Source: a virus (lineage: Duplodnaviria > Caudoviricetes). From it: a stretch of 52,571 nucleotides of DNA. The notes beneath the pieces were generated by a model that was not told the DNA's origin, made no database searches, and worked only from the letters and a program-made list of their open reading frames with translations. The position numbers and the translations under genes are program-made. Within the stretch, counting starts at the first letter, position 1; each line of letters opens with the position of its first letter. Positions 1-52,571 of the stretch are shown piece by piece. The stretch is from the IMG/VR virus record IMGVR_UViG_3300032893_000065, positions 1 through 52,571 of that record, one strand, 5' to 3'.

Positions 1-308
1 TCCGCCCGCGCGGCGGCGAGGTCGCGCTCCAGTTCCGCGACGCGGGCCTTTAGTCGTTCGTGTTCCTCAAACCATTTCCCCGAGTGCATGCTGTACCGAT
101 GATCCGCTGATCTACGCCATTCGTCTCGTTCCTTCTCCGCCTTCTCCGCGCGGGCCTGCATGGTCGCCATCTCCTCGCCGCACTTCCGCGCGGCGGCGAG
201 AGCGGCGTCTCGCTCAAGCCTTAGGGTATTAGCTTCCTCTGCCGCGCAGGCCGGGCATCGATCCATGCCCATCCACGATCCATGTGCGGCGCAGTATCCC
301 ATAGTCAT
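1..308 (-). CDS. Partial phage protein, Cys-motif N-terminus plus coiled coil (runs off window start)
   Basis: Read by hand: ATG at 308 overlaps TGA of 305..499; MTMGYCAAHG...CPAC...RAEKAEKERDEW...RVAELERDL, open to position 1. Confidence 0.65.
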   Translation of the reverse strand, partial: MTMGYCAAHGSWMGMDRCPACAAEEANTLRLERDAALAAARKCGEEMATMQARAEKAEKERDEWRRSADHRYSMHSGKWFEEHERLKARVAELERDLAAARA

Positions 309-499
309 GCCCCCTCCCGGATCTTCGGCGGTGGTTCCCGCCTGTCCTCGACCTCGGGCAATTCGTGGAACGAATCCCAGTAGTGCGCGCAGGCGGCGCA
401 CAGGAAGTAGCCGCGGTCCTCGACCCGCCGCGCGTTCTTGACCTCGCCTCGGCCGCAATGGTTGCAAAGCATGGCTACCCTCGCTTCGCGCGGATCCAC
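305..499 (-). CDS. Small Zn-ribbon protein
   Basis: CNHC...CAAC pairs; packed between neighbours. Confidence 0.55.
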   Translation of the reverse strand: MDPREARVAMLCNHCGRGEVKNARRVEDRGYFLCAACAHYWDSFHELPEVEDRREPPPKIREGA

Positions 500-879
500 G
501 CCGCGAACATCCGGTTCACTTCTGGATATTCGTGAAGCGTCCGGTGGCAGTCGCCGCAGAGCCAGGCCACGTTCGTGATGTTCTGCTCTTGCCGTCGCCT
601 ACCAGAGCCGCCCTGGAGATGGTGCATGTGCCCCATGGCCGGCAGAGTGCTTCGCTGGCACCGCTCGCAACTGATCCGAGCCAGGGCGATGACCTTCTCC
701 CGTAGCGCCGCAGTCTGGGCCTTGTAGTCGGCCCGCGAAGGCTTCATCCGCCCGCTTGCGACCTTCTTCCGTGAACGGCGCTTCTGGTGTAGCCGCTCCG
801 CAGCGTCCACAATCGACTCAGGGACAAGCCCAGGGTGCTCCAGGACCCAGTCAGAAAGAGTCTTCGCGTCCCGGTTCAT
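475..879 (-). CDS. HNH endonuclease-like protein
   Basis: CERC..HMHH..N..LCGDCHRTLH pattern. Confidence 0.75.
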   Translation of the reverse strand: MNRDAKTLSDWVLEHPGLVPESIVDAAERLHQKRRSRKKVASGRMKPSRADYKAQTAALREKVIALARISCERCQRSTLPAMGHMHHLQGGSGRRRQEQNITNVAWLCGDCHRTLHEYPEVNRMFAAWIRAKRG

Positions 880-887
880 GGGACGCC

Positions 888-1841
888 TCAGAAGGGTAGG
901 TCGTTAGGCTCGTCGGCGCCGGGGGTATGGTCAGGCGGGAAGAGCAGGTACTCCATGTCGAGGATCTGCTGCTCCTTCCACTCCGCCGTCTTCGGCGCCT
1001 TCGGACCAAAGACCTTCATCCGGGCTGCGACCCACGCCTTGTCCCGGTCCTCATCGTTGGGCCACTTTTCGCCGGCACGCGCCCATAGACCCATGACAGT
1101 AACGGGCCTCGGGGCCGACTCCTCCGCGGATGGCTCTAGGGATGCCGTTTCTGGGGCCGCAGGCTGGCTAGGAGGGGCTGAAAGCACCTTAGCCGCTTCT
1201 TGGGCCGGAGTCGGCGTTTGCGGGCCTCCTACGGGCGCCGGAACCGCCATGGCGGGCGTGAAATCGGCCGCCTCGTCTGGGTCATAGCCGCGAACGAGGT
1301 CCGGGTAGACCGCGCGGGCCGTGGCGGCAGCGGCGCGGTGTCGGAGCATCGTTTTGGGTTGCTTTTTGTAGTTCTCCTTCTCGCCCAACCCCAAACGCCG
1401 CGCGTCTTCGATGGTGAACGTGAAGCGCTCAGGTTTGGGCGCCCCCACGCGCTGCGTTTCGTAAGTGGCGTGGTCGTCGGTGCTTTCAACGAGAAAGAAA
1501 TGCTGGCACACGTCTCGCCGCTTTTTGCACTGGGCGACCATGAGGTCGGCGCTGTAGACCGGCTTCCCGCCGATGACGTTGATGTCGGAGAGCCCTTGCA
1601 TCGGTCCGATGCCTAGCTCCCGGGCAGTGAGCAGGATCACAAGGATGTCGGCCGGCTTACCACGGACGGCCTGTGGGACAAGGCCCGACTTCGAGAGTTC
1701 CGTCGCGAGCGCCATGGCGTGCTGGATCCCTTGGGGGTCGAACAGGGACATGGCAACGTGTTCCTGGACTTGGATGGCTTCGGTAGGCTCCGGCTCGACT
1801 GGCTTCGCTTCACCTCTTCGCGAGGGCGTCATCGGGTTCAT
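888..1841 (-). CDS. RecT-like single-strand annealing protein
   Basis: SGLVP..RGKPAD..ELGIGPMQGL..INVIGGKP..FTIEDA..YKKQPKTML..RA..AR..YPD pattern; acidic DLPF C-terminus; adjacent to Gam-like gene. Confidence 0.8.
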   Translation of the reverse strand: MNPMTPSRRGEAKPVEPEPTEAIQVQEHVAMSLFDPQGIQHAMALATELSKSGLVPQAVRGKPADILVILLTARELGIGPMQGLSDINVIGGKPVYSADLMVAQCKKRRDVCQHFFLVESTDDHATYETQRVGAPKPERFTFTIEDARRLGLGEKENYKKQPKTMLRHRAAAATARAVYPDLVRGYDPDEAADFTPAMAVPAPVGGPQTPTPAQEAAKVLSAPPSQPAAPETASLEPSAEESAPRPVTVMGLWARAGEKWPNDEDRDKAWVAARMKVFGPKAPKTAEWKEQQILDMEYLLFPPDHTPGADEPNDLPF

Positions 1842-2388
1842 CCTCCGTTGAAATATACGGTGTCTGCTTCTCCGCCACGACCTTGTACCCAGGGGGCACC
1901 TCCCCCGTCTTCCGGAAGTGATCCTGGATCGCCCGTATGACAGGCTCCCGCTTCGTGCGGACGAGAGCGCTCTCCAGGGGAAGCGAGTCTGCCCATGCCT
2001 GCGCGGCCTTCTCGTCCTCGATCTCTAGATGCTCGGGGCTGGTCCTGTACCCCAGTCTCCCGTAGACGAAATCGCGGCTTTTCTTGGTACCCCGGACAAC
2101 GAGGGCCTTGTGAGTATCGAGCCATTCCAGCAAGACGAAGTCGAAGTAGTGGACCCCGACGGCGGCAATCCGCCTCATCTTCTCGCCGCGCTTCTGGATG
2201 CGCCGGATGGCTTCCTTCACCAGCCCGTCTACCTGCTCGACCTCGCGTTGACACTGGGCCCTACGTTGAAGGCACCAGTCTATCTCCTCCATCGTCTTCG
2301 GGCGGTAGAGCCGATCGACCCCGGGGTCCTCGGCGTCCACGTAGTCGGCTACGTCATCCGGGAGCTTCGGTCCGAGGTCGTCGGTCAT
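1810..2388 (-). CDS. Mu Gam-like host-nuclease inhibitor family protein
   Basis: N-terminal coiled coil, KKS..F.YGRLGYR motif, C-terminal GEVPPG; recombination context. Confidence 0.7.
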   Translation of the reverse strand: MTDDLGPKLPDDVADYVDAEDPGVDRLYRPKTMEEIDWCLQRRAQCQREVEQVDGLVKEAIRRIQKRGEKMRRIAAVGVHYFDFVLLEWLDTHKALVVRGTKKSRDFVYGRLGYRTSPEHLEIEDEKAAQAWADSLPLESALVRTKREPVIRAIQDHFRKTGEVPPGYKVVAEKQTPYISTEDEPDDALAKR

Positions 2389-2637
2389 GGGATTATCTCG
2401 TTCCGTACAACTGCGACCCCGAGAACGTCGCTGTTCCCGCTACCTGCGGAGTCAGGATCATCTGGCCCATTGCCGGCATGATCTGGGCGTTCTGGTTGGG
2501 CATGACGCCCTGGGCCGACCCACTTGCCGAGAAATCTCCGCGCGATGCCCTGTACTCGTCGTAAGTCACAGGACCTCGCGGCTTGATAAGATCCTTGAAT
2601 GCCTTCGCCCCGGTCGCGGCCGGTTCTGCTACCGGGG

Positions 2638-2853
2638 CTACGCGAAAGGGCGAACGATGACCGTCATCCTTTCCCTGTCCACGTCCTTGAGTTCCGCCGC
2701 GTGATCCATCACGAAGTGTAGAGCAGCCGCATTGGCGTCCTTCGCGAGGGTATGCGTCGGTGCAACGACGAGCCGCTCCGGCTTCAGAACATTCATCGGG
2801 TCATCGGGCTTTACGTGGGCCTGCTCCAACACGGCAATCTCGAATAGCGGCAT
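2638..2853 (-). CDS. Hypothetical phage protein ending VRPFA; candidate -1 frameshift extension to 2393
   Basis: GGAG RBS upstream; C CCT TTC heptamer at 2644-2650 followed by a stem-loop. Confidence 0.75.
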   Translation of the reverse strand: MPLFEIAVLEQAHVKPDDPMNVLKPERLVVAPTHTLAKDANAAALHFVMDHAAELKDVDRERMTVIVRPFA

Positions 2854-2881
2854 CGGCTCCTCCGTCGTCTACGATAGAAAG

Positions 2882-2952
2882 CGGAGCGGAGGGGTCGAAT
2901 CCTAAGGCCTTGAACCCTACCCACCGCTCCGACTCCCGGCCCCATGCCGGGA
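2882..2952 (-). other. Structured intergenic element (8-bp stem enclosing two T-loop-like hairpins, plus a 7-bp hairpin)
   Basis: CGGAGCGG/CCGCTCCG at 2882-2889 and 2924-2931; TCCCGGC/GCCGGGA at 2934-2952. Confidence 0.5.
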
Positions 2953-2956
2953 ATGC

Positions 2957-3355
2957 TTACTCCATCCAGGCCACGCAACCGTTGGCACACGATGCGTGTA
3001 CGTGTCCGTTGTAGGCTACGGTGAATCGCAGCGCCTTGTCTTTCTGGCAAACCGGGCACTGGATGGCTCCATGATCGAGCCTGGTTGCGATGATCGCCTT
3101 GCGCGCCTTCCGGATACGCTCCATCCCGCGATTGCTTTCCTCAACCTGCGCCTGGACCTCTTCCGGCGTTGGGAACAGCCGAAACTCGCACCCGACCCCG
3201 CTCTTCTCGGCCTCGTCCTTGAAACAGGGGAGCGCACCGAGCTTCTTCCCCTTCTGCAGGTCGGCATAGGTGACGCCGGCCTTGCACTTGTCGTTTTGGG
3301 TTCCGTTGAAGTGTTCGCACCGATTCGCGATCTGCTCGGCAAGGGTCTTCATCAT
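2957..3355 (-). CDS. Cys/His-rich hypothetical phage protein
   Basis: CEHFNG..C; CPVC; NGHVHASC..GC; ATGA coupling with upstream gene. Confidence 0.75.
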   Translation of the reverse strand: MMKTLAEQIANRCEHFNGTQNDKCKAGVTYADLQKGKKLGALPCFKDEAEKSGVGCEFRLFPTPEEVQAQVEESNRGMERIRKARKAIIATRLDHGAIQCPVCQKDKALRFTVAYNGHVHASCANGCVAWME

Positions 3356-3456
3356 CGTCGGCTCCAGTAGACGGCGAGGCCCTGAAGGATGAGCATCGAG
3401 AGGAGGGCGCAGACCACGAAGGTCTTGACGACGGCATCCCAGTCGAGCGGGCTCAT
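3352..3456 (-). CDS. 34-aa single-pass membrane peptide (not in ORF track)
   Basis: MSPLDWDAVVKTFVVCALLSMLILQGLAVYWSRR; ATGA overlaps at both ends. Confidence 0.6.
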   Translation of the reverse strand: MSPLDWDAVVKTFVVCALLSMLILQGLAVYWSRR

Positions 3457-3755
3457 GTCAGCGCCGCCTTCGCCTTGCGGATAGCCTCTTGCGTTCTGCG
3501 GATAGCCTCTTGACCCCGGGCGAGGACCGCTCTCGTCTGGCGATCGAGCCGCTCCGGGTGCTCATAGACGACGTGGCTCATGTTCGCGTCGAAGTACAAG
3601 ACACTCGCACAGTTGATGCACAGGGAGAGGTCGCCAGGCTTTGGCCGCGGATCGTTGTTGTCTGGCATCGAGGTACACGCATCGAAGTGATACCCGCAGA
3701 CGGGGCACTTGCTATCCGGCAGCGCGGTCTCGACCATCTCGGCCATGTCGGGCAT
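3453..3755 (-). CDS. Zn-ribbon hypothetical protein
   Basis: CPVC and PKPGDLSLCINC motifs; start uncertain. Confidence 0.65.
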   Translation of the reverse strand: MPDMAEMVETALPDSKCPVCGYHFDACTSMPDNNDPRPKPGDLSLCINCASVLYFDANMSHVVYEHPERLDRQTRAVLARGQEAIRRTQEAIRKAKAALT

Positions 3756-3808
3756 CCTAGCGACGCGACGCTTGACTGTCAAGCAACGCAGCGGTAGGCT
3801 CCTCTTCG

Positions 3809-4021
3809 ATGGACCCAGCGAAGCGACTCGGGGAGCGTATCAGGGCAGCCCGACATCGGCGCGGCCTTACCCTCACCGCGCTCGCGGACAAGTGCAGCAT
3901 GGATAAGGCCCAACTCTCACGCATTGAGCAGGGCCAGCAGGAGCCCACCCTTGCCCGCCTCCGTTCCCTGGCGAGGGCTCTCGATGTCTCCCTGTTCCGA
4001 CTTCTGTGGAAGGGACCATGA
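3809..4021 (+). CDS. XRE/Cro-like HTH regulator
   Basis: LGERIRAAR..GLT..LA....SRIEQG...PTL..L..LARALDV; at the divergence point of two operons. Confidence 0.9.
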   Translation: MDPAKRLGERIRAARHRRGLTLTALADKCSMDKAQLSRIEQGQQEPTLARLRSLARALDVSLFRLLWKGP

Positions 4022-4260
4022 CCGAGATCCGAGCCGACAACCTAGTTGTTGGGGACGTCCTCCGCACCGCCGTGGGGAGGGCCACGGTCCGGGCCGTTTA
4101 CAGTAGCCATCACGGAGTCGAGGTCGTCGTCGGCTCCGGTAAACGCGTCAAGCGGGTTCTGTGGTTTTGGACCTACCAAAGGGTGAAGCTCTCGAAGAGG
4201 GGCCCTGGCCCGGTGCGTCCTCTTCTCCCTAGGCCGCGCCCAGAGAAGGACGACGAATGA
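4018..4260 (+). CDS. Hypothetical protein
   Basis: ATGA-coupled to XRE gene. Confidence 0.55.
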   Translation: MTEIRADNLVVGDVLRTAVGRATVRAVYSSHHGVEVVVGSGKRVKRVLWFWTYQRVKLSKRGPGPVRPLLPRPRPEKDDE

Positions 4261-4361
4261 GTCTCGCCACGATCTTGGGCGGGGTCACCCTGTACCTACT
4301 CTTTGTGGTGGGGATGGCTGCGTTCATCCGTCGGGGTCGAGGGCGAAGTCGGGACGACTGA
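4257..4361 (+). CDS. 34-aa membrane peptide (not in ORF track)
   Basis: MSLATILGGVTLYLLFVVGMAAFIRRGRGRSRDD; ATGA-coupled. Confidence 0.55.
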   Translation: MSLATILGGVTLYLLFVVGMAAFIRRGRGRSRDD

Positions 4362-4401
4362 GTGACGGTTGTGGTAGGCTGCCACGGTTGGAGGTCGCGC
4401 G

Positions 4402-4812
4402 ATGCGGCGCCGCAGTGGTCGGAAGCACAGGGCATCATCCCGGGACGGACCGTTCGAGCACAAGGTCTTGCGCTTTCGGCGCTCACCCTTGGTAGAAGAC
4501 CCGCCTCCTCCGCTGGAGATACCGGAGAAGACGAGGGTTCCCAGGTGGTTGCGGTGGGTATTGGCCGTGATCGGCTTGGCAGCCGTCGCGGGAATTGGTA
4601 CATATAGGCTTGCCTCGATAGGCCGGATCCGGGTTGCTCCCGCCCCCGGCCGACTTCGACCGCGCGCCGCCCCGTGGGAGGCAAAGGGCGGCGATTCCTT
4701 CCCCACTCTCGATCGCTACTTGCCCGTGATGCTCTCGGCGCGAGCGACCGAGGATTCCACCGTCACCGTGCTACTTCACCAGGCCCGCCTCGGCCGGAGG
4801 CCCAAGCGATGA
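4402..4812 (+). CDS. Hypothetical membrane protein
   Basis: GGAGG RBS; one hydrophobic segment WVLAVIGLAAVAGIG. Confidence 0.55.
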   Translation: MRRRSGRKHRASSRDGPFEHKVLRFRRSPLVEDPPPPLEIPEKTRVPRWLRWVLAVIGLAAVAGIGTYRLASIGRIRVAPAPGRLRPRAAPWEAKGGDSFPTLDRYLPVMLSARATEDSTVTVLLHQARLGRRPKR

Positions 4813-5021
4813 AGCTCGCCCCGCTGGATCCTGACCAGTTTCTTGTCTGGGCATGGCGCGGTACTCCGAAGGTCCCGGGCTGCGGGCCTCTCACGGTGGA
4901 CGACGTCGCCTTCGAGCTACAGATGCCTCGGGAGGCGATACGCAAAGATTACGTCCGATTGGCCGCCAAGGTGCGGCGAAACCAAAGACTGGGATTGGAT
5001 CCTTTCCACGGAATAGTCTAA
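4809..5021 (+). CDS. Small HTH-like protein
   Basis: LTVDDVAFELQMPREAIR resembles sigma region 4-type HTH; ATGA-coupled. Confidence 0.5.
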   Translation: MKLAPLDPDQFLVWAWRGTPKVPGCGPLTVDDVAFELQMPREAIRKDYVRLAAKVRRNQRLGLDPFHGIV

Positions 5022-5117
5022 CCGTAGACCCCTACGCTGCACTTGTCAGTACGCTGTGTGCGCTCCTGTTGTTGATTTTGGCAGGAGTCGCCTGGGGCAT
5101 GCAGGCATGGAGGGAAC

Positions 5118-5384
5118 ATGAGGCCAAACGAACCGCCCACTCACCTATTGGCGAAACGAAGCGGCAGACCCCTCAAGACAATCCAATGCGGGAAGATGGT
5201 TCACTCAGGATCGAAGTGGACGGAGGATCCGGCCAAAGCCTCCTGCCATGAGTGCGCGCGGCTGGCGGAGGGTCTGACTCCCGAGCAGCGCACGGAAATC
5301 TGGGAGAACGCGAACGACCGCATGGGCCGTAACCGCCGGAACCCGTGGAGAGCGGTCCTGGCTACGAGGGTGAAGCTGGCATGA
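5118..5384 (+). CDS. Hypothetical protein (His/Cys motif)
   Basis: GGAGG RBS; THLL..CG..SCHEC. Confidence 0.55.
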   Translation: MRPNEPPTHLLAKRSGRPLKTIQCGKMVHSGSKWTEDPAKASCHECARLAEGLTPEQRTEIWENANDRMGRNRRNPWRAVLATRVKLA

Positions 5385-5569
5385 CCGTGCGTCGCATCCG
5401 CTGCCGCGGCGACTGCGGACGCTGGTGGTACTACGACGGGAAGTCAGCCGCCGGCCGGCACGCTGGAGGACGTCCCCGGGAGTGGTGCCCCCGGTGTCTC
5501 TATCTCCACAAGCTGGAGCGAAAGCGAGTGGACTCCCCGAACCTCATGTCCCCGAGGAACCAGTCGTGA
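5381..5569 (+). CDS. Small Zn-finger protein
   Basis: CRGDC..GRPREWCPRC; ATGA-coupled. Confidence 0.55.
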   Translation: MTVRRIRCRGDCGRWWYYDGKSAAGRHAGGRPREWCPRCLYLHKLERKRVDSPNLMSPRNQS

Positions 5570-6558
5570 CCGAGGATCGGGAGGGCGGCTACATCAAGCT
5601 CTACCGGAGATGGTCCTCCTCCCCTGCGGTCTTGGCTCTGGACGGGGCTCAGCGATCCGTCTGGATCGAGATCCTTTTCGCGGCCAACTGGAAGGATACC
5701 GTAGTCGTTCTACGCTCCGGGCCGACCACCATAAAGAGGGGTCAGGCCTTGATTCCGGAGCGGACCCTGGCAAAGAGGGCCGGCGTAGGACGCCAGGTCG
5801 TAAGGACTACCCTGGACAGACTAGTCCTTTCGGAAACGTTAAAAGTAACCCAAGCTCGCTCTCTAAATGGCCCAAGCATCACGCTGATAACCGTTCTTAA
5901 CTACGACAGATTTCAGGCGAACGAGGAATTGCCAACCCAAGGTAAGACACAAAGCCAACCCAAGCCCAACCCAAGCTCAACCCGATCAGAAGAAGTAGAA
6001 GAAGTAGAAGAAGAGAGACAACTACTAGCGCCTGTCGGCGCTGCGCCCGGCAGTTTCAGAACCCTACAGGGGCTCCTCGTCAAGGCTTTCGAGGACGAGA
6101 GGGGAAGCAGGTACCTCTGGCAGGGAGCGAAGGACGCTCAGGGTCTAAAGCGCCTCTTGGCGCTCCGCCTACCCAATCAGGACATCGTGGACCGTTGGCG
6201 CGCCGGCCTCAAGGCGGCCGGCTGGAAGTCCGCGTCTACGGTGGCCCAGCTAGCGGCCAAGTGGAACGATCTCGCATCCGAGGTGAACGGCCATGACGTT
6301 GAGAGTCGTAGACTCAGGGAAGCCACAGAGCGCAGCCTCGAAGAGCCTGGACGAGGTGAGGCAGGAGGAGATCGAGCGGCTGGGAAGGGTGCGCCGGATT
6401 CGCGTCGCTTACCCGAGACTGGAAAGGCTATGCAATCCGCAATCGGAAAACTTCTGGGTGTTGGGTGGGCGCCCGGGGACGTTCAAGACAACCCTCCTGT
6501 GGAACCTCGCCCTCAACGCGGCCCGCCAGCAGCAACGGGTCCTGTTCGTCTCCCTTGA
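5566..6558 (+). CDS. Phage replication initiator / replisome organiser
   Basis: GYIKLYR..ANWKD..IKRGQ..LITVLNYDRFQ N-terminal winged-helix pattern; GTG at 5566 with GAGGA RBS; upstream of helicase. Confidence 0.8.
   Translation: MTEDREGGYIKLYRRWSSSPAVLALDGAQRSVWIEILFAANWKDTVVVLRSGPTTIKRGQALIPERTLAKRAGVGRQVVRTTLDRLVLSETLKVTQARSLNGPSITLITVLNYDRFQANEELPTQGKTQSQPKPNPSSTRSEEVEEVEEERQLLAPVGAAPGSFRTLQGLLVKAFEDERGSRYLWQGAKDAQGLKRLLALRLPNQDIVDRWRAGLKAAGWKSASTVAQLAAKWNDLASEVNGHDVESRRLREATERSLEEPGRGEAGGDRAAGKGAPDSRRLPETGKAMQSAIGKLLGVGWAPGDVQDNPPVEPRPQRGPPAATGPVRLP
5847..6018. repeat. Iteron-like repeats, probable replication origin
   Basis: CAACCCAAG at 5933, 5956, 5967, CAACCCGAT at 5978, AACCCAAG at 5847, then an AGAAGAAGT purine tract; inside the initiator gene. 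Confidence 0.6.
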
Positions 6559-7246
6559 GATGACTCCCGGAGAGATGGCCCTCAAGGCCGTCACGATGTA
6601 CTCGGGCCTTCCGCATCGTAGGGTCGTGGAGGCTCTCGTCAACGACTCCGCGGTACCCTTTACGGCAGAAGAGTCGATCAGGTGGGAAGCCGGGGAGGCT
6701 CAGTTCCTCTCGTTGCAGTTCACTCTGCGGATCCATGGTTGGCAACAGGGAAGAAGCATTCGGGATGTGCTCGGGAGTGCCTGCCGAAGCCGGTTCGACG
6801 TCGTCGCGTTAGACCATTTGGGCCACATCGGGAGAGGGAGCGAACGGCCGGAGTTTATCGTTCTGGCCGAAGCGATCGACAGGCTTCGTGCCCTATCTCG
6901 GGGCGAAGTGCTGGAGGGCTACCGCCCGCTCGTCATCGCGAACTCGCAACTGAACCGAGAGATAGACCGGGCGGAGGAGGAGCGGTTCCCGAGGCTTTCG
7001 GACTTTCGTTTGTCGTCCAGGATCGAGCATGATGCGGACGTGGTCATCGGGCTCATGAAGCGAAACGCCAGCGAAGACGAGAACAACCCGATGAGCTATC
7101 TGGACGGCTTCGTTTTGAAGAATCGAGACGGACAGTCCCCCTTGGTGCTTCTCTGGGAGGCGAACGGAGCCACCGGGCTCATCACCGAGAGAACGAAGCA
7201 GAACGCGCCACCCCCGCCATCCTGGGCAGACGGGAAGGACTCATGA
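6293..7246 (+). CDS. DnaB-like SF4 helicase (C-terminal ATPase domain only)
   Basis: GRPGTFKT, FVSLEM, LDHL, SQLNR, PRLSDFRLSSRIEHDADVV, KNRDG motifs. Confidence 0.92.
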   Translation: MTLRVVDSGKPQSAASKSLDEVRQEEIERLGRVRRIRVAYPRLERLCNPQSENFWVLGGRPGTFKTTLLWNLALNAARQQQRVLFVSLEMTPGEMALKAVTMYSGLPHRRVVEALVNDSAVPFTAEESIRWEAGEAQFLSLQFTLRIHGWQQGRSIRDVLGSACRSRFDVVALDHLGHIGRGSERPEFIVLAEAIDRLRALSRGEVLEGYRPLVIANSQLNREIDRAEEERFPRLSDFRLSSRIEHDADVVIGLMKRNASEDENNPMSYLDGFVLKNRDGQSPLVLLWEANGATGLITERTKQNAPPPPSWADGKDS

Positions 7247-7599
7247 CCTCGTTCATGGTCCCTGGGAATCCGGCCGCGAAGCAGAGACCGCGCGTCGTGA
7301 ACGGCCACGCCTACACGCCAGTCGAGACGACCAGAGCCGAGCAGTGGATCCAGATGCACGCGCGCAAGGCCAAGGTCCCGAAGCTCGAAGGCCCCGTGGA
7401 ACTCCGGCTGATGTTCTACCGAAGCGATGCCATCGGCGTGGATCTTGATAACTTGGTGAAGCTCGTTTCCGACGCCCTGAATGGGATTGCCTGGGAAGAC
7501 GATAGGCAGATCCAGTTCCTCTCGGCCGTGAAAGACATCGACCGGGAGAGCCCGCGGACCGAGATCGAGATCCGGCCCTATGACTTGGGGGGCAAGTGA
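7243..7599 (+). CDS. rusA: RusA-family Holliday junction resolvase
   Basis: PAAKQRPR; DLDNLVKLVSDALNGIAWEDDRQI. Confidence 0.92.
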   Translation: MTSFMVPGNPAAKQRPRVVNGHAYTPVETTRAEQWIQMHARKAKVPKLEGPVELRLMFYRSDAIGVDLDNLVKLVSDALNGIAWEDDRQIQFLSAVKDIDRESPRTEIEIRPYDLGGK

Positions 7600-7793
7600 C
7601 CGTGCCGGTTTACCGGATCGACCTCGCGTCGGCCCGGAGAGCAGCGAAGCCATCGCGTCTACGAGACGTCTTGACGACGCTCAGGGAGAATGGCACCATC
7701 CGCTCGTTCGAGGTTACCTCGAATGCGGTACTCATCGAGGCAGACCAGCGGGTGGAGATTCTCGTTGAGATCAGGGACCAGGAACGCGAGTAG
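7596..7793 (+). CDS. Hypothetical protein
   Basis: GTGA-coupled to rusA. Confidence 0.55.
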   Translation: MTVPVYRIDLASARRAAKPSRLRDVLTTLRENGTIRSFEVTSNAVLIEADQRVEILVEIRDQERE

Positions 7794-7794
7794 C

Positions 7795-7809
7795 GACCAT
7801 CCTTGGCAG
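7795..7809. promoter_or_regulatory. 15-mer GACCATCCTTGGCAG, copy 1
   Basis: Exact repeat; overlaps TTG start of 7803 ORF. Confidence 0.6.
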
Positions 7810-8288
7810 GGCTCGGGGGGCCCTATTGGATGAGCCCCTCCGCCGCCATGCAGCGCGAGTGGCGGCGTCGTCTCCTGGAGAGCGGTTTCCACGACATCGA
7901 GTATCGAGGCCGGGCTACGGGATGGCACGAGGTCCAGAGTCTCTACCACCTCGCCGGCCCAGTAGAGCGCGCCGCGCATGCGGCCTACTTCCAACGGGCG
8001 GGGCAGTTTTGCTGGGAGCGGCGCTTCCGGAAGATGCCGGCCGACTACCGTGCGATTTGGCGGCTCCACGCTCGGGGCGAATCGATCGTGGAGATAGCCC
8101 GTGCGCTAGAGGTCTCCGAGAGCAAGGTCCGCTACGCAATCCGGCGGGCCCGCCTGTTAGCTGGGCTCCCCGAGACGACCGAGGCGTATCGGGGAGCGAG
8201 CGGGCATGGAAGCTACACCGGCCAGGTTCGCACTGCGATCTGGAATCAGTGGCGGGACTCGACCCGCCACCGACGGCGCTGGGGCTAG
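7803..8288 (+). CDS. Sigma-70 region 4-like HTH regulator (possible late-gene activator)
   Basis: RAIWRLHARGESIVEIARALEVSESKVRYAIRRAR; position after rusA. Confidence 0.7.
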   Translation: MAGLGGPYWMSPSAAMQREWRRRLLESGFHDIEYRGRATGWHEVQSLYHLAGPVERAAHAAYFQRAGQFCWERRFRKMPADYRAIWRLHARGESIVEIARALEVSESKVRYAIRRARLLAGLPETTEAYRGASGHGSYTGQVRTAIWNQWRDSTRHRRRWG

Positions 8289-8725
8289 CTCTTCGGGGCG
8301 AGTTCCGTAGCGAGCTTTACCAGACCAGGAACGTCCATGTACTTTTTGAAGCGCTTGAGCGGAATACCCATCTTCCGCATCCTGCTGGCGCGGACCTGAG
8401 TGGTGCCATAGGTGTAGCCCGTTTTGTCCATGACCTCACGGACGCTGGTCGCCGCCTGCCACGCCCTCACGAAGTCTTCTGGCGTAACGTCGGCCGCCTT
8501 GGGGACCAGCGGCGAGGTCTCCTGGAGCACAACCGGCGCACCGTTCGTGCCCCGGGTGATTTCCCGGCGCATACCTCGGGCCTGCCATGACCGGAATGCG
8601 TGGCTGTTGCTGCTGCCGAACTCCGCCTGGCACTTACCGCAGAGCCCGAAGGAATTGCGGTTCGTGGGGTAGAGCGGCCGATTGCAACGCTGGCATATCC
8701 TGTTAGTTGGGGCTGCTGTAGGCAT
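8285..8725 (-). CDS. Zn-finger plus HTH-like protein
   Basis: CQRC..CGKC; FVRAWQAATSVREVM..RASRMRKMGIPLK. Confidence 0.65.
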   Translation of the reverse strand: MPTAAPTNRICQRCNRPLYPTNRNSFGLCGKCQAEFGSSNSHAFRSWQARGMRREITRGTNGAPVVLQETSPLVPKAADVTPEDFVRAWQAATSVREVMDKTGYTYGTTQVRASRMRKMGIPLKRFKKYMDVPGLVKLATELAPKS

Positions 8726-8748
8726 TGTGTGCTCCCTTGGTCCGTTGG

Positions 8749-9078
8749 TCACTCCACCTTCAGGTTCTCCAGGAGGTTCTTCCATGAGTAGCGCTTCCGG
8801 AACGCGGCGGGCGTCATGTTGCCCCACGTTGGGTCGATGTCGCAGGCTGGACAGGTGTTCGATCGCGTCGCGGCGTGCCAGGTCCAGTCAACGTCCTGGG
8901 TGGGCGTGGGTCGGTTCTCGGAGGCGCGACGGACCATGTTGGTCCAGGCGGCACGGATGCTGCCCTTGCGGCGGATGAGGGCCCGCGCAGCGCGTGCTCG
9001 CTTAGGGCAGGCGTTGTGCTCACGCAGAAGGCGGCGCACGAACTCCCTATTGATGATCTGCTTTTTCTTGGTCGTCAT
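8749..9078 (-). CDS. Hypothetical protein
   Basis: ATGA-coupled; LREHNAC motif. Confidence 0.55.
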   Translation of the reverse strand: MTTKKKQIINREFVRRLLREHNACPKRARAARALIRRKGSIRAAWTNMVRRASENRPTPTQDVDWTWHAATRSNTCPACDIDPTWGNMTPAAFRKRYSWKNLLENLKVE

Positions 9079-9290
9079 GGGTTCCTTCTCGGTCTCATCG
9101 GTGCTGGGGGCGGGGACTCGATCTTCAGGGAGTCGGCTACCCGCAAACCGAGCATCCTGAGCCACGGGCCGACGCCGAGCCCCGACTTGGCAGCAGCGGC
9201 CTTGAATCGGATCCGTTCTTCGGGGGTGAGCAGAATCATGATCGCCCCCTGGCGGTTCTTCGGCTTGACCATCCTTGGCAGCGGCATCAA
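9075..9290 (-). CDS. Ribbon-helix-helix-like small DNA-binding protein
   Basis: IMILLTPEERIRFKAAAAKSGLGVGPWLRMLGL. Confidence 0.6.
   Translation of the reverse strand: MMPLPRMVKPKNRQGAIMILLTPEERIRFKAAAAKSGLGVGPWLRMLGLRVADSLKIESPPPAPMRPRRNP
9267..9281. promoter_or_regulatory. 15-mer GACCATCCTTGGCAG, copy 2
   Basis: Exact repeat within the first codons of the RHH-like gene. Confidence 0.6.
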
Positions 9291-9601
9291 GGCTCCTCTC
9301 GTTTTGAGTGAAACTCCCGGATGATCGCGTGCGCGTGGCGACGGTCTCGCTCTTCGAGGTCGGCTACGAGAGCCTCTGCCTTGCGGAGCGCGCGGCTGTA
9401 GGCGTCGCGCTCGGTACGCCCGCAGTTGAGGCGTTCCCAGGTCTCGACCACGCGCACCACGCCGCGGGCGTGAGTCGAGATCATCGCTACCGTCTCGAAG
9501 CCTCTTTCGACTTCGAGGACGGCGATTCTCCGGTACCGGCCGAACTTGAGGCTACCGGGCATGTGCGCCGCAGCATCCTGGATGATGTAGTGAGTTCTCA
9601 C
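9287..9601 (-). CDS. Hypothetical protein
   Basis: AAGGAG RBS, GTGA coupling. Confidence 0.65.
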   Translation of the reverse strand: MRTHYIIQDAAAHMPGSLKFGRYRRIAVLEVERGFETVAMISTHARGVVRVVETWERLNCGRTERDAYSRALRKAEALVADLEERDRRHAHAIIREFHSKREEP

Positions 9602-9816
9602 GGCCTCTCCTTCGTGGCCTTCGCGGCCACGTCTTCACACAGGCGTTGCGCGAGTCTCCGGTAGCGGCGCTCTCCGAGGTAGGCAGGGGTCGAGAGCCCG
9701 CTGTCTCCGACTTCCCAGGCAGACCAGCGGTCCCCGGTGTCGTTCTGGTGAACCCGATACGTGCTCCACGCCCACTCGTTCAGGGCGATCTTGCGCCAGG
9801 GCATCGGCATTCTCAT
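9598..9816 (-). CDS. Hypothetical protein
   Basis: GGAGGAG RBS, ATGA coupling (MRMPMPW...). Confidence 0.6.
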   Translation of the reverse strand: MRMPMPWRKIALNEWAWSTYRVHQNDTGDRWSAWEVGDSGLSTPAYLGERRYRRLAQRLCEDVAAKATKERP

Positions 9817-10511
9817 GGCTCCTCCTCGGTCTTCATGGCGGCGGCCCGCTGCAAGGCCTGGAGCGAGCGGCGTGCACGGGAGATGCGCGTGTTGAGGCTC
9901 TTCTCCCGGCGCCAGCAAGATCGGAGCGCGGCCTCCAGGCGGGCGATCTGAGCCTCTCGCTTCTCGATCTTCTTCGCGCGCACGGTGTCCGGCTCTGCCT
10001 GTGCTACGGCCCGCTGGACGCGCGCCTCGATGCGGTTCAGGTCTCCGGTCACGCGAGCGGCGACCTCGGCATTGAGGAGCCCGCGCTCGACCACGAGACC
10101 CGCGAGCTTGTCTACGAGAGCCGCGTGAGGAGCCGCATGCGCCTTCCACCGGCCCCTGTACGGGAAGGGATGAGTCTTGAGCCACTGCATCTTCTGGTCG
10201 GAGGGGATCCGATCGTGCTCCTCGGTCCACGGCCGGATGGTCTCGGCTCGGATGTGCCCATCCCAGGCGTGCGCGTACTCATGGAGAACGAGCAGCCAGT
10301 TGAGGTGATTGCAGTTGAGTACGATGACGTGCTCGTTGCCTTTCCAGACCGATCGTCGGCTCCCGGAGGTGCGGACGACATCGCGCACCTTGACCCCGTG
10401 CTCCTGAGCGAAGGCGAAGATGACTTCCCGCGCCTGCTCGAACATGATGCCCGTGTGGCAGAGGGTCGGATGCCGCGCGTTCTCGTCCCGGTAGTATTGG
10501 AGGTAGCTCAT
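9813..10511 (-). CDS. HExxH metallopeptidase-like protein with C-terminal coiled coil
   Basis: LVLHEYAHAW and distal KAHAAPH; ATGA-coupled start MSYLQYY. Confidence 0.6.
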   Translation of the reverse strand: MSYLQYYRDENARHPTLCHTGIMFEQAREVIFAFAQEHGVKVRDVVRTSGSRRSVWKGNEHVIVLNCNHLNWLLVLHEYAHAWDGHIRAETIRPWTEEHDRIPSDQKMQWLKTHPFPYRGRWKAHAAPHAALVDKLAGLVVERGLLNAEVAARVTGDLNRIEARVQRAVAQAEPDTVRAKKIEKREAQIARLEAALRSCWRREKSLNTRISRARRSLQALQRAAAMKTEEEP

Positions 10512-10720
10512 GGCCTCTCCCCGAGATTTGGGAGCGCGGCGAGCATCTTCGCGAGCTTGACCTCGCATCGCTTACAGGTGAGCGGCTGCATGCGCGCAAA
10601 TTGGTTCGCTCCGTTGGCGACGAGGAGATCGATCCCGTCTCGCCCGCACAGCGTTGTCCGGTAGAGAATTCCCAGAAGTCGATGAGTGGCAGGAACCGGG
10701 CCGGGCAGATGCCATTTCAT
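10508..10720 (-). CDS. Small His/Cys protein
   Basis: KWHL..TLCGR..TCKRC. Confidence 0.6.
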   Translation of the reverse strand: MKWHLPGPVPATHRLLGILYRTTLCGRDGIDLLVANGANQFARMQPLTCKRCEVKLAKMLAALPNLGERP

Positions 10721-10732
10721 GGTTCGCCCTCC

Positions 10733-11161
10733 CTACCAGGACGAGTCGTAGTACGCGTCATTGCCGGCCAGGATCTCGGCCCGCGCCTCGGTAACGAAGA
10801 GGAGGTCGTCCGGGACGTGATCTTCCCAGGCAGAGTCTCCGAAGAAGAAGCCCTTCGTCTTCGGGAGACGCTTCGCCTTGACGACCTGTTCCAGGTGATC
10901 GAGGTCCTCGGAGGTGAGTCGGACGGTGACGCAGTTGAACGTCTCGTCTTGCCCGCCCTTCAGCCGGTAGAGCCGCTCCATCCAGCCGTGAAGGTCCGGG
11001 TGCTTTCTCCAGTAGTGAAACTCCCTCACGCCATCGGCATACTGGAAGGGATAGAGGAAGTTTCCCTCTGCGCTCTTCTCCGGTTCCGGTATCTGGTAGT
11101 CGGTTTCCTTGCCCTTCGAGAGTCGGGCTGGAACCGAGTACGCGTACATGTCGAGTCCCAT
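10733..11161 (-). CDS. Conserved phage hypothetical protein (MGLDMY / YWRK / GFFFG family)
   Basis: MGLDMYAY..YWRKHPDLHGWME..FNCV..GFFFG..YYDSSW. Confidence 0.8.
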   Translation of the reverse strand: MGLDMYAYSVPARLSKGKETDYQIPEPEKSAEGNFLYPFQYADGVREFHYWRKHPDLHGWMERLYRLKGGQDETFNCVTVRLTSEDLDHLEQVVKAKRLPKTKGFFFGDSAWEDHVPDDLLFVTEARAEILAGNDAYYDSSW

Positions 11162-11200
11162 GATTGCTCCCTGTGCTGGTTCCCGCTTCGCGCGGGTGGT

Positions 11201-11404
11201 TTACTCTTCGCCCGCTTCGATGCGGGCAGCCTTCTCCTCGACCCTCTTCGCCTGCGCCTCGTTTGCGGCGCGTCGTGCGTCGCGTTCCTCTTTCGTACCG
11301 AAGCCGACGTCTTCTCTGCGCCAGCGTTCGGCAGAGGCCCGCAAGTCGGCCACCCGCTCCATGCGCTTCTGCTCTTCGGGGGTGAGCTTGGGCTTGCGGG
11401 CCAT
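11201..11404 (-). CDS. Hypothetical charged protein
   Basis: GAGGT RBS; operon position. Confidence 0.6.
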   Translation of the reverse strand: MARKPKLTPEEQKRMERVADLRASAERWRREDVGFGTKEERDARRAANEAQAKRVEEKAARIEAGEE

Positions 11405-11410
11405 TGCCGT

Positions 11411-11656
11411 TTACCTCTTCGTGAGGACCGTCTCGACCGTGTTGGGCTTCTCGCCCATCCAACAGAGCCGGCCCATCTCGTCCACGTAAGCCTCGGTCGT
11501 CTTCTCCGGGTCGTAGCTGAACACGACGCGGGGCTTGGGCATGCTCATGCCCTTGCGCTTTCCTGCGACGCTGCGGGCCACGTTCGCAGCCTCAAGAGGC
11601 GTCTGGCCTCTGCCCCAGTGGTTGGGGATCATGACGATGTATCGGGTTTCGCTCAT
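11411..11656 (-). CDS. Hypothetical protein
   Basis: GGAG RBS; MSETRY..HWGRGQT. Confidence 0.6.
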   Translation of the reverse strand: MSETRYIVMIPNHWGRGQTPLEAANVARSVAGKRKGMSMPKPRVVFSYDPEKTTEAYVDEMGRLCWMGEKPNTVETVLTKR

Positions 11657-11712
11657 CCTTGGATTCTCCCTTCGAGGTGAGCCCGCTTCGTGCGGGCGTC
11701 GTCTGTGAGTGC

Positions 11713-11740
11713 AGTCTAGCAAACCTATATATAATGTCCA
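11713..11740 (-). promoter_or_regulatory. Putative sigma70-type leftward promoter
   Basis: TGGACA-16 nt-TAGACT with extended -10 TGn; AT-rich island in GC-rich DNA. Confidence 0.55.
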
Positions 11741-11782
11741 GCCTGTGGGAGCGCGCACGATGGGTTGCCTCGTGCGGGGGAA

Positions 11783-11852
11783 GACCATCCTTGGCAGATG
11801 CGCCGGCCGGGTGCGAAGTTTGCCCGCGGATACCGGAGACCATCCTTGGCAG
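11783..11852. promoter_or_regulatory. 15-mer GACCATCCTTGGCAG, copies 3 and 4 (11783-11797, 11838-11852)
   Basis: Exact repeats 55 bp apart, upstream of the leftward promoter. Confidence 0.6.
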
Positions 11853-12287
11853 ATCGTTTACCCGGGTGTCGCGTAACCCGGAGTCTTCCGTAGACCACGG
11901 GTTACCGGAGACCCGTTACCTACGGGAGAACACGGCGAGGTGTGTCAAGCGGGACACGCGTCTATCTAGACACGCCCCGTAGGGGTAAGGGCCCCTGGGA
12001 TACGGGGGACGAGCGGGGCGGGGCGCGAGGCTGCCAGGCGGGCTTGGCGGGCTCCGGGCGTCCAGGGAGACGGGGGCGGGCCCGCGAACGCGCCAGCGGG
12101 GCGCGGGAGGCCCTTCCCGCGGCTCTGCTACGGGGGGATCGGAGGCCGATCCGGCCGGGCCCCCTGGAGAACCGGCCCGGAAGTGACGCGGATCAAGAAT
12201 CGAGGGGGGTACTGGGACAAGGGGTCGGCCCGTTGCGCTCGTCCTAGGGCATCCTAGTGCGTTCTAGGAGGGCCCCGGGCGGGCTGG

Positions 12288-12325
12288 ACAAGCGAAAGCC
12301 CCCCGGGGATGCTCTCCCGGGGGGC
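12288..12325 (-). terminator. Intrinsic terminator after AAA+ module
   Basis: GCCCCCCGGG/CCCGGGGGGC stem followed by TTTCGCTT on - strand. Confidence 0.65.
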
Positions 12326-12349
12326 GCGCTACGGGCTAGGGCTTAGGGT

Positions 12350-12697
12350 CTAGCCTTTGTGGTCGTGCCACGTCTCGCCACCGTCGTGCGAGTGAGCGCC
12401 CTGCCCGATCGCTTGGGCGTTGACGGTGCGGCCCTGGGAGGCCTCGCGAGCGAGGGCCGCGCGTAGCTCCGGGGAGCCCTGGGCTAGCAGCCTCCGGTAC
12501 GCACACGCATCGGAAACGCGCGAGCGATCGATCTCTCCCCACCCCACGAACGCGATCGCGCCCTGGGGCCCGACCTTCACCTTGACGGTCCCCGCCGCAA
12601 TCTGCCTCCGGAGCCGCTCGGTAGCCTCGCGGATCTCGCGCTTGCGCTCTTCCATGGTCTGCTGCGGCAGTCGCCTAGTGTCGCAAGGCATGATCAC
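12350..12697 (-). CDS. Hypothetical protein of AAA+ module
   Basis: GTGA-coupled; MPCDT..DACAYRRL..HSHDGG.TW motifs. Confidence 0.75.
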   Translation of the reverse strand: MIMPCDTRRLPQQTMEERKREIREATERLRRQIAAGTVKVKVGPQGAIAFVGWGEIDRSRVSDACAYRRLLAQGSPELRAALAREASQGRTVNAQAIGQGAHSHDGGETWHDHKG

Positions 12698-13497
12698 ATC
12701 TCCAGGGCCGGAAGGGCCGGAACGGCGGGGGGAGCTTCGGGGATCGACTCCGAGGGCATGAGGTCGAGCGCGGGAGCGATCGGAGCTTCGGCGGGGACCT
12801 CGGCGGGGGCTTCGAGGTCCAGGAACGAGAGGCGGGCCTCTTCGATCCGGCGGATCGCCTCCTCTGCCACGATCCCCGCCGCGGACTCGCCCGCTTCCCC
12901 GGCCCGCTTCACCATCTCGCGAGCCGCGGCCCGGGCCTCCTTGATCGCCTCTGCCACGCGCCCGGAGGCTTCGGGGGTGAGCATCCCGGCGACCTCGCGC
13001 GCTTTGTTCGCCGCTTTGCGAACCTCCTCTGGATCGAGGGCCGCGATCCCTCGGGTCATGCTCTCCAAGAGATCCGCGATCTCGCCGCGGATCGCCCGGA
13101 TCGCTTCGAGGTCATCCGAGGCGACCTCGCCCTTGATCACGTTGACGGTGATCCGGTAGATGCTCGCCCCCGCGTTGAAGCTATCCGCGGCGATCCGGGC
13201 GTTCGCGATCGCTGTGTCTAGCGCGTCCCGATTGGCGAGGGGGCAGAGGTACCCGAAGGCGGAGTCGGTGCAAACGGAGGTGATGAACGATCGCGCCTTG
13301 CTCCGCACCTTGATCGCTTGGGCATGCTCTTCGGGAGCTTCCACGGTGCGGCGCGTCTTCCATTCCGCCACCCGTGCGTCTCCCTCGGTGTGATCTGGAT
13401 CGAGGGTCTCTACCTCGTAGCGGACCCCACCCTTGATCTGGGTGCGAAGACTGACGAGGTATCCTGGCCTGAGCGTCCTTGTGTCTGGCATGGTCAT
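12694..13497 (-). CDS. Helical protein of AAA+ module (possibly DUF3150-like)
   Basis: Start after AAAGGG; mostly helical; directly downstream of ATPase. Family guess is from context only. Confidence 0.7.
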   Translation of the reverse strand: MTMPDTRTLRPGYLVSLRTQIKGGVRYEVETLDPDHTEGDARVAEWKTRRTVEAPEEHAQAIKVRSKARSFITSVCTDSAFGYLCPLANRDALDTAIANARIAADSFNAGASIYRITVNVIKGEVASDDLEAIRAIRGEIADLLESMTRGIAALDPEEVRKAANKAREVAGMLTPEASGRVAEAIKEARAAAREMVKRAGEAGESAAGIVAEEAIRRIEEARLSFLDLEAPAEVPAEAPIAPALDLMPSESIPEAPPAVPALPALEM

Positions 13498-13525
13498 CCC
13501 TTTCGTTCTCTTCGAGTGAACGGCA

Positions 13526-15136
13526 CTAAACGTCAATCTGCCCTGCTGACTTGGTCTCGACCTTCTCGGGGAAGGACGCGGGACGGGCCCTGCCCGACCT
13601 CGTCCAGTCCCGGATCTTCGCGATCTTCTCGGGTGCGGTCTTCGAGAGCGGTACGATCTCCGACGCTGCGGCGAGAAGATCGGCGGGGGTGAGGTCGGTT
13701 CTCCCTTGGTCGCGAGCGAACGCCCGGGCGAGAGCCTCCGGGACGAGCGAGGCGATCTCGCTCCCGGAGAACCCCTCGCAAGGCCCGCCAGCGATCCGGG
13801 CGAGGTCCTCTCCCAGGGCCTTTGGGTCTCGCTTGTGGGCTCGGAGCGCTGCGGCAAGGATCTCGGTCCGCTCGGTGGCGGTAGGGAGATCCACGGAGAA
13901 CACGGCATCGAAGCGCCCGGCCCGGAGTAGCTCCGGGGGCAGGGCATCCACGTTGTTGGCGGTAGCGATCAAAAAGACGCTCGCCGCGCGCTCTTGCTGC
14001 CACGAGAGCAGAGTCCCGAGGGCATCGGCACTGACTCCACCGTCCGCGGCCCCTTGCGTGGCACCCGATAGCGCCTTCTCGATCTCGTCCAGCCAAAGGA
14101 CGCAAGGCGCGCACGTCTCGGCAGTCTTGAGGGCCCGCCGCAAGTTGCCCTCAGACTCGCCGACAAACTTGGACTTGACGGCCCCGAGGTCCAGGCGGAG
14201 CAAGGGCACCCCCAGTGCGGTGGGGACGACCTTCGCGGTGAGGCTCTTTCCGCAGCCTGGGACACCGACGATCAAGACGCCCCGGGGGGCGGGGAGACCG
14301 AAGGCGCGCGCCTTCTCGGAGAAGGCAGGGATCTTGCCTTCGATCCACTGCTTCAGACGACCGAGCCCGCCAACGTTCAAGAGGCCTCCGGGGATCGGCT
14401 CCACCCACTCGATCACTCGCTCCCGGGAGATCACGCGCTTTTTCTCGGCACTGACCGCCGCCGGATCGATCTTCCGAGTCTTGACGAGCGAGGTCGAGTA
14501 GGTCGAGGCGATCTCTTCTCCGGACAGGCCCACCGCTGCGTCGATCGCTGCGTCTCGCTTGCCATTCGAGAGATCGGCCCGGACTGCTTCCCTCACGGGC
14601 TTGCCCTCGCGATCGGTCTCTGGGAGACGATTGATCGCAGCGTCTAGGAGGGCCGCGACCTCGGTCCGGTCCGGTAGGGGCCACTCGATGACGGTTGCAT
14701 GGCCCGCCAGCGTCGGGGGGACCTCGGGAACGGGGGTGATGATGACGAGGGCTTGTCTACTTGCGAGGGGCACGGTGGGGAGAAGGCGCGCCATGGTCCT
14801 AACCTTCCGGAGGGTGCCAGCGTCTCCGAGCCACCCCGGGAGATCCCGAAGGATCCAGACTCCCGGTTCTCCACCGGAGCCCGCGAGGGCCCTCTCGCGG
14901 ATCGCGTTTAGGGTGTCCACGGGATCGGTGGATCCGACCTCTGGCATCGGCCGGCCCGCGAGGTCGCACACCCCGTCCGCACAGTCCCAGGTGCGGGGCA
15001 CGTAGCCCGCTGCCTGTGCAGCCCGGAAGAGGATCCCCTCGGCGCGGCCCTCTTCCCTCGTCACGATCCAGAGCAGGGGCGTCCGCGCCCGAAGGTACGC
15101 TTGGATCTCTTCTCCTACTTGCTCGGCTCTTGTCAT
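13526..15136 (-). CDS. Ycf46/SpoVK-like AAA+ ATPase
   Basis: Degenerate N-terminal AAA; VGGL..LK.W; GVPGCGKS; SKFVGESE; LWLDEIEK; ATAN..LPPELLRAGRFD. Confidence 0.92.
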   Translation of the reverse strand: MTRAEQVGEEIQAYLRARTPLLWIVTREEGRAEGILFRAAQAAGYVPRTWDCADGVCDLAGRPMPEVGSTDPVDTLNAIRERALAGSGGEPGVWILRDLPGWLGDAGTLRKVRTMARLLPTVPLASRQALVIITPVPEVPPTLAGHATVIEWPLPDRTEVAALLDAAINRLPETDREGKPVREAVRADLSNGKRDAAIDAAVGLSGEEIASTYSTSLVKTRKIDPAAVSAEKKRVISRERVIEWVEPIPGGLLNVGGLGRLKQWIEGKIPAFSEKARAFGLPAPRGVLIVGVPGCGKSLTAKVVPTALGVPLLRLDLGAVKSKFVGESEGNLRRALKTAETCAPCVLWLDEIEKALSGATQGAADGGVSADALGTLLSWQQERAASVFLIATANNVDALPPELLRAGRFDAVFSVDLPTATERTEILAAALRAHKRDPKALGEDLARIAGGPCEGFSGSEIASLVPEALARAFARDQGRTDLTPADLLAAASEIVPLSKTAPEKIAKIRDWTRSGRARPASFPEKVETKSAGQIDV

Positions 15137-15236
15137 GTTGCTCCCTTTCACGTTTCCCCGGCCTCGATACCGGGGGCCCTACATCGGGGGAGAGGGGCTC
15201 GATCCCCTCTAGCCGGCCCGGCCGGCCCCCTTGCCG

Positions 15237-15503
15237 CTATGCTGCTAGGCTCTCCGCTTCCCTCGCGATCCGCTGCCTCTCCCTTTCACCCCAGATTGTG
15301 TGTTCGAGGTACCAGGCACGCCCCTCGGGCGAGCAGTCCCAGGGATGTGCCAGTCGCCACGCCTCTAGGTCCTTCGCTCCCTTCAGGATCGCTCTCTCTA
15401 GCTTGACGCCCCTGGGATCGCCGCTCGCCTTCCATCCCCGTGCATCCTGGAGATCCCTCGCCGCGCACGATCCGGCGGGAGGCTCGATCGGAGCCCGCTT
15501 CAT
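15237..15503 (-). CDS. Hypothetical protein
   Basis: GGAGG RBS, ATGA coupling. Confidence 0.5.
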   Translation of the reverse strand: MKRAPIEPPAGSCAARDLQDARGWKASGDPRGVKLERAILKGAKDLEAWRLAHPWDCSPEGRAWYLEHTIWGERERQRIAREAESLAA

Positions 15504-15706
15504 AGCCCCTCCCCCAGGACCACGACGGTCCACCCCGTCGTCTCGCTCACGGGGGGAAGGACGGCTACGGTGGACCGCTTCGAGAGAAGGTCCTCCAAGT
15601 CGCGCGCTACTTGCTCCGCTTCGGTAGACGTCCCAAGCGTCTCGTACAACAGCACATCCCCGTTGGGACACATCACCTTGACGGTAGGTCTAGTCTTCCG
15701 TTCCAT
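15500..15706 (-). CDS. Hypothetical protein
   Basis: GGGAG RBS; MERKTRPT... Confidence 0.55.
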   Translation of the reverse strand: MERKTRPTVKVMCPNGDVLLYETLGTSTEAEQVARDLEDLLSKRSTVAVLPPVSETTGWTVVVLGEGL

Positions 15707-16117
15707 GGTCGCTCCCTTTCGCTGGTCTCGCCCCCGGGATCGCGCCCGGGGGGACCTCATATCTACCAGAGCCGAGCCCCCGCGTCTAGAGTCTGTATAG
15801 ATGGATACAGGGACGATCGGGTGTGTACGAACGCCCCAAAGCGCGCCCCTCCCCTAACTAGCCGAAATCCTTAGGTTCAACGCAGAGTATGGATTTCGCG
15901 CCAGTCGCGCTCTACGGGAGCGGCCAAGGGGGTGATAGCCGGAGCCCCTCTCGTCTCGTCCTAGGGCCATTTCCGCTCGTTTACGGGCCATTCACGATCA
16001 GTACGGAACGCGACACCTTCGCCCCACCACCCCAGGGCGTGTCTATCCCCCCACAGGGTCTATTAAACCCGCTGGGTCAACACAAACCGTGCCATCTATC
16101 TAACGGACCAGCCGGGT

Positions 16118-16428
16118 GTGACGTCACGGGTTACACAGGCACGATCCCGACTGTGGACGGGTTTGTGTCTCACGCGTAGGAGTTAGCCCGCCCGGAGCGC
16201 TCGTCCCTACCCTTCCGGCGCATCGTCACGTATCGTCACGCATGGTCACGGGGGCGCGTCTGTGGGAGAACGCGCGCCGAGAGTCACCTGGAGTCACCTG
16301 GACCGAGCGCACCTAGAACGGTAAGCGCGCGCAACGTCAGGGGATGTGAGCGAGAGCCCACTTGCTACGCTTGCACGTTGTCACCTGGATCGGAGGTGGG
16401 TACGCGGTGACAAGGAGGTGGGTGCGCG
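16118..16428. repeat. GTCAC-motif repeat cluster in ~1 kb non-coding region
   Basis: GTGACGTCAC 16118; three 10-mers 16221-16250; GAGTCACCTG x2 16281-16300; GTCACCTGGA 16380; GGAGGTGGGTRCGCG x2. Confidence 0.7.
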
Positions 16429-16796
16429 AAGACCTGCCCTGGATCTTGGCGGGGTGGGTCGAATTACGGTTCCCATCCCCATCCACACAGGAGCAGATTC
16501 CAGCTAGGCTGCCTTACCCGTTCGGGTAGACCCCCGTCTCTAAGGTCGCGGCCGGGTTGGGTGGGGTGGTGGGGTTGCGGTCGGCTTTGGAGGCGGGGGC
16601 TTTGAGGCGTTATCGGAGCGGAATCGGTGTGCTCCCTGAATCCGGGCAGGCCTTTGGGCCGTTAATACTCTTTGAGAGAAGAGGAGATCGAGTGGTCTTG
16701 TCAATCCCCCCGGAGCACTAGGAGTCAGGGGTGCGGAACTGCTCGGGCTTTCAGCTTTCCAGTTAGACCAAATTCCGAGCTAACTAAAAAAAGGGC

Positions 16797-17063
16797 TCAA
16801 GGTTTTCTGGATTTCTGCTCTTCCTTGAGGATGCGGCCGAGGTCGGCAACGGAGATGGGGGCACCGAGCAGCGCGCGGCATCGGTCGCCAAAGGGTGAGT
16901 GCGGATACCCGTTGAGCAGTTCTCGTAGCGCCTCGCTCAGCGCCTCGCATCTCGCCTTCAGGGCGGCGATCTCATCCTTTGGGATGGGGGCGCCTTCGCA
17001 GCCGTAGTCGTGGCCTTCTCCGATAGCCTGGATGCAGCCCCAGCAGTGCCAGCGGTCGGCCAT
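16797..17063 (-). CDS. Hypothetical protein
   Basis: GAGGAG RBS; last gene of leftward operon. Confidence 0.6.
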   Translation of the reverse strand: MADRWHCWGCIQAIGEGHDYGCEGAPIPKDEIAALKARCEALSEALRELLNGYPHSPFGDRCRALLGAPISVADLGRILKEEQKSRKP

Positions 17064-17065
17064 GG

Positions 17066-17365
17066 CTAGCTCCTCATCGGCCTATCTGCCTCGGGGAGGA
17101 TGCCGAGGACGTGTCGCTCGTGGAAGGTCACGCGGTCGCCCAGGTGGGCCTCACCGTTGAGCGGCTCGTTGTCGAGCGTTCCCTGGAGAACGCCGTTCTC
17201 GATGGTCTCGATGCGGACCCACATCCGCTCCACGTCCCCGTTCGAGAAGATGAACCCGACCTTCGCCCAGTCCCCCGGCTTCAGTGCGGCCTTCTCCTCC
17301 TTTGAGGGGATGTGAAACGTCTTCGGATAGCGGGTGTTTCGTCTCACTCCATCGACGAGTTTCAT
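17066..17365 (-). CDS. DUF2314-like protein (in-frame Cys-rich extension possible from 17566)
   Basis: ERMWVRI..GTLDNEP..LGDRVTF..HVL motif; GGAG RBS. Confidence 0.65.
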   Translation of the reverse strand: MKLVDGVRRNTRYPKTFHIPSKEEKAALKPGDWAKVGFIFSNGDVERMWVRIETIENGVLQGTLDNEPLNGEAHLGDRVTFHERHVLGILPEADRPMRS

Positions 17366-17579
17366 GGCTTCTCCGGTATCTCTGGGATACGGGCCGGGGC
17401 AAACGTGTTCCACCCACGGCTTCCCGCATCTCCTGCACATGACTGCGGGTCGTTCTACGCGGGGCAGGAAGCCACCGAGACCGCCTATGCTTCGTTCCAC
17501 CGCCCTTGCCTGCGTGCATTCGTGGCACTCGCAACGGGGGCGCTGCTGCTCCGACCAGGGCCTCATGGCTTCTCCGGTA
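17362..17579. repeat. 17-bp direct repeat TCATGGCTTCTCCGGTA (17362, 17563)
   Basis: Exact copies 201 bp apart; each is an RBS plus ATGA on - strand. Confidence 0.8.
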
Positions 17580-17799
17580 GTTCTGGGGCGCCCATGGCGC
17601 GGCAGAGGTGGACGAGGAGCTTCGAGCGTTGGTCGGAGGTGGGGCTCGGGTTCGTGGCGAGAGCGGCGACGACCTTGAGGTTCTCTCCGAGGGCAGCGAT
17701 GCAGTCGCCGTAGGAGGGGGCGTAGGCCCGGCCGGGCAGTTTCAGGCTGCTGCCCGGGTGGACCCAGCCGCACCAGGGGCAGAGCTTCGGGTCGCTCAT
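17563..17799 (-). CDS. Hypothetical protein
   Basis: CPWCGWVH; operon packing. Confidence 0.6.
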   Translation of the reverse strand: MSDPKLCPWCGWVHPGSSLKLPGRAYAPSYGDCIAALGENLKVVAALATNPSPTSDQRSKLLVHLCRAMGAPELPEKP

Positions 17800-17802
17800 G
17801 GT

Positions 17803-18144
17803 CTAGGCGCTCGCGCCTGGCATCGTTGCGGGAGGAGGTGCCTTCTCCCTGGACTTTCTGGCCGCCGTGTCGAGCAGGTAGGCGAGGAGGACGCCCTTGG
17901 GCTTCGCGGGAGGGAAGGGAAGGTCAGGGGGCGCCCCGATCTCGATGAGCCGCTTCGTCCACTTCTCCGTCCAGGCGGGCTCCTTGTCTCCGGTCCAGAA
18001 CTCCGCAGGAATGGACAGATAGCCCTCGGAGGCAAGGTAGATGAGCGCCATGAGCATCTCGGTCGGGTCCTTTTCGAGAAGCGACAGCCCACCGAGAACC
18101 GCGATGGCGATCGGCGTCTTGAGGAGGTCGTCGTCCTTGTCCAT
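17803..18144 (-). CDS. Hypothetical protein
   Basis: GGAG RBS; operon packing. Confidence 0.65.
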   Translation of the reverse strand: MDKDDDLLKTPIAIAVLGGLSLLEKDPTEMLMALIYLASEGYLSIPAEFWTGDKEPAWTEKWTKRLIEIGAPPDLPFPPAKPKGVLLAYLLDTAARKSREKAPPPATMPGASA

Positions 18145-18147
18145 TGG

Positions 18148-18639
18148 TCACTCCGAGAGCTTCACCGTCGTGTTGAAGTTCTCCGCATACATCGAAATGC
18201 AGTACCCGCACTTGAGAGACCCCGGTACGGTCGGGATGTGGCGGTAGCACTCGCAAGGCCAGTCCCACTCTTCGGCCATCCGATGGATGACCGGAATGAT
18301 CGCGCTGTCATTCTCTGCCAGGGCGCGCTCGATGCAAACGTCGCGGGAGGCCTCGATGACCTTCCACTCGACGGCGCCTTCGTAGCGAGTCGTCCACTCC
18401 TTGCGGCGCTTCTCCGTGACGTTCGTCGCGTCCACGACGATGCGCTCGTGGCCGGCGAGACGGAGGGCCTCGACCATGGTGAAGGCCATGGCCCACACGT
18501 AGGGCTCGGCCGGGGCATAGAAGCGGTGCCCGTGCAGAGCGAGGCGGATCGAGTCGGGGTTCACGATGGGCCAGCCGGTGGTCTTGGCCCAGGAGGTCTT
18601 GCCGGATCGCGGGAGGCCGACGGTGACGTAGAGCTTCAT
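18148..18639 (-). CDS. P-loop kinase, AAA_33 / polynucleotide kinase-like
   Basis: VGLPRSGKTSWA, NPDSIR, IVVDATN...RR, CIERA: pattern of the T4 PNK-type kinase domain; no phosphatase domain. Confidence 0.85.
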   Translation of the reverse strand: MKLYVTVGLPRSGKTSWAKTTGWPIVNPDSIRLALHGHRFYAPAEPYVWAMAFTMVEALRLAGHERIVVDATNVTEKRRKEWTTRYEGAVEWKVIEASRDVCIERALAENDSAIIPVIHRMAEEWDWPCECYRHIPTVPGSLKCGYCISMYAENFNTTVKLSE

Positions 18640-18830
18640 CTCTTCTCCTCGGTGCCCACGTTCTTGAGGAGCACTCCCGAGACCATGGGGTACCCGTCTG
18701 CACCCGTGACGACCGAGAGAGCTACGGCTTGGTCTGCCGCGAGAGGGCCAGAGACGACGATGACCCGTTCCTTAAGGCCATCCATACCGCACCTTACCGA
18801 TGCCCACTCCACTCCTTGCTTTTCCGTCAT
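18636..18830 (-). CDS. Hypothetical protein
   Basis: ATGA-coupled both ends. Confidence 0.55.
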   Translation of the reverse strand: MTEKQGVEWASVRCGMDGLKERVIVVSGPLAADQAVALSVVTGADGYPMVSGVLLKNVGTEEKR

Positions 18831-19021
18831 GTCCGCCTCACGAGCTTGAGTTGCACGACGCTGTCGAGATCCGAGAGGTCGATGTCGATCGAGACGACCG
18901 GAGTGCGGTCGGGCCAGACGAAGTACGGGAGCCGGGCGCGCACCATGTCGATGGTGGTGATCTCTCCTCCGGGGATCTCGCCCTTGCAGAGGCGGACGAA
19001 GGCCCGGAGGGCAGGGATCAC
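18827..19021 (-). CDS. Hypothetical protein
   Basis: GTGA-coupled. Confidence 0.55.
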   Translation of the reverse strand: MIPALRAFVRLCKGEIPGGEITTIDMVRARLPYFVWPDRTPVVSIDIDLSDLDSVVQLKLVRRT

Positions 19022-19248
19022 GGTGTTTCCTTCGGGAGGAGCCCGGCTCGGGCGTCTTGTTTCCGGGCCTCCGCTTCCATGGGGGCGATGAATCGACCGG
19101 CGCTGATGATGGCAGCGGCAACCGAAATCTCACCATCCAACCGTTCATCCCAGGCCCTCATGCCAGAAGCGCCCTCGATGGTCACCTCGGCGTAGAAGTA
19201 GTGACCGTCTTGGAAAATCTCGACGCGGACGAGCGGTTTCTCTCTCAT
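19018..19248 (-). CDS. Hypothetical protein
   Basis: Operon packing. Confidence 0.6.
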   Translation of the reverse strand: MREKPLVRVEIFQDGHYFYAEVTIEGASGMRAWDERLDGEISVAAAIISAGRFIAPMEAEARKQDARAGLLPKETP

Positions 19249-19251
19249 CCG

Positions 19252-19428
19252 TTACTTCCCCTTCTGCGAGGCGAGGGCGCGGATCTTCGCCTCTAGCATG
19301 TCTATGCGATACCAAAGCGCGTCTAGCGTCGCAATCCATCGCTCGACAGGAATTCGGTCCATGGGCCAGCCATTGTCCGAGGCCAGCCGCGCCTGATGTA
19401 GTTCAGCAGGCGTTAGGGGCTGACTCAT
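19252..19428 (-). CDS. Hypothetical protein
   Basis: GAGG RBS; MSQPLTPAEL... Confidence 0.55.
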   Translation of the reverse strand: MSQPLTPAELHQARLASDNGWPMDRIPVERWIATLDALWYRIDMLEAKIRALASQKGK

Positions 19429-19470
19429 ACTTCCTCTCCATGACCATGGCGGATGCACGCTCGTTGGGCG

Positions 19471-19623
19471 TCATGGCAACCCTCGCATCAGAGCCACGCT
19501 CCAGGCCACAGCAGCAGAGGACCATCCGAGAACGCCCGCGAGACTACGGCTCCAGGCCTGTAGACCGACGTTTAGGAGACACAGCGCGATGAGGCCGATG
19601 TCTGTTGCGAGTTTCCACGTCAT
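19471..19623 (-). CDS. Small two-helix membrane protein
   Basis: MTWKLATDIGLIALCLLNVGL..LAGVLGWSSAAVAWSVAL; ATGA-coupled. Confidence 0.55.
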   Translation of the reverse strand: MTWKLATDIGLIALCLLNVGLQAWSRSLAGVLGWSSAAVAWSVALMRGLP

Positions 19624-19733
19624 CGGATCACCCTTGGAACTCCCGGCGCATGCGGCTGATGTGGCGCTGGCCGCGATACCCAGATTCGTAGGCCGGCGAC
19701 CGTGACGAGTACAATGAGAATGAGAGCTTTCAT
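19620..19733 (-). CDS. 37-aa membrane/signal peptide coupled to Ro60 stop (not in ORF track)
   Basis: MKALILIVLVTVAGLRIWVSRPAPHQPHAPGVPRVIR; ATGA overlaps at both ends. Confidence 0.55.
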   Translation of the reverse strand: MKALILIVLVTVAGLRIWVSRPAPHQPHAPGVPRVIR

Positions 19734-21373
19734 CCCCGGATGAAGTCCGCCAGGAGCGCCGGGGCGGAAGCATCGAAGCCCACGAAGTCCATCATTCCGA
19801 AATCGTTCGGATCCGCGATCGTGAACTCGTTCGCGGTGAAGGCCACGACCGCCAGCTTCGCCGGGATCTTCTGGTGCTCCCGGTAGCGCTGGAGCGCCTG
19901 CGTCGGGTGCATCGTGCCGGCCCAGGTCTCCGAGTCCGTGTAGACGACGAAGGCATCCACCTGAGTGTCATGCTGGTCGGCCCAGATCATCGGTAGGGCG
20001 CAGTCGGTTCCCCCGAAGGGGAACCTCTGCATGATCTTCACTGCGTCGTCCAGCCGGGTCTTCGGGGAGATCGGGACCTGGACGAGCCGCTCAGCGAAGG
20101 CGAGCATCCCGTACTGCGGCTCGGTGCGAGCCGTGACCATCGCCATCGCCGCCGCGGCCTCGCGGCATGTGAGCGGCGTGCCGGCGACCGAGCCTCCGTC
20201 CATGGAACTGGAGACGTCGATCGCTAGCAGGGTTCGCATCCCGGTCGGAACGATGTGCTGGAAGCTCTCGTAGAAGGCATCGTTCAGGGCATCGATCACC
20301 TTGGGCGAGGGCTGCCAGGTGAGGCTGCCCCGGATTCCGCGGCCCCCGGAGTAGACCGACTGCGCGAGCAGGATCCCGAGAGGGTGAACGCGGGCCTTCT
20401 TCATGCCCTCCTTGTTCGCGAGCCGGGAGACGACGTAGCTCTCGGCCGCGGACATGGGCGCGAGGAGGCCGATCGAAGCCATCTTCCCGAGGTTCCGGAT
20501 CATGGCCGTATACGGCATCCCCTGCCCGGACATGAGCAGCGCCTCCCAAACCTCGGGGGAGTTGAGGAGGTTCGTCGGCACGCACTCCCTCGGAATCCCG
20601 TACTGCGCGATGAGAGAGGCCGCCTCCAGCGGGCTGGGCGCTGCCTGCATGCGCTCGAAACCCTTGATGATCTCCGGGAGAGCATCGGGAACCGCGGGGT
20701 ACTTGTCGATGCGCTCGCCTCTCTTCGTAGCCCGCTTCACCTCGAAGGCGTCGGGCTTCCCGTGGGTCACCCAGCGGTAGATCGGGCCGCGCTCCACCTG
20801 GGAGACGGGGTGGGCCTTGCGGAGGAGATCCCGGTGGGACCAGCCGTTCCGCTGCTGGTACTTCACGGTCATCAGGGCGAGGGGATCCGCCCGGTAGTTC
20901 TCGTACCAGTTTCGGATGGCGCGCCGGGTCACCGGGCCCCAGCCGCCGAAAGCCTTCACGTTCTCGGCAAGCTGGAAGATGTGAGTGCCGATGCGGCAGA
21001 CCTTGGGGGTCATCGCCGCGGCGAGCCGGCGAGTCTCCTCGTCTCCATGCTTGAGGCACATGGCGAGCGCGAAGATGGCCGGGTCGTTCTTGGGGGCGAG
21101 AGCCTGGTCCGAGACGTCTACGATCCGGCGCACGACTCGCGGGCCGTCGATCTTGATGAGGCCGAGAACGCCCTCCGCGTTCTTCGCCGTGAGCTTCTTC
21201 TCGTCCGCGTAGTAGGAGCCCTTCTCGCTCCCGAGGATGAGGAAGCGGTCGAGCATCTGCCAGGGCGAGACGGCGAAGGAGAAGCCGCCGGCAGAGTTCG
21301 GGACCTGCGCGGAGCCAGGGATCTTCTCGGTCTGGGGAGTCTTGCGAGTCGAGTAGAGCCGTCCGTAATCCAT
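19730..21373 (-). CDS. rsr: Ro60-related RNA-binding protein (TROVE + vWA)
   Basis: NSAGG..LDRFLILGSE.GSYY; RIGTHIF; KYQQRNGWSHRDLLRKAHP; MIRNLGKM; RVHP; MIDAS DVSSSM, GGTDCALPM, YTDSETW; GFD; GGAGG RBS. Confidence 0.97.
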   Translation of the reverse strand: MDYGRLYSTRKTPQTEKIPGSAQVPNSAGGFSFAVSPWQMLDRFLILGSEKGSYYADEKKLTAKNAEGVLGLIKIDGPRVVRRIVDVSDQALAPKNDPAIFALAMCLKHGDEETRRLAAAMTPKVCRIGTHIFQLAENVKAFGGWGPVTRRAIRNWYENYRADPLALMTVKYQQRNGWSHRDLLRKAHPVSQVERGPIYRWVTHGKPDAFEVKRATKRGERIDKYPAVPDALPEIIKGFERMQAAPSPLEAASLIAQYGIPRECVPTNLLNSPEVWEALLMSGQGMPYTAMIRNLGKMASIGLLAPMSAAESYVVSRLANKEGMKKARVHPLGILLAQSVYSGGRGIRGSLTWQPSPKVIDALNDAFYESFQHIVPTGMRTLLAIDVSSSMDGGSVAGTPLTCREAAAAMAMVTARTEPQYGMLAFAERLVQVPISPKTRLDDAVKIMQRFPFGGTDCALPMIWADQHDTQVDAFVVYTDSETWAGTMHPTQALQRYREHQKIPAKLAVVAFTANEFTIADPNDFGMMDFVGFDASAPALLADFIRG

Positions 21374-21394
21374 TGGTTCCTCCGGTACAGGGAT

Positions 21395-21524
21395 GGGTCA
21401 AGCAAGTGATGTGGCTGCCGTTTGGTGCTCTACCACTGAGCTACGTCAGTCTCTCGACTGGCGACGGGAATTGAACCCGCGACCACCCTCTTGGCAGGAG
21501 AAGACAGCCACTTCGGCCTGACCC
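21395..21524 (-). ncRNA. yrlA: YrlA-type Y RNA with permuted tRNA-Gly(GCC)-like domain (unit Y1)
   Basis: Ro-binding stem GGGUCAGGCCGAAG / CACUUGCUUGACCC; upper stem GUGGCUGUC/GGCAGCCAC; T arm, closed acceptor stem, D arm; just upstream of Ro60. Confidence 0.9.
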
Positions 21525-21536
21525 TTTCCCAAAAAC

Positions 21537-21604
21537 GGATCGAGCAAGTAGCGATCGAGGGGTTTCCGGTTGCGAGAGGTAACCCTCAACCTTCGGCCCG
21601 ATCC
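21537..21604 (-). ncRNA. Short Y RNA-like unit Y2
   Basis: GGAUCGGGCCGAAGGUUGAGGGUUA...CCCUCGAUCGCUACUUGCUCGAUCC. Confidence 0.85.
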
Positions 21605-21614
21605 TTTCCGCGAG

Positions 21615-21686
21615 ACCGAGCAAGTGAGCGGTCGTGGGAGGTTCCTTAGCTGCGTGGCAGGGATAACCCATGACCTTCGGCCCGGT
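21615..21686 (-). ncRNA. Short Y RNA-like unit Y3
   Basis: ACCGGGCCGAAGGUCAUGGGUUA...CCCACGACCGCUCACUUGCUCGGU. Confidence 0.85.
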
Positions 21687-21697
21687 TCTTTCTACGA

Positions 21698-21803
21698 GAC
21701 TGAGCAAGTGATGGCCGTGGGAGATCCACCGACACGGGGTTGCCCCCGCCGTGTGGCAATCTCCTGAATGTGGAGACGGTAACCCACGACCTTCGGCCCA
21801 GTC
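21698..21803 (-). ncRNA. Y RNA-like unit Y4 with larger structured insert
   Basis: GACUGGGCCGAAGGUCGUGGGUUA...CCCACGGCCAUCACUUGCUCAGUC; internal GGGG-GCAA-CCCC and UCUCC/GGAGA hairpins. Confidence 0.85.
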
Positions 21804-21805
21804 CT

Positions 21806-21901
21806 TCACTTGTGCCTCGCCCCGAAGTCGTCTTCGAGAATGCAGGCCCAGATGTAGATGGCGAGGAAAAGAAGGATGAACCCGACGACCGCTCCTGCCA
21901 T
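21806..21901 (-). CDS. 31-aa single-pass membrane peptide inside Y RNA array (not in ORF track)
   Basis: MAGAVVGFILLFLAIYIWACILEDDFGARHK; GAGG RBS; fills the Y5-Y4 gap. Confidence 0.65.
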   Translation of the reverse strand: MAGAVVGFILLFLAIYIWACILEDDFGARHK

Positions 21902-21918
21902 AGCGGACCTCGATTCAA

Positions 21919-21981
21919 GAACGAGCAAGTGGATAGTCGAGGGGGATCGTCCAAGGATAACCCTCAACCTTCGGCCCGTTC
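21919..21981 (-). ncRNA. Short Y RNA-like unit Y5
   Basis: GAACGGGCCGAAGGUUGAGGGUUA...CCCUCGACUAUCCACUUGCUCGUUC. Confidence 0.85.
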
Positions 21982-21988
21982 GCGAAGC

Positions 21989-22017
21989 ACCCTAAGCCTA
22001 TTCATTCCGAATTGCAA
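21989..22017 (-). promoter_or_regulatory. Sigma70-type promoter for Y RNA-Ro60 operon
   Basis: TTGCAA (22017-22012), 17 nt, TAGGGT (21994-21989); predicted +1 falls at about the first G of Y5 (21981). Confidence 0.7.
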
Positions 22018-22088
22018 TCCCCGACATCGTCCCTCGCGGGTGTAAGCGTACTTCCACCCGGCTTTCGAGTAGGAACCGCGGAGGACGG

Positions 22089-22748
22089 ATGGCCGAAGTG
22101 ACTCCCGAACAGCCGAGTCAGGTCGTCGTGGGCGAAGACGACAAGCTGGAGTGGGTGGATTCCCGCTCGGAAGAAGAGCTACGGGAGGCCCTGGAGAGAG
22201 CGGAAGCCTACCGGATACGGCTCGGCAACGAGACCGATCGCGCCTTCGTCGTCTCCACATGGTCCCAGGGCTACTGGAAGGGCAGCCTTTGGGGTCATCG
22301 GGTGCGCTGGCAGCAGTTTGGACCCCGCATGCGGGTCATCTGCGACGGGATTTTGCAGCATGCGACGGTCATGGTGGCCTGTCCACCCGACGATCACGAG
22401 GAAATCCTAGGGTATATCGTCTTCCAGAGGCACTGGAAGCCGCCCAAGGGCCATCCTGAACCCATCGCAGGCGGTCTCGACCTCTTCCACTTCGCCTATG
22501 TGAAGCCTTTCGCCCGCTTGAAGGGCGTTTTTCGGGCACTTCTCGTCGCTTCGGGTCTTCCGGACCGCCTCCGGGGCGTGATCGTGACCTGTCCCACCCG
22601 ACTTTGGTTCTCGAACTCGAATTTCAGAGGTCTAGACGCCCGTTTTCCCGCGACAATCCATGATCCCTTCCTCCCGATGTACTACCTGAGGAACAATCCC
22701 TTCCCGAAGACGATCCCAATTCACCCGGACAGGAACAATGACATATAG
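22089..22748 (+). CDS. GNAT-like protein
   Basis: EILGYIV..LFHFAYVKPFARLKGVFRALL resembles acetyl-CoA-binding motif A; GGAGG RBS. Confidence 0.6.
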   Translation: MAEVTPEQPSQVVVGEDDKLEWVDSRSEEELREALERAEAYRIRLGNETDRAFVVSTWSQGYWKGSLWGHRVRWQQFGPRMRVICDGILQHATVMVACPPDDHEEILGYIVFQRHWKPPKGHPEPIAGGLDLFHFAYVKPFARLKGVFRALLVASGLPDRLRGVIVTCPTRLWFSNSNFRGLDARFPATIHDPFLPMYYLRNNPFPKTIPIHPDRNNDI

Positions 22749-23097
22749 AGTGCTCGCAGCGTACTTCCGCGAGGGCATCAACGCCCTCTCCAGCCGTTCT
22801 TCCGTGGCTTCCCAGGCGGGAATGGCCGGCGTTCCCACCGTCGGAGAGATCGAGATGACGGAGCACGGTATCGTCTGTGCCTCGAACTCCGGCAATCCCG
22901 GTCTCGTTCTCGTCCCCTGGTCCCAGATCGAGTGCCTCCGGGTCGAGGAGGTGAAGACGCTCACGAAGAAGGACGAGGAAGAGGCCGCAACCCTCCTACC
23001 GAAGAAACCGAAGCGGCTCGGGCCGCCTGTTCTACGGGGTGACGACCCCGGTCCCATGCTGGACATCGACGCGGCCCTGGGTCTCAAGCCGGAGTAG
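22738..23097 (+). CDS. Hypothetical protein
   Basis: AGGA RBS; operon packing. Confidence 0.65.
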   Translation: MTYRVLAAYFREGINALSSRSSVASQAGMAGVPTVGEIEMTEHGIVCASNSGNPGLVLVPWSQIECLRVEEVKTLTKKDEEEAATLLPKKPKRLGPPVLRGDDPGPMLDIDAALGLKPE

Positions 23098-23100
23098 ACG

Positions 23101-23613
23101 GTGCCCTGGCCCAAAGGGGTGAAGCGGAAGCAGAGGACGCCTGGTTCCGGGCGGGTGAAGGGCACGCCCAACAAAGTCACCGCGAAAACGCGCGAGATAT
23201 TCACGAAGGTTCTCGCGATGACTGCGGAGGACATGGAGCGATGGTTCAAGGAGTGCGGGGACGGGATCGAGATCGAGAAGACGATGCCAGACGGGACAAT
23301 CGTGACCGGCCGGCTCAACGCGGATCCGGGGAAGGCCCTGGAGGTGATGCTCAAACTGGCGGAGTTCTCGTTCCCGAAGCTCGCGCGGATCGAGAAGAGT
23401 CTCTCGGAACTCTCCGATCAAGAACTCCTCCAGGAAGTGAGGCGACGCCGGATGGAAGCGGAGCGGATGGCCCGGGACCCCTCCCTCCAGGCTCCCCCGG
23501 AGGCTCCGATGCTCATGGCAGTGAGCGAGGACCCCTCACCATCCCCCGATGGTGGAGATCAAGAGGCAGAGGCCAGCGATACGGAAGCGGATACCGGAGA
23601 CGATGAAGCGTGA
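23101..23613 (+). CDS. terS: Terminase small subunit (putative)
   Basis: GSGRVKGTPNKVT N-terminal motif; upstream of TerL. Confidence 0.65.
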   Translation: MPWPKGVKRKQRTPGSGRVKGTPNKVTAKTREIFTKVLAMTAEDMERWFKECGDGIEIEKTMPDGTIVTGRLNADPGKALEVMLKLAEFSFPKLARIEKSLSELSDQELLQEVRRRRMEAERMARDPSLQAPPEAPMLMAVSEDPSPSPDGGDQEAEASDTEADTGDDEA

Positions 23614-23990
23614 TGAGCGAATACCGGCTACCGAACGGTAGGCGTGCAAACGGTCGTTACCAACAGACGACTCCTGTGCGGGTGTCTCCCGGGGAAGTCG
23701 TTGTGCCGAGGAAAGTCGTTGTGCCGAAGGACGATGGCTTCGGCTCCAGGATGAGGGAGGTCCGGCTGGACGACGTGCTCACTGCCGAAATCGCCATCTC
23801 TCGTCTCGTCAACCGGAAGAACCCGTTCCTGGACCTGAAGGGCCTGGATGACCCCCGCCCCCTCACGCCCGTCGTCGCCTCGCCGGATGCGACCTGGGCG
23901 AAGCGGCTCTCGGCCGAACTCGACATCGAGGAGACGAAGCCCGAAGCGAAGCCCCCTCCTCTCAGGGCCCCTGAGTTGGACATCCCATGA
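23610..23990 (+). CDS. Hypothetical protein between TerS and TerL
   Basis: Coupled both ends; contains PVRVSPGEVVVP. Confidence 0.6.
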   Translation: MMSEYRLPNGRRANGRYQQTTPVRVSPGEVVVPRKVVVPKDDGFGSRMREVRLDDVLTAEIAISRLVNRKNPFLDLKGLDDPRPLTPVVASPDATWAKRLSAELDIEETKPEAKPPPLRAPELDIP

Positions 23991-25462
23991 AGAGGGGCAA
24001 GCTGACCCTCCAGGAGGCCGAAGCCTTTCTCGCTGGCAAGGTCTCGGCCGATCGCCCCCGCTTCGACATCGATGCCCTCCTCTTCGGCAAGCAGCGCGCC
24101 TTCGTCCGAGACGACGCCACCTTCGCGACGTCCGTCTGCTCACGCCGCGCCGGCAAGTCCGTGGGCGTCGCCTCCTGGCTCCTCGAAGGGCCCCTCGTCT
24201 CCGATGCCCCGAGCCTCTACTTCACGAACACTCGCAAGGAGGCGAAGCGGATCATCTGGCCGGTCATGCTTCGCATCAACCGGGAGTATGGGCTCGGCTA
24301 CAGGCCGAACGAGACGGAACTCACGCTTTCCCTGAACGGGATTCCCTCGGTTTTTCTCCAGGGGGTGGACAACCGGGACGAGATCGACAAGGCCCGAGGA
24401 ACGGGCTGGGGTCGGGTGGCCGGGGACGAGGCGCAGACCCTTCCCCAGCACGTCTCCGACATGATTGCGGACGTGCTCATGCCGTCCTTCATGGACTATG
24501 ACGGCAAGCTCCGGATCGTCGGTACCCCCGGTGCCGTCCCGGTGGGCTTCTTCTACGACGCCACCCAGAACCCGGAGTGGAGTCACCATGAGTGGACGGT
24601 CTGGGAGAATCCGTACATCGCGAATCCCCGGGCCATGCTCGACAAGGTGCTCAAGGCTCGCGGGGTTCCGGAGACTGATCCTTCCATCCAGCGGGAGTGG
24701 TACGGCCGCTGGGTGCTCGACCTCAACTCCCTTGTCTTCCAGTATCAGGTCGAGAAGAACCACTACGAGATCCTGCCCATCACCGGGGCGAAGTGGTTCT
24801 ATGCGATCGGCATCGACCTCGGGTTCAATGACGCCGACGCGATCGCGGTGCTCACCTGGAACGACCAGGACAAGCGCACCTGGTTGGTCGAGGAGTACGT
24901 CCAGCCGAAGTCGGACGTGACGACGCTCGCGGAGCAGGCGCTCCGGATGTACGACCGCTTCGGCCACGACCGGGTGCTCGCCATGGTGGTGGACGCTGGG
25001 GGGATCGGGAAGAAGGTCACGGAGGAGCTATCGGCCCGCTACAAGCTGCCGGTGCAGCCGGCCCAGAAGCCCGAGAAGCAGACTTACATCGAGCTACTCA
25101 ACGACGCGATGCGAACGGGGAAGTTCCTTGCCAAGGCGAGCAGCCGATTCGCTCAGGACTGCCTGCGCGTGGAGTGGGACCGAGACAGGTCCACCCCCGA
25201 GCGCCGCGTGGTCTCCGATAGGTTCCACTCCGACATCACCGATGCGGTGCTCTATGCTTACCGGGAGTCGATCGCGTGGATCTCGAAGATCCCGGAGGTC
25301 ATTCCGGAGCGGGGCTCGATGGAGGCGGTGAAGCGGGAGGAGCAGGCGATTCGGGCGAAGCTGGAGAGGGAGATGCAGAAGGAGAAGGCGGCGCGGATGG
25401 ACCCCTTCGCCGCCATGGACGAGTTGCTCATCGATGAGACGATGGGCGAGGAGTGGTTCTAA
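23987..25462 (+). CDS. terL: Terminase large subunit
   Basis: Q motif, SRRAGKS Walker A, AGDEAQ Walker B, VGTP motif C, GIDLG and DITDA nuclease motifs. Confidence 0.95.
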   Translation: MKRGKLTLQEAEAFLAGKVSADRPRFDIDALLFGKQRAFVRDDATFATSVCSRRAGKSVGVASWLLEGPLVSDAPSLYFTNTRKEAKRIIWPVMLRINREYGLGYRPNETELTLSLNGIPSVFLQGVDNRDEIDKARGTGWGRVAGDEAQTLPQHVSDMIADVLMPSFMDYDGKLRIVGTPGAVPVGFFYDATQNPEWSHHEWTVWENPYIANPRAMLDKVLKARGVPETDPSIQREWYGRWVLDLNSLVFQYQVEKNHYEILPITGAKWFYAIGIDLGFNDADAIAVLTWNDQDKRTWLVEEYVQPKSDVTTLAEQALRMYDRFGHDRVLAMVVDAGGIGKKVTEELSARYKLPVQPAQKPEKQTYIELLNDAMRTGKFLAKASSRFAQDCLRVEWDRDRSTPERRVVSDRFHSDITDAVLYAYRESIAWISKIPEVIPERGSMEAVKREEQAIRAKLEREMQKEKAARMDPFAAMDELLIDETMGEEWF

Positions 25463-25650
25463 TGGACAAGCCCTTTGATGCCTTCGCGGTCACGCTTGAG
25501 AACGCTGAGACCAGAAAACGTGCCAAAATCGTGTTGCGGGTCGAAAAAGGTTCCGACTGTGAACATTTCGCCGCTGGCGACACGTTCAAGTATACGAACG
25601 GGCCGATGGAAGGCGAGTGGCTCGTTATCGAATCCGCGCGTGCCAACTAG
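25462..25650 (+). CDS. Hypothetical protein
   Basis: TAATG coupling with terL. Confidence 0.6.
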   Translation: MDKPFDAFAVTLENAETRKRAKIVLRVEKGSDCEHFAAGDTFKYTNGPMEGEWLVIESARAN

Positions 25651-25659
25651 GAACCCATC

Positions 25660-25974
25660 ATGCCTCTCTACGAGTATGCGTGCATGAATTGCGATCGCCG
25701 GGTCGAGGAGTATCGGCGCCTCTCCGAGATCGACCTACCGGCGCCGACCTGCGATTGCGGCTCGGCCATGAAGATCGTCCCTGCCCGCTTCGGAATCGCC
25801 TTCGTGACGAGGGGCGGCAACCTCTACCGGATGACGCCGGCCGCGGGCAAGGTCACCAAGGGGAATCGCAAGCCGAAAACCGTAAGCAGAGGCCACGGGC
25901 TCGGAGGCCGCCGGAAGCCGCCCACCATCGAACGCGTGGGTAAATCCACCTTCTCGGTGGAGGCGAAGAAGTGA
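25660..25974 (+). CDS. FmdB-family Zn-ribbon protein
   Basis: MPLYEYACMNC...PTCDCG. Confidence 0.8.
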   Translation: MPLYEYACMNCDRRVEEYRRLSEIDLPAPTCDCGSAMKIVPARFGIAFVTRGGNLYRMTPAAGKVTKGNRKPKTVSRGHGLGGRRKPPTIERVGKSTFSVEAKK

Positions 25975-26168
25975 AGCCAAGGCTTCGCGGCCAGCCGGCG
26001 CTAGAGGCGTCCAGGGTGGCGTTTCTCTTCGCCATCCGTCGTGACTGGGCGCCCTTCCCGAAGACGGCCAACTGGATGCCCTCCACTCAACTCGTCCTTT
26101 TCGACATCGCCAAGGAACTCGAAAGCGAGGCCCTCGCCTTGCTCGGTCTGCCCAAGGGAGACGCATGA
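25971..26168 (+). CDS. Hypothetical protein
   Basis: GTGA-coupled. Confidence 0.55.
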   Translation: MKPRLRGQPALEASRVAFLFAIRRDWAPFPKTANWMPSTQLVLFDIAKELESEALALLGLPKGDA

Positions 26169-26413
26169 AAGGCGACGACATCACCGGAGTTGCGGCACTC
26201 ATCGAAGAGGTCGCCCCCAGGTGCAAGAAGCACGGGATCCGACGGATCCGTATCGAGGACATCGAGATGGAGTTTGGGCCCTCGACGGAGCGCGTGACCT
26301 CCGCGGAGATCGAGAAGATCGCGGCGGAGCTTGAGAAGAACATGCCCACCGATGAGCAGATCCTCTTCCATAGCGCTCCCGGCGGGGCGCCCGTCGAGCC
26401 CGGGGAGGCTTAA
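26165..26413 (+). CDS. Hypothetical protein
   Basis: ATGA-coupled; PTDEQILFHS. Confidence 0.65.
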   Translation: MKGDDITGVAALIEEVAPRCKKHGIRRIRIEDIEMEFGPSTERVTSAEIEKIAAELEKNMPTDEQILFHSAPGGAPVEPGEA

Positions 26414-26416
26414 CCC

Positions 26417-28417
26417 ATGGCAATCAAGCGAGGCGCGCGGACCGGGAAGCGACTGGGCGACTTCGTTGAGAAGGGCTCGAAGCGGAAAGCGACGAACCCG
26501 ATCTTCAACTACCGCTGGTGGCTCCTGCCCGACGAGGAGGCGCCCGGTGCCCTCATGGGCATGCTCCAGCAGATCCGCAACCAGCAGATCGCCTTCGAGC
26601 AGCAGCGGCAAATCTGTGCCCGGCTCTACGGGGGTCTGCTCCCTGGATCCTACTTCGGCGCCACGATGGACCGGCTCCACATGCTCCATCCGAGCCTCTC
26701 CGGTCGGCTCACGTACAACGTCGTTGCGATCGTTGTGGACACCCTCATCTCTCGCATCACGAAGAACACGGTGCGGCCCCTCTTCCTCACTCAGGGCGGC
26801 GACTACCGGCAGCAGAGGCGAGCGAAGAAGCTCTCCCAGTTCGCGGATGGCATGTCCTACGAGACGAAGATGGACGATCTCGGGCCCCAGGCCTTCCGGG
26901 ATGCCCTGGTCCTCTCCGAGGGCCTCCTCCATGTCTACGAGGACCGGGTGAAGGGGCGCGTCTCGACCGAGCGCGTCATGCCCTCGGAACTCTACGTGGA
27001 CGAGATCGATGGCTTCTACTCGACGCCGACGCAGATGACTCGCGCGAAGGCAGTGGACCGAGAGCAACTCTTGGAGGCGTGGAAGGGCGACAAGCGCGCC
27101 ACGGAGATGATCAAAAACTGCCGGATGGCGACCCTCGACGGCATGGGCGGGGACACGCGCGGAATCTCCGACACGATCCCCATCGCAGAGTCGTGGAAGC
27201 TCCCCACGGGTATGGACCCCGAGACCAAGGAGCCGACGGCCGACGGCGTCCATGTGCTCTGGTGCGAGAAAGGAATCCTAACCCCAAAGGACGAGCGCGT
27301 TTACCGGAAGACTCGGTTCCCGTTCGCCGTGTACCGCTGGAAGCCGGCCATCTACGGTTGGCACGGGACGTCTCTCGCCTCGGAACTCATCGGTTCCCAG
27401 GTCGAGATGAACCACCTCCTCATCATGTTCCAGCGGGCCTTCCGGCTCATGGCAGCCTTCCGGATCTGGATCGAGCACGGTACGGTTCCCGACTCCCACT
27501 TCCAGGACAAGATCGGCACCATTCTCCATGGCCCCAAGGGGTCAAGCCCGCCGCAGTTCCTCACGCCTCCGGCCATGAACGAGCAGTATTTCCGCCACTT
27601 TGAGACGATCAAGAGTAGGGCCTTCGAGATTGCTCGTCTCTCTCAGGCATCGGCGGTTGGAGAACGCCCGGCCGGGCTCGATTCTGGTGAGGCGCAGCGC
27701 GTCTACCATGACATCGAGGGCGAAGGCTTTCAGCACCCCTCGAAGCAGTACGAAGCCTTCCACCTCGACGTGACGAGCCTCCAGATCGATACCGTTCGGG
27801 ACATCTTCGAGCGAGAGAAGACCTACAGCCTAAACGCTCCCGTAGCCTCGACTTCTTTGCCGGGCCAGCGGTTCCTGCGAACTATCGACTGGAAGCAGGT
27901 CAAGCTCGATGAGGATGAGTACGTCCTAAAGTGTTACCCTACCTCCAGCCTTCCGACGACCCCGCAGGGCAAGCTCGCGACCATTCAAGACCTCATGCGG
28001 GCCGGGCTCATCGACCCGCCGACGGCCCGGAAACTCCTCGACTATCCGGATCTCACCCAGGTTCAGAGCCTCCTCGGAGCGGCCGAGGACTGGATCATGA
28101 GCCGCCTCGACAAGATCGTTGAGGACGGTCACTACCTGCCCCCCGATCCCTGGATGAACCTTCAGATGGCGGAAACCCTTGGACTTCAAGAGTTTTCGCT
28201 CGGGGCGGCGAACAACATGGAGGACCAGAAGCTCGACATGCTCCGGCGCTGGATCACGCAGGTTCGCGACTACAAGAAGGCTGCGATCGCCTCTGTCCAG
28301 CCTCCCGTAGCGCCCGGCGCTCCCGGCCCGGGTCTCCCTCCGGGGAGGGGCCAGCCGGCTCCCGCTCCGGTCTCACCGATGCTTCCCCCGCAGGGGACTC
28401 AGCCCCTCGCGGCATAA
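26417..28417 (+). CDS. Portal protein
   Basis: 666 aa after TerL; NVV..VVDTL.SRI, FPF..W....G..G.SLA, SG.A motifs; Pro-rich tail. Confidence 0.85.
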   Translation: MAIKRGARTGKRLGDFVEKGSKRKATNPIFNYRWWLLPDEEAPGALMGMLQQIRNQQIAFEQQRQICARLYGGLLPGSYFGATMDRLHMLHPSLSGRLTYNVVAIVVDTLISRITKNTVRPLFLTQGGDYRQQRRAKKLSQFADGMSYETKMDDLGPQAFRDALVLSEGLLHVYEDRVKGRVSTERVMPSELYVDEIDGFYSTPTQMTRAKAVDREQLLEAWKGDKRATEMIKNCRMATLDGMGGDTRGISDTIPIAESWKLPTGMDPETKEPTADGVHVLWCEKGILTPKDERVYRKTRFPFAVYRWKPAIYGWHGTSLASELIGSQVEMNHLLIMFQRAFRLMAAFRIWIEHGTVPDSHFQDKIGTILHGPKGSSPPQFLTPPAMNEQYFRHFETIKSRAFEIARLSQASAVGERPAGLDSGEAQRVYHDIEGEGFQHPSKQYEAFHLDVTSLQIDTVRDIFEREKTYSLNAPVASTSLPGQRFLRTIDWKQVKLDEDEYVLKCYPTSSLPTTPQGKLATIQDLMRAGLIDPPTARKLLDYPDLTQVQSLLGAAEDWIMSRLDKIVEDGHYLPPDPWMNLQMAETLGLQEFSLGAANNMEDQKLDMLRRWITQVRDYKKAAIASVQPPVAPGAPGPGLPPGRGQPAPAPVSPMLPPQGTQPLAA

Positions 28418-28426
28418 GGAGAACCC

Positions 28427-29482
28427 ATGCCTATCAGTGGTCGGATTTCAGTGAATACAGGTGCCGCCGCAGCCTCTACGCCCGCGGCGGCCCGGGGCGC
28501 CACGGACAAGTACACGCCTCGACATTCGGATGCGGGAGGCCCCTGGGCGCCTACCGCGCCCATTCCGGGCGCCCAGCCCGCGGAGCCAGCCCCGTCTCGC
28601 GTTGCCCCCGGCCAGGAGGCCGGCGAGGGCGAGACCGGAGAGCCCCGGGAGGGAAGCGACGCCTGGCGGCTCGCTCAGTTGGCCCGCAAGGACAAGATGG
28701 TCCGCCAGCGCATGGAGGCGGCGGCCCGGGCGGAAGCCGCGGCGCGAGCCCGGATGGAGGAGGTAGACCGGCGCCAGGAAGCCCTCGCGGCACGCCTCGC
28801 GGAGATCGAGGAGCGCCAGGCCAAGTGGCGAACCGATCCGGCCCAGCTTCTACGGGACAACGGCTACAACCCCGAGGCGGCCCTCCAGTTCATGCTTAAC
28901 GGACAGAAGCTCACTCCAGAGCAGGAGGCCACGGCTGCCCTACAAGCGCAGATCGCGGATGAGGCGAAGCAGCGGGAGGCCGACGCTGCGGCCCTACGGG
29001 AGGAGATCGCTCAGAATCAGAAGCGAGCCGAGGAGGAGCGGGCCAAGGTATCTCAGGCAGAACAGGCCCGGGAAGAGCAGGCCGCGATCGCGGACTTCAA
29101 GTCGGAGATCAACGAGATCGTCCAGGCTGACCCTGAAGCCTATGAGATCGTAGCCAAAATGGGGGACCGGGGCGTCGATCAGGTCTTCGAGCACATCGAT
29201 GACGCCTACCAGAAGACCGGCAAGCGCATGAGCATCAAGCAGGCCGCAGCCGAGGTCGAGGCGGAAGCCGTAGCGGATGCCCAGAAGTGGCTCTCCGAAT
29301 CCCCGAAACTCCAGCGGCTAGCCTTTGGGGGTCGTCCAGCGGCCCCGAGGACGCTTACGAACCGGCTGGGGCCCGTAACACCCACTCCTCCGCCTCCCCC
29401 CGGGAATGAAACCGAGGCGGAGAAGCGTGCTCGGCTCCATGCGACGGTGGAGGCGGCCCTTCGGGCTGGCCGGCTCAGGTGA
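28427..29482 (+). CDS. Capsid scaffolding protein (putative)
   Basis: Long Ala/Glu/Arg coiled coil between portal and capsid. Confidence 0.7.
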   Translation: MPISGRISVNTGAAAASTPAAARGATDKYTPRHSDAGGPWAPTAPIPGAQPAEPAPSRVAPGQEAGEGETGEPREGSDAWRLAQLARKDKMVRQRMEAAARAEAAARARMEEVDRRQEALAARLAEIEERQAKWRTDPAQLLRDNGYNPEAALQFMLNGQKLTPEQEATAALQAQIADEAKQREADAAALREEIAQNQKRAEEERAKVSQAEQAREEQAAIADFKSEINEIVQADPEAYEIVAKMGDRGVDQVFEHIDDAYQKTGKRMSIKQAAAEVEAEAVADAQKWLSESPKLQRLAFGGRPAAPRTLTNRLGPVTPTPPPPPGNETEAEKRARLHATVEAALRAGRLR

Positions 29483-29790
29483 ACGAGCGCGAAGCCCAGA
29501 GGGCTCTCCGATGGCGGAAGGGTCGCGAGGCCCTCATGGAGAACGCCTACAATCAGGGCGTCGAAGTCATCGACCAGATCGGCCCGGCGATCATCGCGTG
29601 GATCGCCTCGCGGCAGGCTGGGAAGCCTACGGAACACCTTCCATGGTGGCCTGCGCTCGCCCCGCTCAATCGGGCGGAGCGGGCCATGGTCATGGAGTTC
29701 ATCGCGCGAGACCTCGCCGGAGCGGTCACCCGCGTAGTTCCTGACGTAAATCCACCGTCTCCTGTAGCGGTCGGTGAAGGCACCCGGTAG
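29479..29790 (+). CDS. Hypothetical protein
   Basis: GTGA-coupled. Confidence 0.55.
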   Translation: MNEREAQRALRWRKGREALMENAYNQGVEVIDQIGPAIIAWIASRQAGKPTEHLPWWPALAPLNRAERAMVMEFIARDLAGAVTRVVPDVNPPSPVAVGEGTR

Positions 29791-29907
29791 GGGCAGGCAC
29801 GGCAACTCCGCAGTCCGCGGCATCGAAGCGACCGAGCAGCCGAACCAGCAGCCGACGTTTTGCTCACCCTTCGGTGCGCGGGCTAGTCCTGCGCGGAGAT
29901 TGCACAG

Positions 29908-31209
29908 ATGGCTTCGACCTTCCCCGTTTACGCATTCCCGGACGCGTCAGGTCTGTCGAACGCGACCGCTCTCCAGGCGATCCTGAAGGAATACTACGGA
30001 CCGCAGAAGATCAAGGAGATGGTCTACAGGCGAAACAAGCTCTTCGCCATGATCCACAAAGAAGAGGACTGGGCAGGCGAGGTCGTGCCTATCCCGGTCG
30101 TGTACGCCAACCCCCAGGGTGCGAGCCGCACCTTCGGTAACCTCGTCGGCTCCAGCACCGTGCAGGGCACTCCGGCCTCCGCTGCGGTGAAGTTCTTCAT
30201 GCAGTGGACGCAGGACTACGCGGTCGTGTCCATCACGAACCTCGTCCAGTTGGCCTCCCGCAATGACGCGGGCGCCTTCATCAAGGCCATCCAGAGAGAG
30301 ATGAACGGAGGCCTTCGGACGGCAGAGAACCGTTGGGCCGGATCGATGTTCCGGCGCTCCACCGGGACCATCGGCGTCTCCTCGACCTTCGGCTCCGTCG
30401 GCACGGGCGTTGTCCAGCTTGCCGACCCGATGTCGATTACCCAGTTCGAGGTGGGCCAGGTGATCATGGCCTCGTCTTCGGACGGTGGCTCCAACATCGG
30501 CTCCAGCTACGGCTGGATCTTCGCCGTGGATCGCGGTTCCTCGCAGTTCACGGTTGCAACCTCCGCCGCGAACGCTGCGACGAAGACCGCCGGCACGCCC
30601 AACAACTGGTCGGGCGTGATGTACTTCTCGGTCGCGGGCGACGTGAACCTGTCCATCAACGGGCTCGCGGATTGGCTGCCGACAAGCGCTCCTGGGGGCT
30701 CCGACTCCTTCAACGGGGTGAACCGTTCTGCCGACGTAGTTCGCCTCGCGGGTGTCCGGTGGAATGGCTCGAACCAGAGCATCGAAGAGGCGCTCGTGGA
30801 CGCGGCGGCCCTGGCCGCCCGCGAAGACGGGACGCCGGAACTTGGGATCACGAACCACACCTCCTTCGCTGCGCTGGAGAAGGCGCTCGGTGCCAAGCGC
30901 GAGTACGTGAACTACGAGCACGACGAGGTGCCCGGCGTGGGCTTCTCGGGCCTGCGGATCCACGGCGCCGACGAGGAGATCAACATCTTCGCGGACCGCT
31001 CCTGCCAGGGCAAGGTGTGCTACCTGCTCGACCCCGACTCCTGGACCCTGGGGAGCATGAAGCAGTTGCCCCACGTCCTCACCGAGCTTGACGGGCTCTC
31101 CGAGCTTCGCGATCCGAACAACGACGCCACCCAGATCCGCATCGGCGGATACGGCATCCTGGCGTCCGATTCCCCCGGCCACAACGCAGTGGTGCAACTC
31201 CAGAGCTAA
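29908..31209 (+). CDS. Major capsid protein
   Basis: 433 aa after scaffold; ILKEYY, long backbone helix, insertion domain, C-terminal PGHNAV; strong codon bias. Confidence 0.85.
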   Translation: MASTFPVYAFPDASGLSNATALQAILKEYYGPQKIKEMVYRRNKLFAMIHKEEDWAGEVVPIPVVYANPQGASRTFGNLVGSSTVQGTPASAAVKFFMQWTQDYAVVSITNLVQLASRNDAGAFIKAIQREMNGGLRTAENRWAGSMFRRSTGTIGVSSTFGSVGTGVVQLADPMSITQFEVGQVIMASSSDGGSNIGSSYGWIFAVDRGSSQFTVATSAANAATKTAGTPNNWSGVMYFSVAGDVNLSINGLADWLPTSAPGGSDSFNGVNRSADVVRLAGVRWNGSNQSIEEALVDAAALAAREDGTPELGITNHTSFAALEKALGAKREYVNYEHDEVPGVGFSGLRIHGADEEINIFADRSCQGKVCYLLDPDSWTLGSMKQLPHVLTELDGLSELRDPNNDATQIRIGGYGILASDSPGHNAVVQLQS

Positions 31210-31230
31210 CCGACGGAGAACTTCAATCCG

Positions 31231-31259
31231 ATTGGGCGGGGGTAAGCCACTCGCCCAGT
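31231..31259 (+). other. Hairpin after capsid gene (stabiliser or weak terminator)
   Basis: TGGGCGGG..CTCGCCCA stem, no U-tract. Confidence 0.45.
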
Positions 31260-31280
31260 CGAGAATAGAGGAAAAACAAA

Positions 31281-32177
31281 ATGGCAAACCGTGACATGAC
31301 TCCTCTCCAGTTCTCCTTCGAGAAGCACAGGAAGACTCTGGACTGCCACTTCTACATCACCGGCTCTTCGGGCCAGGCGACGCTCGACGCTGCGGGGTCA
31401 AAGGGCATCCTTTCCATCGCCACGTCGAACCAGACCGGGAACATCCAGAAGCCCAACATCACCGGCCTCTACCAGATCCAGCTTGGAGTTTCCGCGAACT
31501 CGATCAACTTCGTTGACACCTACGTGAAGTCTCTGGTGCTCGATAACGCTCCCGAGATCGAGTACACGGGTGTGGCGAACCCTCTCGCGACCGGAACGCT
31601 CGCCATCTGGCGAGACGACGTCTCGAACAACGTTCCGATCTTTGGTGACATCGCCCCGACCCAGGGGACACCGACGGATGCTGGTACTGGGGGCACCCTT
31701 GCGGCGAGCCCCTACAAGTGGATCGTGACGGCTGTCGATGCGATGGGGAACGAGACCCAGCTTTCGACGGCCATCGCGACCGAGCAGACGATCACCCCGA
31801 CGGTCAACCACAAGGAGAACATCAACTGGACGGCCCTCACCAATCCCGGAGTCATCGGCTATAACGTCTACCGGACGCTCGCTTCCGGGGCGACAGGAAC
31901 CGAGGTCGTCTTCGTCGGCTTCGCCGCCGGGGCAGCCACGAACACCCTGGTGGACGCCGGTACGGCCGGTACCGCTTCTTACCAGTCCGGGACGATGTCG
32001 GCGGTCGCCGGTCAGAAGCTCCCGAACTACCTCCTCACTGCCTACAACTTTGCTCGGCCACCGATGGGTTACGGGTGCCTGACGATCCTGTTCCTCACCG
32101 GCACGACTGGGACCTGGCCGGGGCAGGGTGAGGGCATGCGAATCCAGATCGAACTGGGCGACTCCGGGGCCCCGTAA
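31281..32177 (+). CDS. Virion structural protein (decoration-like, with FN3/Ig-like insert)
   Basis: Follows capsid gene; YKWIVTAVD.MGNET..W....GYNVYR pattern. Confidence 0.6.
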   Translation: MANRDMTPLQFSFEKHRKTLDCHFYITGSSGQATLDAAGSKGILSIATSNQTGNIQKPNITGLYQIQLGVSANSINFVDTYVKSLVLDNAPEIEYTGVANPLATGTLAIWRDDVSNNVPIFGDIAPTQGTPTDAGTGGTLAASPYKWIVTAVDAMGNETQLSTAIATEQTITPTVNHKENINWTALTNPGVIGYNVYRTLASGATGTEVVFVGFAAGAATNTLVDAGTAGTASYQSGTMSAVAGQKLPNYLLTAYNFARPPMGYGCLTILFLTGTTGTWPGQGEGMRIQIELGDSGAP

Positions 32178-32186
32178 GGAGAGACC

Positions 32187-32786
32187 ATGGCAAAGCGACG
32201 TGGATCGTTTCTCTTCGCGGGCGGCGGAGCCAAGGAGAGGCCGCCAGGCAAGGGCTCTCGTATCTCCGGTCCTCCGAAGGGCGGCCCCTGGAGCAGGGGC
32301 TACAACTACGCCAATGACGTAGTCAGCGACGAGACCAGGCCCGCCAACGACAGAGAGCCTCTCTCTGGTGGCGGGTGGCCCAGCGGCAAGTATTGGGCCG
32401 GGGACAAGCTCGGGCCTCAGTATCAGGGTCGGGAACCTCTCTACCGGGGAGGCGGCGCTGAGTACCATGGCGGCTACGAGGGCAAGCCGGCTGCCGGCTG
32501 GAGTGGCGGGCACGATCCTGCCAACGACGTCATCACCGACGAGCCAGGGGGCGATACCGAGCCCCTGGCCGGCGGAGGCGAAGCGCTCTCGAACGAGGAG
32601 AAGCTCGCAGGGCACGAACTCATGTCCGCGCTCGGCGTCTCCGGTGGACTCGATGGAGACCGCAACAAGAAGGTCGGAGAGGTCGTCCGGGCCCTGAAGA
32701 GCCTGTTCATGATCTTCGATGCAGGAGAAGGGCCCGAAGAGGCGCCAGAAGAGCCTCCGGGCGGCGGCGAGGAAGGGCCGGAGTAA
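32187..32786 (+). CDS. Gly-rich hypothetical protein with internal repeat
   Basis: AAGGAG RBS; ANDV..DE....EPL.GGG twice. Confidence 0.65.
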   Translation: MAKRRGSFLFAGGGAKERPPGKGSRISGPPKGGPWSRGYNYANDVVSDETRPANDREPLSGGGWPSGKYWAGDKLGPQYQGREPLYRGGGAEYHGGYEGKPAAGWSGGHDPANDVITDEPGGDTEPLAGGGEALSNEEKLAGHELMSALGVSGGLDGDRNKKVGEVVRALKSLFMIFDAGEGPEEAPEEPPGGGEEGPE

Positions 32787-32792
32787 GCGCAT

Positions 32793-32832
32793 GGGCCGGC
32801 TGGGCTATCTCGGTCCAGCCGGCTCCTCTTCC
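32793..32832 (+). terminator. Putative terminator ending head block
   Basis: GGGCCGGCTGGGC/GTCCAGCCGGCTC stem then CTCTT. Confidence 0.5.
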
Positions 32833-32845
32833 CTAGGAGGTCTCC

Positions 32846-34105
32846 GTGCGCGTAGGGATTGATTTCGGCTCGGCCAACGCCGGCAAATCCCCGTACTTCA
32901 TGCTGTACGATCGGTTGGACACTTGGGTGGCCCTCACCCAGCCGACCATCCATGAGTACCAAAACGGACAGTATTATTTTGACATCGACTGGACGGACAC
33001 GACCGCCATCCCCGCGGGGGTCGGCTCGATCGTCTTCAAGGCCACAATCACCGGCACGGGCAACGAGCAGTGGGGCGTCATATCCAGTGGCCCGACCTCG
33101 CAGCCGGCCGCTCGCTACGTGATGGATTTCGGCTCGACCTTGGCCGGGCTACGGCCGACTTTCGACTACTACTCGGACATCCTGACGCTTCGGAACCTCT
33201 CTCAACCCCCAATCTACGAGGGAGGAGTAGGACTCTATTACTTCGATGCGACGTGGTATCTATACCCCGACACCGTATCCATCCAATTCAAATCGGTCCT
33301 GTCCGGGGTCGAGGTCTCCGACGTTCTCACCGTCCCTCCCCCGGCTGCCACGGTTGGCGTCGGCGGCGCGGCCACGCTCCTCTCGTTGAGGAACCAGATC
33401 CGGTCGCGGTCGGACACGGAGAACGACCCGCACATTACCGACGCCGAATTGAATGGGTGGATCAACGCCAGCTACTTTGAGATGTACGGGCTCCTCGTGA
33501 TGAGCTACGGGGACGATTACTTCACGGCGACCGCCCAGATCACGACGGACGGGCAGACCCAGACCTACCCGCTCCCCAACGGGACCCTCTACAATTCGGC
33601 CCCCGCGTTTTTCAAGGGCCAGCTTGTCGAACTCATCTCCGGTCCCTACGCGAACCCGCTCAGTCCGGTCACGCTCTTCCCCTTCAACTTCCGGGAGAAG
33701 AACCGCTACAACATGCCTGGCGCCTGGGCGGCGGCCTCGGGTCCCTACCTCTTCCCCCGGTACCGACTCGTCGGCTCCGGGATCATGTTCAGCCCGCTCC
33801 CACAGACCTCGCTCATCGTGAGGCTGTGGTACGCGCCCCAGCTTGCGCCCCTCGTCTATGACACGGATGTCGCGAATGATCTCAACGGGTGGCTGGAGCT
33901 TGTGGTCACGGACTGCTGCATCAAGGCCAAGGTGAAGCAGGACCGAGACGCGGCGGAGTTCCTCGTCGCGAAGGCGGCGCTCCAGAAGCGTATCGAGGAT
34001 GAGACCAAGAACCGGAACCTGGCGGAGCCCAACAGCGTGGTCGAGACCGAGCCCGTTTCTCCCTTTGGGTCCACGACCGGGCCCTGGGGCGGGGGCTACT
34101 GGTGA
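32846..34105 (+). CDS. Head-tail adaptor-like protein with duplicated N-terminal domains
   Basis: C-half TL..LR.QIR.RSD...TDAELN.WIN..Y..YPLP..P.P..WY.P adaptor pattern; position. Confidence 0.7.
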   Translation: MRVGIDFGSANAGKSPYFMLYDRLDTWVALTQPTIHEYQNGQYYFDIDWTDTTAIPAGVGSIVFKATITGTGNEQWGVISSGPTSQPAARYVMDFGSTLAGLRPTFDYYSDILTLRNLSQPPIYEGGVGLYYFDATWYLYPDTVSIQFKSVLSGVEVSDVLTVPPPAATVGVGGAATLLSLRNQIRSRSDTENDPHITDAELNGWINASYFEMYGLLVMSYGDDYFTATAQITTDGQTQTYPLPNGTLYNSAPAFFKGQLVELISGPYANPLSPVTLFPFNFREKNRYNMPGAWAAASGPYLFPRYRLVGSGIMFSPLPQTSLIVRLWYAPQLAPLVYDTDVANDLNGWLELVVTDCCIKAKVKQDRDAAEFLVAKAALQKRIEDETKNRNLAEPNSVVETEPVSPFGSTTGPWGGGYW

Positions 34106-34362
34106 AATTGCCCCACATCCATACCAAGGACGAAGATCTCGATCGCGTCCAGCATGCGATGGCGAAGGTACTGGAGCCGGCCCTCTCCAAGGGACTCCTG
34201 GTGGAGCAGCAGGCCCAGTTCCCAACCATTCCGTTGCCAGACAAGTCGCTTGCCTGGCAGATCCTCGGGGTTGTCAACATCGGGCAGCCGACGCAGGTCG
34301 TCATTTGCGTTCCCAATTCGTCCGGGAGGTATGAGTGGATTGTCTTGGGCCAGTCCTCGTAG
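34102..34362 (+). CDS. Small virion-associated protein
   Basis: GTGA-coupled to adaptor. Confidence 0.6.
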   Translation: MKLPHIHTKDEDLDRVQHAMAKVLEPALSKGLLVEQQAQFPTIPLPDKSLAWQILGVVNIGQPTQVVICVPNSSGRYEWIVLGQSS

Positions 34363-35912
34363 CTCTTCTCGCGGGCGGTCCTCCCGTTTACGTGGGGACA
34401 CCTTCGGGCACCTGCGTGGGCACGGCTGTGCAGATTTCCTCGACCGCCCCGGCGCACATCAAGGCGTGCATCGGCGGCCTGTGGACCGACATCACGCCCG
34501 GAGGCTCTGGCTCGGGGCCAGGGGGCGCGAGTCAGGACCTTCAGATCAACAACGGCTCGGGCGGCTTTGGAGGCTATGGGGGCACCTTTTGCGACAATGG
34601 CTTCGGTCGGGTTCAGAGCAGCGGAGGAAACTGGACGTGTAACTTGGTCGATCTCGTGAACGACATCGCGCCGACCACGGCTCTCGGGACTACGAATGAG
34701 ACGGCCGCCCCTCCATCCGGCTCTGTCCAGTACAACTCCGGTGGATTCTTCGCCGGCTCGGCCAACTTCACCTACGATGGCTCGTCTGTCGTGGGCCTAT
34801 CCGATGGGAGCAAGATCCGCTGGACGACGGATACCGATTACGTGGCCTCGACACAGGGAACACTCTTTGTGGAGGGGGGCGGGACGTCCAGTACGGGCAG
34901 CAACGTCGGATATTCTTCGTACTACAGTGGCGTCGCCATGTCCGCGAACTACGAGTGGGTGACTCAGGCAACGGTCGCGAGCCGCACGACCTTTGATTCC
35001 CTCTTCGTGGTCGCTACCAATACCCAGTCCACCGGAAATTGGGTGGGGCTCGTCTACAAGTGCGTTGGAGATGTGCCGGGAGCGCTCATCGCTCAAACCC
35101 TGACACATACGGGCGGCTGGACGAGTGGGACGTGGTACGCATCGGCCTTCGTCGGCGGAAACGTGACCCTGGACGCGGGTACGTATTGCATCGGCTGGAT
35201 GAGCGACACGGCGCCGAATATCGCCTACCAGAACGTGGCTGGTCACTTCGAGTACGTGGGCCGCGCTTTCAACCTAGGGCCGCTCAACCCATTCCCGGGC
35301 TCGTACACGACATACAACGCGCCCATGGCGTGCTATCTTCACGCCGCGCAGAGCCCGGGCATCATCATGGAGAACATCAACGGCGGGGCTGGTATGGCTG
35401 TCAGCTTCCGTTGCGCGGGTGCAACGGCCGCTGGGATCGACTGCTCGGGCGTCTATCATGGAACCGCCACGGCTCTGTCCCGGGGCGCCCTGAGCGCTCG
35501 CGTCACGGGCGCCGACTACACCAACTCCACCACGACTCCCAGCACCATTGCGAGTTGGACAGTCGGTTCTGGTGAAATCGGCAGCTTCCGCTGCACGCTT
35601 GAGGTGAACAACGCCAACGCGGCGAGCGCGATTCGGTACAACATCACCGGGCCCTCTGTGACATCCTTTGCTTACGAGGCCAGGCACAAGACGACCAGCG
35701 TGACGACCGACGTCATCGAGGTCTTCACTTCGACGAGCGCCTCTGCCCAGACGGCAGCGGTCACCAGCGGGGTCGCCACGACCACGCACATCGACATCAT
35801 CGAGGGGGCCTACAACGCGAGCGCTGCCGGGACCTTCGCTGTCCAGGGGTCCGCGTCTACCGCGACCGACGCATCAACGGTTTACCAGGGAAGCTCTTGC
35901 CAACTGTACTGA
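34335..35912 (+). CDS. Tail fibre/spike-like beta-rich protein
   Basis: Gly/Thr/Ser-rich; GSVQYNSGG.FAGSANFTYD repeats typical of fibres. Confidence 0.6.
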   Translation: MDCLGPVLVALLAGGPPVYVGTPSGTCVGTAVQISSTAPAHIKACIGGLWTDITPGGSGSGPGGASQDLQINNGSGGFGGYGGTFCDNGFGRVQSSGGNWTCNLVDLVNDIAPTTALGTTNETAAPPSGSVQYNSGGFFAGSANFTYDGSSVVGLSDGSKIRWTTDTDYVASTQGTLFVEGGGTSSTGSNVGYSSYYSGVAMSANYEWVTQATVASRTTFDSLFVVATNTQSTGNWVGLVYKCVGDVPGALIAQTLTHTGGWTSGTWYASAFVGGNVTLDAGTYCIGWMSDTAPNIAYQNVAGHFEYVGRAFNLGPLNPFPGSYTTYNAPMACYLHAAQSPGIIMENINGGAGMAVSFRCAGATAAGIDCSGVYHGTATALSRGALSARVTGADYTNSTTTPSTIASWTVGSGEIGSFRCTLEVNNANAASAIRYNITGPSVTSFAYEARHKTTSVTTDVIEVFTSTSASAQTAAVTSGVATTTHIDIIEGAYNASAAGTFAVQGSASTATDASTVYQGSSCQLY

Positions 35913-35922
35913 CGGAGGAACC

Positions 35923-36093
35923 ATGCCAAGGTCGTTCGTGATTACCGAAGACGTTCGGGATGCTCTTGTCCGGTATCTCGTCCAGAAGCCGTACATGGAG
36001 GTGGAGGGAGCGATCCTGGCCCTCCGGGCGCTGCCGGAATTGCCGCCCGCGCCTCCCGTGGCGCCGGCTCTCGCTGCCGTGCCGAAGGAGTAG
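35923..36093 (+). CDS. 56-aa fibre-associated small protein (not in ORF track)
   Basis: GGAGG RBS; MPRSFVITEDVRDALVRYLVQKPYMEVEGAILALRALP... Confidence 0.7.
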   Translation: MPRSFVITEDVRDALVRYLVQKPYMEVEGAILALRALPELPPAPPVAPALAAVPKE

Positions 36094-36096
36094 GCC

Positions 36097-37281
36097 ATGG
36101 CGCTTATCCCGGGACATTATACGACGTCGCCTATTATGGGACTGGTCTTGCCGGTTCCCGGGCTTACCGACAGGCTGGGGGTCGAGCCTCCGGGCGCATC
36201 GTGGATGGAGCTTCAGAACACGGCGATGCTCGTCCTCGATGCTCACAACCACACTCCGGGGCTCGGGTCGCTGGTCCCCACCTCCGGGCTCAACATCAAC
36301 GCGGATCTGCCGTTCAACGGTTACCGGGCGACGAATGCGAAGGAGGTGCAGTTCGCCAACCAAGGGTCTCAGCCATCGGACCTGAGTTGCATCTACTTCT
36401 ACAACGGCAATGCCTACATCAACGACACGGCCGGGAACAAGATCGCCCTGACTTCCGGGGGTGGGATCGCTGGCTCGCCGGGCAGCATCTCCGGGATGAC
36501 CGGGAACGCTTCGGCGGTCTACTCCAGCCCGACCTTCTCGTTCTACTCGGCCTCCCAGGTCTATGCGAACCTCGGAATCGGACCGATCAACCTCTATGAC
36601 ACGGCTGTCGGCATCACGCAGGCGGTCCAGCTTCGGAGCCCGGCCAGCCTCTCGGCCGGCTACTCGCTGACCTTCCCCGGCGCGCTTCCTGCCTCGACAC
36701 TGCCGCTTCTGCTCTCCTCTGCCGGGATCTTCTCAACGGGGCAGATCACCGGCTCTCAGCTTTCGCTTTCCCTGCCGGGATCCACGCAGCCGCTTCTAAT
36801 CTCGTCGGGCGGGGTTCTTTCGGCCGCCCAGATTACGGGCTCGCAGATTTCGGGCAGCGCAGGCATCACCGGGTCCCAGTTGTCCGCTTCCGCAGGCATT
36901 ACCACCGCTCAGCTTGCATCTACGATCGGCTCTGGGACGACGGTTGCCCTCCAGGGGTATGTGGACACGGTTTCAACGGGAACGATCTCCTGGGGCTCCA
37001 ACTGGACTGACCAGGGTTCCCGCCTGACCAAGGGGCCTGGCGGAATCGTCACACTGAATGTGGACGCGGCAGCCGGTGCCGGGAATGGGTCTACCGTCGC
37101 CACGCTGCCAAGTGGATATCGTCCGGTAATCCAGGTGTGGGGGATGGCTGGCGACGCTAACGGCAATTTGGTAACGGCGGCATTCATCTCGGTTCACACC
37201 GACGGGACCGTGGTTATGAACGCTGCGAGCCTGACCACTGGTCACGCTTTGATCTTTTCGATTTCTTTTAGCACGTCCTAG
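36097..37281 (+). CDS. Tail fibre-like protein
   Basis: DAHNHTPG; ITGSQ(L/I)S repeats; C-terminal ATLPSGYRP..VHTDG.V domain. Confidence 0.7.
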   Translation: MALIPGHYTTSPIMGLVLPVPGLTDRLGVEPPGASWMELQNTAMLVLDAHNHTPGLGSLVPTSGLNINADLPFNGYRATNAKEVQFANQGSQPSDLSCIYFYNGNAYINDTAGNKIALTSGGGIAGSPGSISGMTGNASAVYSSPTFSFYSASQVYANLGIGPINLYDTAVGITQAVQLRSPASLSAGYSLTFPGALPASTLPLLLSSAGIFSTGQITGSQLSLSLPGSTQPLLISSGGVLSAAQITGSQISGSAGITGSQLSASAGITTAQLASTIGSGTTVALQGYVDTVSTGTISWGSNWTDQGSRLTKGPGGIVTLNVDAAAGAGNGSTVATLPSGYRPVIQVWGMAGDANGNLVTAAFISVHTDGTVVMNAASLTTGHALIFSISFSTS

Positions 37282-37631
37282 TAGGACAACCTGAGCCCAA
37301 GCGTCGCGTTATGACCGACCGCCGCCACCTCGATGCCGATCCCGATGGCTTGCCATCCGCGCCGCCAGCCATGCGGCAGCAAATAGGCCACGCCTGCGTG
37401 AGTAACCACTCCAGCGAAGGCCAGTCCCACAAGACGCGATTCCGAGGGATGAGGTCCGACGATTGGATTCAACTCGTGGTGCCGCCCGTCCATGAGCGCT
37501 CGGGTTTCTCCTACGTCGATCAGCACAAGAGAGATGAAGGTCGCTTCCCACGCGGTGTCTTGCCAGGTCCACGGGTCCAGGGCTCGCGCCGGGGCCGCGG
37601 CCAAGAGGAGGAGGGCAAGCGTTGTCTTCAC
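37278..37631 (-). CDS. Antisense membrane/secreted protein (possibly DUF5658-like)
   Basis: Signal-like N-terminus; D..T; ELNPIVGPHPS; hydrophobic helices; fills the gap between two tail genes. Confidence 0.7.
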   Translation of the reverse strand: MKTTLALLLLAAAPARALDPWTWQDTAWEATFISLVLIDVGETRALMDGRHHELNPIVGPHPSESRLVGLAFAGVVTHAGVAYLLPHGWRRGWQAIGIGIEVAAVGHNATLGLRLSY

Positions 37632-37695
37632 GTCAACGATGAGACCGCACCCGAAGCGGGTTGTCTAGTCCCTCGTCCGAATCCCCTGGAGTTCC

Positions 37696-40638
37696 ATGCC
37701 TCTCGCTGAGCGAACGGTCCCCCTCCAGTGGGGCAAGCTCGATACCAAGACCGATTCGAGGTTCGTGGTGCCCGGGGACCTCGTTGCTCTTCGGAATACC
37801 CGGCTCGATGAGTTTCCGAAGCTCCGGAAGCGCTTCGGAACCCAAACGATCTTTACGAGCAGCGCGGGGCGTCTCCTCTCCTCCTTCAAGAGCCAGCTTT
37901 TCCTCGGAACGGGCGCCGAAGCCTATGGCCTTGCCTCTTCGGGGGCGATCGACAAGGGCCCACTGGAGGCGTTGACGCTATCCGCGCAGCCCGCGGTGCG
38001 CAATACCTACACTCAGCAATGCCCGGACATCGCGGTGCATGCGATGGGGATCACCGTCTACGCCTACGAATCGGTCGAGGCGGGAACGACGGTCGCTCGC
38101 TACTCAGTCTACGATACGGCCACGCAGCAGCCTATCGTGGTAGGCGTTCTCCTGTCCACGACTGGCTACAAGCCCAAGCCCGTTTCGGTGGGCAATTACG
38201 TTTGCGTTCTCTTCGCGGATTCGAGCACGAATGCCCTTCGGTACGTACCCATTCCAGCCGGGTCTCCGACTGCTCCGCTTTCGACCGTGAACCTCGTCTC
38301 GGATTCGGCGGCCTCCGCAGTCTTCGACGCGACCGTGTTCAACAATCAGGCCTACGTGGCTTACGTGAACAACGCCGGCCATGTCGCGGTCGCGGGGATC
38401 ACGCCGTCGGGCGCCGGCATCGGCGCGGTCGTTCTCGCTGCGATCTCGGTGACGCCTGCTGTTCTCTCGATCTGGGGCGATGCCTATCCCAATCTTTGGG
38501 TGGTCTACTACGTCGCGGCCGGGAACGTTTCGGCTGCGGTCTACTCGGCGGCGCTGATAGCGGTTACGGCTCCGTTCACAGTCGCAACGAGCCCAGGCAC
38601 CGTCAGGAACATCACCGGCAATGCTGGGGCCTCCACGACCTCGACCATCTACTACGAGGTCTACGCGGCGACGACGTTCAACACGTACATCATGCAGGCG
38701 ACGTCCACGCTCGCCGGGTCGGTCACGGGGCCCGTATCGTTGGCTCGGTCGGTCGGGCTTGCGAGCAAGGCGTTCTATTATCTTGGCCGGGCGCATGTCC
38801 TCGCGGCCTTCCAGTCGCCCCTCCAGCCGACCTACTTTTTGCTTTCCGCCGGGAAGGTGGTTGCGAAGCTCGCTCCAAGCAACGGCGGAGGGCTCACCTA
38901 CAGGACGTCCACGCTTTCGGAGGTCCCCAGCATCGCAACAGGCGTCTACTGGGTGGCCTATCTCTACGCCGACCAACTCACGTCTGTGGCAGGAAACATC
39001 TTCTCTCAGGCGGGAGTGAATGGGGCCAAGATCGACTTCACCGGGTTCACGTACTCGGCGGAGCTAGGAGACAACCTCCACATCACGGGCGGCATCGTCT
39101 CGATGTACGACGGCGCTCAGGTCTGTGAGCACGGGTTCCACGTATACCCGGAGCCGCCGGCCGGATGGTTCACGGCCACGGGGTCTGGGGGCAACAACTA
39201 CACCGGCAGCTACCAGGCGGTCGTCGTCTACGAGTGGATGGACAACTACGGGCAGATTCACCAGAGCGCGCCCTCGCCTGCCCTTCAAATCAACGCAAGC
39301 GGCAACTCGGGCTTCTCCTACGCGAACATCCCGACCCTGCGACTGACCAGCAAGGCCAACAAGGTCTCGGTCGTCGTCTACCGGACCATCGCCAACCAGT
39401 CGGTCTTCTATCGGGTTACCTCGATCGCGGCGCCGCTCCTCAACGATCCGACGGTGGACACAGTCTCCACGACTGACGCGATTGCCGACGCGAGCCTCAC
39501 CGGAAACGCGCAACTCGTCTTCAATCCGGACAACTCGGCCGCAGAGATCCCCCCGCTCGCCCCTCCTGCGCTCTCCTTCATCACGCGCTACCGAACGAGG
39601 CTCGTAGGCATTCCCTCGGAGAACCCGAACCAGTGGATCTACTCGAAGGCGATGGTTCCAGGTGTCCCGATCGAATGGAACGACCAGCAGTTCTTCCAGG
39701 CCATCCCTCAGGGCTCGGGCCCGCTCACCTGTGCGATGGAGATGGATGAGAAGCTCATCCTCTTCTCCGCGACCCGAATCATGTTCGTGGCCGGAGATGG
39801 GCCAGCGCCCAATGGGGCCAATGGGGACTACGGGACGGCTCCCGAGCACATCCCTACCGACGTTGGGTGCTCCGAGCCGAGAAGCCTCGTCCTCACGCCC
39901 GAAGGCATCATGTTCAAAAGCGCGAAGGGCATCTACCTGCTCTCCCGTGCCCTTCAGGTCTCCTACATCGGCCGAGACGCGGAAGGCTATAATGGCTCGA
40001 CCATCACCTCCGCGAGGCTTGTCCCCAACACTCGGAGGATTCTTTTCACGCTCTCCGGTGGCCCGACCCTGTCCTTCGACTACGGGGCCGGGCGCTGGTC
40101 GGAGTGGACGAATCTCAATGCTGCCGATTCGACCGTTTTCGGGGGGCTCTGGACCTTCGTCACGCCCACCGGAGCCGTGAAGCAGGAGACGCCCTACGCC
40201 TACACGGATGACGGCTCCCCCATCCTCATCGGCCTCAAGACGGGGATCGTCTCGTTCGCCGGCATCTCCGGCTACCAGCGGGTGTGGAGGCTCATCATCC
40301 GAGGCGACTACCGGAGCCCTCACGTTCTCCAGGTCTTCATCTCGAACGACGACAACCCCGCGCCCACCCAGACAGAAACCCTCAACACGGCTTCTCTCTA
40401 CCCGTACATCCCGGGCGATACCCTGCTGGGTGATACGGACAGCCCCGGCGGAGGCGCATTTCCACCCGAAGAGTGGATGGTCAAGCTCCTACGGCAGAAA
40501 TGCTCGTCAATTCAACTGACTCTCCAGGAGTCTCAACTCGGGCCGGTCTACGGGGAAGGGTTATCCCTGTCCGGAGTGAGCTTTCTCGCTGGCGTCCTTC
40601 CCGGGCTTCACAGGGTGCCGGCGACGAACCAGATATGA
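37696..40638 (+). CDS. Tail nozzle / tubular-B-like protein
   Basis: 980 aa beta-propeller-like; LDTKTD, DVGC..PRS, FKSAKGIYLLSR..YIG; before GNAT and ejection genes. Confidence 0.75.
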   Translation: MPLAERTVPLQWGKLDTKTDSRFVVPGDLVALRNTRLDEFPKLRKRFGTQTIFTSSAGRLLSSFKSQLFLGTGAEAYGLASSGAIDKGPLEALTLSAQPAVRNTYTQQCPDIAVHAMGITVYAYESVEAGTTVARYSVYDTATQQPIVVGVLLSTTGYKPKPVSVGNYVCVLFADSSTNALRYVPIPAGSPTAPLSTVNLVSDSAASAVFDATVFNNQAYVAYVNNAGHVAVAGITPSGAGIGAVVLAAISVTPAVLSIWGDAYPNLWVVYYVAAGNVSAAVYSAALIAVTAPFTVATSPGTVRNITGNAGASTTSTIYYEVYAATTFNTYIMQATSTLAGSVTGPVSLARSVGLASKAFYYLGRAHVLAAFQSPLQPTYFLLSAGKVVAKLAPSNGGGLTYRTSTLSEVPSIATGVYWVAYLYADQLTSVAGNIFSQAGVNGAKIDFTGFTYSAELGDNLHITGGIVSMYDGAQVCEHGFHVYPEPPAGWFTATGSGGNNYTGSYQAVVVYEWMDNYGQIHQSAPSPALQINASGNSGFSYANIPTLRLTSKANKVSVVVYRTIANQSVFYRVTSIAAPLLNDPTVDTVSTTDAIADASLTGNAQLVFNPDNSAAEIPPLAPPALSFITRYRTRLVGIPSENPNQWIYSKAMVPGVPIEWNDQQFFQAIPQGSGPLTCAMEMDEKLILFSATRIMFVAGDGPAPNGANGDYGTAPEHIPTDVGCSEPRSLVLTPEGIMFKSAKGIYLLSRALQVSYIGRDAEGYNGSTITSARLVPNTRRILFTLSGGPTLSFDYGAGRWSEWTNLNAADSTVFGGLWTFVTPTGAVKQETPYAYTDDGSPILIGLKTGIVSFAGISGYQRVWRLIIRGDYRSPHVLQVFISNDDNPAPTQTETLNTASLYPYIPGDTLLGDTDSPGGGAFPPEEWMVKLLRQKCSSIQLTLQESQLGPVYGEGLSLSGVSFLAGVLPGLHRVPATNQI

Positions 40639-41006
40639 CCCCGTTTACGCGCGACTCTCTGTCCACGGTGAATTCCTGGCGAGCGGCCAGGGGGATGAGG
40701 CCGCTTCGCCCCGATGCTCTTCCGAAGATCGGGCTCATGGTCGAGGGGCTCGCGGCGGGATTCCTCTTCGAGACGGAGTCACCGGAGGTCGCCATCCTGG
40801 ATTCGTTCATCACGAACCCGGAGGCGCCGCTCCGAAAGCGCTACCGGGCCTGCCAAGAGATCCTCGCGGCTCTTGGGAAGCTCGCCGCGGAGAAGGGCAT
40901 CAGCCGGCTCGTCGGATTCACCGATTCGAGAGGCGTGGCCGACATGGCGGCGCGTCTCGGCTATGAGTCTCGACCCAGCCGGCTCGTCTTCCGGGAGATC
41001 GCATGA
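40635..41006 (+). CDS. GNAT-fold virion-module protein
   Basis: AAGFLFET..LDSFITNP..AARLGY; position after nozzle. Confidence 0.6.
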   Translation: MTPFTRDSLSTVNSWRAARGMRPLRPDALPKIGLMVEGLAAGFLFETESPEVAILDSFITNPEAPLRKRYRACQEILAALGKLAAEKGISRLVGFTDSRGVADMAARLGYESRPSRLVFREIA

Positions 41007-42685
41007 ACGTCGTCAGCGACATCTTCGGGACCAAGAATCGGTACAGTGCCGCGACTCCGGTGAACAAGTTCCAGGCGCAACAGGCACCGCTCGTCCAGCA
41101 GAACTACACGCCGACGATCGGCGCGGCACAGGCAGGCGCCACGAATCAGATGGGTGCCAATGCTCCCATCCAGGCCCAGGAGAGCGCGCTCGCGCAGCAA
41201 CTCGCCGCTCAGGCCCAGGGGCAGGGGCCGAGCCCAGCACAGGCGATGCTAACGCAGGCCACCGGGCAGAACATCAACGCGGCGGCGGGACAGGCCGCCT
41301 CGGCTCGGGGGGTGAACCCTGCCCTTGCGATGCGGACTGCCGTAGACGCGGCGGGGCAGGCAAATCAGACCGCCGCGGGGCAAGCGGCAACTCTCAAGGC
41401 CCAAGAACAACTCGCAGCCGAAGGGCAACTCACGAACGTTCTCCAGGGGCAGGCCGGCCAGAACATCGGTCAGCAGGTTGCCAACACCCAGCTTCTCGGG
41501 ACTACGGGAGGTCTCCAGCAGGGGCAGCAGGCCCTCCAGCTTCAGAACGTCCTCGGGACGGAGGCGTTGAACGAGCAGGTTGCGGCGCAGAACGCCGGTC
41601 TCCAACTCGGGGCAGAGCAGATCAACGCTGGCGTAGCGGCTCAGAACGCCCAGACGGCCGGCAACATGTTCGGCGGGGTCATGCAGGCAGCCGGCAGCCT
41701 CGGAGCGCTCGCTCTTCTTGCGAATCAGGGAGGCGAGATCCCGGCGGTTCCGCGCAAGGGCTACGACGCCGGGGGCAATATCTCCAGCATCGATGACTAC
41801 CTCGACTTCCACGCTGGTACGAAGACTCAGGGGCCAGCCACCCCGCAGTTTGGCCCGACCGTAGGGGCGACCGCCGGGGGAATGAATCAGCCCGTTCCCT
41901 ACGAGACGGGAGCCAACGCCCCCAACAACTCCTACATGCCTTATGCGCCTCCCACTCCGACGTCGGCCTACTCCGCTACGCCAGCGGCGGCCGGCGGCAA
42001 CAAGGAGGAGGCGCAGAAGGTTGCGGGCGCTCTAGGCGAGGCCGGGAAGCAAATGGGCGGCCAGGGGAGTCAAGGCGCCTACGATCGCTTCTCCCGGATG
42101 CACGTCACCGGGGCCTACATGGCAGACGGGGGCTCCATCTACTCCCGAACGGGGCCGGTGCCGGGTACCCCGCGGGTGGACGGCGACTCACCCAAGAACG
42201 ACACCGTTCCCGCTGCGCTCTCTCCCGGAGAGTACGTCGTGAAGCGGACGGCCATGCAGCAGCCGGGGGTGCGCGAGCTTGTCGAGGCGATCAACGAGCA
42301 TCCCCAGCATGCGAGAAGCCTCGTCCAGCACCTCGTGCGCCGGAGCGGCACGGGCGGATATGGACGTGTGCTCCGGGCCCGGCGTATGTCCGACGGCGGG
42401 TCTACCGAGGAAGAGCCCAGCCTCATGGAGAAGATCCAGTCCTGGATCGCGTCTCCCGAGAGCGAGGATAGGTCCAAGGCTGTCGCGGACGCGGCGGCAG
42501 CGGACATCCCAGTTGCCTCGGATGCCCGGAAGTCCATTCGCCAGCACAACGCGAAGCTCGAAGAGGTGGACAAGGCCACGCAGCAGAATCAGGGTGGTTC
42601 GGTCCGCACTGCTCGCGGGATCGGTCGCGAGCGGCTCCGCAGCAGCATGTCCGTCTCGAAGAAGCCGCGCCACAAGGAGGCGTAG
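41003..42685 (+). CDS. Internal virion / DNA ejection protein 1
   Basis: Gln/Ala-rich; VPG..GDSPKNDTVPAALSPGEYVV motif. Confidence 0.7.
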   Translation: MNVVSDIFGTKNRYSAATPVNKFQAQQAPLVQQNYTPTIGAAQAGATNQMGANAPIQAQESALAQQLAAQAQGQGPSPAQAMLTQATGQNINAAAGQAASARGVNPALAMRTAVDAAGQANQTAAGQAATLKAQEQLAAEGQLTNVLQGQAGQNIGQQVANTQLLGTTGGLQQGQQALQLQNVLGTEALNEQVAAQNAGLQLGAEQINAGVAAQNAQTAGNMFGGVMQAAGSLGALALLANQGGEIPAVPRKGYDAGGNISSIDDYLDFHAGTKTQGPATPQFGPTVGATAGGMNQPVPYETGANAPNNSYMPYAPPTPTSAYSATPAAAGGNKEEAQKVAGALGEAGKQMGGQGSQGAYDRFSRMHVTGAYMADGGSIYSRTGPVPGTPRVDGDSPKNDTVPAALSPGEYVVKRTAMQQPGVRELVEAINEHPQHARSLVQHLVRRSGTGGYGRVLRARRMSDGGSTEEEPSLMEKIQSWIASPESEDRSKAVADAAAADIPVASDARKSIRQHNAKLEEVDKATQQNQGGSVRTARGIGRERLRSSMSVSKKPRHKEA

Positions 42686-45169
42686 ATGGCCGACAACGGC
42701 AGCATCTACGAGCCCGGATTCAGGGTCACGAAGGAGCGGAAGCACCACTTCGAGGCGGAGGGGAAGAAGGGTGGCTTCAAGATCCTGAAGTCTAGCCTCT
42801 CGAAGGACAAGATCGCCGGCTTCCAGGCCCTCTGCAAGGGAGGGCCGGTGAAGAAGATGGCGGCCGGCGGAGCCGCCAAGCCGGAGACGCATTTCCATCT
42901 TTTGGGGGAGACGCCCTCGCACTTCCATGTCGGAACTCGGGCCGGGCATTCCCTGGTCATCTCCAAGGCGGCAATCGACCCCACCATCCACAACCAACTC
43001 CGCGCGCTCCCGAAGATCCGGGGCTTCGCGGATGGCGGAGATACGGGAGAACCGAACTACACTCCGGCGAACTACACGCCGGCCACCGGACAGCAGACCG
43101 TCAACTACACCCAGCCGGGCGACTTCACCCCCGTCCCTGCTCAGACGCCGGTCGTGGCCTCGGGGCCGACATCACCGACGCCGGCAGCGCTCGTAGCAGA
43201 GAACCAGGCGGTCTATCGGGCGGCGGCGCAGCATCAGGCACAGCAGGCCCAGATGGCGGCCTCCCCCGCTGCCATGGCTTCGGCTGTTCAGTCGGCGCAG
43301 GCGCTAGAGGCGAAGGCGGCATCGGTTGCGGTGGCGCAGCCAGCCCTTGCCCGGAGCCTCTTGGAGACCGCTCAGGCGACTCGCAACCAGCCCGTACAGG
43401 CCACCTGGGACGCTACGGCTCGGGCGCAGGAGTGGAACCTGAAGGCGGATGCGATAGGGAAGCCCCCGGCCCCCTTCAACCCCGCGGGTCAGCGACCGCC
43501 AAGCGAGTACGATTGGAGCAGGAAAGTCGGCCCAACTCCGCCGGAGCAGGCCGGGGCGACGGGTGTCAACCCGGCATCCCAGGCGGGAGCGATGCGCGCC
43601 GGCATGGCGCCTCCGCCTCCCCTTGCCAGACCGGCTACGGCAGCCGCACCCCCACAGGACATGGGCATCCCGCCTCCGGTCGCTCCGCCGTTGGCGCCTT
43701 CACACGCGCCGGCTCAGGCGGCGCCGCCGACCGTTCCCGCTGCCGCTCCGGATCCCAACGCACCGGGGCCTTGGGCTGGACAGTACAACAAGCCCTACGC
43801 CCCCCCGTTGCCTCCACCGCCCCCACCGGGAGGCCCTGGCGGTCCCCCGAGACCCGCAGGGTACGACCCCGCTGCCGAGATCCGGCAGGCCGGCGCCGCC
43901 GAACAGAGAGCTATCGAGGAGCAGGGGCGGCAAGAGCAGGCCGGCTACGGGAAGATCGCTTCTGCCCAGGATCTACTGGCATCGGGCCTCCAGCAGAAGA
44001 CCGATGCCATCATGCAGCAGTACAAGGACAACGTCGCTCGGGGGGAGAGCCTCTTCCAGGAGTGGCGACAGAGCGTTGCCGCGGCGGGACAGCAGAACCT
44101 CAACTTCAATCGCTTCTTCGCGGACAAGAGCACGGGTCAGAAGATCCTCGGAGCGATCGGGGTCGCGCTCGGCGGTCTAGGCTCCGGGTTCACGGGACAG
44201 GCGAACCAAGCACTCGGCATCCTCAACGGAGCGATCCAGCGGGACGTGGAGCAGCAACGCGCCCAGCTAGCTCAGAAGCAGTGGGTCGCCGGCCAGAACG
44301 AGGGGATGCTCAACTACTTCATGCGGAAGACGAACGACGACCTTTCCGCCGGGATACTCACAATCGCGACGTACAAAGACGTCGCCGCGGCTCAGATCCA
44401 GGCGGCCTCCGATCGTCTCCTCTCGGGGGTTGCGAAGTCGAGGGCGGAGACCTTGGCACAGCAGGTCCGCATGCAGGCCGCCCAAGGCTACCAGGAGGCG
44501 CAGCAACGCCAGATCCAGATCGCAATGGAGCGCATGCAGTACGAATACTACCAGAGCTTCATGGGTCAGGGCGCTGGGGGCGGCGGTCGTGAAAACGTAG
44601 AATACCTGCCCGGCTCCGCGGAGCCGCCGATGTTCAATCCGATGCTCGGCATGAAATGGGACGAGTACCGGAAGGATCTGAACGAGCGCATGGTGGACTT
44701 CCCGGAGCTATCCGACCCCGCGACCGGGAAACAGGTCCGAGCCTGGGCTCACGACGGAGAAGAGGCCAGGCAGATCAAGAGAGCGGACAACACCTTTGCG
44801 GAACTCGAAAGGAACGTCAATATCCTCAACAATCTCGGGAGGCAGCACGGTGTCCAGATCCACCTGTGGGGTTCTGGACCTCGCGCGCTCTACGAGCAGA
44901 CCGTGAACGACATGGTAACGAAGATCAACCAACTCCAACAGTTGAACCGCCTCAATCCGCAGGAGTATGGCGCGTTCTCCGGGATGCTGCCGGAAGAGAA
45001 GGAGTGGTTCACTCCGGCAGGCCAGGCCAAGATCAACGGCTTCCTCTCGAAGCTCCGCTTCCACCGGATGGAACTCTTCACCCGCTACCTTGGCGTTCCA
45101 ATGAACTATCTGCCTGGCGGGATGCAGGGACAATCGCAGGCGCGTCTACCTGAGAGGCGGATCCAGTAG
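42686..45169 (+). CDS. Internal virion / DNA ejection protein 2
   Basis: Pro/Ala/Gln-rich, hydrophobic Gly-rich segment ILGAIGVALGGLGSG; position. Confidence 0.65.
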   Translation: MADNGSIYEPGFRVTKERKHHFEAEGKKGGFKILKSSLSKDKIAGFQALCKGGPVKKMAAGGAAKPETHFHLLGETPSHFHVGTRAGHSLVISKAAIDPTIHNQLRALPKIRGFADGGDTGEPNYTPANYTPATGQQTVNYTQPGDFTPVPAQTPVVASGPTSPTPAALVAENQAVYRAAAQHQAQQAQMAASPAAMASAVQSAQALEAKAASVAVAQPALARSLLETAQATRNQPVQATWDATARAQEWNLKADAIGKPPAPFNPAGQRPPSEYDWSRKVGPTPPEQAGATGVNPASQAGAMRAGMAPPPPLARPATAAAPPQDMGIPPPVAPPLAPSHAPAQAAPPTVPAAAPDPNAPGPWAGQYNKPYAPPLPPPPPPGGPGGPPRPAGYDPAAEIRQAGAAEQRAIEEQGRQEQAGYGKIASAQDLLASGLQQKTDAIMQQYKDNVARGESLFQEWRQSVAAAGQQNLNFNRFFADKSTGQKILGAIGVALGGLGSGFTGQANQALGILNGAIQRDVEQQRAQLAQKQWVAGQNEGMLNYFMRKTNDDLSAGILTIATYKDVAAAQIQAASDRLLSGVAKSRAETLAQQVRMQAAQGYQEAQQRQIQIAMERMQYEYYQSFMGQGAGGGGRENVEYLPGSAEPPMFNPMLGMKWDEYRKDLNERMVDFPELSDPATGKQVRAWAHDGEEARQIKRADNTFAELERNVNILNNLGRQHGVQIHLWGSGPRALYEQTVNDMVTKINQLQQLNRLNPQEYGAFSGMLPEEKEWFTPAGQAKINGFLSKLRFHRMELFTRYLGVPMNYLPGGMQGQSQARLPERRIQ

Positions 45170-47601
45170 TGGCGATGGAGCCCCTCAACCTCGGGGTGAC
45201 GACCCCGGTCAATCCGAACGGGCCACAGATCGAGCCCGTGACGATGGTGACCCCGGGCAACATGGATACTCCCCCGCCCCCGGGGCCCCGAGAAGCACCT
45301 CCGCCGGATCCGAACGAGCAGTGGATCCCTGCCTGGAACCCCGACAACGAACTCGTAGAGGTTCCGGCCAGCGGGATGCAGGGCTGGGGAGCCAAGCTCG
45401 CCGGCTATCGGCCCGCGACTCCCGAGGAGGTCCAGAAGTACAGGCTGGAGCAGAAGTATGGCACGCCTGGGCAGATGGTGGCGACGGCCGGGGAGGCTGC
45501 CCTCGGGACGCTTCTCCCTGGGGTCGGCCCGTATGTAGAGCAGAAGCTCGGCGTTCCCGCGAAGGAAACCGCCCTCCGCGCCCAGGTGAATCCGGGAATG
45601 CACGCTCTCGGGACTGCGGGCGCCATCGGTCTGTCGGCGGCGGCAGCCCCTTTGCTCGGAGCCGCTGCCGGGGCTCCTGCCCTCATTACCGAGATCGGAG
45701 AGGGGACCGCAGACGCGATCGGAGCGGGCTCTGCCCTTGCTCGCATCACATCGGCAGCGGTGAACATGGGTACCCAGGGGGCCCTCTGGTCTACTGGAGA
45801 CGTTCTTAACCGGGCAGTCCTCCAGGAGGCGCCCCTCACCGCAGAGCAGGTTCTCTCGGAAATCGGGGTGGGAACGCTTCTTAGTGGGGGACTCGGAGCG
45901 GTTGGCGGTGGCGTGAAGGCGATCGGGAAGGGGCTCGGGGTCGATTTCACGCAGGCGATCAACTGGCTGGAGACACGAAGCGGGATCAAGGCGGCCGGCG
46001 CCATCGGCCGTACGATGAAGCGGGCGGAGAAGCAGATGGGGATGGACCGCCTTGGAAAGATCATGCAGTTCTTGGGTGACGAGGGGACGTTCGTTCCCGG
46101 TCGCTCTTTTCAGACCATGCAGAACATCGCCCGCGAAGGAATGCAGGACGCGGGCAGCGGTATGCAGGATCTTCTCACCAGGGCTGGCGCTGCCAACGTC
46201 CCGGGCGGTGGAATGATGGGCGCTCGCCCGCTCACCATTCTCGACGTGAACAGAGCCATCCGTAACTCGGAGCAATACAAGGATCTCGCGGAGAACTTTC
46301 TCCAGACTGATGCGCTCAACAAAGTGGAGGAAGGGCTTCGGGGAGCCGAAAGGCAGTTCTCGTTCCAAAACCCGGATGGCACTCTCGGCTACCAGACCCT
46401 CTCTCCGGACGATCTCCACACGATCAGCCAAAGATATGCGGACGCTGCCAGGGGGTACGAGAAGAGCATGGACCCCCAGAGGAGCGCGCTTTCGGACACG
46501 CTCGATGCGGCCCGGTGGCAGACCAACAAGATTCTCGATGACCAACTCGACAAGATCGGAGCAGGCGCGGGGGTTTCCTCTCGGGCCTGGCAGGATTTGA
46601 AGTTCCGCTACCAGGCCTACAAGACCTTAGATGACTTCACTGCGGAGGGGATCTTCCGGTCAGGTGGCAACAACCGGGCGTCTCTCGTCGAGGTGATGGG
46701 TGGTCTCGCTGGCTTCGTCCATGGCGGGGTGGGCGCAGGCATGCTCGTGGGGGCAGGAACCACGCTTCTTCGCCGCGAGGGAGCCGCGGTCGAGAACGTC
46801 ATCTGGCGAAACCTGCGGCGCTTCGTCCAAAGCACGGGGCAGAAGAACCTCTCCGCCATCGGCCAAGCGACAAAGCGAATGTTCCAGGGGGCGGTGGGCG
46901 AAGCCTCTGCCGCTCTCGGCTCGGCCGCGGCGAACTACGAGCCGGTCACGCCAGAGAACTACCAGAGCCAAGCCCAGCAGTGGAACGAGTATGGCTCCGA
47001 CCCCGAGAAGATCGCTCAGGTGGTCGAGAAGAAGCTCGGTCCTCTCATCGCCTCTGCTCCTCCCGTAGCGCTCGCTCTTCACCAGGCGGCCTCGAAGCAG
47101 ATGGCATACCTTGCCGGCCAGGCGCCTCAGTACCAGAAGGTCGGCCCGCTCGATCCGGACTACGAGCCTAGCTGGACCGAGCTAGCCCAGATGAACGAGA
47201 GGCTGGAGGTGGCGCACAACCCCACCGCCATCCTCGATCGGATCACGAACGGCTCGCTCACCCAGGACTACGTGAACCACGTTCAGGCGATGTGGCCGGC
47301 GCAACTCATCCAGATGCGGAAGATCGTCTCCGACCAAATGGCGGCGGCGATCGGGAAGAAGGAGCACATCCCGTACCAGACCAGGCTCGGGCTCGCGATG
47401 TTCCTGGGGATGCCGCTCGATCGCTTCACGACCCCACAGGCGTCCTTCGCTTCCCAGATGGCTTACGCGAGCCAGCCGGCTCCAACTCCGGTGAACGTAC
47501 CGAAGTCGAGCACGGAGAAGGCGAGGAACGTCACGATCGCCGCCTCGAACCGCATGGCAACCGCGACTCAGCAGGCAGATGAACGTTTGGAGAAAGCATG
47601 A
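45169..47601 (+). CDS. Internal virion / DNA ejection protein 3
   Basis: 810 aa helical, Gly/Ala hydrophobic stretches; position. Confidence 0.65.
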   Translation: MAMEPLNLGVTTPVNPNGPQIEPVTMVTPGNMDTPPPPGPREAPPPDPNEQWIPAWNPDNELVEVPASGMQGWGAKLAGYRPATPEEVQKYRLEQKYGTPGQMVATAGEAALGTLLPGVGPYVEQKLGVPAKETALRAQVNPGMHALGTAGAIGLSAAAAPLLGAAAGAPALITEIGEGTADAIGAGSALARITSAAVNMGTQGALWSTGDVLNRAVLQEAPLTAEQVLSEIGVGTLLSGGLGAVGGGVKAIGKGLGVDFTQAINWLETRSGIKAAGAIGRTMKRAEKQMGMDRLGKIMQFLGDEGTFVPGRSFQTMQNIAREGMQDAGSGMQDLLTRAGAANVPGGGMMGARPLTILDVNRAIRNSEQYKDLAENFLQTDALNKVEEGLRGAERQFSFQNPDGTLGYQTLSPDDLHTISQRYADAARGYEKSMDPQRSALSDTLDAARWQTNKILDDQLDKIGAGAGVSSRAWQDLKFRYQAYKTLDDFTAEGIFRSGGNNRASLVEVMGGLAGFVHGGVGAGMLVGAGTTLLRREGAAVENVIWRNLRRFVQSTGQKNLSAIGQATKRMFQGAVGEASAALGSAAANYEPVTPENYQSQAQQWNEYGSDPEKIAQVVEKKLGPLIASAPPVALALHQAASKQMAYLAGQAPQYQKVGPLDPDYEPSWTELAQMNERLEVAHNPTAILDRITNGSLTQDYVNHVQAMWPAQLIQMRKIVSDQMAAAIGKKEHIPYQTRLGLAMFLGMPLDRFTTPQASFASQMAYASQPAPTPVNVPKSSTEKARNVTIAASNRMATATQQADERLEKA

Positions 47602-47867
47602 ACCCGGACATCGAGAGAGTTGACGTGGATCGTTTCGAGTTTTGGCTACATTTCGCGGCCCTTTGCCTCTGTGGGGTCGTCGCTCTCGCCGGAACAGTCT
47701 TCGCATGCCTCGGGAGATACCCTGGGGCTATCGTAGCCGTCGGAGCCCTCGTCGCCATGGCGCATGGGACGAACGGTTACGCCCACGCTCGGTCCTTGGT
47801 GAAGGCGGCGACGGCCACACCGTCCGGGGTCGCGCATACGCTGCCCCACAGGCAGAGAATCGTCTAA
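47598..47867 (+). CDS. Small two-TM protein (holin candidate)
   Basis: Two hydrophobic segments, basic C-terminus; no endolysin adjacent. Confidence 0.4.
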   Translation: MNPDIERVDVDRFEFWLHFAALCLCGVVALAGTVFACLGRYPGAIVAVGALVAMAHGTNGYAHARSLVKAATATPSGVAHTLPHRQRIV

Positions 47868-47870
47868 GCC

Positions 47871-48263
47871 ATGGCAACCTGGAGCCTAGTCCCCGGTCTC
47901 AGCGTCTCGGTCATGTCCGTTCAGGCAACGACCGATAGCGCCCCCTCGTCTGCGACAGACGGACAAGCCCTGTCGGGAGTGGGCGGGTTCAACCTGACCA
48001 TCCAGGCGGATCCGGGACAGACGCTCACCGGGGTGGGATCGCTCACCGGGTACATCTACGACGATCTCATCGGGTGGACCCTGGGAGACATCGGGGTGAA
48101 CGTGCCTGCCATCGCTTCCGGTAGCCGTTCCTACACCTTTAGCGGGTGGACGGTGGCGAACCCGATCGAACGGATCGCTCACATCTGCAACGGGGTCGGG
48201 GTATCGGGCGGCGGAGTGACCTTGATCTATCGGTGTTCCACCCTACGAGGCTTCAAGACCTAG
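47871..48263 (+). CDS. Beta-rich hypothetical protein
   Basis: Operon packing; composition. Confidence 0.7.
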   Translation: MATWSLVPGLSVSVMSVQATTDSAPSSATDGQALSGVGGFNLTIQADPGQTLTGVGSLTGYIYDDLIGWTLGDIGVNVPAIASGSRSYTFSGWTVANPIERIAHICNGVGVSGGGVTLIYRCSTLRGFKT

Positions 48264-48276
48264 CTAGGAGACCACG

Positions 48277-48942
48277 ATGGCGCAGACAGTTTTCGGAGCG
48301 GTGAAGACGACCTATTTTGCCAACCTCCTGCTGGGGATCGAAAGAGGGGTCGCGCTCTCCTATCCTGCAACGCAGTATTGGGGGCTCGCGACGTGCAACA
48401 AGGGGCCGCGCAGCGCTCTCAACTCCGTGACCCTGGCAACGAACGACTACATCTGCGTGATCCCGACTACCGGCACGCGCATGCAGTTGTACAAGTGTAC
48501 GTCCGGCGGCCAGTTGGCGGCCTCCCAGGGATCTCTCTATCCGGGGGTCCCGAATGAGAGCATAAGCGATGGCGGGGCGACGATGGTCGAGCAGTCCTCG
48601 GGTCTTCAGGGGGTGACCGGGGCATCGATGGCGATTCTAGCGGAACCGACCATCGGCTCGAATGCCTACGCCAGGCTTGCCATCACGTCCAATACGACCA
48701 ACTGGGCCGCGGCTTCGGGCGGATCGATCGCCAACGCTGGCGTGGCATGGGCATGGCCGCAGGCCACTCCGGCCGGCTGGACGAGCGGCCTCCAGGCGGT
48801 CTGGGGCATCTTCTCCGTAGATAGTGCCTCGGCGGGCGCCGGCAACATCTGGCAGATCGCCGGCCTTACGGCTTCTTTCCAGGTGCCGGCCCTTCTCACC
48901 GCGTCGATCGCGGCGGGCAACTTCACCCTGACGGAGTTCTAA
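48277..48942 (+). CDS. Tail-associated protein
   Basis: AEPT..YARLAI..NW..WPQAT..W..GI..SA.AGN pattern seen in phage tail-fibre-related proteins. Confidence 0.6.
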   Translation: MAQTVFGAVKTTYFANLLLGIERGVALSYPATQYWGLATCNKGPRSALNSVTLATNDYICVIPTTGTRMQLYKCTSGGQLAASQGSLYPGVPNESISDGGATMVEQSSGLQGVTGASMAILAEPTIGSNAYARLAITSNTTNWAAASGGSIANAGVAWAWPQATPAGWTSGLQAVWGIFSVDSASAGAGNIWQIAGLTASFQVPALLTASIAAGNFTLTEF

Positions 48943-49974
48943 ATGAAGCGACTCCTCATTCTGCTGGCCCTGTGGCCGGCTTTCATATTCGCGCAGAGTT
49001 CTACGAAGATCGTTGGGCCGAACGGCTCCGGTGGAACAGAGACCGCGAAGGTTACCAACAACAACGGAGAGCAGGTAGACGTCACTCGCGTGCAGGGGGC
49101 GAACACGACGACCTCTGGGGCGATCTCGACGGCCTGCGCCGGGGGCACGGGCTGTGCCGCGACGAGCTACGTAACGGTGGCCCTTCTCGGCAAGAGCACG
49201 GCAGGGGCGCAGGTCACTGCCACGTCGAGCCCGAGCGGCATCACCCTCGTCTGTGACGAGTCGCTCGACGGCGGGACGACCTGGAGTCAGGTGGCGGGCG
49301 GGAACTGCGCCTTCGACAACGCCACCACCTGGGCGAAGACGACGAGCATCACGAGTTTCACTGTGGGAGATACGTATAACCTCATGCTCTCCGGCGGTGC
49401 CACGAACGTTCGCATTCGCGCGAACGCGCTGACCTCCGGAACGGTCACCCTGAGCGTGACGGCCACCGATGCCGTTGACCCGAGCGTAGCCTTCGCCGGC
49501 CCGCTCAACGCTGCTCCGCCTCTTACTGGAACGACCGACGCCGGGGTGGCGACGGCCGATGGTGCTCCCAGCGCAGCGTCCGCTGGCAACCTGACGTCGC
49601 TGAATATGGACTTACAGCGCCGGCTGCGGGTGAACATCGCGCACCCGAACCCATTCCAGTGTACGGCGAGCGCGCAATCGGCGACCGGGAACTGCACGAC
49701 GAGTGCTTCGGGCGCCTCTCTCTTCTACTATATCACCAGCATCACGATGAGTACGAGCGTCGCGCAGACGCTTCAGGTGGTCTCATCCACAACCAGCGGT
49801 TGTGGCTCGGGAACGACCAACCTCACGGCCGCGCATTACCTGCCAGCGAACGGCGGCTTCGCCCAGCATTACATCACGCCAATCAAGGCTGGGGCCGCGA
49901 ACTCGTATCTCTGCTGCGCCCGCGGGACGGGGGCATCGTTTAGCTGCGACATCCAGGGGTATATCGCGCCATGA
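48943..49974 (+). CDS. Cys-containing beta-rich protein with signal peptide
   Basis: MKRLLILLALWPAFIFA-Q. Confidence 0.75.
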   Translation: MKRLLILLALWPAFIFAQSSTKIVGPNGSGGTETAKVTNNNGEQVDVTRVQGANTTTSGAISTACAGGTGCAATSYVTVALLGKSTAGAQVTATSSPSGITLVCDESLDGGTTWSQVAGGNCAFDNATTWAKTTSITSFTVGDTYNLMLSGGATNVRIRANALTSGTVTLSVTATDAVDPSVAFAGPLNAAPPLTGTTDAGVATADGAPSAASAGNLTSLNMDLQRRLRVNIAHPNPFQCTASAQSATGNCTTSASGASLFYYITSITMSTSVAQTLQVVSSTTSGCGSGTTNLTAAHYLPANGGFAQHYITPIKAGAANSYLCCARGTGASFSCDIQGYIAP

Positions 49975-50654
49975 AGCGGCTGGCCGTTCTCCTTGCGCTC
50001 CTCCCGGCGCTCGCCTTCGGGCAGACGCTCAATCAGTCCCTGTTCATCCGCTCGACGCAGACGAACGGCTCGGGGATCTCCGGGAGCTACGATCTCTCGA
50101 CGTCGCGCGGAAGCTCCGCCGCGAACAGCGGCGCGACGACCTGTGTGACGGCTCGCACGACGTTCCGCACCTATGCAAGCATCGGCACCGTGTCCCAGGC
50201 AATGACGCTGAATGGTACCATCACCCTAAATGGCCGTGGGCTGGAGTCGAGTGGCTCCTGCAACAACGGTAACTCGTTCACGATCTATTATTACCGGAGC
50301 GGCTCCCCGACCCAGATCTGTCAATCCGCGGCATCCTCAGAGTGGACGACCTCCGAGACCGCGAAGCAAGCGACCTGCACCGCCTCGTCCGTTGGGCTTC
50401 AGGTGGGCGACTATATCGAGATCACCTGGGAGCACATCAACGTTGGCACCGGCAATGCGAGCTACACGAAGACGGTCTACTGGGACGGACCGACCGGAGG
50501 GGCGACCGGGGATACCTGGATCAACTTTCCACAGTGCATCCCCGGCGTCACGGCCACCGCCTGCATCACGAACAGTGGAATGGAAGGCTTCTGGGGAAAG
50601 GTCGAGGAGCAGGATCTGCGCTGGGGCCTGCTCGCGATGACTTACAGCAAATGA
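49971..50654 (+). CDS. Cys-containing protein with signal peptide
   Basis: MKRLAVLLALLPALAFG-Q. Confidence 0.75.
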   Translation: MKRLAVLLALLPALAFGQTLNQSLFIRSTQTNGSGISGSYDLSTSRGSSAANSGATTCVTARTTFRTYASIGTVSQAMTLNGTITLNGRGLESSGSCNNGNSFTIYYYRSGSPTQICQSAASSEWTTSETAKQATCTASSVGLQVGDYIEITWEHINVGTGNASYTKTVYWDGPTGGATGDTWINFPQCIPGVTATACITNSGMEGFWGKVEEQDLRWGLLAMTYSK

Positions 50655-50663
50655 GGGCTACAC

Positions 50664-50933
50664 ATGGGCATCGCATTCGCTTACACGACGCCGGTTGCAC
50701 AGGCTTCCAAGGTTGGCGCCATCGTGGGCGCTCCAATCACCATTGACCCGAATGTTCTCCAGGCTCAGGTTCCGTACATCGAGGGTACGAGCCCGACGGC
50801 GCCGATCCCTGGTACAGGAGGCACCCTCACGGTCACGCTTCTCCAGACCGACGTCCACGCGATCCTGGCGACGATCCTCGCTCGCGCCGCCGCTAACGCC
50901 CAGCTTCCCCCGGGCAGCATCGTGGACACCTGA
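50664..50933 (+). CDS. Hypothetical protein
   Basis: GAGG RBS; TGATG coupling downstream. Confidence 0.65.
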   Translation: MGIAFAYTTPVAQASKVGAIVGAPITIDPNVLQAQVPYIEGTSPTAPIPGTGGTLTVTLLQTDVHAILATILARAAANAQLPPGSIVDT

Positions 50934-51688
50934 TGCGCCGGCTCGCGCTCCTTCTCCTGTTCTTGGCGGTCGCCGCCGACGCCAAAAACATGCACTCGGG
51001 ATTGCCGATCACCAGTCCGGTGGTGACGCTGGGTGGAATGATGCGCGACGCGGGCGCAGCCTATCCGCTCAAGACCACCTCCACGGCCTTTACTACGTCG
51101 CTCGCGGTGACGAGCGTCTCCACTGCCGCGTCTTCGACGCTGCTGGTTCTGACCGTGGCCCTGGTCGATTTCGACGGCATAAGCATGGAGCCCACGTCCG
51201 TGTCTTCCTTGACCGGATGTGCTGGATGGTCGTTGCGGATCTCAAGCGGCAGCGACGGGGCTCACCGAGGAGAGGTTTGGACGAATGCCTGTAGTTCGAC
51301 CCTGTCCGGGCAGACGGTAACGGTCTCATGGACGAACAACGTTAGCGGTCACGGCCAATCCGGTGCTCTGGCGCTCGATGCTCTCACGGGCACGAACGCT
51401 TCTCCCATCGGAAACTCGGCCGGCGCGGACGCATCGACCAACTCTGCTCTCAATATCACCGTGAGCGGGGTGGCGTCCAAGTCCTGGGTGTACGTTGCCT
51501 GTGCGGCCGAAGACACTTCCGGGCCAGGAGTGGTCAGTGGGACCACGCAGATCGCCAGCAGCGTCGATACCTCCACCGAGGCCTTGGTTGGCGTGAACAC
51601 GGTTGGGACCGGCGGATCAGTCAACGTCGGGTGGAATCTCTCAACCTCGTTCACCAGCATCGCGGCGCTGGAGATCAAGTCGCAGTAG
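50933..51688 (+). CDS. Ser/Thr-rich beta protein with signal peptide
   Basis: MRRLALLLLFLAVAADA-K. Confidence 0.75.
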   Translation: MRRLALLLLFLAVAADAKNMHSGLPITSPVVTLGGMMRDAGAAYPLKTTSTAFTTSLAVTSVSTAASSTLLVLTVALVDFDGISMEPTSVSSLTGCAGWSLRISSGSDGAHRGEVWTNACSSTLSGQTVTVSWTNNVSGHGQSGALALDALTGTNASPIGNSAGADASTNSALNITVSGVASKSWVYVACAAEDTSGPGVVSGTTQIASSVDTSTEALVGVNTVGTGGSVNVGWNLSTSFTSIAALEIKSQ

Positions 51689-51697
51689 GGAGGGGCC

Positions 51698-52009
51698 ATG
51701 GCCGCACCGACCAATGTGGCTGCGAACGAGGTCTTGGCCGGCGGCGGTTCAGGGACCGGCACGACGCTCGACACGAATCTGGCCTCTCGCCAGGTGGTAG
51801 AAATCTACAACAACGGTACTGAGGATCTCACGATCGTGGAGTCCACAGGGGCTGCCCCGACGATCACGCCGGGCACGACACCTGGCATCATCCTCTATCC
51901 GGGAAACAACATCGCACTCTGGGCTGGCACGGGCATCCGGTTCTACGCCAGGGCACGTACCACTACGCAATCATCTGGCGCGGGAACTTACGTAGTCGAG
52001 TCCGCGTGA
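51698..52009 (+). CDS. Small beta-rich protein
   Basis: GGAGG RBS; VEIYNNG..GIILYPG. Confidence 0.7.
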   Translation: MAAPTNVAANEVLAGGGSGTGTTLDTNLASRQVVEIYNNGTEDLTIVESTGAAPTITPGTTPGIILYPGNNIALWAGTGIRFYARARTTTQSSGAGTYVVESA

Positions 52010-52017
52010 GGTAGCGG

Positions 52018-52571
52018 ATGCCGTTCCTCCCCCCTCGCAAGCGACTTTGGATTGCCGCGGTTCTCGCGGCGACCGCGGGGGGAACGACTTATCAGGCTAC
52101 CGCTCAGGGTGGCGGTGGGGGATCTGCACAGGCCACTTTCACGCTCACCCAGGGGGTTGTAGCCCAGGGTTCTGGCGGGGGAAGCGGTCAAGTCTCGGCT
52201 AGCGGGGCGGCCTCTGCCGTAGCCGTTGGGGCGGGCGGCGGGTCGGGTAAAGCCTCCGTCTCGTCCCTCCTCTCGGTCCTCCTCCAGGGCTCCGGCGGCG
52301 GGTCCGGGCAAGCTGCGCCCACTGGCGCCCAGGGGCTCACCGCTCAGGGCTCTGGAGGCGGGGCCGGGCAGGCGAGTTCTGCTGGCGCGATGTCCTCCGT
52401 GGCCTCCGGCGCAGGCGGCGGCAGCGGACAGGCCGCATCCTCGAATGCCCAGTCTCTCGTAGCTTCTGGCGCGGGCGGTGGGTCGGGAGAGGCCACCTTC
52501 GCCTCGGGTGGGACTACCTACCAGGCCACGGCTCAGGGGGCAGGCGGAGGTTCCGGCCAGGCTTCGGTCTC
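52018..52571 (+). CDS. Partial Gly/Ser/Ala repeat protein (runs off window end)
   Basis: MPFLPPRKRLWIAAVLAATAGG...; repeated G.GGGSG units; no stop before window end. Confidence 0.7.
   Translation, partial: MPFLPPRKRLWIAAVLAATAGGTTYQATAQGGGGGSAQATFTLTQGVVAQGSGGGSGQVSASGAASAVAVGAGGGSGKASVSSLLSVLLQGSGGGSGQAAPTGAQGLTAQGSGGGAGQASSAGAMSSVASGAGGGSGQAASSNAQSLVASGAGGGSGEATFASGGTTYQATAQGAGGGSGQASV

What the first reader, a model, noticed from the sequence alone, without database searches (positions are those of the whole stretch)
19730..22017. Phage Ro60 preceded by a tandem array of five different Y RNAs
Seen: five units on the - strand share 5' GGCCGAAG and 3' ACUUGCU. Four continue 5' as GUYRNGGGUUA. 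Their terminal stems differ in sequence yet all pair (GAACG/CGUUC, GACUG/CAGUC, ACCG/CGGU, GGAUCG/CGAUCC, GGGUCA/UGACCC), which is covariation within the array, and each has a different apical insert. A TTGCAA-17-TAGGGT promoter would start at about unit Y5, and an intact TROVE-vWA gene follows. Established: Ro60 binds a bulged-C terminal helix of Y RNAs, whose other end acts as an effector or tether (e.g. to PNPase in Deinococcus); YrlA-type RNAs are known next to Ro in bacteria and some phages, usually one or two. Inference: a modular RNP system in which one phage Ro60 is given five alternative RNA adaptors or decoys. I do not know of a five-member phage array, but cannot check this.
Basis: partly seen in the sequence, partly recalled or inferred. 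Interest (0 to 1): 0.93.

Follow-up and report, generated by a model that had tools for sequence, protein, structure and literature searches.

The report
Phage Ro60 gene with five Y RNAs
A complete uncultured phage genome carries an intact Ro60 RNA-binding protein gene preceded by five different small Y RNA genes in a row, a real but not unique arrangement, since similar and larger arrays sit beside Ro60 genes in many other phages and bacteria.

Summary
Five units on the - strand (21394-21982) share the Ro60-binding helix (GGCCGAAG ... ACUUGCU with a bulged C) and a 9-bp upper stem. They lie 6-111 nt apart, and the last ends 20 nt before an intact TROVE + vWA Ro60 gene (19730-21373). A covariance model built from four units found the held-out fifth and nothing else in the 52.6-kb genome. 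Within the array 97 of 99 pair cells are paired, and 11 of 20 pairs show double changes. Y1 is YrlA-like, and its core is called tRNA-Gly(GCC) once circularly permuted. Y2-Y5 resemble metazoan Y and nematode stem-bulge RNAs.

The interpretation, one Ro60 with several alternative Y RNAs, fits published two-RNA loci (M. smegmatis, Thermus phage phiLo). Binding and expression are untested, and the promoter match is no better than chance.

The novelty claim fails in the databases. A wider model gave 666 hits in 240 Ro60 loci, all on the Ro60 strand. Fifty loci had five or more units, with a maximum of 11. These include complete phage genomes and cultured phages Gilson and Forza.

I found no paper describing arrays larger than two in bacteria or phages, but the supplements were closed. 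This scan has noted such arrays before on other DNA.

The parts
21989..22017 (-). Promoter-like site TTGCAA-17 nt-TAGGGT. It would start transcription near the 5' end of Y5, in a roughly 105-bp gap between the array and a divergent + strand ORF that starts at 22089.
   Evidence: Exact match, but 1 match against 1.01 expected by chance at up to 2 mismatches. No sigma-70 consensus site was found. The position is plausible; function is inferred.
21917..21982 (-). Y5: a short (about 66 nt) stem-bulge Y RNA-like unit. Lower stem GAACGGGC/GCUCGUUC, upper stem GGUUGAGGG/CCCUCGACU, loop beginning UUAUCC.
   Evidence: R2 61.8 bits; R1 71.2 bits as a training member; Rfam RF01656 32.5 bits, below the gathering score of 38; fold z only -1.35.
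21806..21901 (-). 31-codon hydrophobic ORF with a GAGG upstream, filling the Y5-Y4 gap. Coding status unproven.
Evidence: ORF in the sequence; no Pfam family. Not followed up.
21696..21805 (-). Y4: a 110-nt unit with the same two stems. Its apical insert folds into two hairpins, one with a GCAA loop.
   Evidence: R2 53.6 bits; Rfam Y_RNA 31.7 and RF01656 33.2 bits, both below 38; fold z -4.8.
21612..21689 (-). Y3: a 78-nt stem-bulge unit. Upper stem GGUCAUGGG/CCCACGACC with one A-C mismatch.
   Evidence: R2 63.0 bits; Rfam RF01656 25.1 and Y_RNA 19.4 bits; fold z -2.3.
21536..21605 (-). Y2: a 70-nt stem-bulge unit, followed by GUUUUUGGG.
   Evidence: R2 63.2 bits; no Rfam match listed at E <= 10; fold z -2.5. 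The terminator scan does not call the U run.
21394..21525 (-). Y1: a 132-nt YrlA-type unit with the same Ro60-binding helix and a 9-bp upper stem. It ends 20 nt before the Ro60 start codon.
   Evidence: Held out of R1 and found at 32.9 bits, E 1.8e-6; R2 39.9 bits; Rfam YrlA 43 bits, E 4e-8, below the gathering score of 69; fold z -4.0.
21426..21502 (-). tRNA-like core of Y1, in the order anticodon-like arm (loop CUGCCAA), 5-nt variable region, T arm, capped acceptor stem (GAGA loop), U-A, D arm. This is a circularly permuted tRNA broken at position 26/27.
   Evidence: After permutation inside a script, ARAGORN calls tRNA-Gly(gcc). The unpermuted and doubled forms give none. T and D arms are aligned to the YrlA model. 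ARAGORN finds no tRNA in the native window.
19730..21373 (-). Ro60 (Rsr) gene, 547 aa, intact: TROVE ring plus vWA domain with the DxSxS metal-site motif (DVSSS).
   Evidence: Pfam vWA_Ro60 5.3e-65 and TROVE 2.1e-39. PDB sequence matches: Xenopus Ro60 1YVP 4.5e-123, human RO60 9NEN 4.5e-121, D. radiodurans Rsr 2NVO 2.3e-116, all nearly full length. D386, S388 and S390 are invariant in 28 homologues.
18148..18639 (-). Context: a P-loop polynucleotide-kinase-like gene on the same strand, 1.1 kb downstream of Ro60.
   Evidence: phrog_505 'polynucleotide kinase' 2.3e-14; Pfam AAA_33 1.4e-10. No RtcB or RNA_ligase family hit in the genome.

Best explanation
This is a canonical Ro60/Y RNA module of a tailed phage with an enlarged RNA set. 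Five paralogous Y RNA genes head a leftward transcription unit that runs straight into the Ro60 gene.

Most likely the array and the Ro60 mRNA are made as one precursor, as published for M. smegmatis YrlA/YrlB. The precursor would then be cut in the 6-10-nt spacers into five stable RNAs.

Each RNA would bind the outer face of the Ro60 ring through the shared helix: 5' GG(G/A)... GGC-[C]-GA paired with 3' UU-GCU.., with a bulged C. The five differ in the distal part of the lower stem and in the apical module. The differing stems would stop neighbouring units from mispairing in the precursor. The apical modules are:
- Y1: a permuted tRNA-Gly(GCC)-like domain (YrlA type).
- Y4: a two-hairpin junction.
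- Y2, Y3 and Y5: near-minimal hairpins of the metazoan Y / nematode stem-bulge RNA type (RUGGG/CCCAY upper stem, UUAYC loop start).

One phage Ro60 would thus form up to five different particles. The apical module would gate the ring or tether it to different partners. Host PNPase is the documented partner in Deinococcus, Salmonella and Thermus phage phiLo, and tRNA-handling enzymes are candidates for Y1. The particles would serve degradation, quality control or repair of structured RNA during infection.

Shown here by computation: the units, the shared helix, the covariation, the linkage to Ro60 and its strand, and the intact Ro60. Taken from papers: Ro60 binds this helix, Y RNAs act as tethers, and precursors are processed. 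Inferred: co-transcription, processing, binding of all five, and different partners.
For: -: exactly five units in the genome, with the held-out Y1 recovered at E 1.8e-6.
- 98% of 99 pair cells paired, 11 of 20 pairs with double changes, and slid controls at 31-50%.
- on 102 units from the window and 77 other loci, 96.1% paired against 40-45% slid, and 18 of 20 pairs with double changes.
- 666 of 666 R2 hits (E <= 0.01) in 240 Ro60 loci lie on the Ro60 strand.
- a motif scan that uses no model gives 136 units on the Ro60 strand against 8 on the other.
- Y1 aligns end to end with Rfam YrlA (43 bits, E 4e-8). Y4, Y5 and Y3 align with Y_RNA and the nematode stem-bulge family RF01656.
- the Y1 core is called tRNA-Gly(gcc) after permutation.
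- Ro60 is intact, full-length homologous to solved Ro60 structures, and keeps the metal-site motif.
- no terminator-like site on the - strand between 19000 and 22600.
- spacers of 6, 6 and 10 nt, and 20 nt from Y1 to the Ro60 ATG.
- Papers: Chen 2014 (PMC4201824, passages and sections 5 and 6) gives the GNCGAAN0-1G motif, the PNPase tether and M. smegmatis YrlA/YrlB 'processed from a single precursor' upstream of rsr. PMC12135203 (passages) reports that phiLo Ro60 binds two upstream Yrl RNAs and forms complexes with host PNPase.
Against: - No unit reaches an Rfam gathering score.
- Y2 has no Rfam match at all, and the Y5 fold is not better than shuffles (z -1.35).
- Y2-Y5 match R1 by construction, and R2 includes them among its 102 training sequences.
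- The alignments used for pair counts are fitted to the model.
- The promoter match is at chance level and no sigma-70 site was found.
- Nothing here shows transcription, processing, stability or Ro60 binding.
- The phage encodes no RNA ligase of the RtcB or Rnl families, so a self-contained repair pathway is not evident.
- The partners of the apical modules are unknown.
Confidence: 0.78

Rival explanations
1. The units act mainly in cis. They are Ro60-binding sites in the leader of the Ro60 mRNA, and the protein uses them to feed back on its own translation or stability. They are not stable trans-acting RNAs.
For: All five lie in the presumed 5' leader. Y1 ends 20 nt before the start codon and about 10 nt before the GGAGG ribosome-binding site. 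No separate promoters or terminators were found inside the array.
Against: In many related loci the units lie downstream of Ro60 (for example L030, L021 and L044, and L219, L236 and L240). In others they are separated from Ro60 by tRNA genes (Gilson and Forza), where a leader role is impossible. The M. smegmatis upstream Y RNAs are processed into stable Rsr-bound RNAs (Chen 2014). Five different apical modules are not needed for feedback. The two roles could coexist.
Confidence: 0.08
2. The RNAs are decoys rather than adaptors. The tRNA-Gly-like Y1 and the hairpins soak up host factors, such as tRNA-cleaving defence nucleases, host Ro60 or PNPase. The phage Ro60 mainly stabilises them.
For: Y1 carries a complete anticodon-like loop CUGCCAA and is called tRNA-Gly(gcc) when permuted, whereas S. 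Typhimurium YrlA lacks an anticodon loop (bioRxiv 312249 passage). Phage Ro60 loci are often embedded in tRNA gene arrays. A polynucleotide-kinase-like gene lies downstream.
Against: There is no direct evidence. This phage has no tRNA genes and no RNA ligase. The short units carry no obvious mimic. The documented role of bacterial and phage Y RNAs is as tether or gate.
Confidence: 0.1
3. The units are decaying tRNA-derived or repeat sequences with no function of their own, and they lie beside Ro60 by chance.
For: Y1 fits the published idea that YrlA arose from a dimeric tRNA transcript (bioRxiv 312249 passage). No unit passes an Rfam gathering score.
Against: Compensatory changes keep both stems. 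All 666 of 666 hits in 240 loci are on the Ro60 strand. The helix motif is nearly invariant across distant loci.
Confidence: 0.02

Closest known systems
Mycobacterium smegmatis rsr locus: YrlA and YrlB upstream of Rsr (Chen et al. 2014, PMC4201824)
   Same: The Y RNAs are encoded directly upstream of Ro60 on the same strand, and are reported to be processed from a single precursor. There is one tRNA-like YrlA plus a hairpin-type RNA, and both carry the GNCGAAN0-1G motif (passages).
   Different: The published locus has two RNAs; this one has five. Here the tRNA-like unit is the one next to Ro60, and it has a hairpin with a canonical 7-nt anticodon-like loop. Nothing here is experimentally shown.
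Thermus phage phiLo Ro60 with Yrl1 and Yrl2 (PMC12135203)
   Same: A phage-encoded Ro60 with Y RNA-like genes upstream. These RNAs have the stem-bulge-stem design with the CGAA motif, bind Ro60, and form ternary complexes with host PNPase in that paper (passages).
   Different: phiLo has two RNAs rather than five. The phiLo protein did not appear among the PDB sequence matches to this Ro60 at E <= 0.001, so the two proteins are distant.
Deinococcus radiodurans Rsr with Yrn1/Yrn2 (RYPER) and Salmonella YrlA/YrlB
   Same: Ro60 sits with at least two Y RNAs encoded nearby on the same strand. [quoted passage not shown]
   Different: These are cellular, stress-induced systems with two validated Y RNAs each. 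In D. radiodurans four small RNAs lie upstream, and two of them bind weakly.
Metazoan Y RNAs (Rfam RF00019) and nematode stem-bulge RNAs (Rfam RF01656; CeN72 and CeN74-2 are sbRNAs, PMC8477234 passages)
   Same: They share the lower helix with a bulged C, an upper stem with RUGGG/CCCAY, and a loop that starts UUAUC. Y4, Y5 and Y3 align end to end with these models. Ten short units in 20 related loci pass the RF01656 gathering score.
   Different: The window's own units score below both thresholds (31.7, 33.2, 32.5 and 25.1 against 38). They are phage-encoded and sit in an operon with Ro60, not separate Pol III genes. A 2015 review states that bacterial Y RNAs are not homologous to vertebrate ones (PMC4726728 passage).

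Membership tests
Ro60 / Rsr (TROVE + vWA ring protein) | TROVE (HEAT-repeat ring) and Ro60-type vWA domains above the curated cut-offs, full length | tested here: met
   vWA_Ro60 218.8 bits (cut-off 27.7) and TROVE 136.4 bits (cut-off 23). Residues 20-544 align to 12-533 of Xenopus Ro60 1YVP, E 4.5e-123.
Ro60 / Rsr (TROVE + vWA ring protein) | Metal-ion site motif DxSxS in the vWA domain | tested here: met
   DVSSS is read from the sequence. D386, S388 and S390 are invariant in the 28-sequence alignment.
Y RNA in the broad sense (Ro60 partner RNAs) | Encoded next to Ro60 on the same strand | tested here: met
   The five units lie 20-610 nt upstream of the Ro60 start codon on the - strand. The same linkage holds for 666 of 666 hits in 240 loci.
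Y RNA in the broad sense (Ro60 partner RNAs) | Terminal helix formed by the 5' and 3' ends, carrying the conserved Ro60 site (GGNCCGA / GNCGAAN0-1G with a bulged C) | tested here: met
   GGCCGAAG and ACUUGCU are invariant in all five. The helix with an unpaired C is kept in 5 of 5 units and in 102 of 102 related units, where C is at the bulge in 97. The motif definition is from Chen 2014.
Y RNA in the broad sense (Ro60 partner RNAs) | Bound and stabilised by Ro60, and present as a discrete small RNA | not testable with these tools
   No RNA data were available for this DNA. This needs Northern blots, small-RNA sequencing and immunoprecipitation or gel-shift assays.
Rfam Y_RNA (RF00019) | Score at or above the gathering threshold of 38 bits | tested here: not met
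   Best is Y4 at 31.7 bits, then Y3 at 19.4 bits. There are no matches at gathering level.
Rfam YrlA (RF02553) | Score at or above the gathering threshold of 69 bits | tested here: not met
   Y1 scores 43 bits, E 4.1e-8, matching the full model 1-114, with a 13-nt insertion where the extra hairpin lies.
Rfam YrlA (RF02553) | tRNA-like domain with a T arm, a capped acceptor-like stem and a D arm between the strands of the Ro60-binding stem | tested here: met
   The T arm, the hairpin between the arms and the D arm align to the model. The permuted core is called tRNA-Gly(gcc) by ARAGORN.
Rfam nematode stem-bulge RNA family (RF01656) | Score at or above the gathering threshold of 38 bits | tested here: not met
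   The window's units score 33.2 (Y4), 32.5 (Y5) and 25.1 (Y3). Ten units in 20 related loci, chosen for high model scores, do pass at 38.1-50.2 bits.

The most novel reading that the evidence does not exclude
Large mixed Y RNA arrays of 5 to 11 units are a general but undescribed property of Ro60 loci in phages and bacteria. Their short units are true homologues of metazoan Y RNAs and nematode stem-bulge RNAs: same Ro helix, same RUGGG/CCCAY upper stem, same UUAYC loop start.

If so, the Ro60/Y RNA particle moved between viruses, bacteria and animals as a protein-plus-RNA unit. The published view that bacterial Y RNAs are not homologous to the metazoan ones would be wrong. Phage Ro60 would work as a multiplexed platform whose specificity is set by whichever array member is loaded.
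Probability: 0.35. Interest if true: 0.7.

Novelty: new member of a known kind. Interest (0 to 1): 0.45.

Why it matters
What Ro60/Y RNA particles do in bacteria and phages is still largely open. Published prokaryotic and phage cases have two Y RNAs per locus.

This 52.6-kb phage offers a compact, complete test case on 2.3 kb of DNA: one Ro60 and five clearly different partner RNAs. One is a full permuted tRNA-Gly mimic, one is a junction RNA, and three are near-minimal hairpins. The fragment could be expressed and dissected directly to ask which RNAs load, which partners each brings, and whether loading competes.

The wider scan done here matters more than the single locus. It shows that arrays of five or more are common beside Ro60: 50 of 240 loci. 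Many short units are close enough to animal Y and stem-bulge RNAs to pass an Rfam threshold built from nematode sequences. That bears on the origin of Y RNAs.

None of these RNAs is annotated in the cultured-phage records I inspected.

Tried and rejected
- **Rfam at gathering thresholds on the whole window.** No match. Only the E-value mode gave the sub-threshold matches.
- **ARAGORN on the native window.** No tRNA or tmRNA. Unpermuted Y1 and the doubled apical region also gave none.
- **Promoter and terminator scan.** No promoter. The three terminator-like sites are all on the + strand and within the shuffle expectation.
One match against 1.01 expected, so I do not count it as evidence.
- **The search for related loci with the single Ro60 protein.** No relatives in IMG/VR. 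An alignment of 28 homologues (A3) was needed.
- **MAFFT alignment of all five units.** It misplaced the Y1 upper stem, so I built R1 from Y2-Y5 only, with a structure I wrote by hand from the folds and the sequence.
- **First motif scan, allowing one mismatch.** It was noisy: 235 hits on the Ro60 strand against 91 on the other in 160 loci. The strict version is the one I rely on.
- **Expression.** No RNA holder is listed for 21380-22020. Three DNA runs hold it. I did not use read laying, because contigs of DNA runs cannot show RNA ends.
- **RNA repair context.** No RtcB and no RNA_ligase family match in the genome. Pfam and PHROGs name none of the other small genes around Ro60.
- **Literature.** Four searches found no description of arrays larger than two in bacteria or phages.
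  - Chen 2014 reports 355 putative YrlAs in 254 bacteria and 22 phages, and says loci with several were all listed in Supplemental Tables S1 and S2. I could not see those tables, and they may hold multi-copy loci.
  - The two Wolin-laboratory reviews (PMC10870794, PMC6047535) are not held, so a statement there cannot be excluded.
  - PMC10690425 (10,006 candidate viral structured RNAs) does not mention Ro60 or Y RNA in its main text.
  - PMC7824862 mentions the phage TROVE protein with 'a tRNA-like partner' only.
- **Not run.** Structure prediction and complex prediction, because sequence homology to solved Ro60 structures is already decisive and the complex tool does not take RNA.
- **How the per-locus counts were made.** I made them by hand from the tables, and they add up to the reported totals. 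Some loci are duplicates of one sequence in two records, with identical hit coordinates: L039/L040, L059/L072, L073/L074, L029/L035 and L011/L140. The 50 of 240 is therefore a slight overcount of independent loci, although none of these duplicates is in the five-or-more class.

Full report
**What the window is.** It is one IMG/VR virus record of 52,571 bases that CheckV rates as 100% complete. G+C is 64%. It encodes a large terminase, a portal protein and a RecT-like protein. It has no tRNA genes.

**The observation.** On the - strand there are five units that all contain GGCCGAAG near the 5' end and ACUUGCU near the 3' end. Y2-Y5 continue as GGU(U/C)(G/A)NGGGUUA. By model R2 the units are Y5 21917-21982, Y4 21696-21805, Y3 21612-21689, Y2 21536-21605 and Y1 21394-21525.
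- The gaps are 111 nt (Y5-Y4, holding a 31-codon ORF), 6, 6 and 10 nt.
- Y1 ends 20 nt before the start codon of a 547-aa ORF (19730-21373). That ORF matches Pfam vWA_Ro60 (5.3e-65) and TROVE (2.1e-39).
- The ORF aligns nearly end to end with solved Ro60 structures: Xenopus 1YVP at 4.5e-123, human 9NEN at 4.5e-121 and D. radiodurans 2NVO at 2.3e-116.
- The metal-site motif DxSxS is present (DVSSS), at positions that are invariant in 28 homologues.

**Is it more than chance?** Each unit folds with its two ends paired, an unpaired C, and a second 9-bp stem. The z-scores are -4.8, -4.0, -2.5, -2.3 and a weak -1.35 for Y5.
- I built covariance model R1 from Y2-Y5, with a structure written from these folds: 9-bp lower stem, bulged C, G-U and A-U, then a 9-bp upper stem.
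- In a filter-free scan of both strands of the genome, the four training units score 71-80 bits by construction. The held-out Y1 scores 32.9 bits (E 1.8e-6). The next best of 44 listed matches scores 10.8 bits (E about 1). The genome therefore holds exactly five, all in this array.
- On the five aligned to the model, 98.0% of 99 pair cells are standard pairs, against 31-50% when the 3' partners are slid. Eleven of 20 pairs change on both sides, and no shuffle of 500 reaches any measure. That alignment is fitted to the model, which favours it.

**What the units are.** Rfam names nothing at gathering level. Below it, the matches are:
- Y1 matches YrlA over the whole model (43 bits, E 4e-8, gathering score 69).
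- Y4 matches Y_RNA (31.7 bits) and the nematode family RF01656 (33.2 bits).
- Y5 matches RF01656 (32.5 bits).
- Y3 matches RF01656 (25.1 bits) and Y_RNA (19.4 bits). The gathering score for both families is 38.
- Y2 has no listed match.

RF01656 is named after CeN72 and CeN74-2, which are stem-bulge RNAs, the nematode homologues of Y RNAs (PMC8477234 and PMC4726728 passages).

The shared 5' motif fits both the GGUCCGA contacted by Xenopus Ro60 and the bacterial GNCGAAN0-1G motif (Chen 2014, section 6).

The apical part of Y1 (21426-21502) reads, in order: a 5-bp stem with the 7-nt loop CUGCCAA, five nucleotides, a T arm (loop UUCAAUU), a 7-bp stem capped by C-GAGA-G, UA, and a D arm. When I permuted it in a script so that the capped stem becomes the open acceptor stem, ARAGORN called tRNA-Gly(gcc). 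The native and doubled forms gave nothing. It differs from S. Typhimurium YrlA, which lacks an anticodon loop (bioRxiv 312249 passage). In Chen 2014 a hairpin at this place is read as a variable arm.

**Related loci.** I therefore aligned 28 homologues (A3) from the protein search, whose closest hits are 55-62% identical. With that alignment I fetched 80 IMG/VR loci, 80 metagenome loci and 80 genome loci, each with Ro60 on the + strand.
- R1 gave 106 and 157 hits at E <= 1 in the first two sets, every one on the + strand.
- I aligned 102 hits at E <= 1e-4, from 78 of the 161 sources then in hand. On that alignment 96.1% of 1,950 cells pair, against 40-45% when slid, and 18 of 20 pairs show double changes.
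- From this alignment I built R2.
- At E <= 0.01, R2 gives 170 hits in the IMG/VR loci, 217 in the metagenome loci and 279 in the genome loci. All 666 are on the Ro60 strand.
- A scan that uses no model (CGAA, CUU and a perfect 8-bp closing stem) gives 136 units on the Ro60 strand and 8 on the other in the same 240 loci.

**Array size elsewhere.** These are my hand tallies of the three tables.
- IMG/VR loci by number of hits:

| Hits per locus | 0 | 1 | 2 | 3 | 4 | 5 | 6 | 11 |
|---|---|---|---|---|---|---|---|---|
| Loci (of 80) | 20 | 11 | 17 | 15 | 12 | 3 | 1 | 1 |

  L081 has the 11.
- Seventeen of 80 metagenome loci have five or more, with a maximum of 8 in L147.
- Twenty-eight of 80 genome loci have five or more, with a maximum of 10 in L219, a Chloroflexota assembly.
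- L063, L054 and L042, with five units each, lie in complete records with direct terminal repeats and a terminase match.
- Nine cultured actinophage loci gave 29 hits at E <= 0.1, all on the Ro60 strand: Gilson 5 (among tRNA genes), Forza up to 7 (one overlaps an annotated tRNA), prophiT37-1 4 (weak), Bxz1 3, FuzzBuster 3, Cashline 2, BearBQ 2, Stanimal 2 and Pumpernickel 1.
- None of these is annotated in the records.

A five-member array is therefore ordinary in sequence space.

**Two classes of unit.** In the model-free scan, 54 of 79 short units (up to 95 nt) carry GGGUUAYC, and 40 of 57 long units carry a T-loop motif. In A5 the UU of this motif is present in 102 of 102 rows and the C in 100 of 102, but that set was selected with a model that contains the motif. 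Among 20 loci picked for high-scoring short units, 10 units pass the RF01656 gathering score. The other 67 matches are tRNAs on the same strand, and none is YrlA or Y_RNA. A 2015 review states that bacterial Y RNAs are not homologous to the vertebrate clades and lack the upper-stem similarity (PMC4726728 passages). These short units do have that similarity.

**How it most likely works.**
- The array opens a leftward unit that diverges from a + strand ORF at 22089.
- No terminator-like site lies on the - strand between 19000 and 22600.
- The spacers are tRNA-array-like.
- In M. smegmatis the two upstream Y RNAs are processed from one precursor.

From this I infer one precursor that carries five Y RNAs and the Ro60 message, cut into stable RNAs that each bind Ro60 through the shared helix. 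The differing distal stems would keep neighbours from mispairing. The differing apical modules would set the partner or gate the ring. PNPase is the documented partner in Deinococcus, Salmonella and phage phiLo. A polynucleotide-kinase-like gene lies 1.1 kb downstream, but there is no RtcB or Rnl-type ligase.

The promoter-like TTGCAA-17-TAGGGT site is real at 21989-22017 but is at chance level. Expression could not be examined, since no RNA holder is listed.

**Novelty.** The kind is known: Ro60 with neighbouring Y RNAs, including in phages (22 phages in Chen 2014; two RNAs in phiLo). What is beyond the papers I could read is the number of units, the anticodon-like arm of Y1 and the metazoan-like short units. 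Four literature searches found no description of larger arrays. However, the supplementary tables of Chen 2014 and two reviews were out of reach. The scan's own notebook lists many earlier reports of phage Ro60-type genes with RNA arrays on other DNA. I used these only as a lead.

**Verdict.** This is a new member of a known kind. The locus itself is moderately interesting, and the general pattern it belongs to is somewhat more so.

Noticed in passing
window 21806-21901 (-): A 31-codon ORF for a hydrophobic peptide, with a GAGG upstream, fills the only long gap in the array (Y5-Y4). Two more small hydrophobic ORFs follow Ro60 (19620-19733 and 19471-19773, -). No family match.
   Followed up: no
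window 18148-18639 (-): A P-loop polynucleotide-kinase-like gene (phrog_505 2e-14, Pfam AAA_33 1e-10) lies on the Ro60 strand 1.1 kb downstream. The genome has no RtcB or Rnl-type RNA ligase.
   Followed up: partly
window 21527-21535 (-), just after Y2: The closing stem of Y2 is followed by GUUUUUGGG. This may be a leaky stop that would make Y5-Y2 more abundant than Y1 and Ro60. The terminator scan does not call it.
   Followed up: no
L081 203-609 and 3118-3929 (IMG/VR contig of 97 kb): Eleven R2 hits on the Ro60 strand: three at 203-609 and eight back to back at 3118-3929, with mixed lengths of 71-141 nt. This was the largest array seen. The record has no terminase match and is rated 74% complete.
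   Followed up: partly
L219 3364-6543 and L236 3364-6359 (Chloroflexota / Anaerolineae assemblies): Ten and eight units, one upstream and the rest downstream of Ro60. Arrays are at least as large in bacterial genomes as in phages.
   Followed up: no
L133, L101, L088, L106, L084, L131; also L165 (Gilson) and L169 (Forza): Ro60 and its Y RNA units are often embedded in long same-strand tRNA gene arrays: 67 tRNA matches in 20 loci and annotated tRNAs. Four Rfam 'tRNA' matches are 123-135 nt long and probably span the T and D arms of tRNA-like Y units.
   Followed up: no
L160 171-281, L088 3866-3944, L161 6314-6384 and seven more: Short prokaryotic or phage units pass the gathering score of the nematode stem-bulge RNA family RF01656 (38.1-50.2 bits against 38). 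Rfam-based annotation would mislabel them as nematode RNAs.
   Followed up: partly
L191 2148-2707 (Desulfonema magnum strain 4be13 chromosome): The only cultured, complete bacterial genome among the 80 closest genome loci has two R2 hits upstream of its Ro60 gene. It is a possible laboratory handle.
   Followed up: no

What the first reader, a model, noticed from the sequence alone, without database searches (positions are those of the whole stretch)
21426..21502. Y1 holds a complete circularly permuted tRNA-Gly(GCC) including the anticodon loop
Seen 5' to 3': anticodon arm UUCUC-CUGCCAA-GAGGG, variable loop UGGUC, T arm GCGGG-UUCAAUU-CCCGU, acceptor 3' strand CGCCAGU, C-GAGA-G cap, acceptor 5' strand ACUGACG (one A-C mismatch), UA, D arm GCUC-AGUGGUA-GAGC, A. 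All spacings are canonical. The break is at tRNA position 26/27, where the Ro-binding stem attaches, and there is no CCA end. Established: described YrlA RNAs mimic D, T and acceptor arms, with the anticodon-stem position leading to the Ro stem. Inference: keeping a YU-GCC-AA loop makes this a non-chargeable tRNA-Gly mimic, a possible decoy for anticodon nucleases, synthetase or modification enzymes. The anticodon stem has two G-U pairs, so an alternative fold is possible.
Basis: partly seen in the sequence, partly recalled or inferred. Interest (0 to 1): 0.85.

Follow-up and report, generated by a model that had tools for sequence, protein, structure and literature searches.

The report
Phage Y RNA with anticodon arm
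A phage small RNA next to its Ro60 gene is a rearranged tRNA look-alike that keeps an anticodon-type loop, a feature shared by many related RNAs but so far labelled as something else.

Summary
Window 21424-21502(-) is the tRNA-like module of a YrlA-class Y RNA. It is the last of five tandem Y-RNA modules, directly upstream of a phage Ro60 gene (19730-21373, -).

ARAGORN finds no tRNA in the natural order. After re-permutation it calls tRNA-Gly(gcc), against 0 calls in 2000 dinucleotide shuffles.

One correction: relatives place the break at tRNA position 28/29, not 26/27. A 3-bp hairpin (29-31/39-41) carries the 7-nt loop CUGCCAA. Positions 42-44 pair with 26-28, which follow the D arm.
- The 3' segment makes both the 27-43 and 28-42 pairs in 53 of 60 relatives.

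The feature is common in Ro-linked relatives, not unique to this RNA. A hairpin-blind model found the exact hairpin in 40 of 92 modules, with U33 in 39 of 40 and A38 in 36 of 40; the middle triplet varied in the larger sets tabulated. Two relatives have this hairpin plus a separate long variable arm. Published work calls the hairpin a 'V' arm and says YrlA lacks an anticodon loop.

The 'Gly' identity rests on the triplet alone. A decoy role is untested, and 'non-chargeable' is unproven.

The parts
19730..21373 (-). Ro60 (Rsr) gene, 547 aa
   Evidence: Pfam vWA_Ro60 5.3e-65 and TROVE 2.1e-39. tblastn finds Ro-like proteins in 355 phage records, best 44.9% identity.
21395..21524 (-). Whole Y1 RNA (YrlA type): basal stem, Ro-binding region, tRNA-like module. 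It ends about 20 nt before the Ro60 start codon.
   Evidence: Rfam YrlA RF02553 at 21393-21523(-): 43 bits, E 4.1e-08, below the gathering score of 69. Fold z-score -3.19.
21511..21517 (-). GCCGAAG, a match to the GNCGAAN0-1G motif that Chen 2014 links to Ro60 recognition
   Evidence: Read. The motif definition comes from PMC4201824, section 6. The same motif is seen in all five modules.
21488..21500 (-). Hairpin: tRNA positions 29-31 (CUC), 7-nt loop 32-38 (CUGCCAA), 39-41 (GAG)
   Evidence: Rfam's YrlA model treats these 13 nt as an insertion. The stem covaries in relatives, with 6, 34 and 42 sequences changed on both sides.
21501..21502 (-). This is the alternative fold and is not conserved.
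   Evidence: The 5' flank makes both pairs in only 6 of 60 relatives.
21485..21487 (-). Positions 42-44 (GGU); pairs with 26-28
   Evidence: Rfam alignment. Covariation: 34 sequences (28-42) and 27 sequences (27-43) changed on both sides.
21481..21484 (-). Variable loop, positions 45-48 (GGUC). C48 can pair with G15 (Levitt pair).
   Evidence: Read. GGUC is the commonest variable loop in relatives, 25 of 65.
21464..21480 (-). T arm (5 bp, loop UUCAAUU)
   Evidence: 97.6% of cells paired across 102 relatives.
21444..21463 (-). Closed acceptor stem: 3' strand 21457-21463, 6-nt cap 21451-21456, 5' strand 21444-21450. 6 of 7 pairs, one A-C mismatch.
   Evidence: Acceptor pairs are 7 of 7 in 48 of 78 relatives and 6 of 7 in 15 of 78.
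21427..21443 (-). U8-A9 and the D arm (4 bp, loop AGUGGUA)
   Evidence: 92% of cells paired across relatives.
21424..21426 (-). Positions 26-28 (ACC); completes the anticodon stem with 42-44
21411..21419 (-). 3' strand of the upper Y stem; pairs with 21503-21511
21537..21607 (-). Y2 module (no tRNA-like domain)
   Evidence: Shares the GGGCCGAAGG...ACUUGCUC frame. Folds as a stem with an internal loop.
21610..21689 (-). Y3 module
   Evidence: Sub-threshold Rfam hits: ceN72-3 25.1 bits, Y_RNA 19.4 bits.
21694..21805 (-). Y4 module
   Evidence: Sub-threshold Rfam hits: ceN72-3 33.2 bits, Y_RNA 31.7 bits.
21918..21982 (-). Y5 module
   Evidence: Sub-threshold Rfam hit: ceN72-3 32.5 bits.

Best explanation
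The feature is the effector (tRNA-like) module of a phage-encoded YrlA-class Y RNA. The window is a complete 52.6-kb phage genome from a metagenome. It carries a Ro60 gene preceded, on the same strand, by five tandem Y-RNA modules. The Ro60-proximal module (Y1) is the only one with a tRNA-like domain.

Anatomy, shown by sequence and comparison. A basal stem carries the Ro60-recognition motif. From it the chain runs:
- through a 3-bp hairpin with a 7-nt anticodon-type loop (tRNA 29-41);
- then 42-44, a 4-nt variable loop and the T arm;
- then an acceptor stem closed by a 6-nt cap;
- then U8-A9, the D arm and 26-28;
- and back into the stem.
Because 26-28 pair with 44-42 and can stack on the hairpin, the RNA rebuilds a full-length anticodon arm. 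The Ro60-binding stem leaves through a nick at 28/29. It is therefore a complete tRNA shape, circularly permuted, without a free CCA end in the primary transcript.

Mechanism, inferred from published work on other YrlAs. Ro60 holds the basal stem. [quoted passage not shown]

The anticodon-type loop is under selection in a large subset of Ro-linked YrlAs. Y32, U33, R37 and A38 are kept, the stem covaries and 34-36 vary. So it is most likely a recognition or architecture element (a U-turn loop at the tip of the long arm), not a leftover.

The partner that reads the loop is unknown.
For: Context:
- One-contig genome of 52,571 bases.
- Terminase, and Ro60 with TROVE and vWA domains.
- YrlA model hit at 43 bits, with the hairpin as a 13-nt insertion and GGU paired to ACC.

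Completeness: re-permuted, ARAGORN calls tRNA-Gly(gcc), against 0 of 2000 shuffles.

Relatives found with model R1. Filter chain:
- 227 aligned hits, 207 unique.
- 112 do not overlap an ARAGORN tRNA.
- 93 have both hairpin strands aligned.
- 78 have 3 of 3 stem pairs.
- 65 have a 7-nt loop, from 53 loci.
Among those 65: U33 62, R37 59, A38 57 and Y32 52. They carry 32 different middle triplets and 21 stem types.

Model-free register scan: a 3-bp stem with a 7-nt loop, 7 nt before the T stem, occurs in 47 of 105 hits. No other register exceeds 27.

Hairpin-blind model R2: 40 of 92 hits have the exact hairpin abutting position 42, against at most 15 in any other register. Among the 40: U33 39, R37 38, A38 36.

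Covariation on a MAFFT alignment not fitted to the structure:
- 84% of cells paired, against 31-45% when partners are slid.
- 0 of 500 shuffles reach the covariation score.
- Changes on both sides occur in all three hairpin pairs and in 28-42 and 27-43.

Break position: the 3' segment makes both pairs in 53 of 60; the 5' flank does so in 6 of 60.

Not a variable arm: two relatives (L117:3330-3432, L131:4134-4235) re-permute to a cloverleaf with this arm plus a separate long variable arm.

Generality: 65 of 78 re-permuted relatives are called tRNAs, 53 of them with the anticodon equal to the loop triplet.
Against: - There are no RNA data. Transcript ends, processing, folding and Ro60 binding are all unshown for this phage.
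- The Rfam YrlA score is below the family's gathering threshold (43 against 69).
- In this RNA the 5-bp hairpin fold is as stable as the split-stem fold.
- The hairpin is not universal. 52 of 92 hairpin-blind hits lack the exact form, and S. Typhimurium YrlA has none (Wang 2018), so it cannot be essential to YrlA function in general.
- 7 of 65 loops have A34, and one triplet reads as a stop anticodon. The triplet itself therefore looks weakly constrained or unconstrained.
- Relatives came from models seeded with five or six phage RNAs and from the 160 best-scoring Ro60 loci, not from all of them.
- The shuffle controls do not correct for relatedness of the sequences.
Confidence: 0.78

Rival explanations
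1. One reading: a self-contained 5-bp anticodon hairpin (UUCUC/GAGGG) with the break at 26/27, giving a five-way junction.
For: The pairs exist in the window. ARAGORN accepts this join. Its computed energy is slightly better, -50.7 against -49.6 kcal/mol.
Against: Two of the five pairs are G-U. In relatives the 5' flank makes both extra pairs in 6 of 60 (Watson-Crick only: 1 of 60), while the 3' segment does so in 53 of 60 (Watson-Crick only: 49 of 60). Pairs 27-43 and 28-42 covary with the 3' segment. Rfam's model pairs GGU with ACC.
Confidence: 0.15
2. The hairpin is the equivalent of a tRNA variable arm (the 'V' stem-loop of Chen 2014). Its loop only resembles an anticodon loop by chance.
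For: [quoted passage not shown] Wang 2018 (bioRxiv 10.1101/312249, passage of section 5) states that YrlA lacks the anticodon loop.
Against: - The hairpin lies 5' of the 42-44 strand, not between 44 and 48.
- The loop is 7 nt in 65 of 78, with a Y32-U33-NNN-R37-A38 profile.
- Two relatives carry a separate long variable arm in the proper place as well.
- ARAGORN reads the hairpin as the anticodon arm in 53 of 78 re-permuted relatives.
Confidence: 0.08
3. The loop is an inert relic of the tRNA (or tRNA dimer) from which the Y RNA arose. It is kept only for hairpin stability and nothing reads it.
For: The dimeric-tRNA origin model (Sim and Wolin 2018, as cited in Wang 2018, discussion passage) predicts an anticodon arm of the first tRNA upstream of the T arm. 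Triplets vary freely and include non-natural ones: A34 in 7 of 65 and a stop-type triplet. Many YrlAs lack the hairpin.
Against: U33 (62 of 65), A38 (57 of 65) and loop length are held while the 3-bp stem has turned over into 21 types. That pattern is what purifying selection on the loop would give. The family shares the UUAUC lead-in and near-identical T and D arms, which argues for one origin and against many recent births.
Confidence: 0.15
4. Functional sub-hypothesis: the Ro60-tethered anticodon loop is a bait or competitive inhibitor for host anticodon-loop nucleases, or for other anticodon-loop readers, as part of a phage RNA-damage counter-measure.
For: - Hughes 2020 (PMC7790460, section 17 passage) proposes YrlA as a competitive inhibitor of an anticodon nuclease.
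- Iyer et al. 2021 (PMC7824862, section 3.4.9 passage) place phage Ro/TROVE with a tRNA-like partner among RNA-repair systems.
- A polynucleotide-kinase-like P-loop kinase lies two genes downstream of Ro60.
- Loci with two YrlAs carry different triplets, for example GCA and UUG in L005, and GUC and GCG in Myrna.
- Many Ro60 genes sit inside tRNA arrays.
Against: Nothing here tests binding or cleavage. S. Typhimurium YrlA, which has no such loop, prompted the same proposal. Triplets include non-natural anticodons. No RNA ligase was recognised near Ro60 in this phage.
Confidence: 0.2
5. After RNase P cleavage at the cap and CCA addition, the RNA becomes a two-piece tRNA that can be aminoacylated or enter translation.
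For: The acceptor stem is 7 pairs long with 6 paired. M. smegmatis YrlA, with a 7-bp stem, is cleaved by RNase P in vitro and in vivo and gains CCA; its authors say it 'could potentially be aminoacylated' (PMC4201824, sections 8 and 10 passages). The module has all the other tRNA parts.
Against: The long Ro60-binding stem would project from the anticodon stem. Positions 1-72 are A-U and 3-70 are U-A, whereas bacterial GlyRS identity is recalled (not checked here) to need G1-C72 and U73. No charging has been shown for any YrlA.
Confidence: 0.06

Closest known systems
YrlA of mycobacteriophages and M. smegmatis (Chen et al. 2014, PMC4201824; Rfam RF02553)
   Same: Encoded just upstream of Ro60 on the same strand. 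GNCGAAN0-1G motif near the 5' end. T arm, then a closed acceptor-like stem, then a D arm. A stem-loop upstream of the T arm. ET08, used in that paper's Figure 1D, has the same hairpin: CUC, a 7-nt loop, GAG.
   Different: The published label for the hairpin is 'V' (variable arm). Here it is shown to be the lower half of a split anticodon arm with an anticodon-loop signature. The window RNA scores below Rfam's gathering threshold (43 against 69). It is the last of five Y modules.
S. Typhimurium YrlA (structure described in Wang et al. 2018, bioRxiv 10.1101/312249)
   Same: L-shaped tRNA mimic with a closed acceptor stem. The anticodon-stem equivalent is formed by the segments before the variable loop and after the D arm, and it leads into the Ro60-binding module.
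   Different: That RNA 'lacks the anticodon loop' and has a 6-bp acceptor stem (paper's words). The window RNA has a 13-nt hairpin inserted in the 5' strand of that stem and a 7-position acceptor stem.
D. radiodurans Yrn1 (Chen 2014, section 6)
   Same: A Y RNA that can be drawn with a potential anticodon arm.
   Different: In Yrn1 the loop has 6 nt, the arm order differs, there is no full D arm, and the authors regard it as independently evolved. Here the loop has 7 nt and all arms are canonical.
Permuted tRNA genes of some algae and an archaeon (mentioned in Wang 2018, discussion; details recalled)
   Same: The 3' half of the tRNA is encoded before the 5' half.
   Different: Those are processed to ordinary mature tRNAs. 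Here the ends are a long Ro60-binding stem and no processing to a contiguous tRNA is expected. Not tested.
Tandem (dimeric) tRNA genes
   Same: The T arm of one unit followed by the D arm of the next gives the same order. Chen 2014 discarded such hits as false positives. My models also hit them: 104 of 227 hits overlapped ARAGORN tRNAs, and 13 of 117 hits lay in tRNAs on both sides.
   Different: The window has no tRNA genes at all. The two acceptor strands pair with each other across a 6-nt cap, and the unit is enclosed by a Y-RNA stem.

Membership tests
YrlA-class bacterial/phage Y RNA (Rfam RF02553; Chen 2014) | Encoded next to a Ro60 (TROVE) gene, same orientation | tested here: met
   Y1 ends about 20 nt before the Ro60 start codon; both are on the minus strand.
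YrlA-class bacterial/phage Y RNA (Rfam RF02553; Chen 2014) | GNCGAAN0-1G motif near the 5' end, within a stem formed by the 5' and 3' ends | tested here: met
   GCCGAAG at 21511-21517(-). The terminal stem is predicted.
YrlA-class bacterial/phage Y RNA (Rfam RF02553; Chen 2014) | tRNA-like domain in the order T arm, closed acceptor-like stem, D arm, with the conserved T-loop and D-loop nucleotides | tested here: met
   Rfam alignment over model positions 1-114. UUC..A T loop, G18-G19, U8, and G15 with C48 read.
YrlA-class bacterial/phage Y RNA (Rfam RF02553; Chen 2014) | Score at or above Rfam's gathering threshold (69 bits) | tested here: not met
   43 bits, E 4.1e-08; no hit at gathering. 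Named phage YrlAs, including ET08 from the founding paper, also score only 36.6-42.2 bits. The threshold therefore excludes this phage subgroup as a whole.
YrlA-class bacterial/phage Y RNA (Rfam RF02553; Chen 2014) | Bound by Ro60; modified by TruB/DusA | not testable with these tools
   No RNA or protein data; no RNA sequencing run holds the stretch.
Canonical tRNA | Contiguous cloverleaf with free 5' and 3' (CCA) ends | tested here: not met
   ARAGORN gives 0 genes in the window and in the natural-order element. There is no RF00005 hit. The acceptor is closed by a cap and no CCA is encoded.
Canonical tRNA | All four arms with canonical lengths, including a 7-nt anticodon loop with U33 and R37 | tested here: met
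   After re-permutation ARAGORN draws a standard cloverleaf; 0 of 2000 shuffles do.
tRNA-Gly(GCC) specifically | Body sequence closest to tRNA-Gly(GCC); GlyRS identity elements | tested here: inconclusive
   Among 532 ARAGORN tRNAs from the loci, the best matches are Gly(tcc), Thr, an undetermined ARAGORN call, Arg and Val; Gly(gcc) genes rank 8th and lower. Host tRNAs are unknown. C35 and C36 are present, but 1-72 is A-U; the identity rules are recalled, not checked.
tRNA variable arm (the 'V' reading) | Stem-loop located between positions 44 and 48 | tested here: not met
   The hairpin precedes 42-44. Two relatives have a true long variable arm in addition.

The most novel reading that the evidence does not exclude
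A large subgroup of Ro60-linked Y RNAs in phages and bacteria are complete, circularly permuted tRNAs. Their anticodon loop is kept by selection while the triplet diversifies. The Ro60 RNP would then display an anticodon-loop bait that senses, titrates or is processed by anticodon-loop readers, such as tRNA-targeting defence nucleases, loop-modifying enzymes or synthetases. Phages such as this one would use it against tRNA-directed immunity. [quoted passage not shown]
Probability: 0.2. Interest if true: 0.8.

Novelty: new variant of a known kind. Interest (0 to 1): 0.6.

Why it matters
Y RNAs of the YrlA type are known tRNA mimics, but their effector partners are unknown. The held literature describes them as lacking an anticodon loop.

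A large share of Ro-linked YrlAs, including those of well-studied mycobacteriophages, carry a conserved anticodon-type loop on a split anticodon stem. This has three consequences.
- It changes the structural model of the family.
- It fits the proposed origin from tandem tRNAs.
- It narrows the search for partners to proteins that read the anticodon arm. This is directly testable in laboratory phage-host pairs (M. smegmatis or Gordonia terrae phages).

There is also a practical point. Such RNAs are mis-annotated as tRNA genes; one case is gene 166, 'tRNA-Asp', of phage Myrna.

Tried and rejected
- Rfam at gathering thresholds gave nothing for the whole window.
- The search for related loci with the single Ro60 protein found no relative. 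I repeated it with a four-protein alignment.
- No RNA holder is listed among sequencing runs. The one read-laying run showed only DNA contigs: two identical to the window and possibly its source, plus short contigs matching only 21463-21498. It gives no information on expression or ends.
- The promoter and terminator scan of 21250-22350 found 0 of each.
- Energies of the alternative folds do not discriminate.
- The nearest-tRNA comparison gave no Gly-specific signal.
- The protein atlas gave nothing usable for ORFs 18636-19148 and 17066-17773. tblastn of ORF 18636-19148 against phages found no match. PHROGs gave no family for 8 of 10 neighbouring ORFs. No RNA ligase, RtcB or phosphatase was recognised near Ro60.
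- I considered and rejected a pair of decayed tRNA genes: there are no tRNAs in the genome, the unit is enclosed by a Y stem, and the arrangement is conserved with covariation.
- I considered and rejected a chance cloverleaf (0 of 2000 shuffles).
- Two reviews (PMC10870794, PMC6047535) are not held.
Chen 2014's Supplemental Figure S1 and Tables S1 and S2, and figures in general, may already draw these hairpins; I saw only text and legends.
- The claim that the anticodon-loop reading is not in print rests on searches, and on the passages read. It covers only the held library.
- Rows dropped before counts: hits overlapping an ARAGORN tRNA by more than 20 nt (104 of the 227 aligned hits; after de-duplication 95 of the 207 unique hits, leaving the 112 counted). 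At least 6 of these carry the UUAU/GUUA lead-in and are probably YrlAs that ARAGORN miscalls. Also dropped: 51 of the 201 bacterial hits not kept in alignment A5, duplicate rows, and hits with partial model coverage.
Full report
**What is in the sequence.**
The feature lies on the minus strand.
- a stem-loop with the 7-nt loop CUGCCAA;
- a 5-nt variable stretch;
- a 5-bp T arm with a UUCAAUU loop;
- a 7-nt acceptor 3' strand and a 6-nt cap;
- a 7-nt acceptor 5' strand (one A-C mismatch);
- UA, then a 4-bp D arm with a 7-nt loop, then A26.

ARAGORN finds no tRNA in the window or in the element in its natural order. When a script re-joins the two halves, it calls tRNA-Gly(gcc) and draws a standard cloverleaf. 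None of 2000 dinucleotide-preserving shuffles of the re-joined 71-mer was called.

**Surroundings.**
- The window is the whole held genome: one contig of 52,571 bases.
- It has a terminase and no tRNA genes.
- It occurs in DNA runs labelled wetland metagenome. It is an uncultivated phage.
- ORF 19730-21373(-) is a Ro60 protein, with Pfam vWA_Ro60 at 5.3e-65 and TROVE at 2.1e-39.
- Upstream of Ro60, on the same strand, lie five modules. They share a GGGCCGAAGG-type 5' strand and an ACUUGCU-type 3' strand.
- Four modules give sub-threshold matches to Rfam Y_RNA and to a nematode Y-like family. The Ro60-proximal module matches YrlA (RF02553) at 43 bits, E 4.1e-08, below the gathering score of 69.
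- Ro-like proteins occur in 355 phage records, mostly of Mycobacterium and Streptomyces. The best identity is 44.9%, in Gordonia phage Cashline.

**A close relative in an unexpected place.**
blastn of the Y region found one colinear 81-nt match, at 86% and 84% identity, in Mycobacterium phages Myrna and Phabba.
- The match lies inside their tRNA arrays, about 36 kb from their Ro60 genes.
- The permuted order is the same there, and the loop reads CUGUCAA.
- In Myrna's record the 5' part is annotated 'tRNA-Asp'. Rfam's tRNA model does not hit it, and Phabba's record omits it.
- Both phages also have a second YrlA-like module next to Ro60.

**Where the break is.**
Rfam's alignment treats 13 nt (CUC, the loop, GAG) as an insertion. 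It pairs the following GGU with the ACC that follows the D arm. In tRNA numbering this gives 27-43 and 28-42 as C-G pairs supplied by the 3' segment, and A26-U44.

I fetched Ro60 loci from three sources:
- five named phages;
- 80 viral contigs;
- 80 bacterial contigs.

I built a covariance model from five phage RNAs and searched all loci.
- In the 60 relatives with a clean 7-nt-loop hairpin and both triplets aligned, the 3' segment makes both pairs in 53. The 5' flank does so in 6.
- On a MAFFT alignment of 102 hits that was not fitted to any structure, 28-42 changes on both sides in 34 sequences and 27-43 in 27 sequences.
- In the same alignment, 26-44 is mostly a non-standard pair, as in tRNAs.

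The break is therefore at 28/29. The anticodon stem is split, with the Ro60-binding stem leaving through the nick. In this particular RNA the two folds have equal computed energy.

**Is the hairpin an anticodon arm?**
With model R1, the filter chain ran: 227 aligned hits, 207 unique, 112 free of ARAGORN tRNAs, 93 with both strands aligned, 78 with 3 of 3 stem pairs. Of those 78, 65 have a 7-nt loop. In those 65:
- position 33 is U in 62, position 37 is a purine in 59, position 38 is A in 57, and position 32 is a pyrimidine in 52;
- positions 34-36 are close to uniform, with 32 different triplets;
- the stem occurs in 21 types.

A model-free scan of registers found 47 of 105 hits with a 3-bp stem, a 7-nt loop and 7 nt to the T stem. 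No other register exceeded 27.

All three hairpin pairs covary, and 0 of 500 shuffles reach the observed covariation score.

Re-permuted at 28/29, 65 of 78 relatives are called tRNAs by ARAGORN, 53 of them with the anticodon equal to the loop triplet. 48 of 78 have 7 of 7 acceptor pairs.

Two bacterial relatives give a class II cloverleaf with this arm and a separate long variable arm. This excludes the variable-arm reading for the hairpin.

**Control for ascertainment.**
- 120 hits at E up to 1e-5 gave 117 unique hits with upstream sequence, and 92 of these were free of ARAGORN tRNAs.
- 40 of the 92 have the exact hairpin abutting position 42, against at most 15 in any other register.
- Among the 40: U33 in 39, R37 in 38, A38 in 36.
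- Others have 5-, 6- or 8-nt loops or no hairpin.

The feature is common but not universal.

**Is it a tRNA-Gly?**
Only by the triplet. Against 532 ARAGORN tRNAs from the loci, the best scorers are a mix of Gly(tcc), Thr, an undetermined ARAGORN call, Arg and Val; Gly(gcc) genes rank 8th and lower. Host tRNAs are unknown. The closest Ro60 relative (L008, 61% identity) also has GCC in its loop, on a different stem; that is a single case.

**What it most likely does.**
Shown: identity as a YrlA-type module, and its anatomy.

Inferred from the papers read:
- Ro60 binds the 5' strand motif.
- The tRNA-shaped module meets tRNA-recognising proteins. [quoted passage not shown]
- The M. smegmatis YrlA has a 7-bp acceptor stem and is cut by RNase P and gains CCA in vivo. 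The 7-position acceptor stem of this RNA therefore makes 'non-chargeable' unproven.

The conserved loop signature, on a covarying stem, argues that something selects for an anticodon-type U-turn loop. What reads it is open.

A competitive-inhibitor role against an anticodon nuclease has been suggested for YrlA in general (PMC7790460, section 17). A polynucleotide-kinase-like gene two genes downstream of Ro60, and Ro60 genes embedded in tRNA arrays, fit an RNA-damage setting. They do not test it.

**Novelty.**
- Wang 2018 states that YrlA lacks the anticodon loop. Its discussion cites a dimeric-tRNA origin in which the anticodon arm of the first tRNA would lie just here.

I found no paper in the held library that describes the loop signature or the split anticodon stem. 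Figures, supplements and two reviews could not be seen.

I rate this a new variant of a known kind: a known family, with a corrected and extended structural model.

**Limits.**
- There are no RNA data of any kind.
- Relatives are the best-scoring 160 Ro60 loci, plus five named phages.
- Counts are of sequences, not of independent events.
- The models were seeded from phage RNAs.

Noticed in passing
window 21537-21982 (-): Four further Y-RNA modules (Y2-Y5) stand in tandem upstream of Y1. They have no tRNA-like domain. They score closest, below threshold, to metazoan Y_RNA (31.7 bits) and a nematode Y-like family (33.2 bits). Five Y modules for one Ro60 gene is a large set.
   Followed up: partly
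window 21806-21901 (-): A 31-codon ORF encoding a hydrophobic peptide sits between modules Y5 and Y4, with GAGG a few bases upstream. Its stop codon abuts the start of Y4.
   Followed up: partly
window 18148-18639 (-): A 163-aa P-loop kinase lies two genes downstream of Ro60. Pfam AAA_33 at 1.4e-10; PHROG 'polynucleotide kinase' at 2.3e-14. Its start overlaps the stop of an unassignable 170-aa ORF (18636-19148) by 4 bases.
   Followed up: partly
L142, L160, L121, L154, L103 (bacterial); L084, L015 (viral): Many Ro60 genes sit inside large same-strand tRNA arrays, with up to 32 ARAGORN tRNAs in 7.6 kb (L142). Most are MAGs titled Myxococcota-type; some are viral contigs. Overall: 532 tRNAs in 58 of 168 sources.
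   Followed up: partly
L001:2977-3083 (Mycobacterium phage Myrna) and L002:2998-3084 (Phabba): Myrna gene 166, annotated 'tRNA-Asp', is the 5' part of a YrlA-like RNA with a Y-type stem. It lies in the tRNA array 36 kb from Ro60. Rfam's tRNA model does not hit it. Each phage has a second YrlA-like module beside Ro60 (L003:1255-1340, L004:1251-1336).
   Followed up: yes
L117:3330-3432 and L131:4134-4235: These YrlA-like modules, once re-permuted, have both a full anticodon arm and a long class II variable arm. Their loop triplets (UAC, UUC) do not belong to class II tRNAs, to my recollection.
   Followed up: partly
L076:2818-2902, L141:2819-2907, L149:2863-2947, L142:4901-4986, L095:714-795, L133:2294-2408: ARAGORN calls a tRNA on the 5' part of these probable YrlA modules. 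They have the UUAU/GUUA lead-in, and the D-arm side lies outside any tRNA. Such RNAs are therefore likely to be mis-annotated as tRNA genes.
   Followed up: partly
window 17066-17773 (-): The C-terminal ~90 residues of this 235-aa ORF match hypothetical proteins of 22 phage records. These include the Ro60-encoding phages Big4 and Pumpernickel, and CcrColossus, which PMC12135203 names as a Ro60 phage.
   Followed up: no
window 21463-21498: In all three metagenome runs, short contigs match only this 36-base stretch (anticodon loop to T arm) with 4-5 differences, then continue unlike the window. They are probably tRNA or tRNA-like genes of other organisms in the same samples.
   Followed up: no
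L008:1473-1564: The viral contig with the closest Ro60 (61% identity) has its YrlA-like module 1.4 kb upstream of Ro60, with ORF-like sequence between. Its loop triplet is also GCC, but the hairpin stem differs, ACC/GGU.
   Followed up: partly
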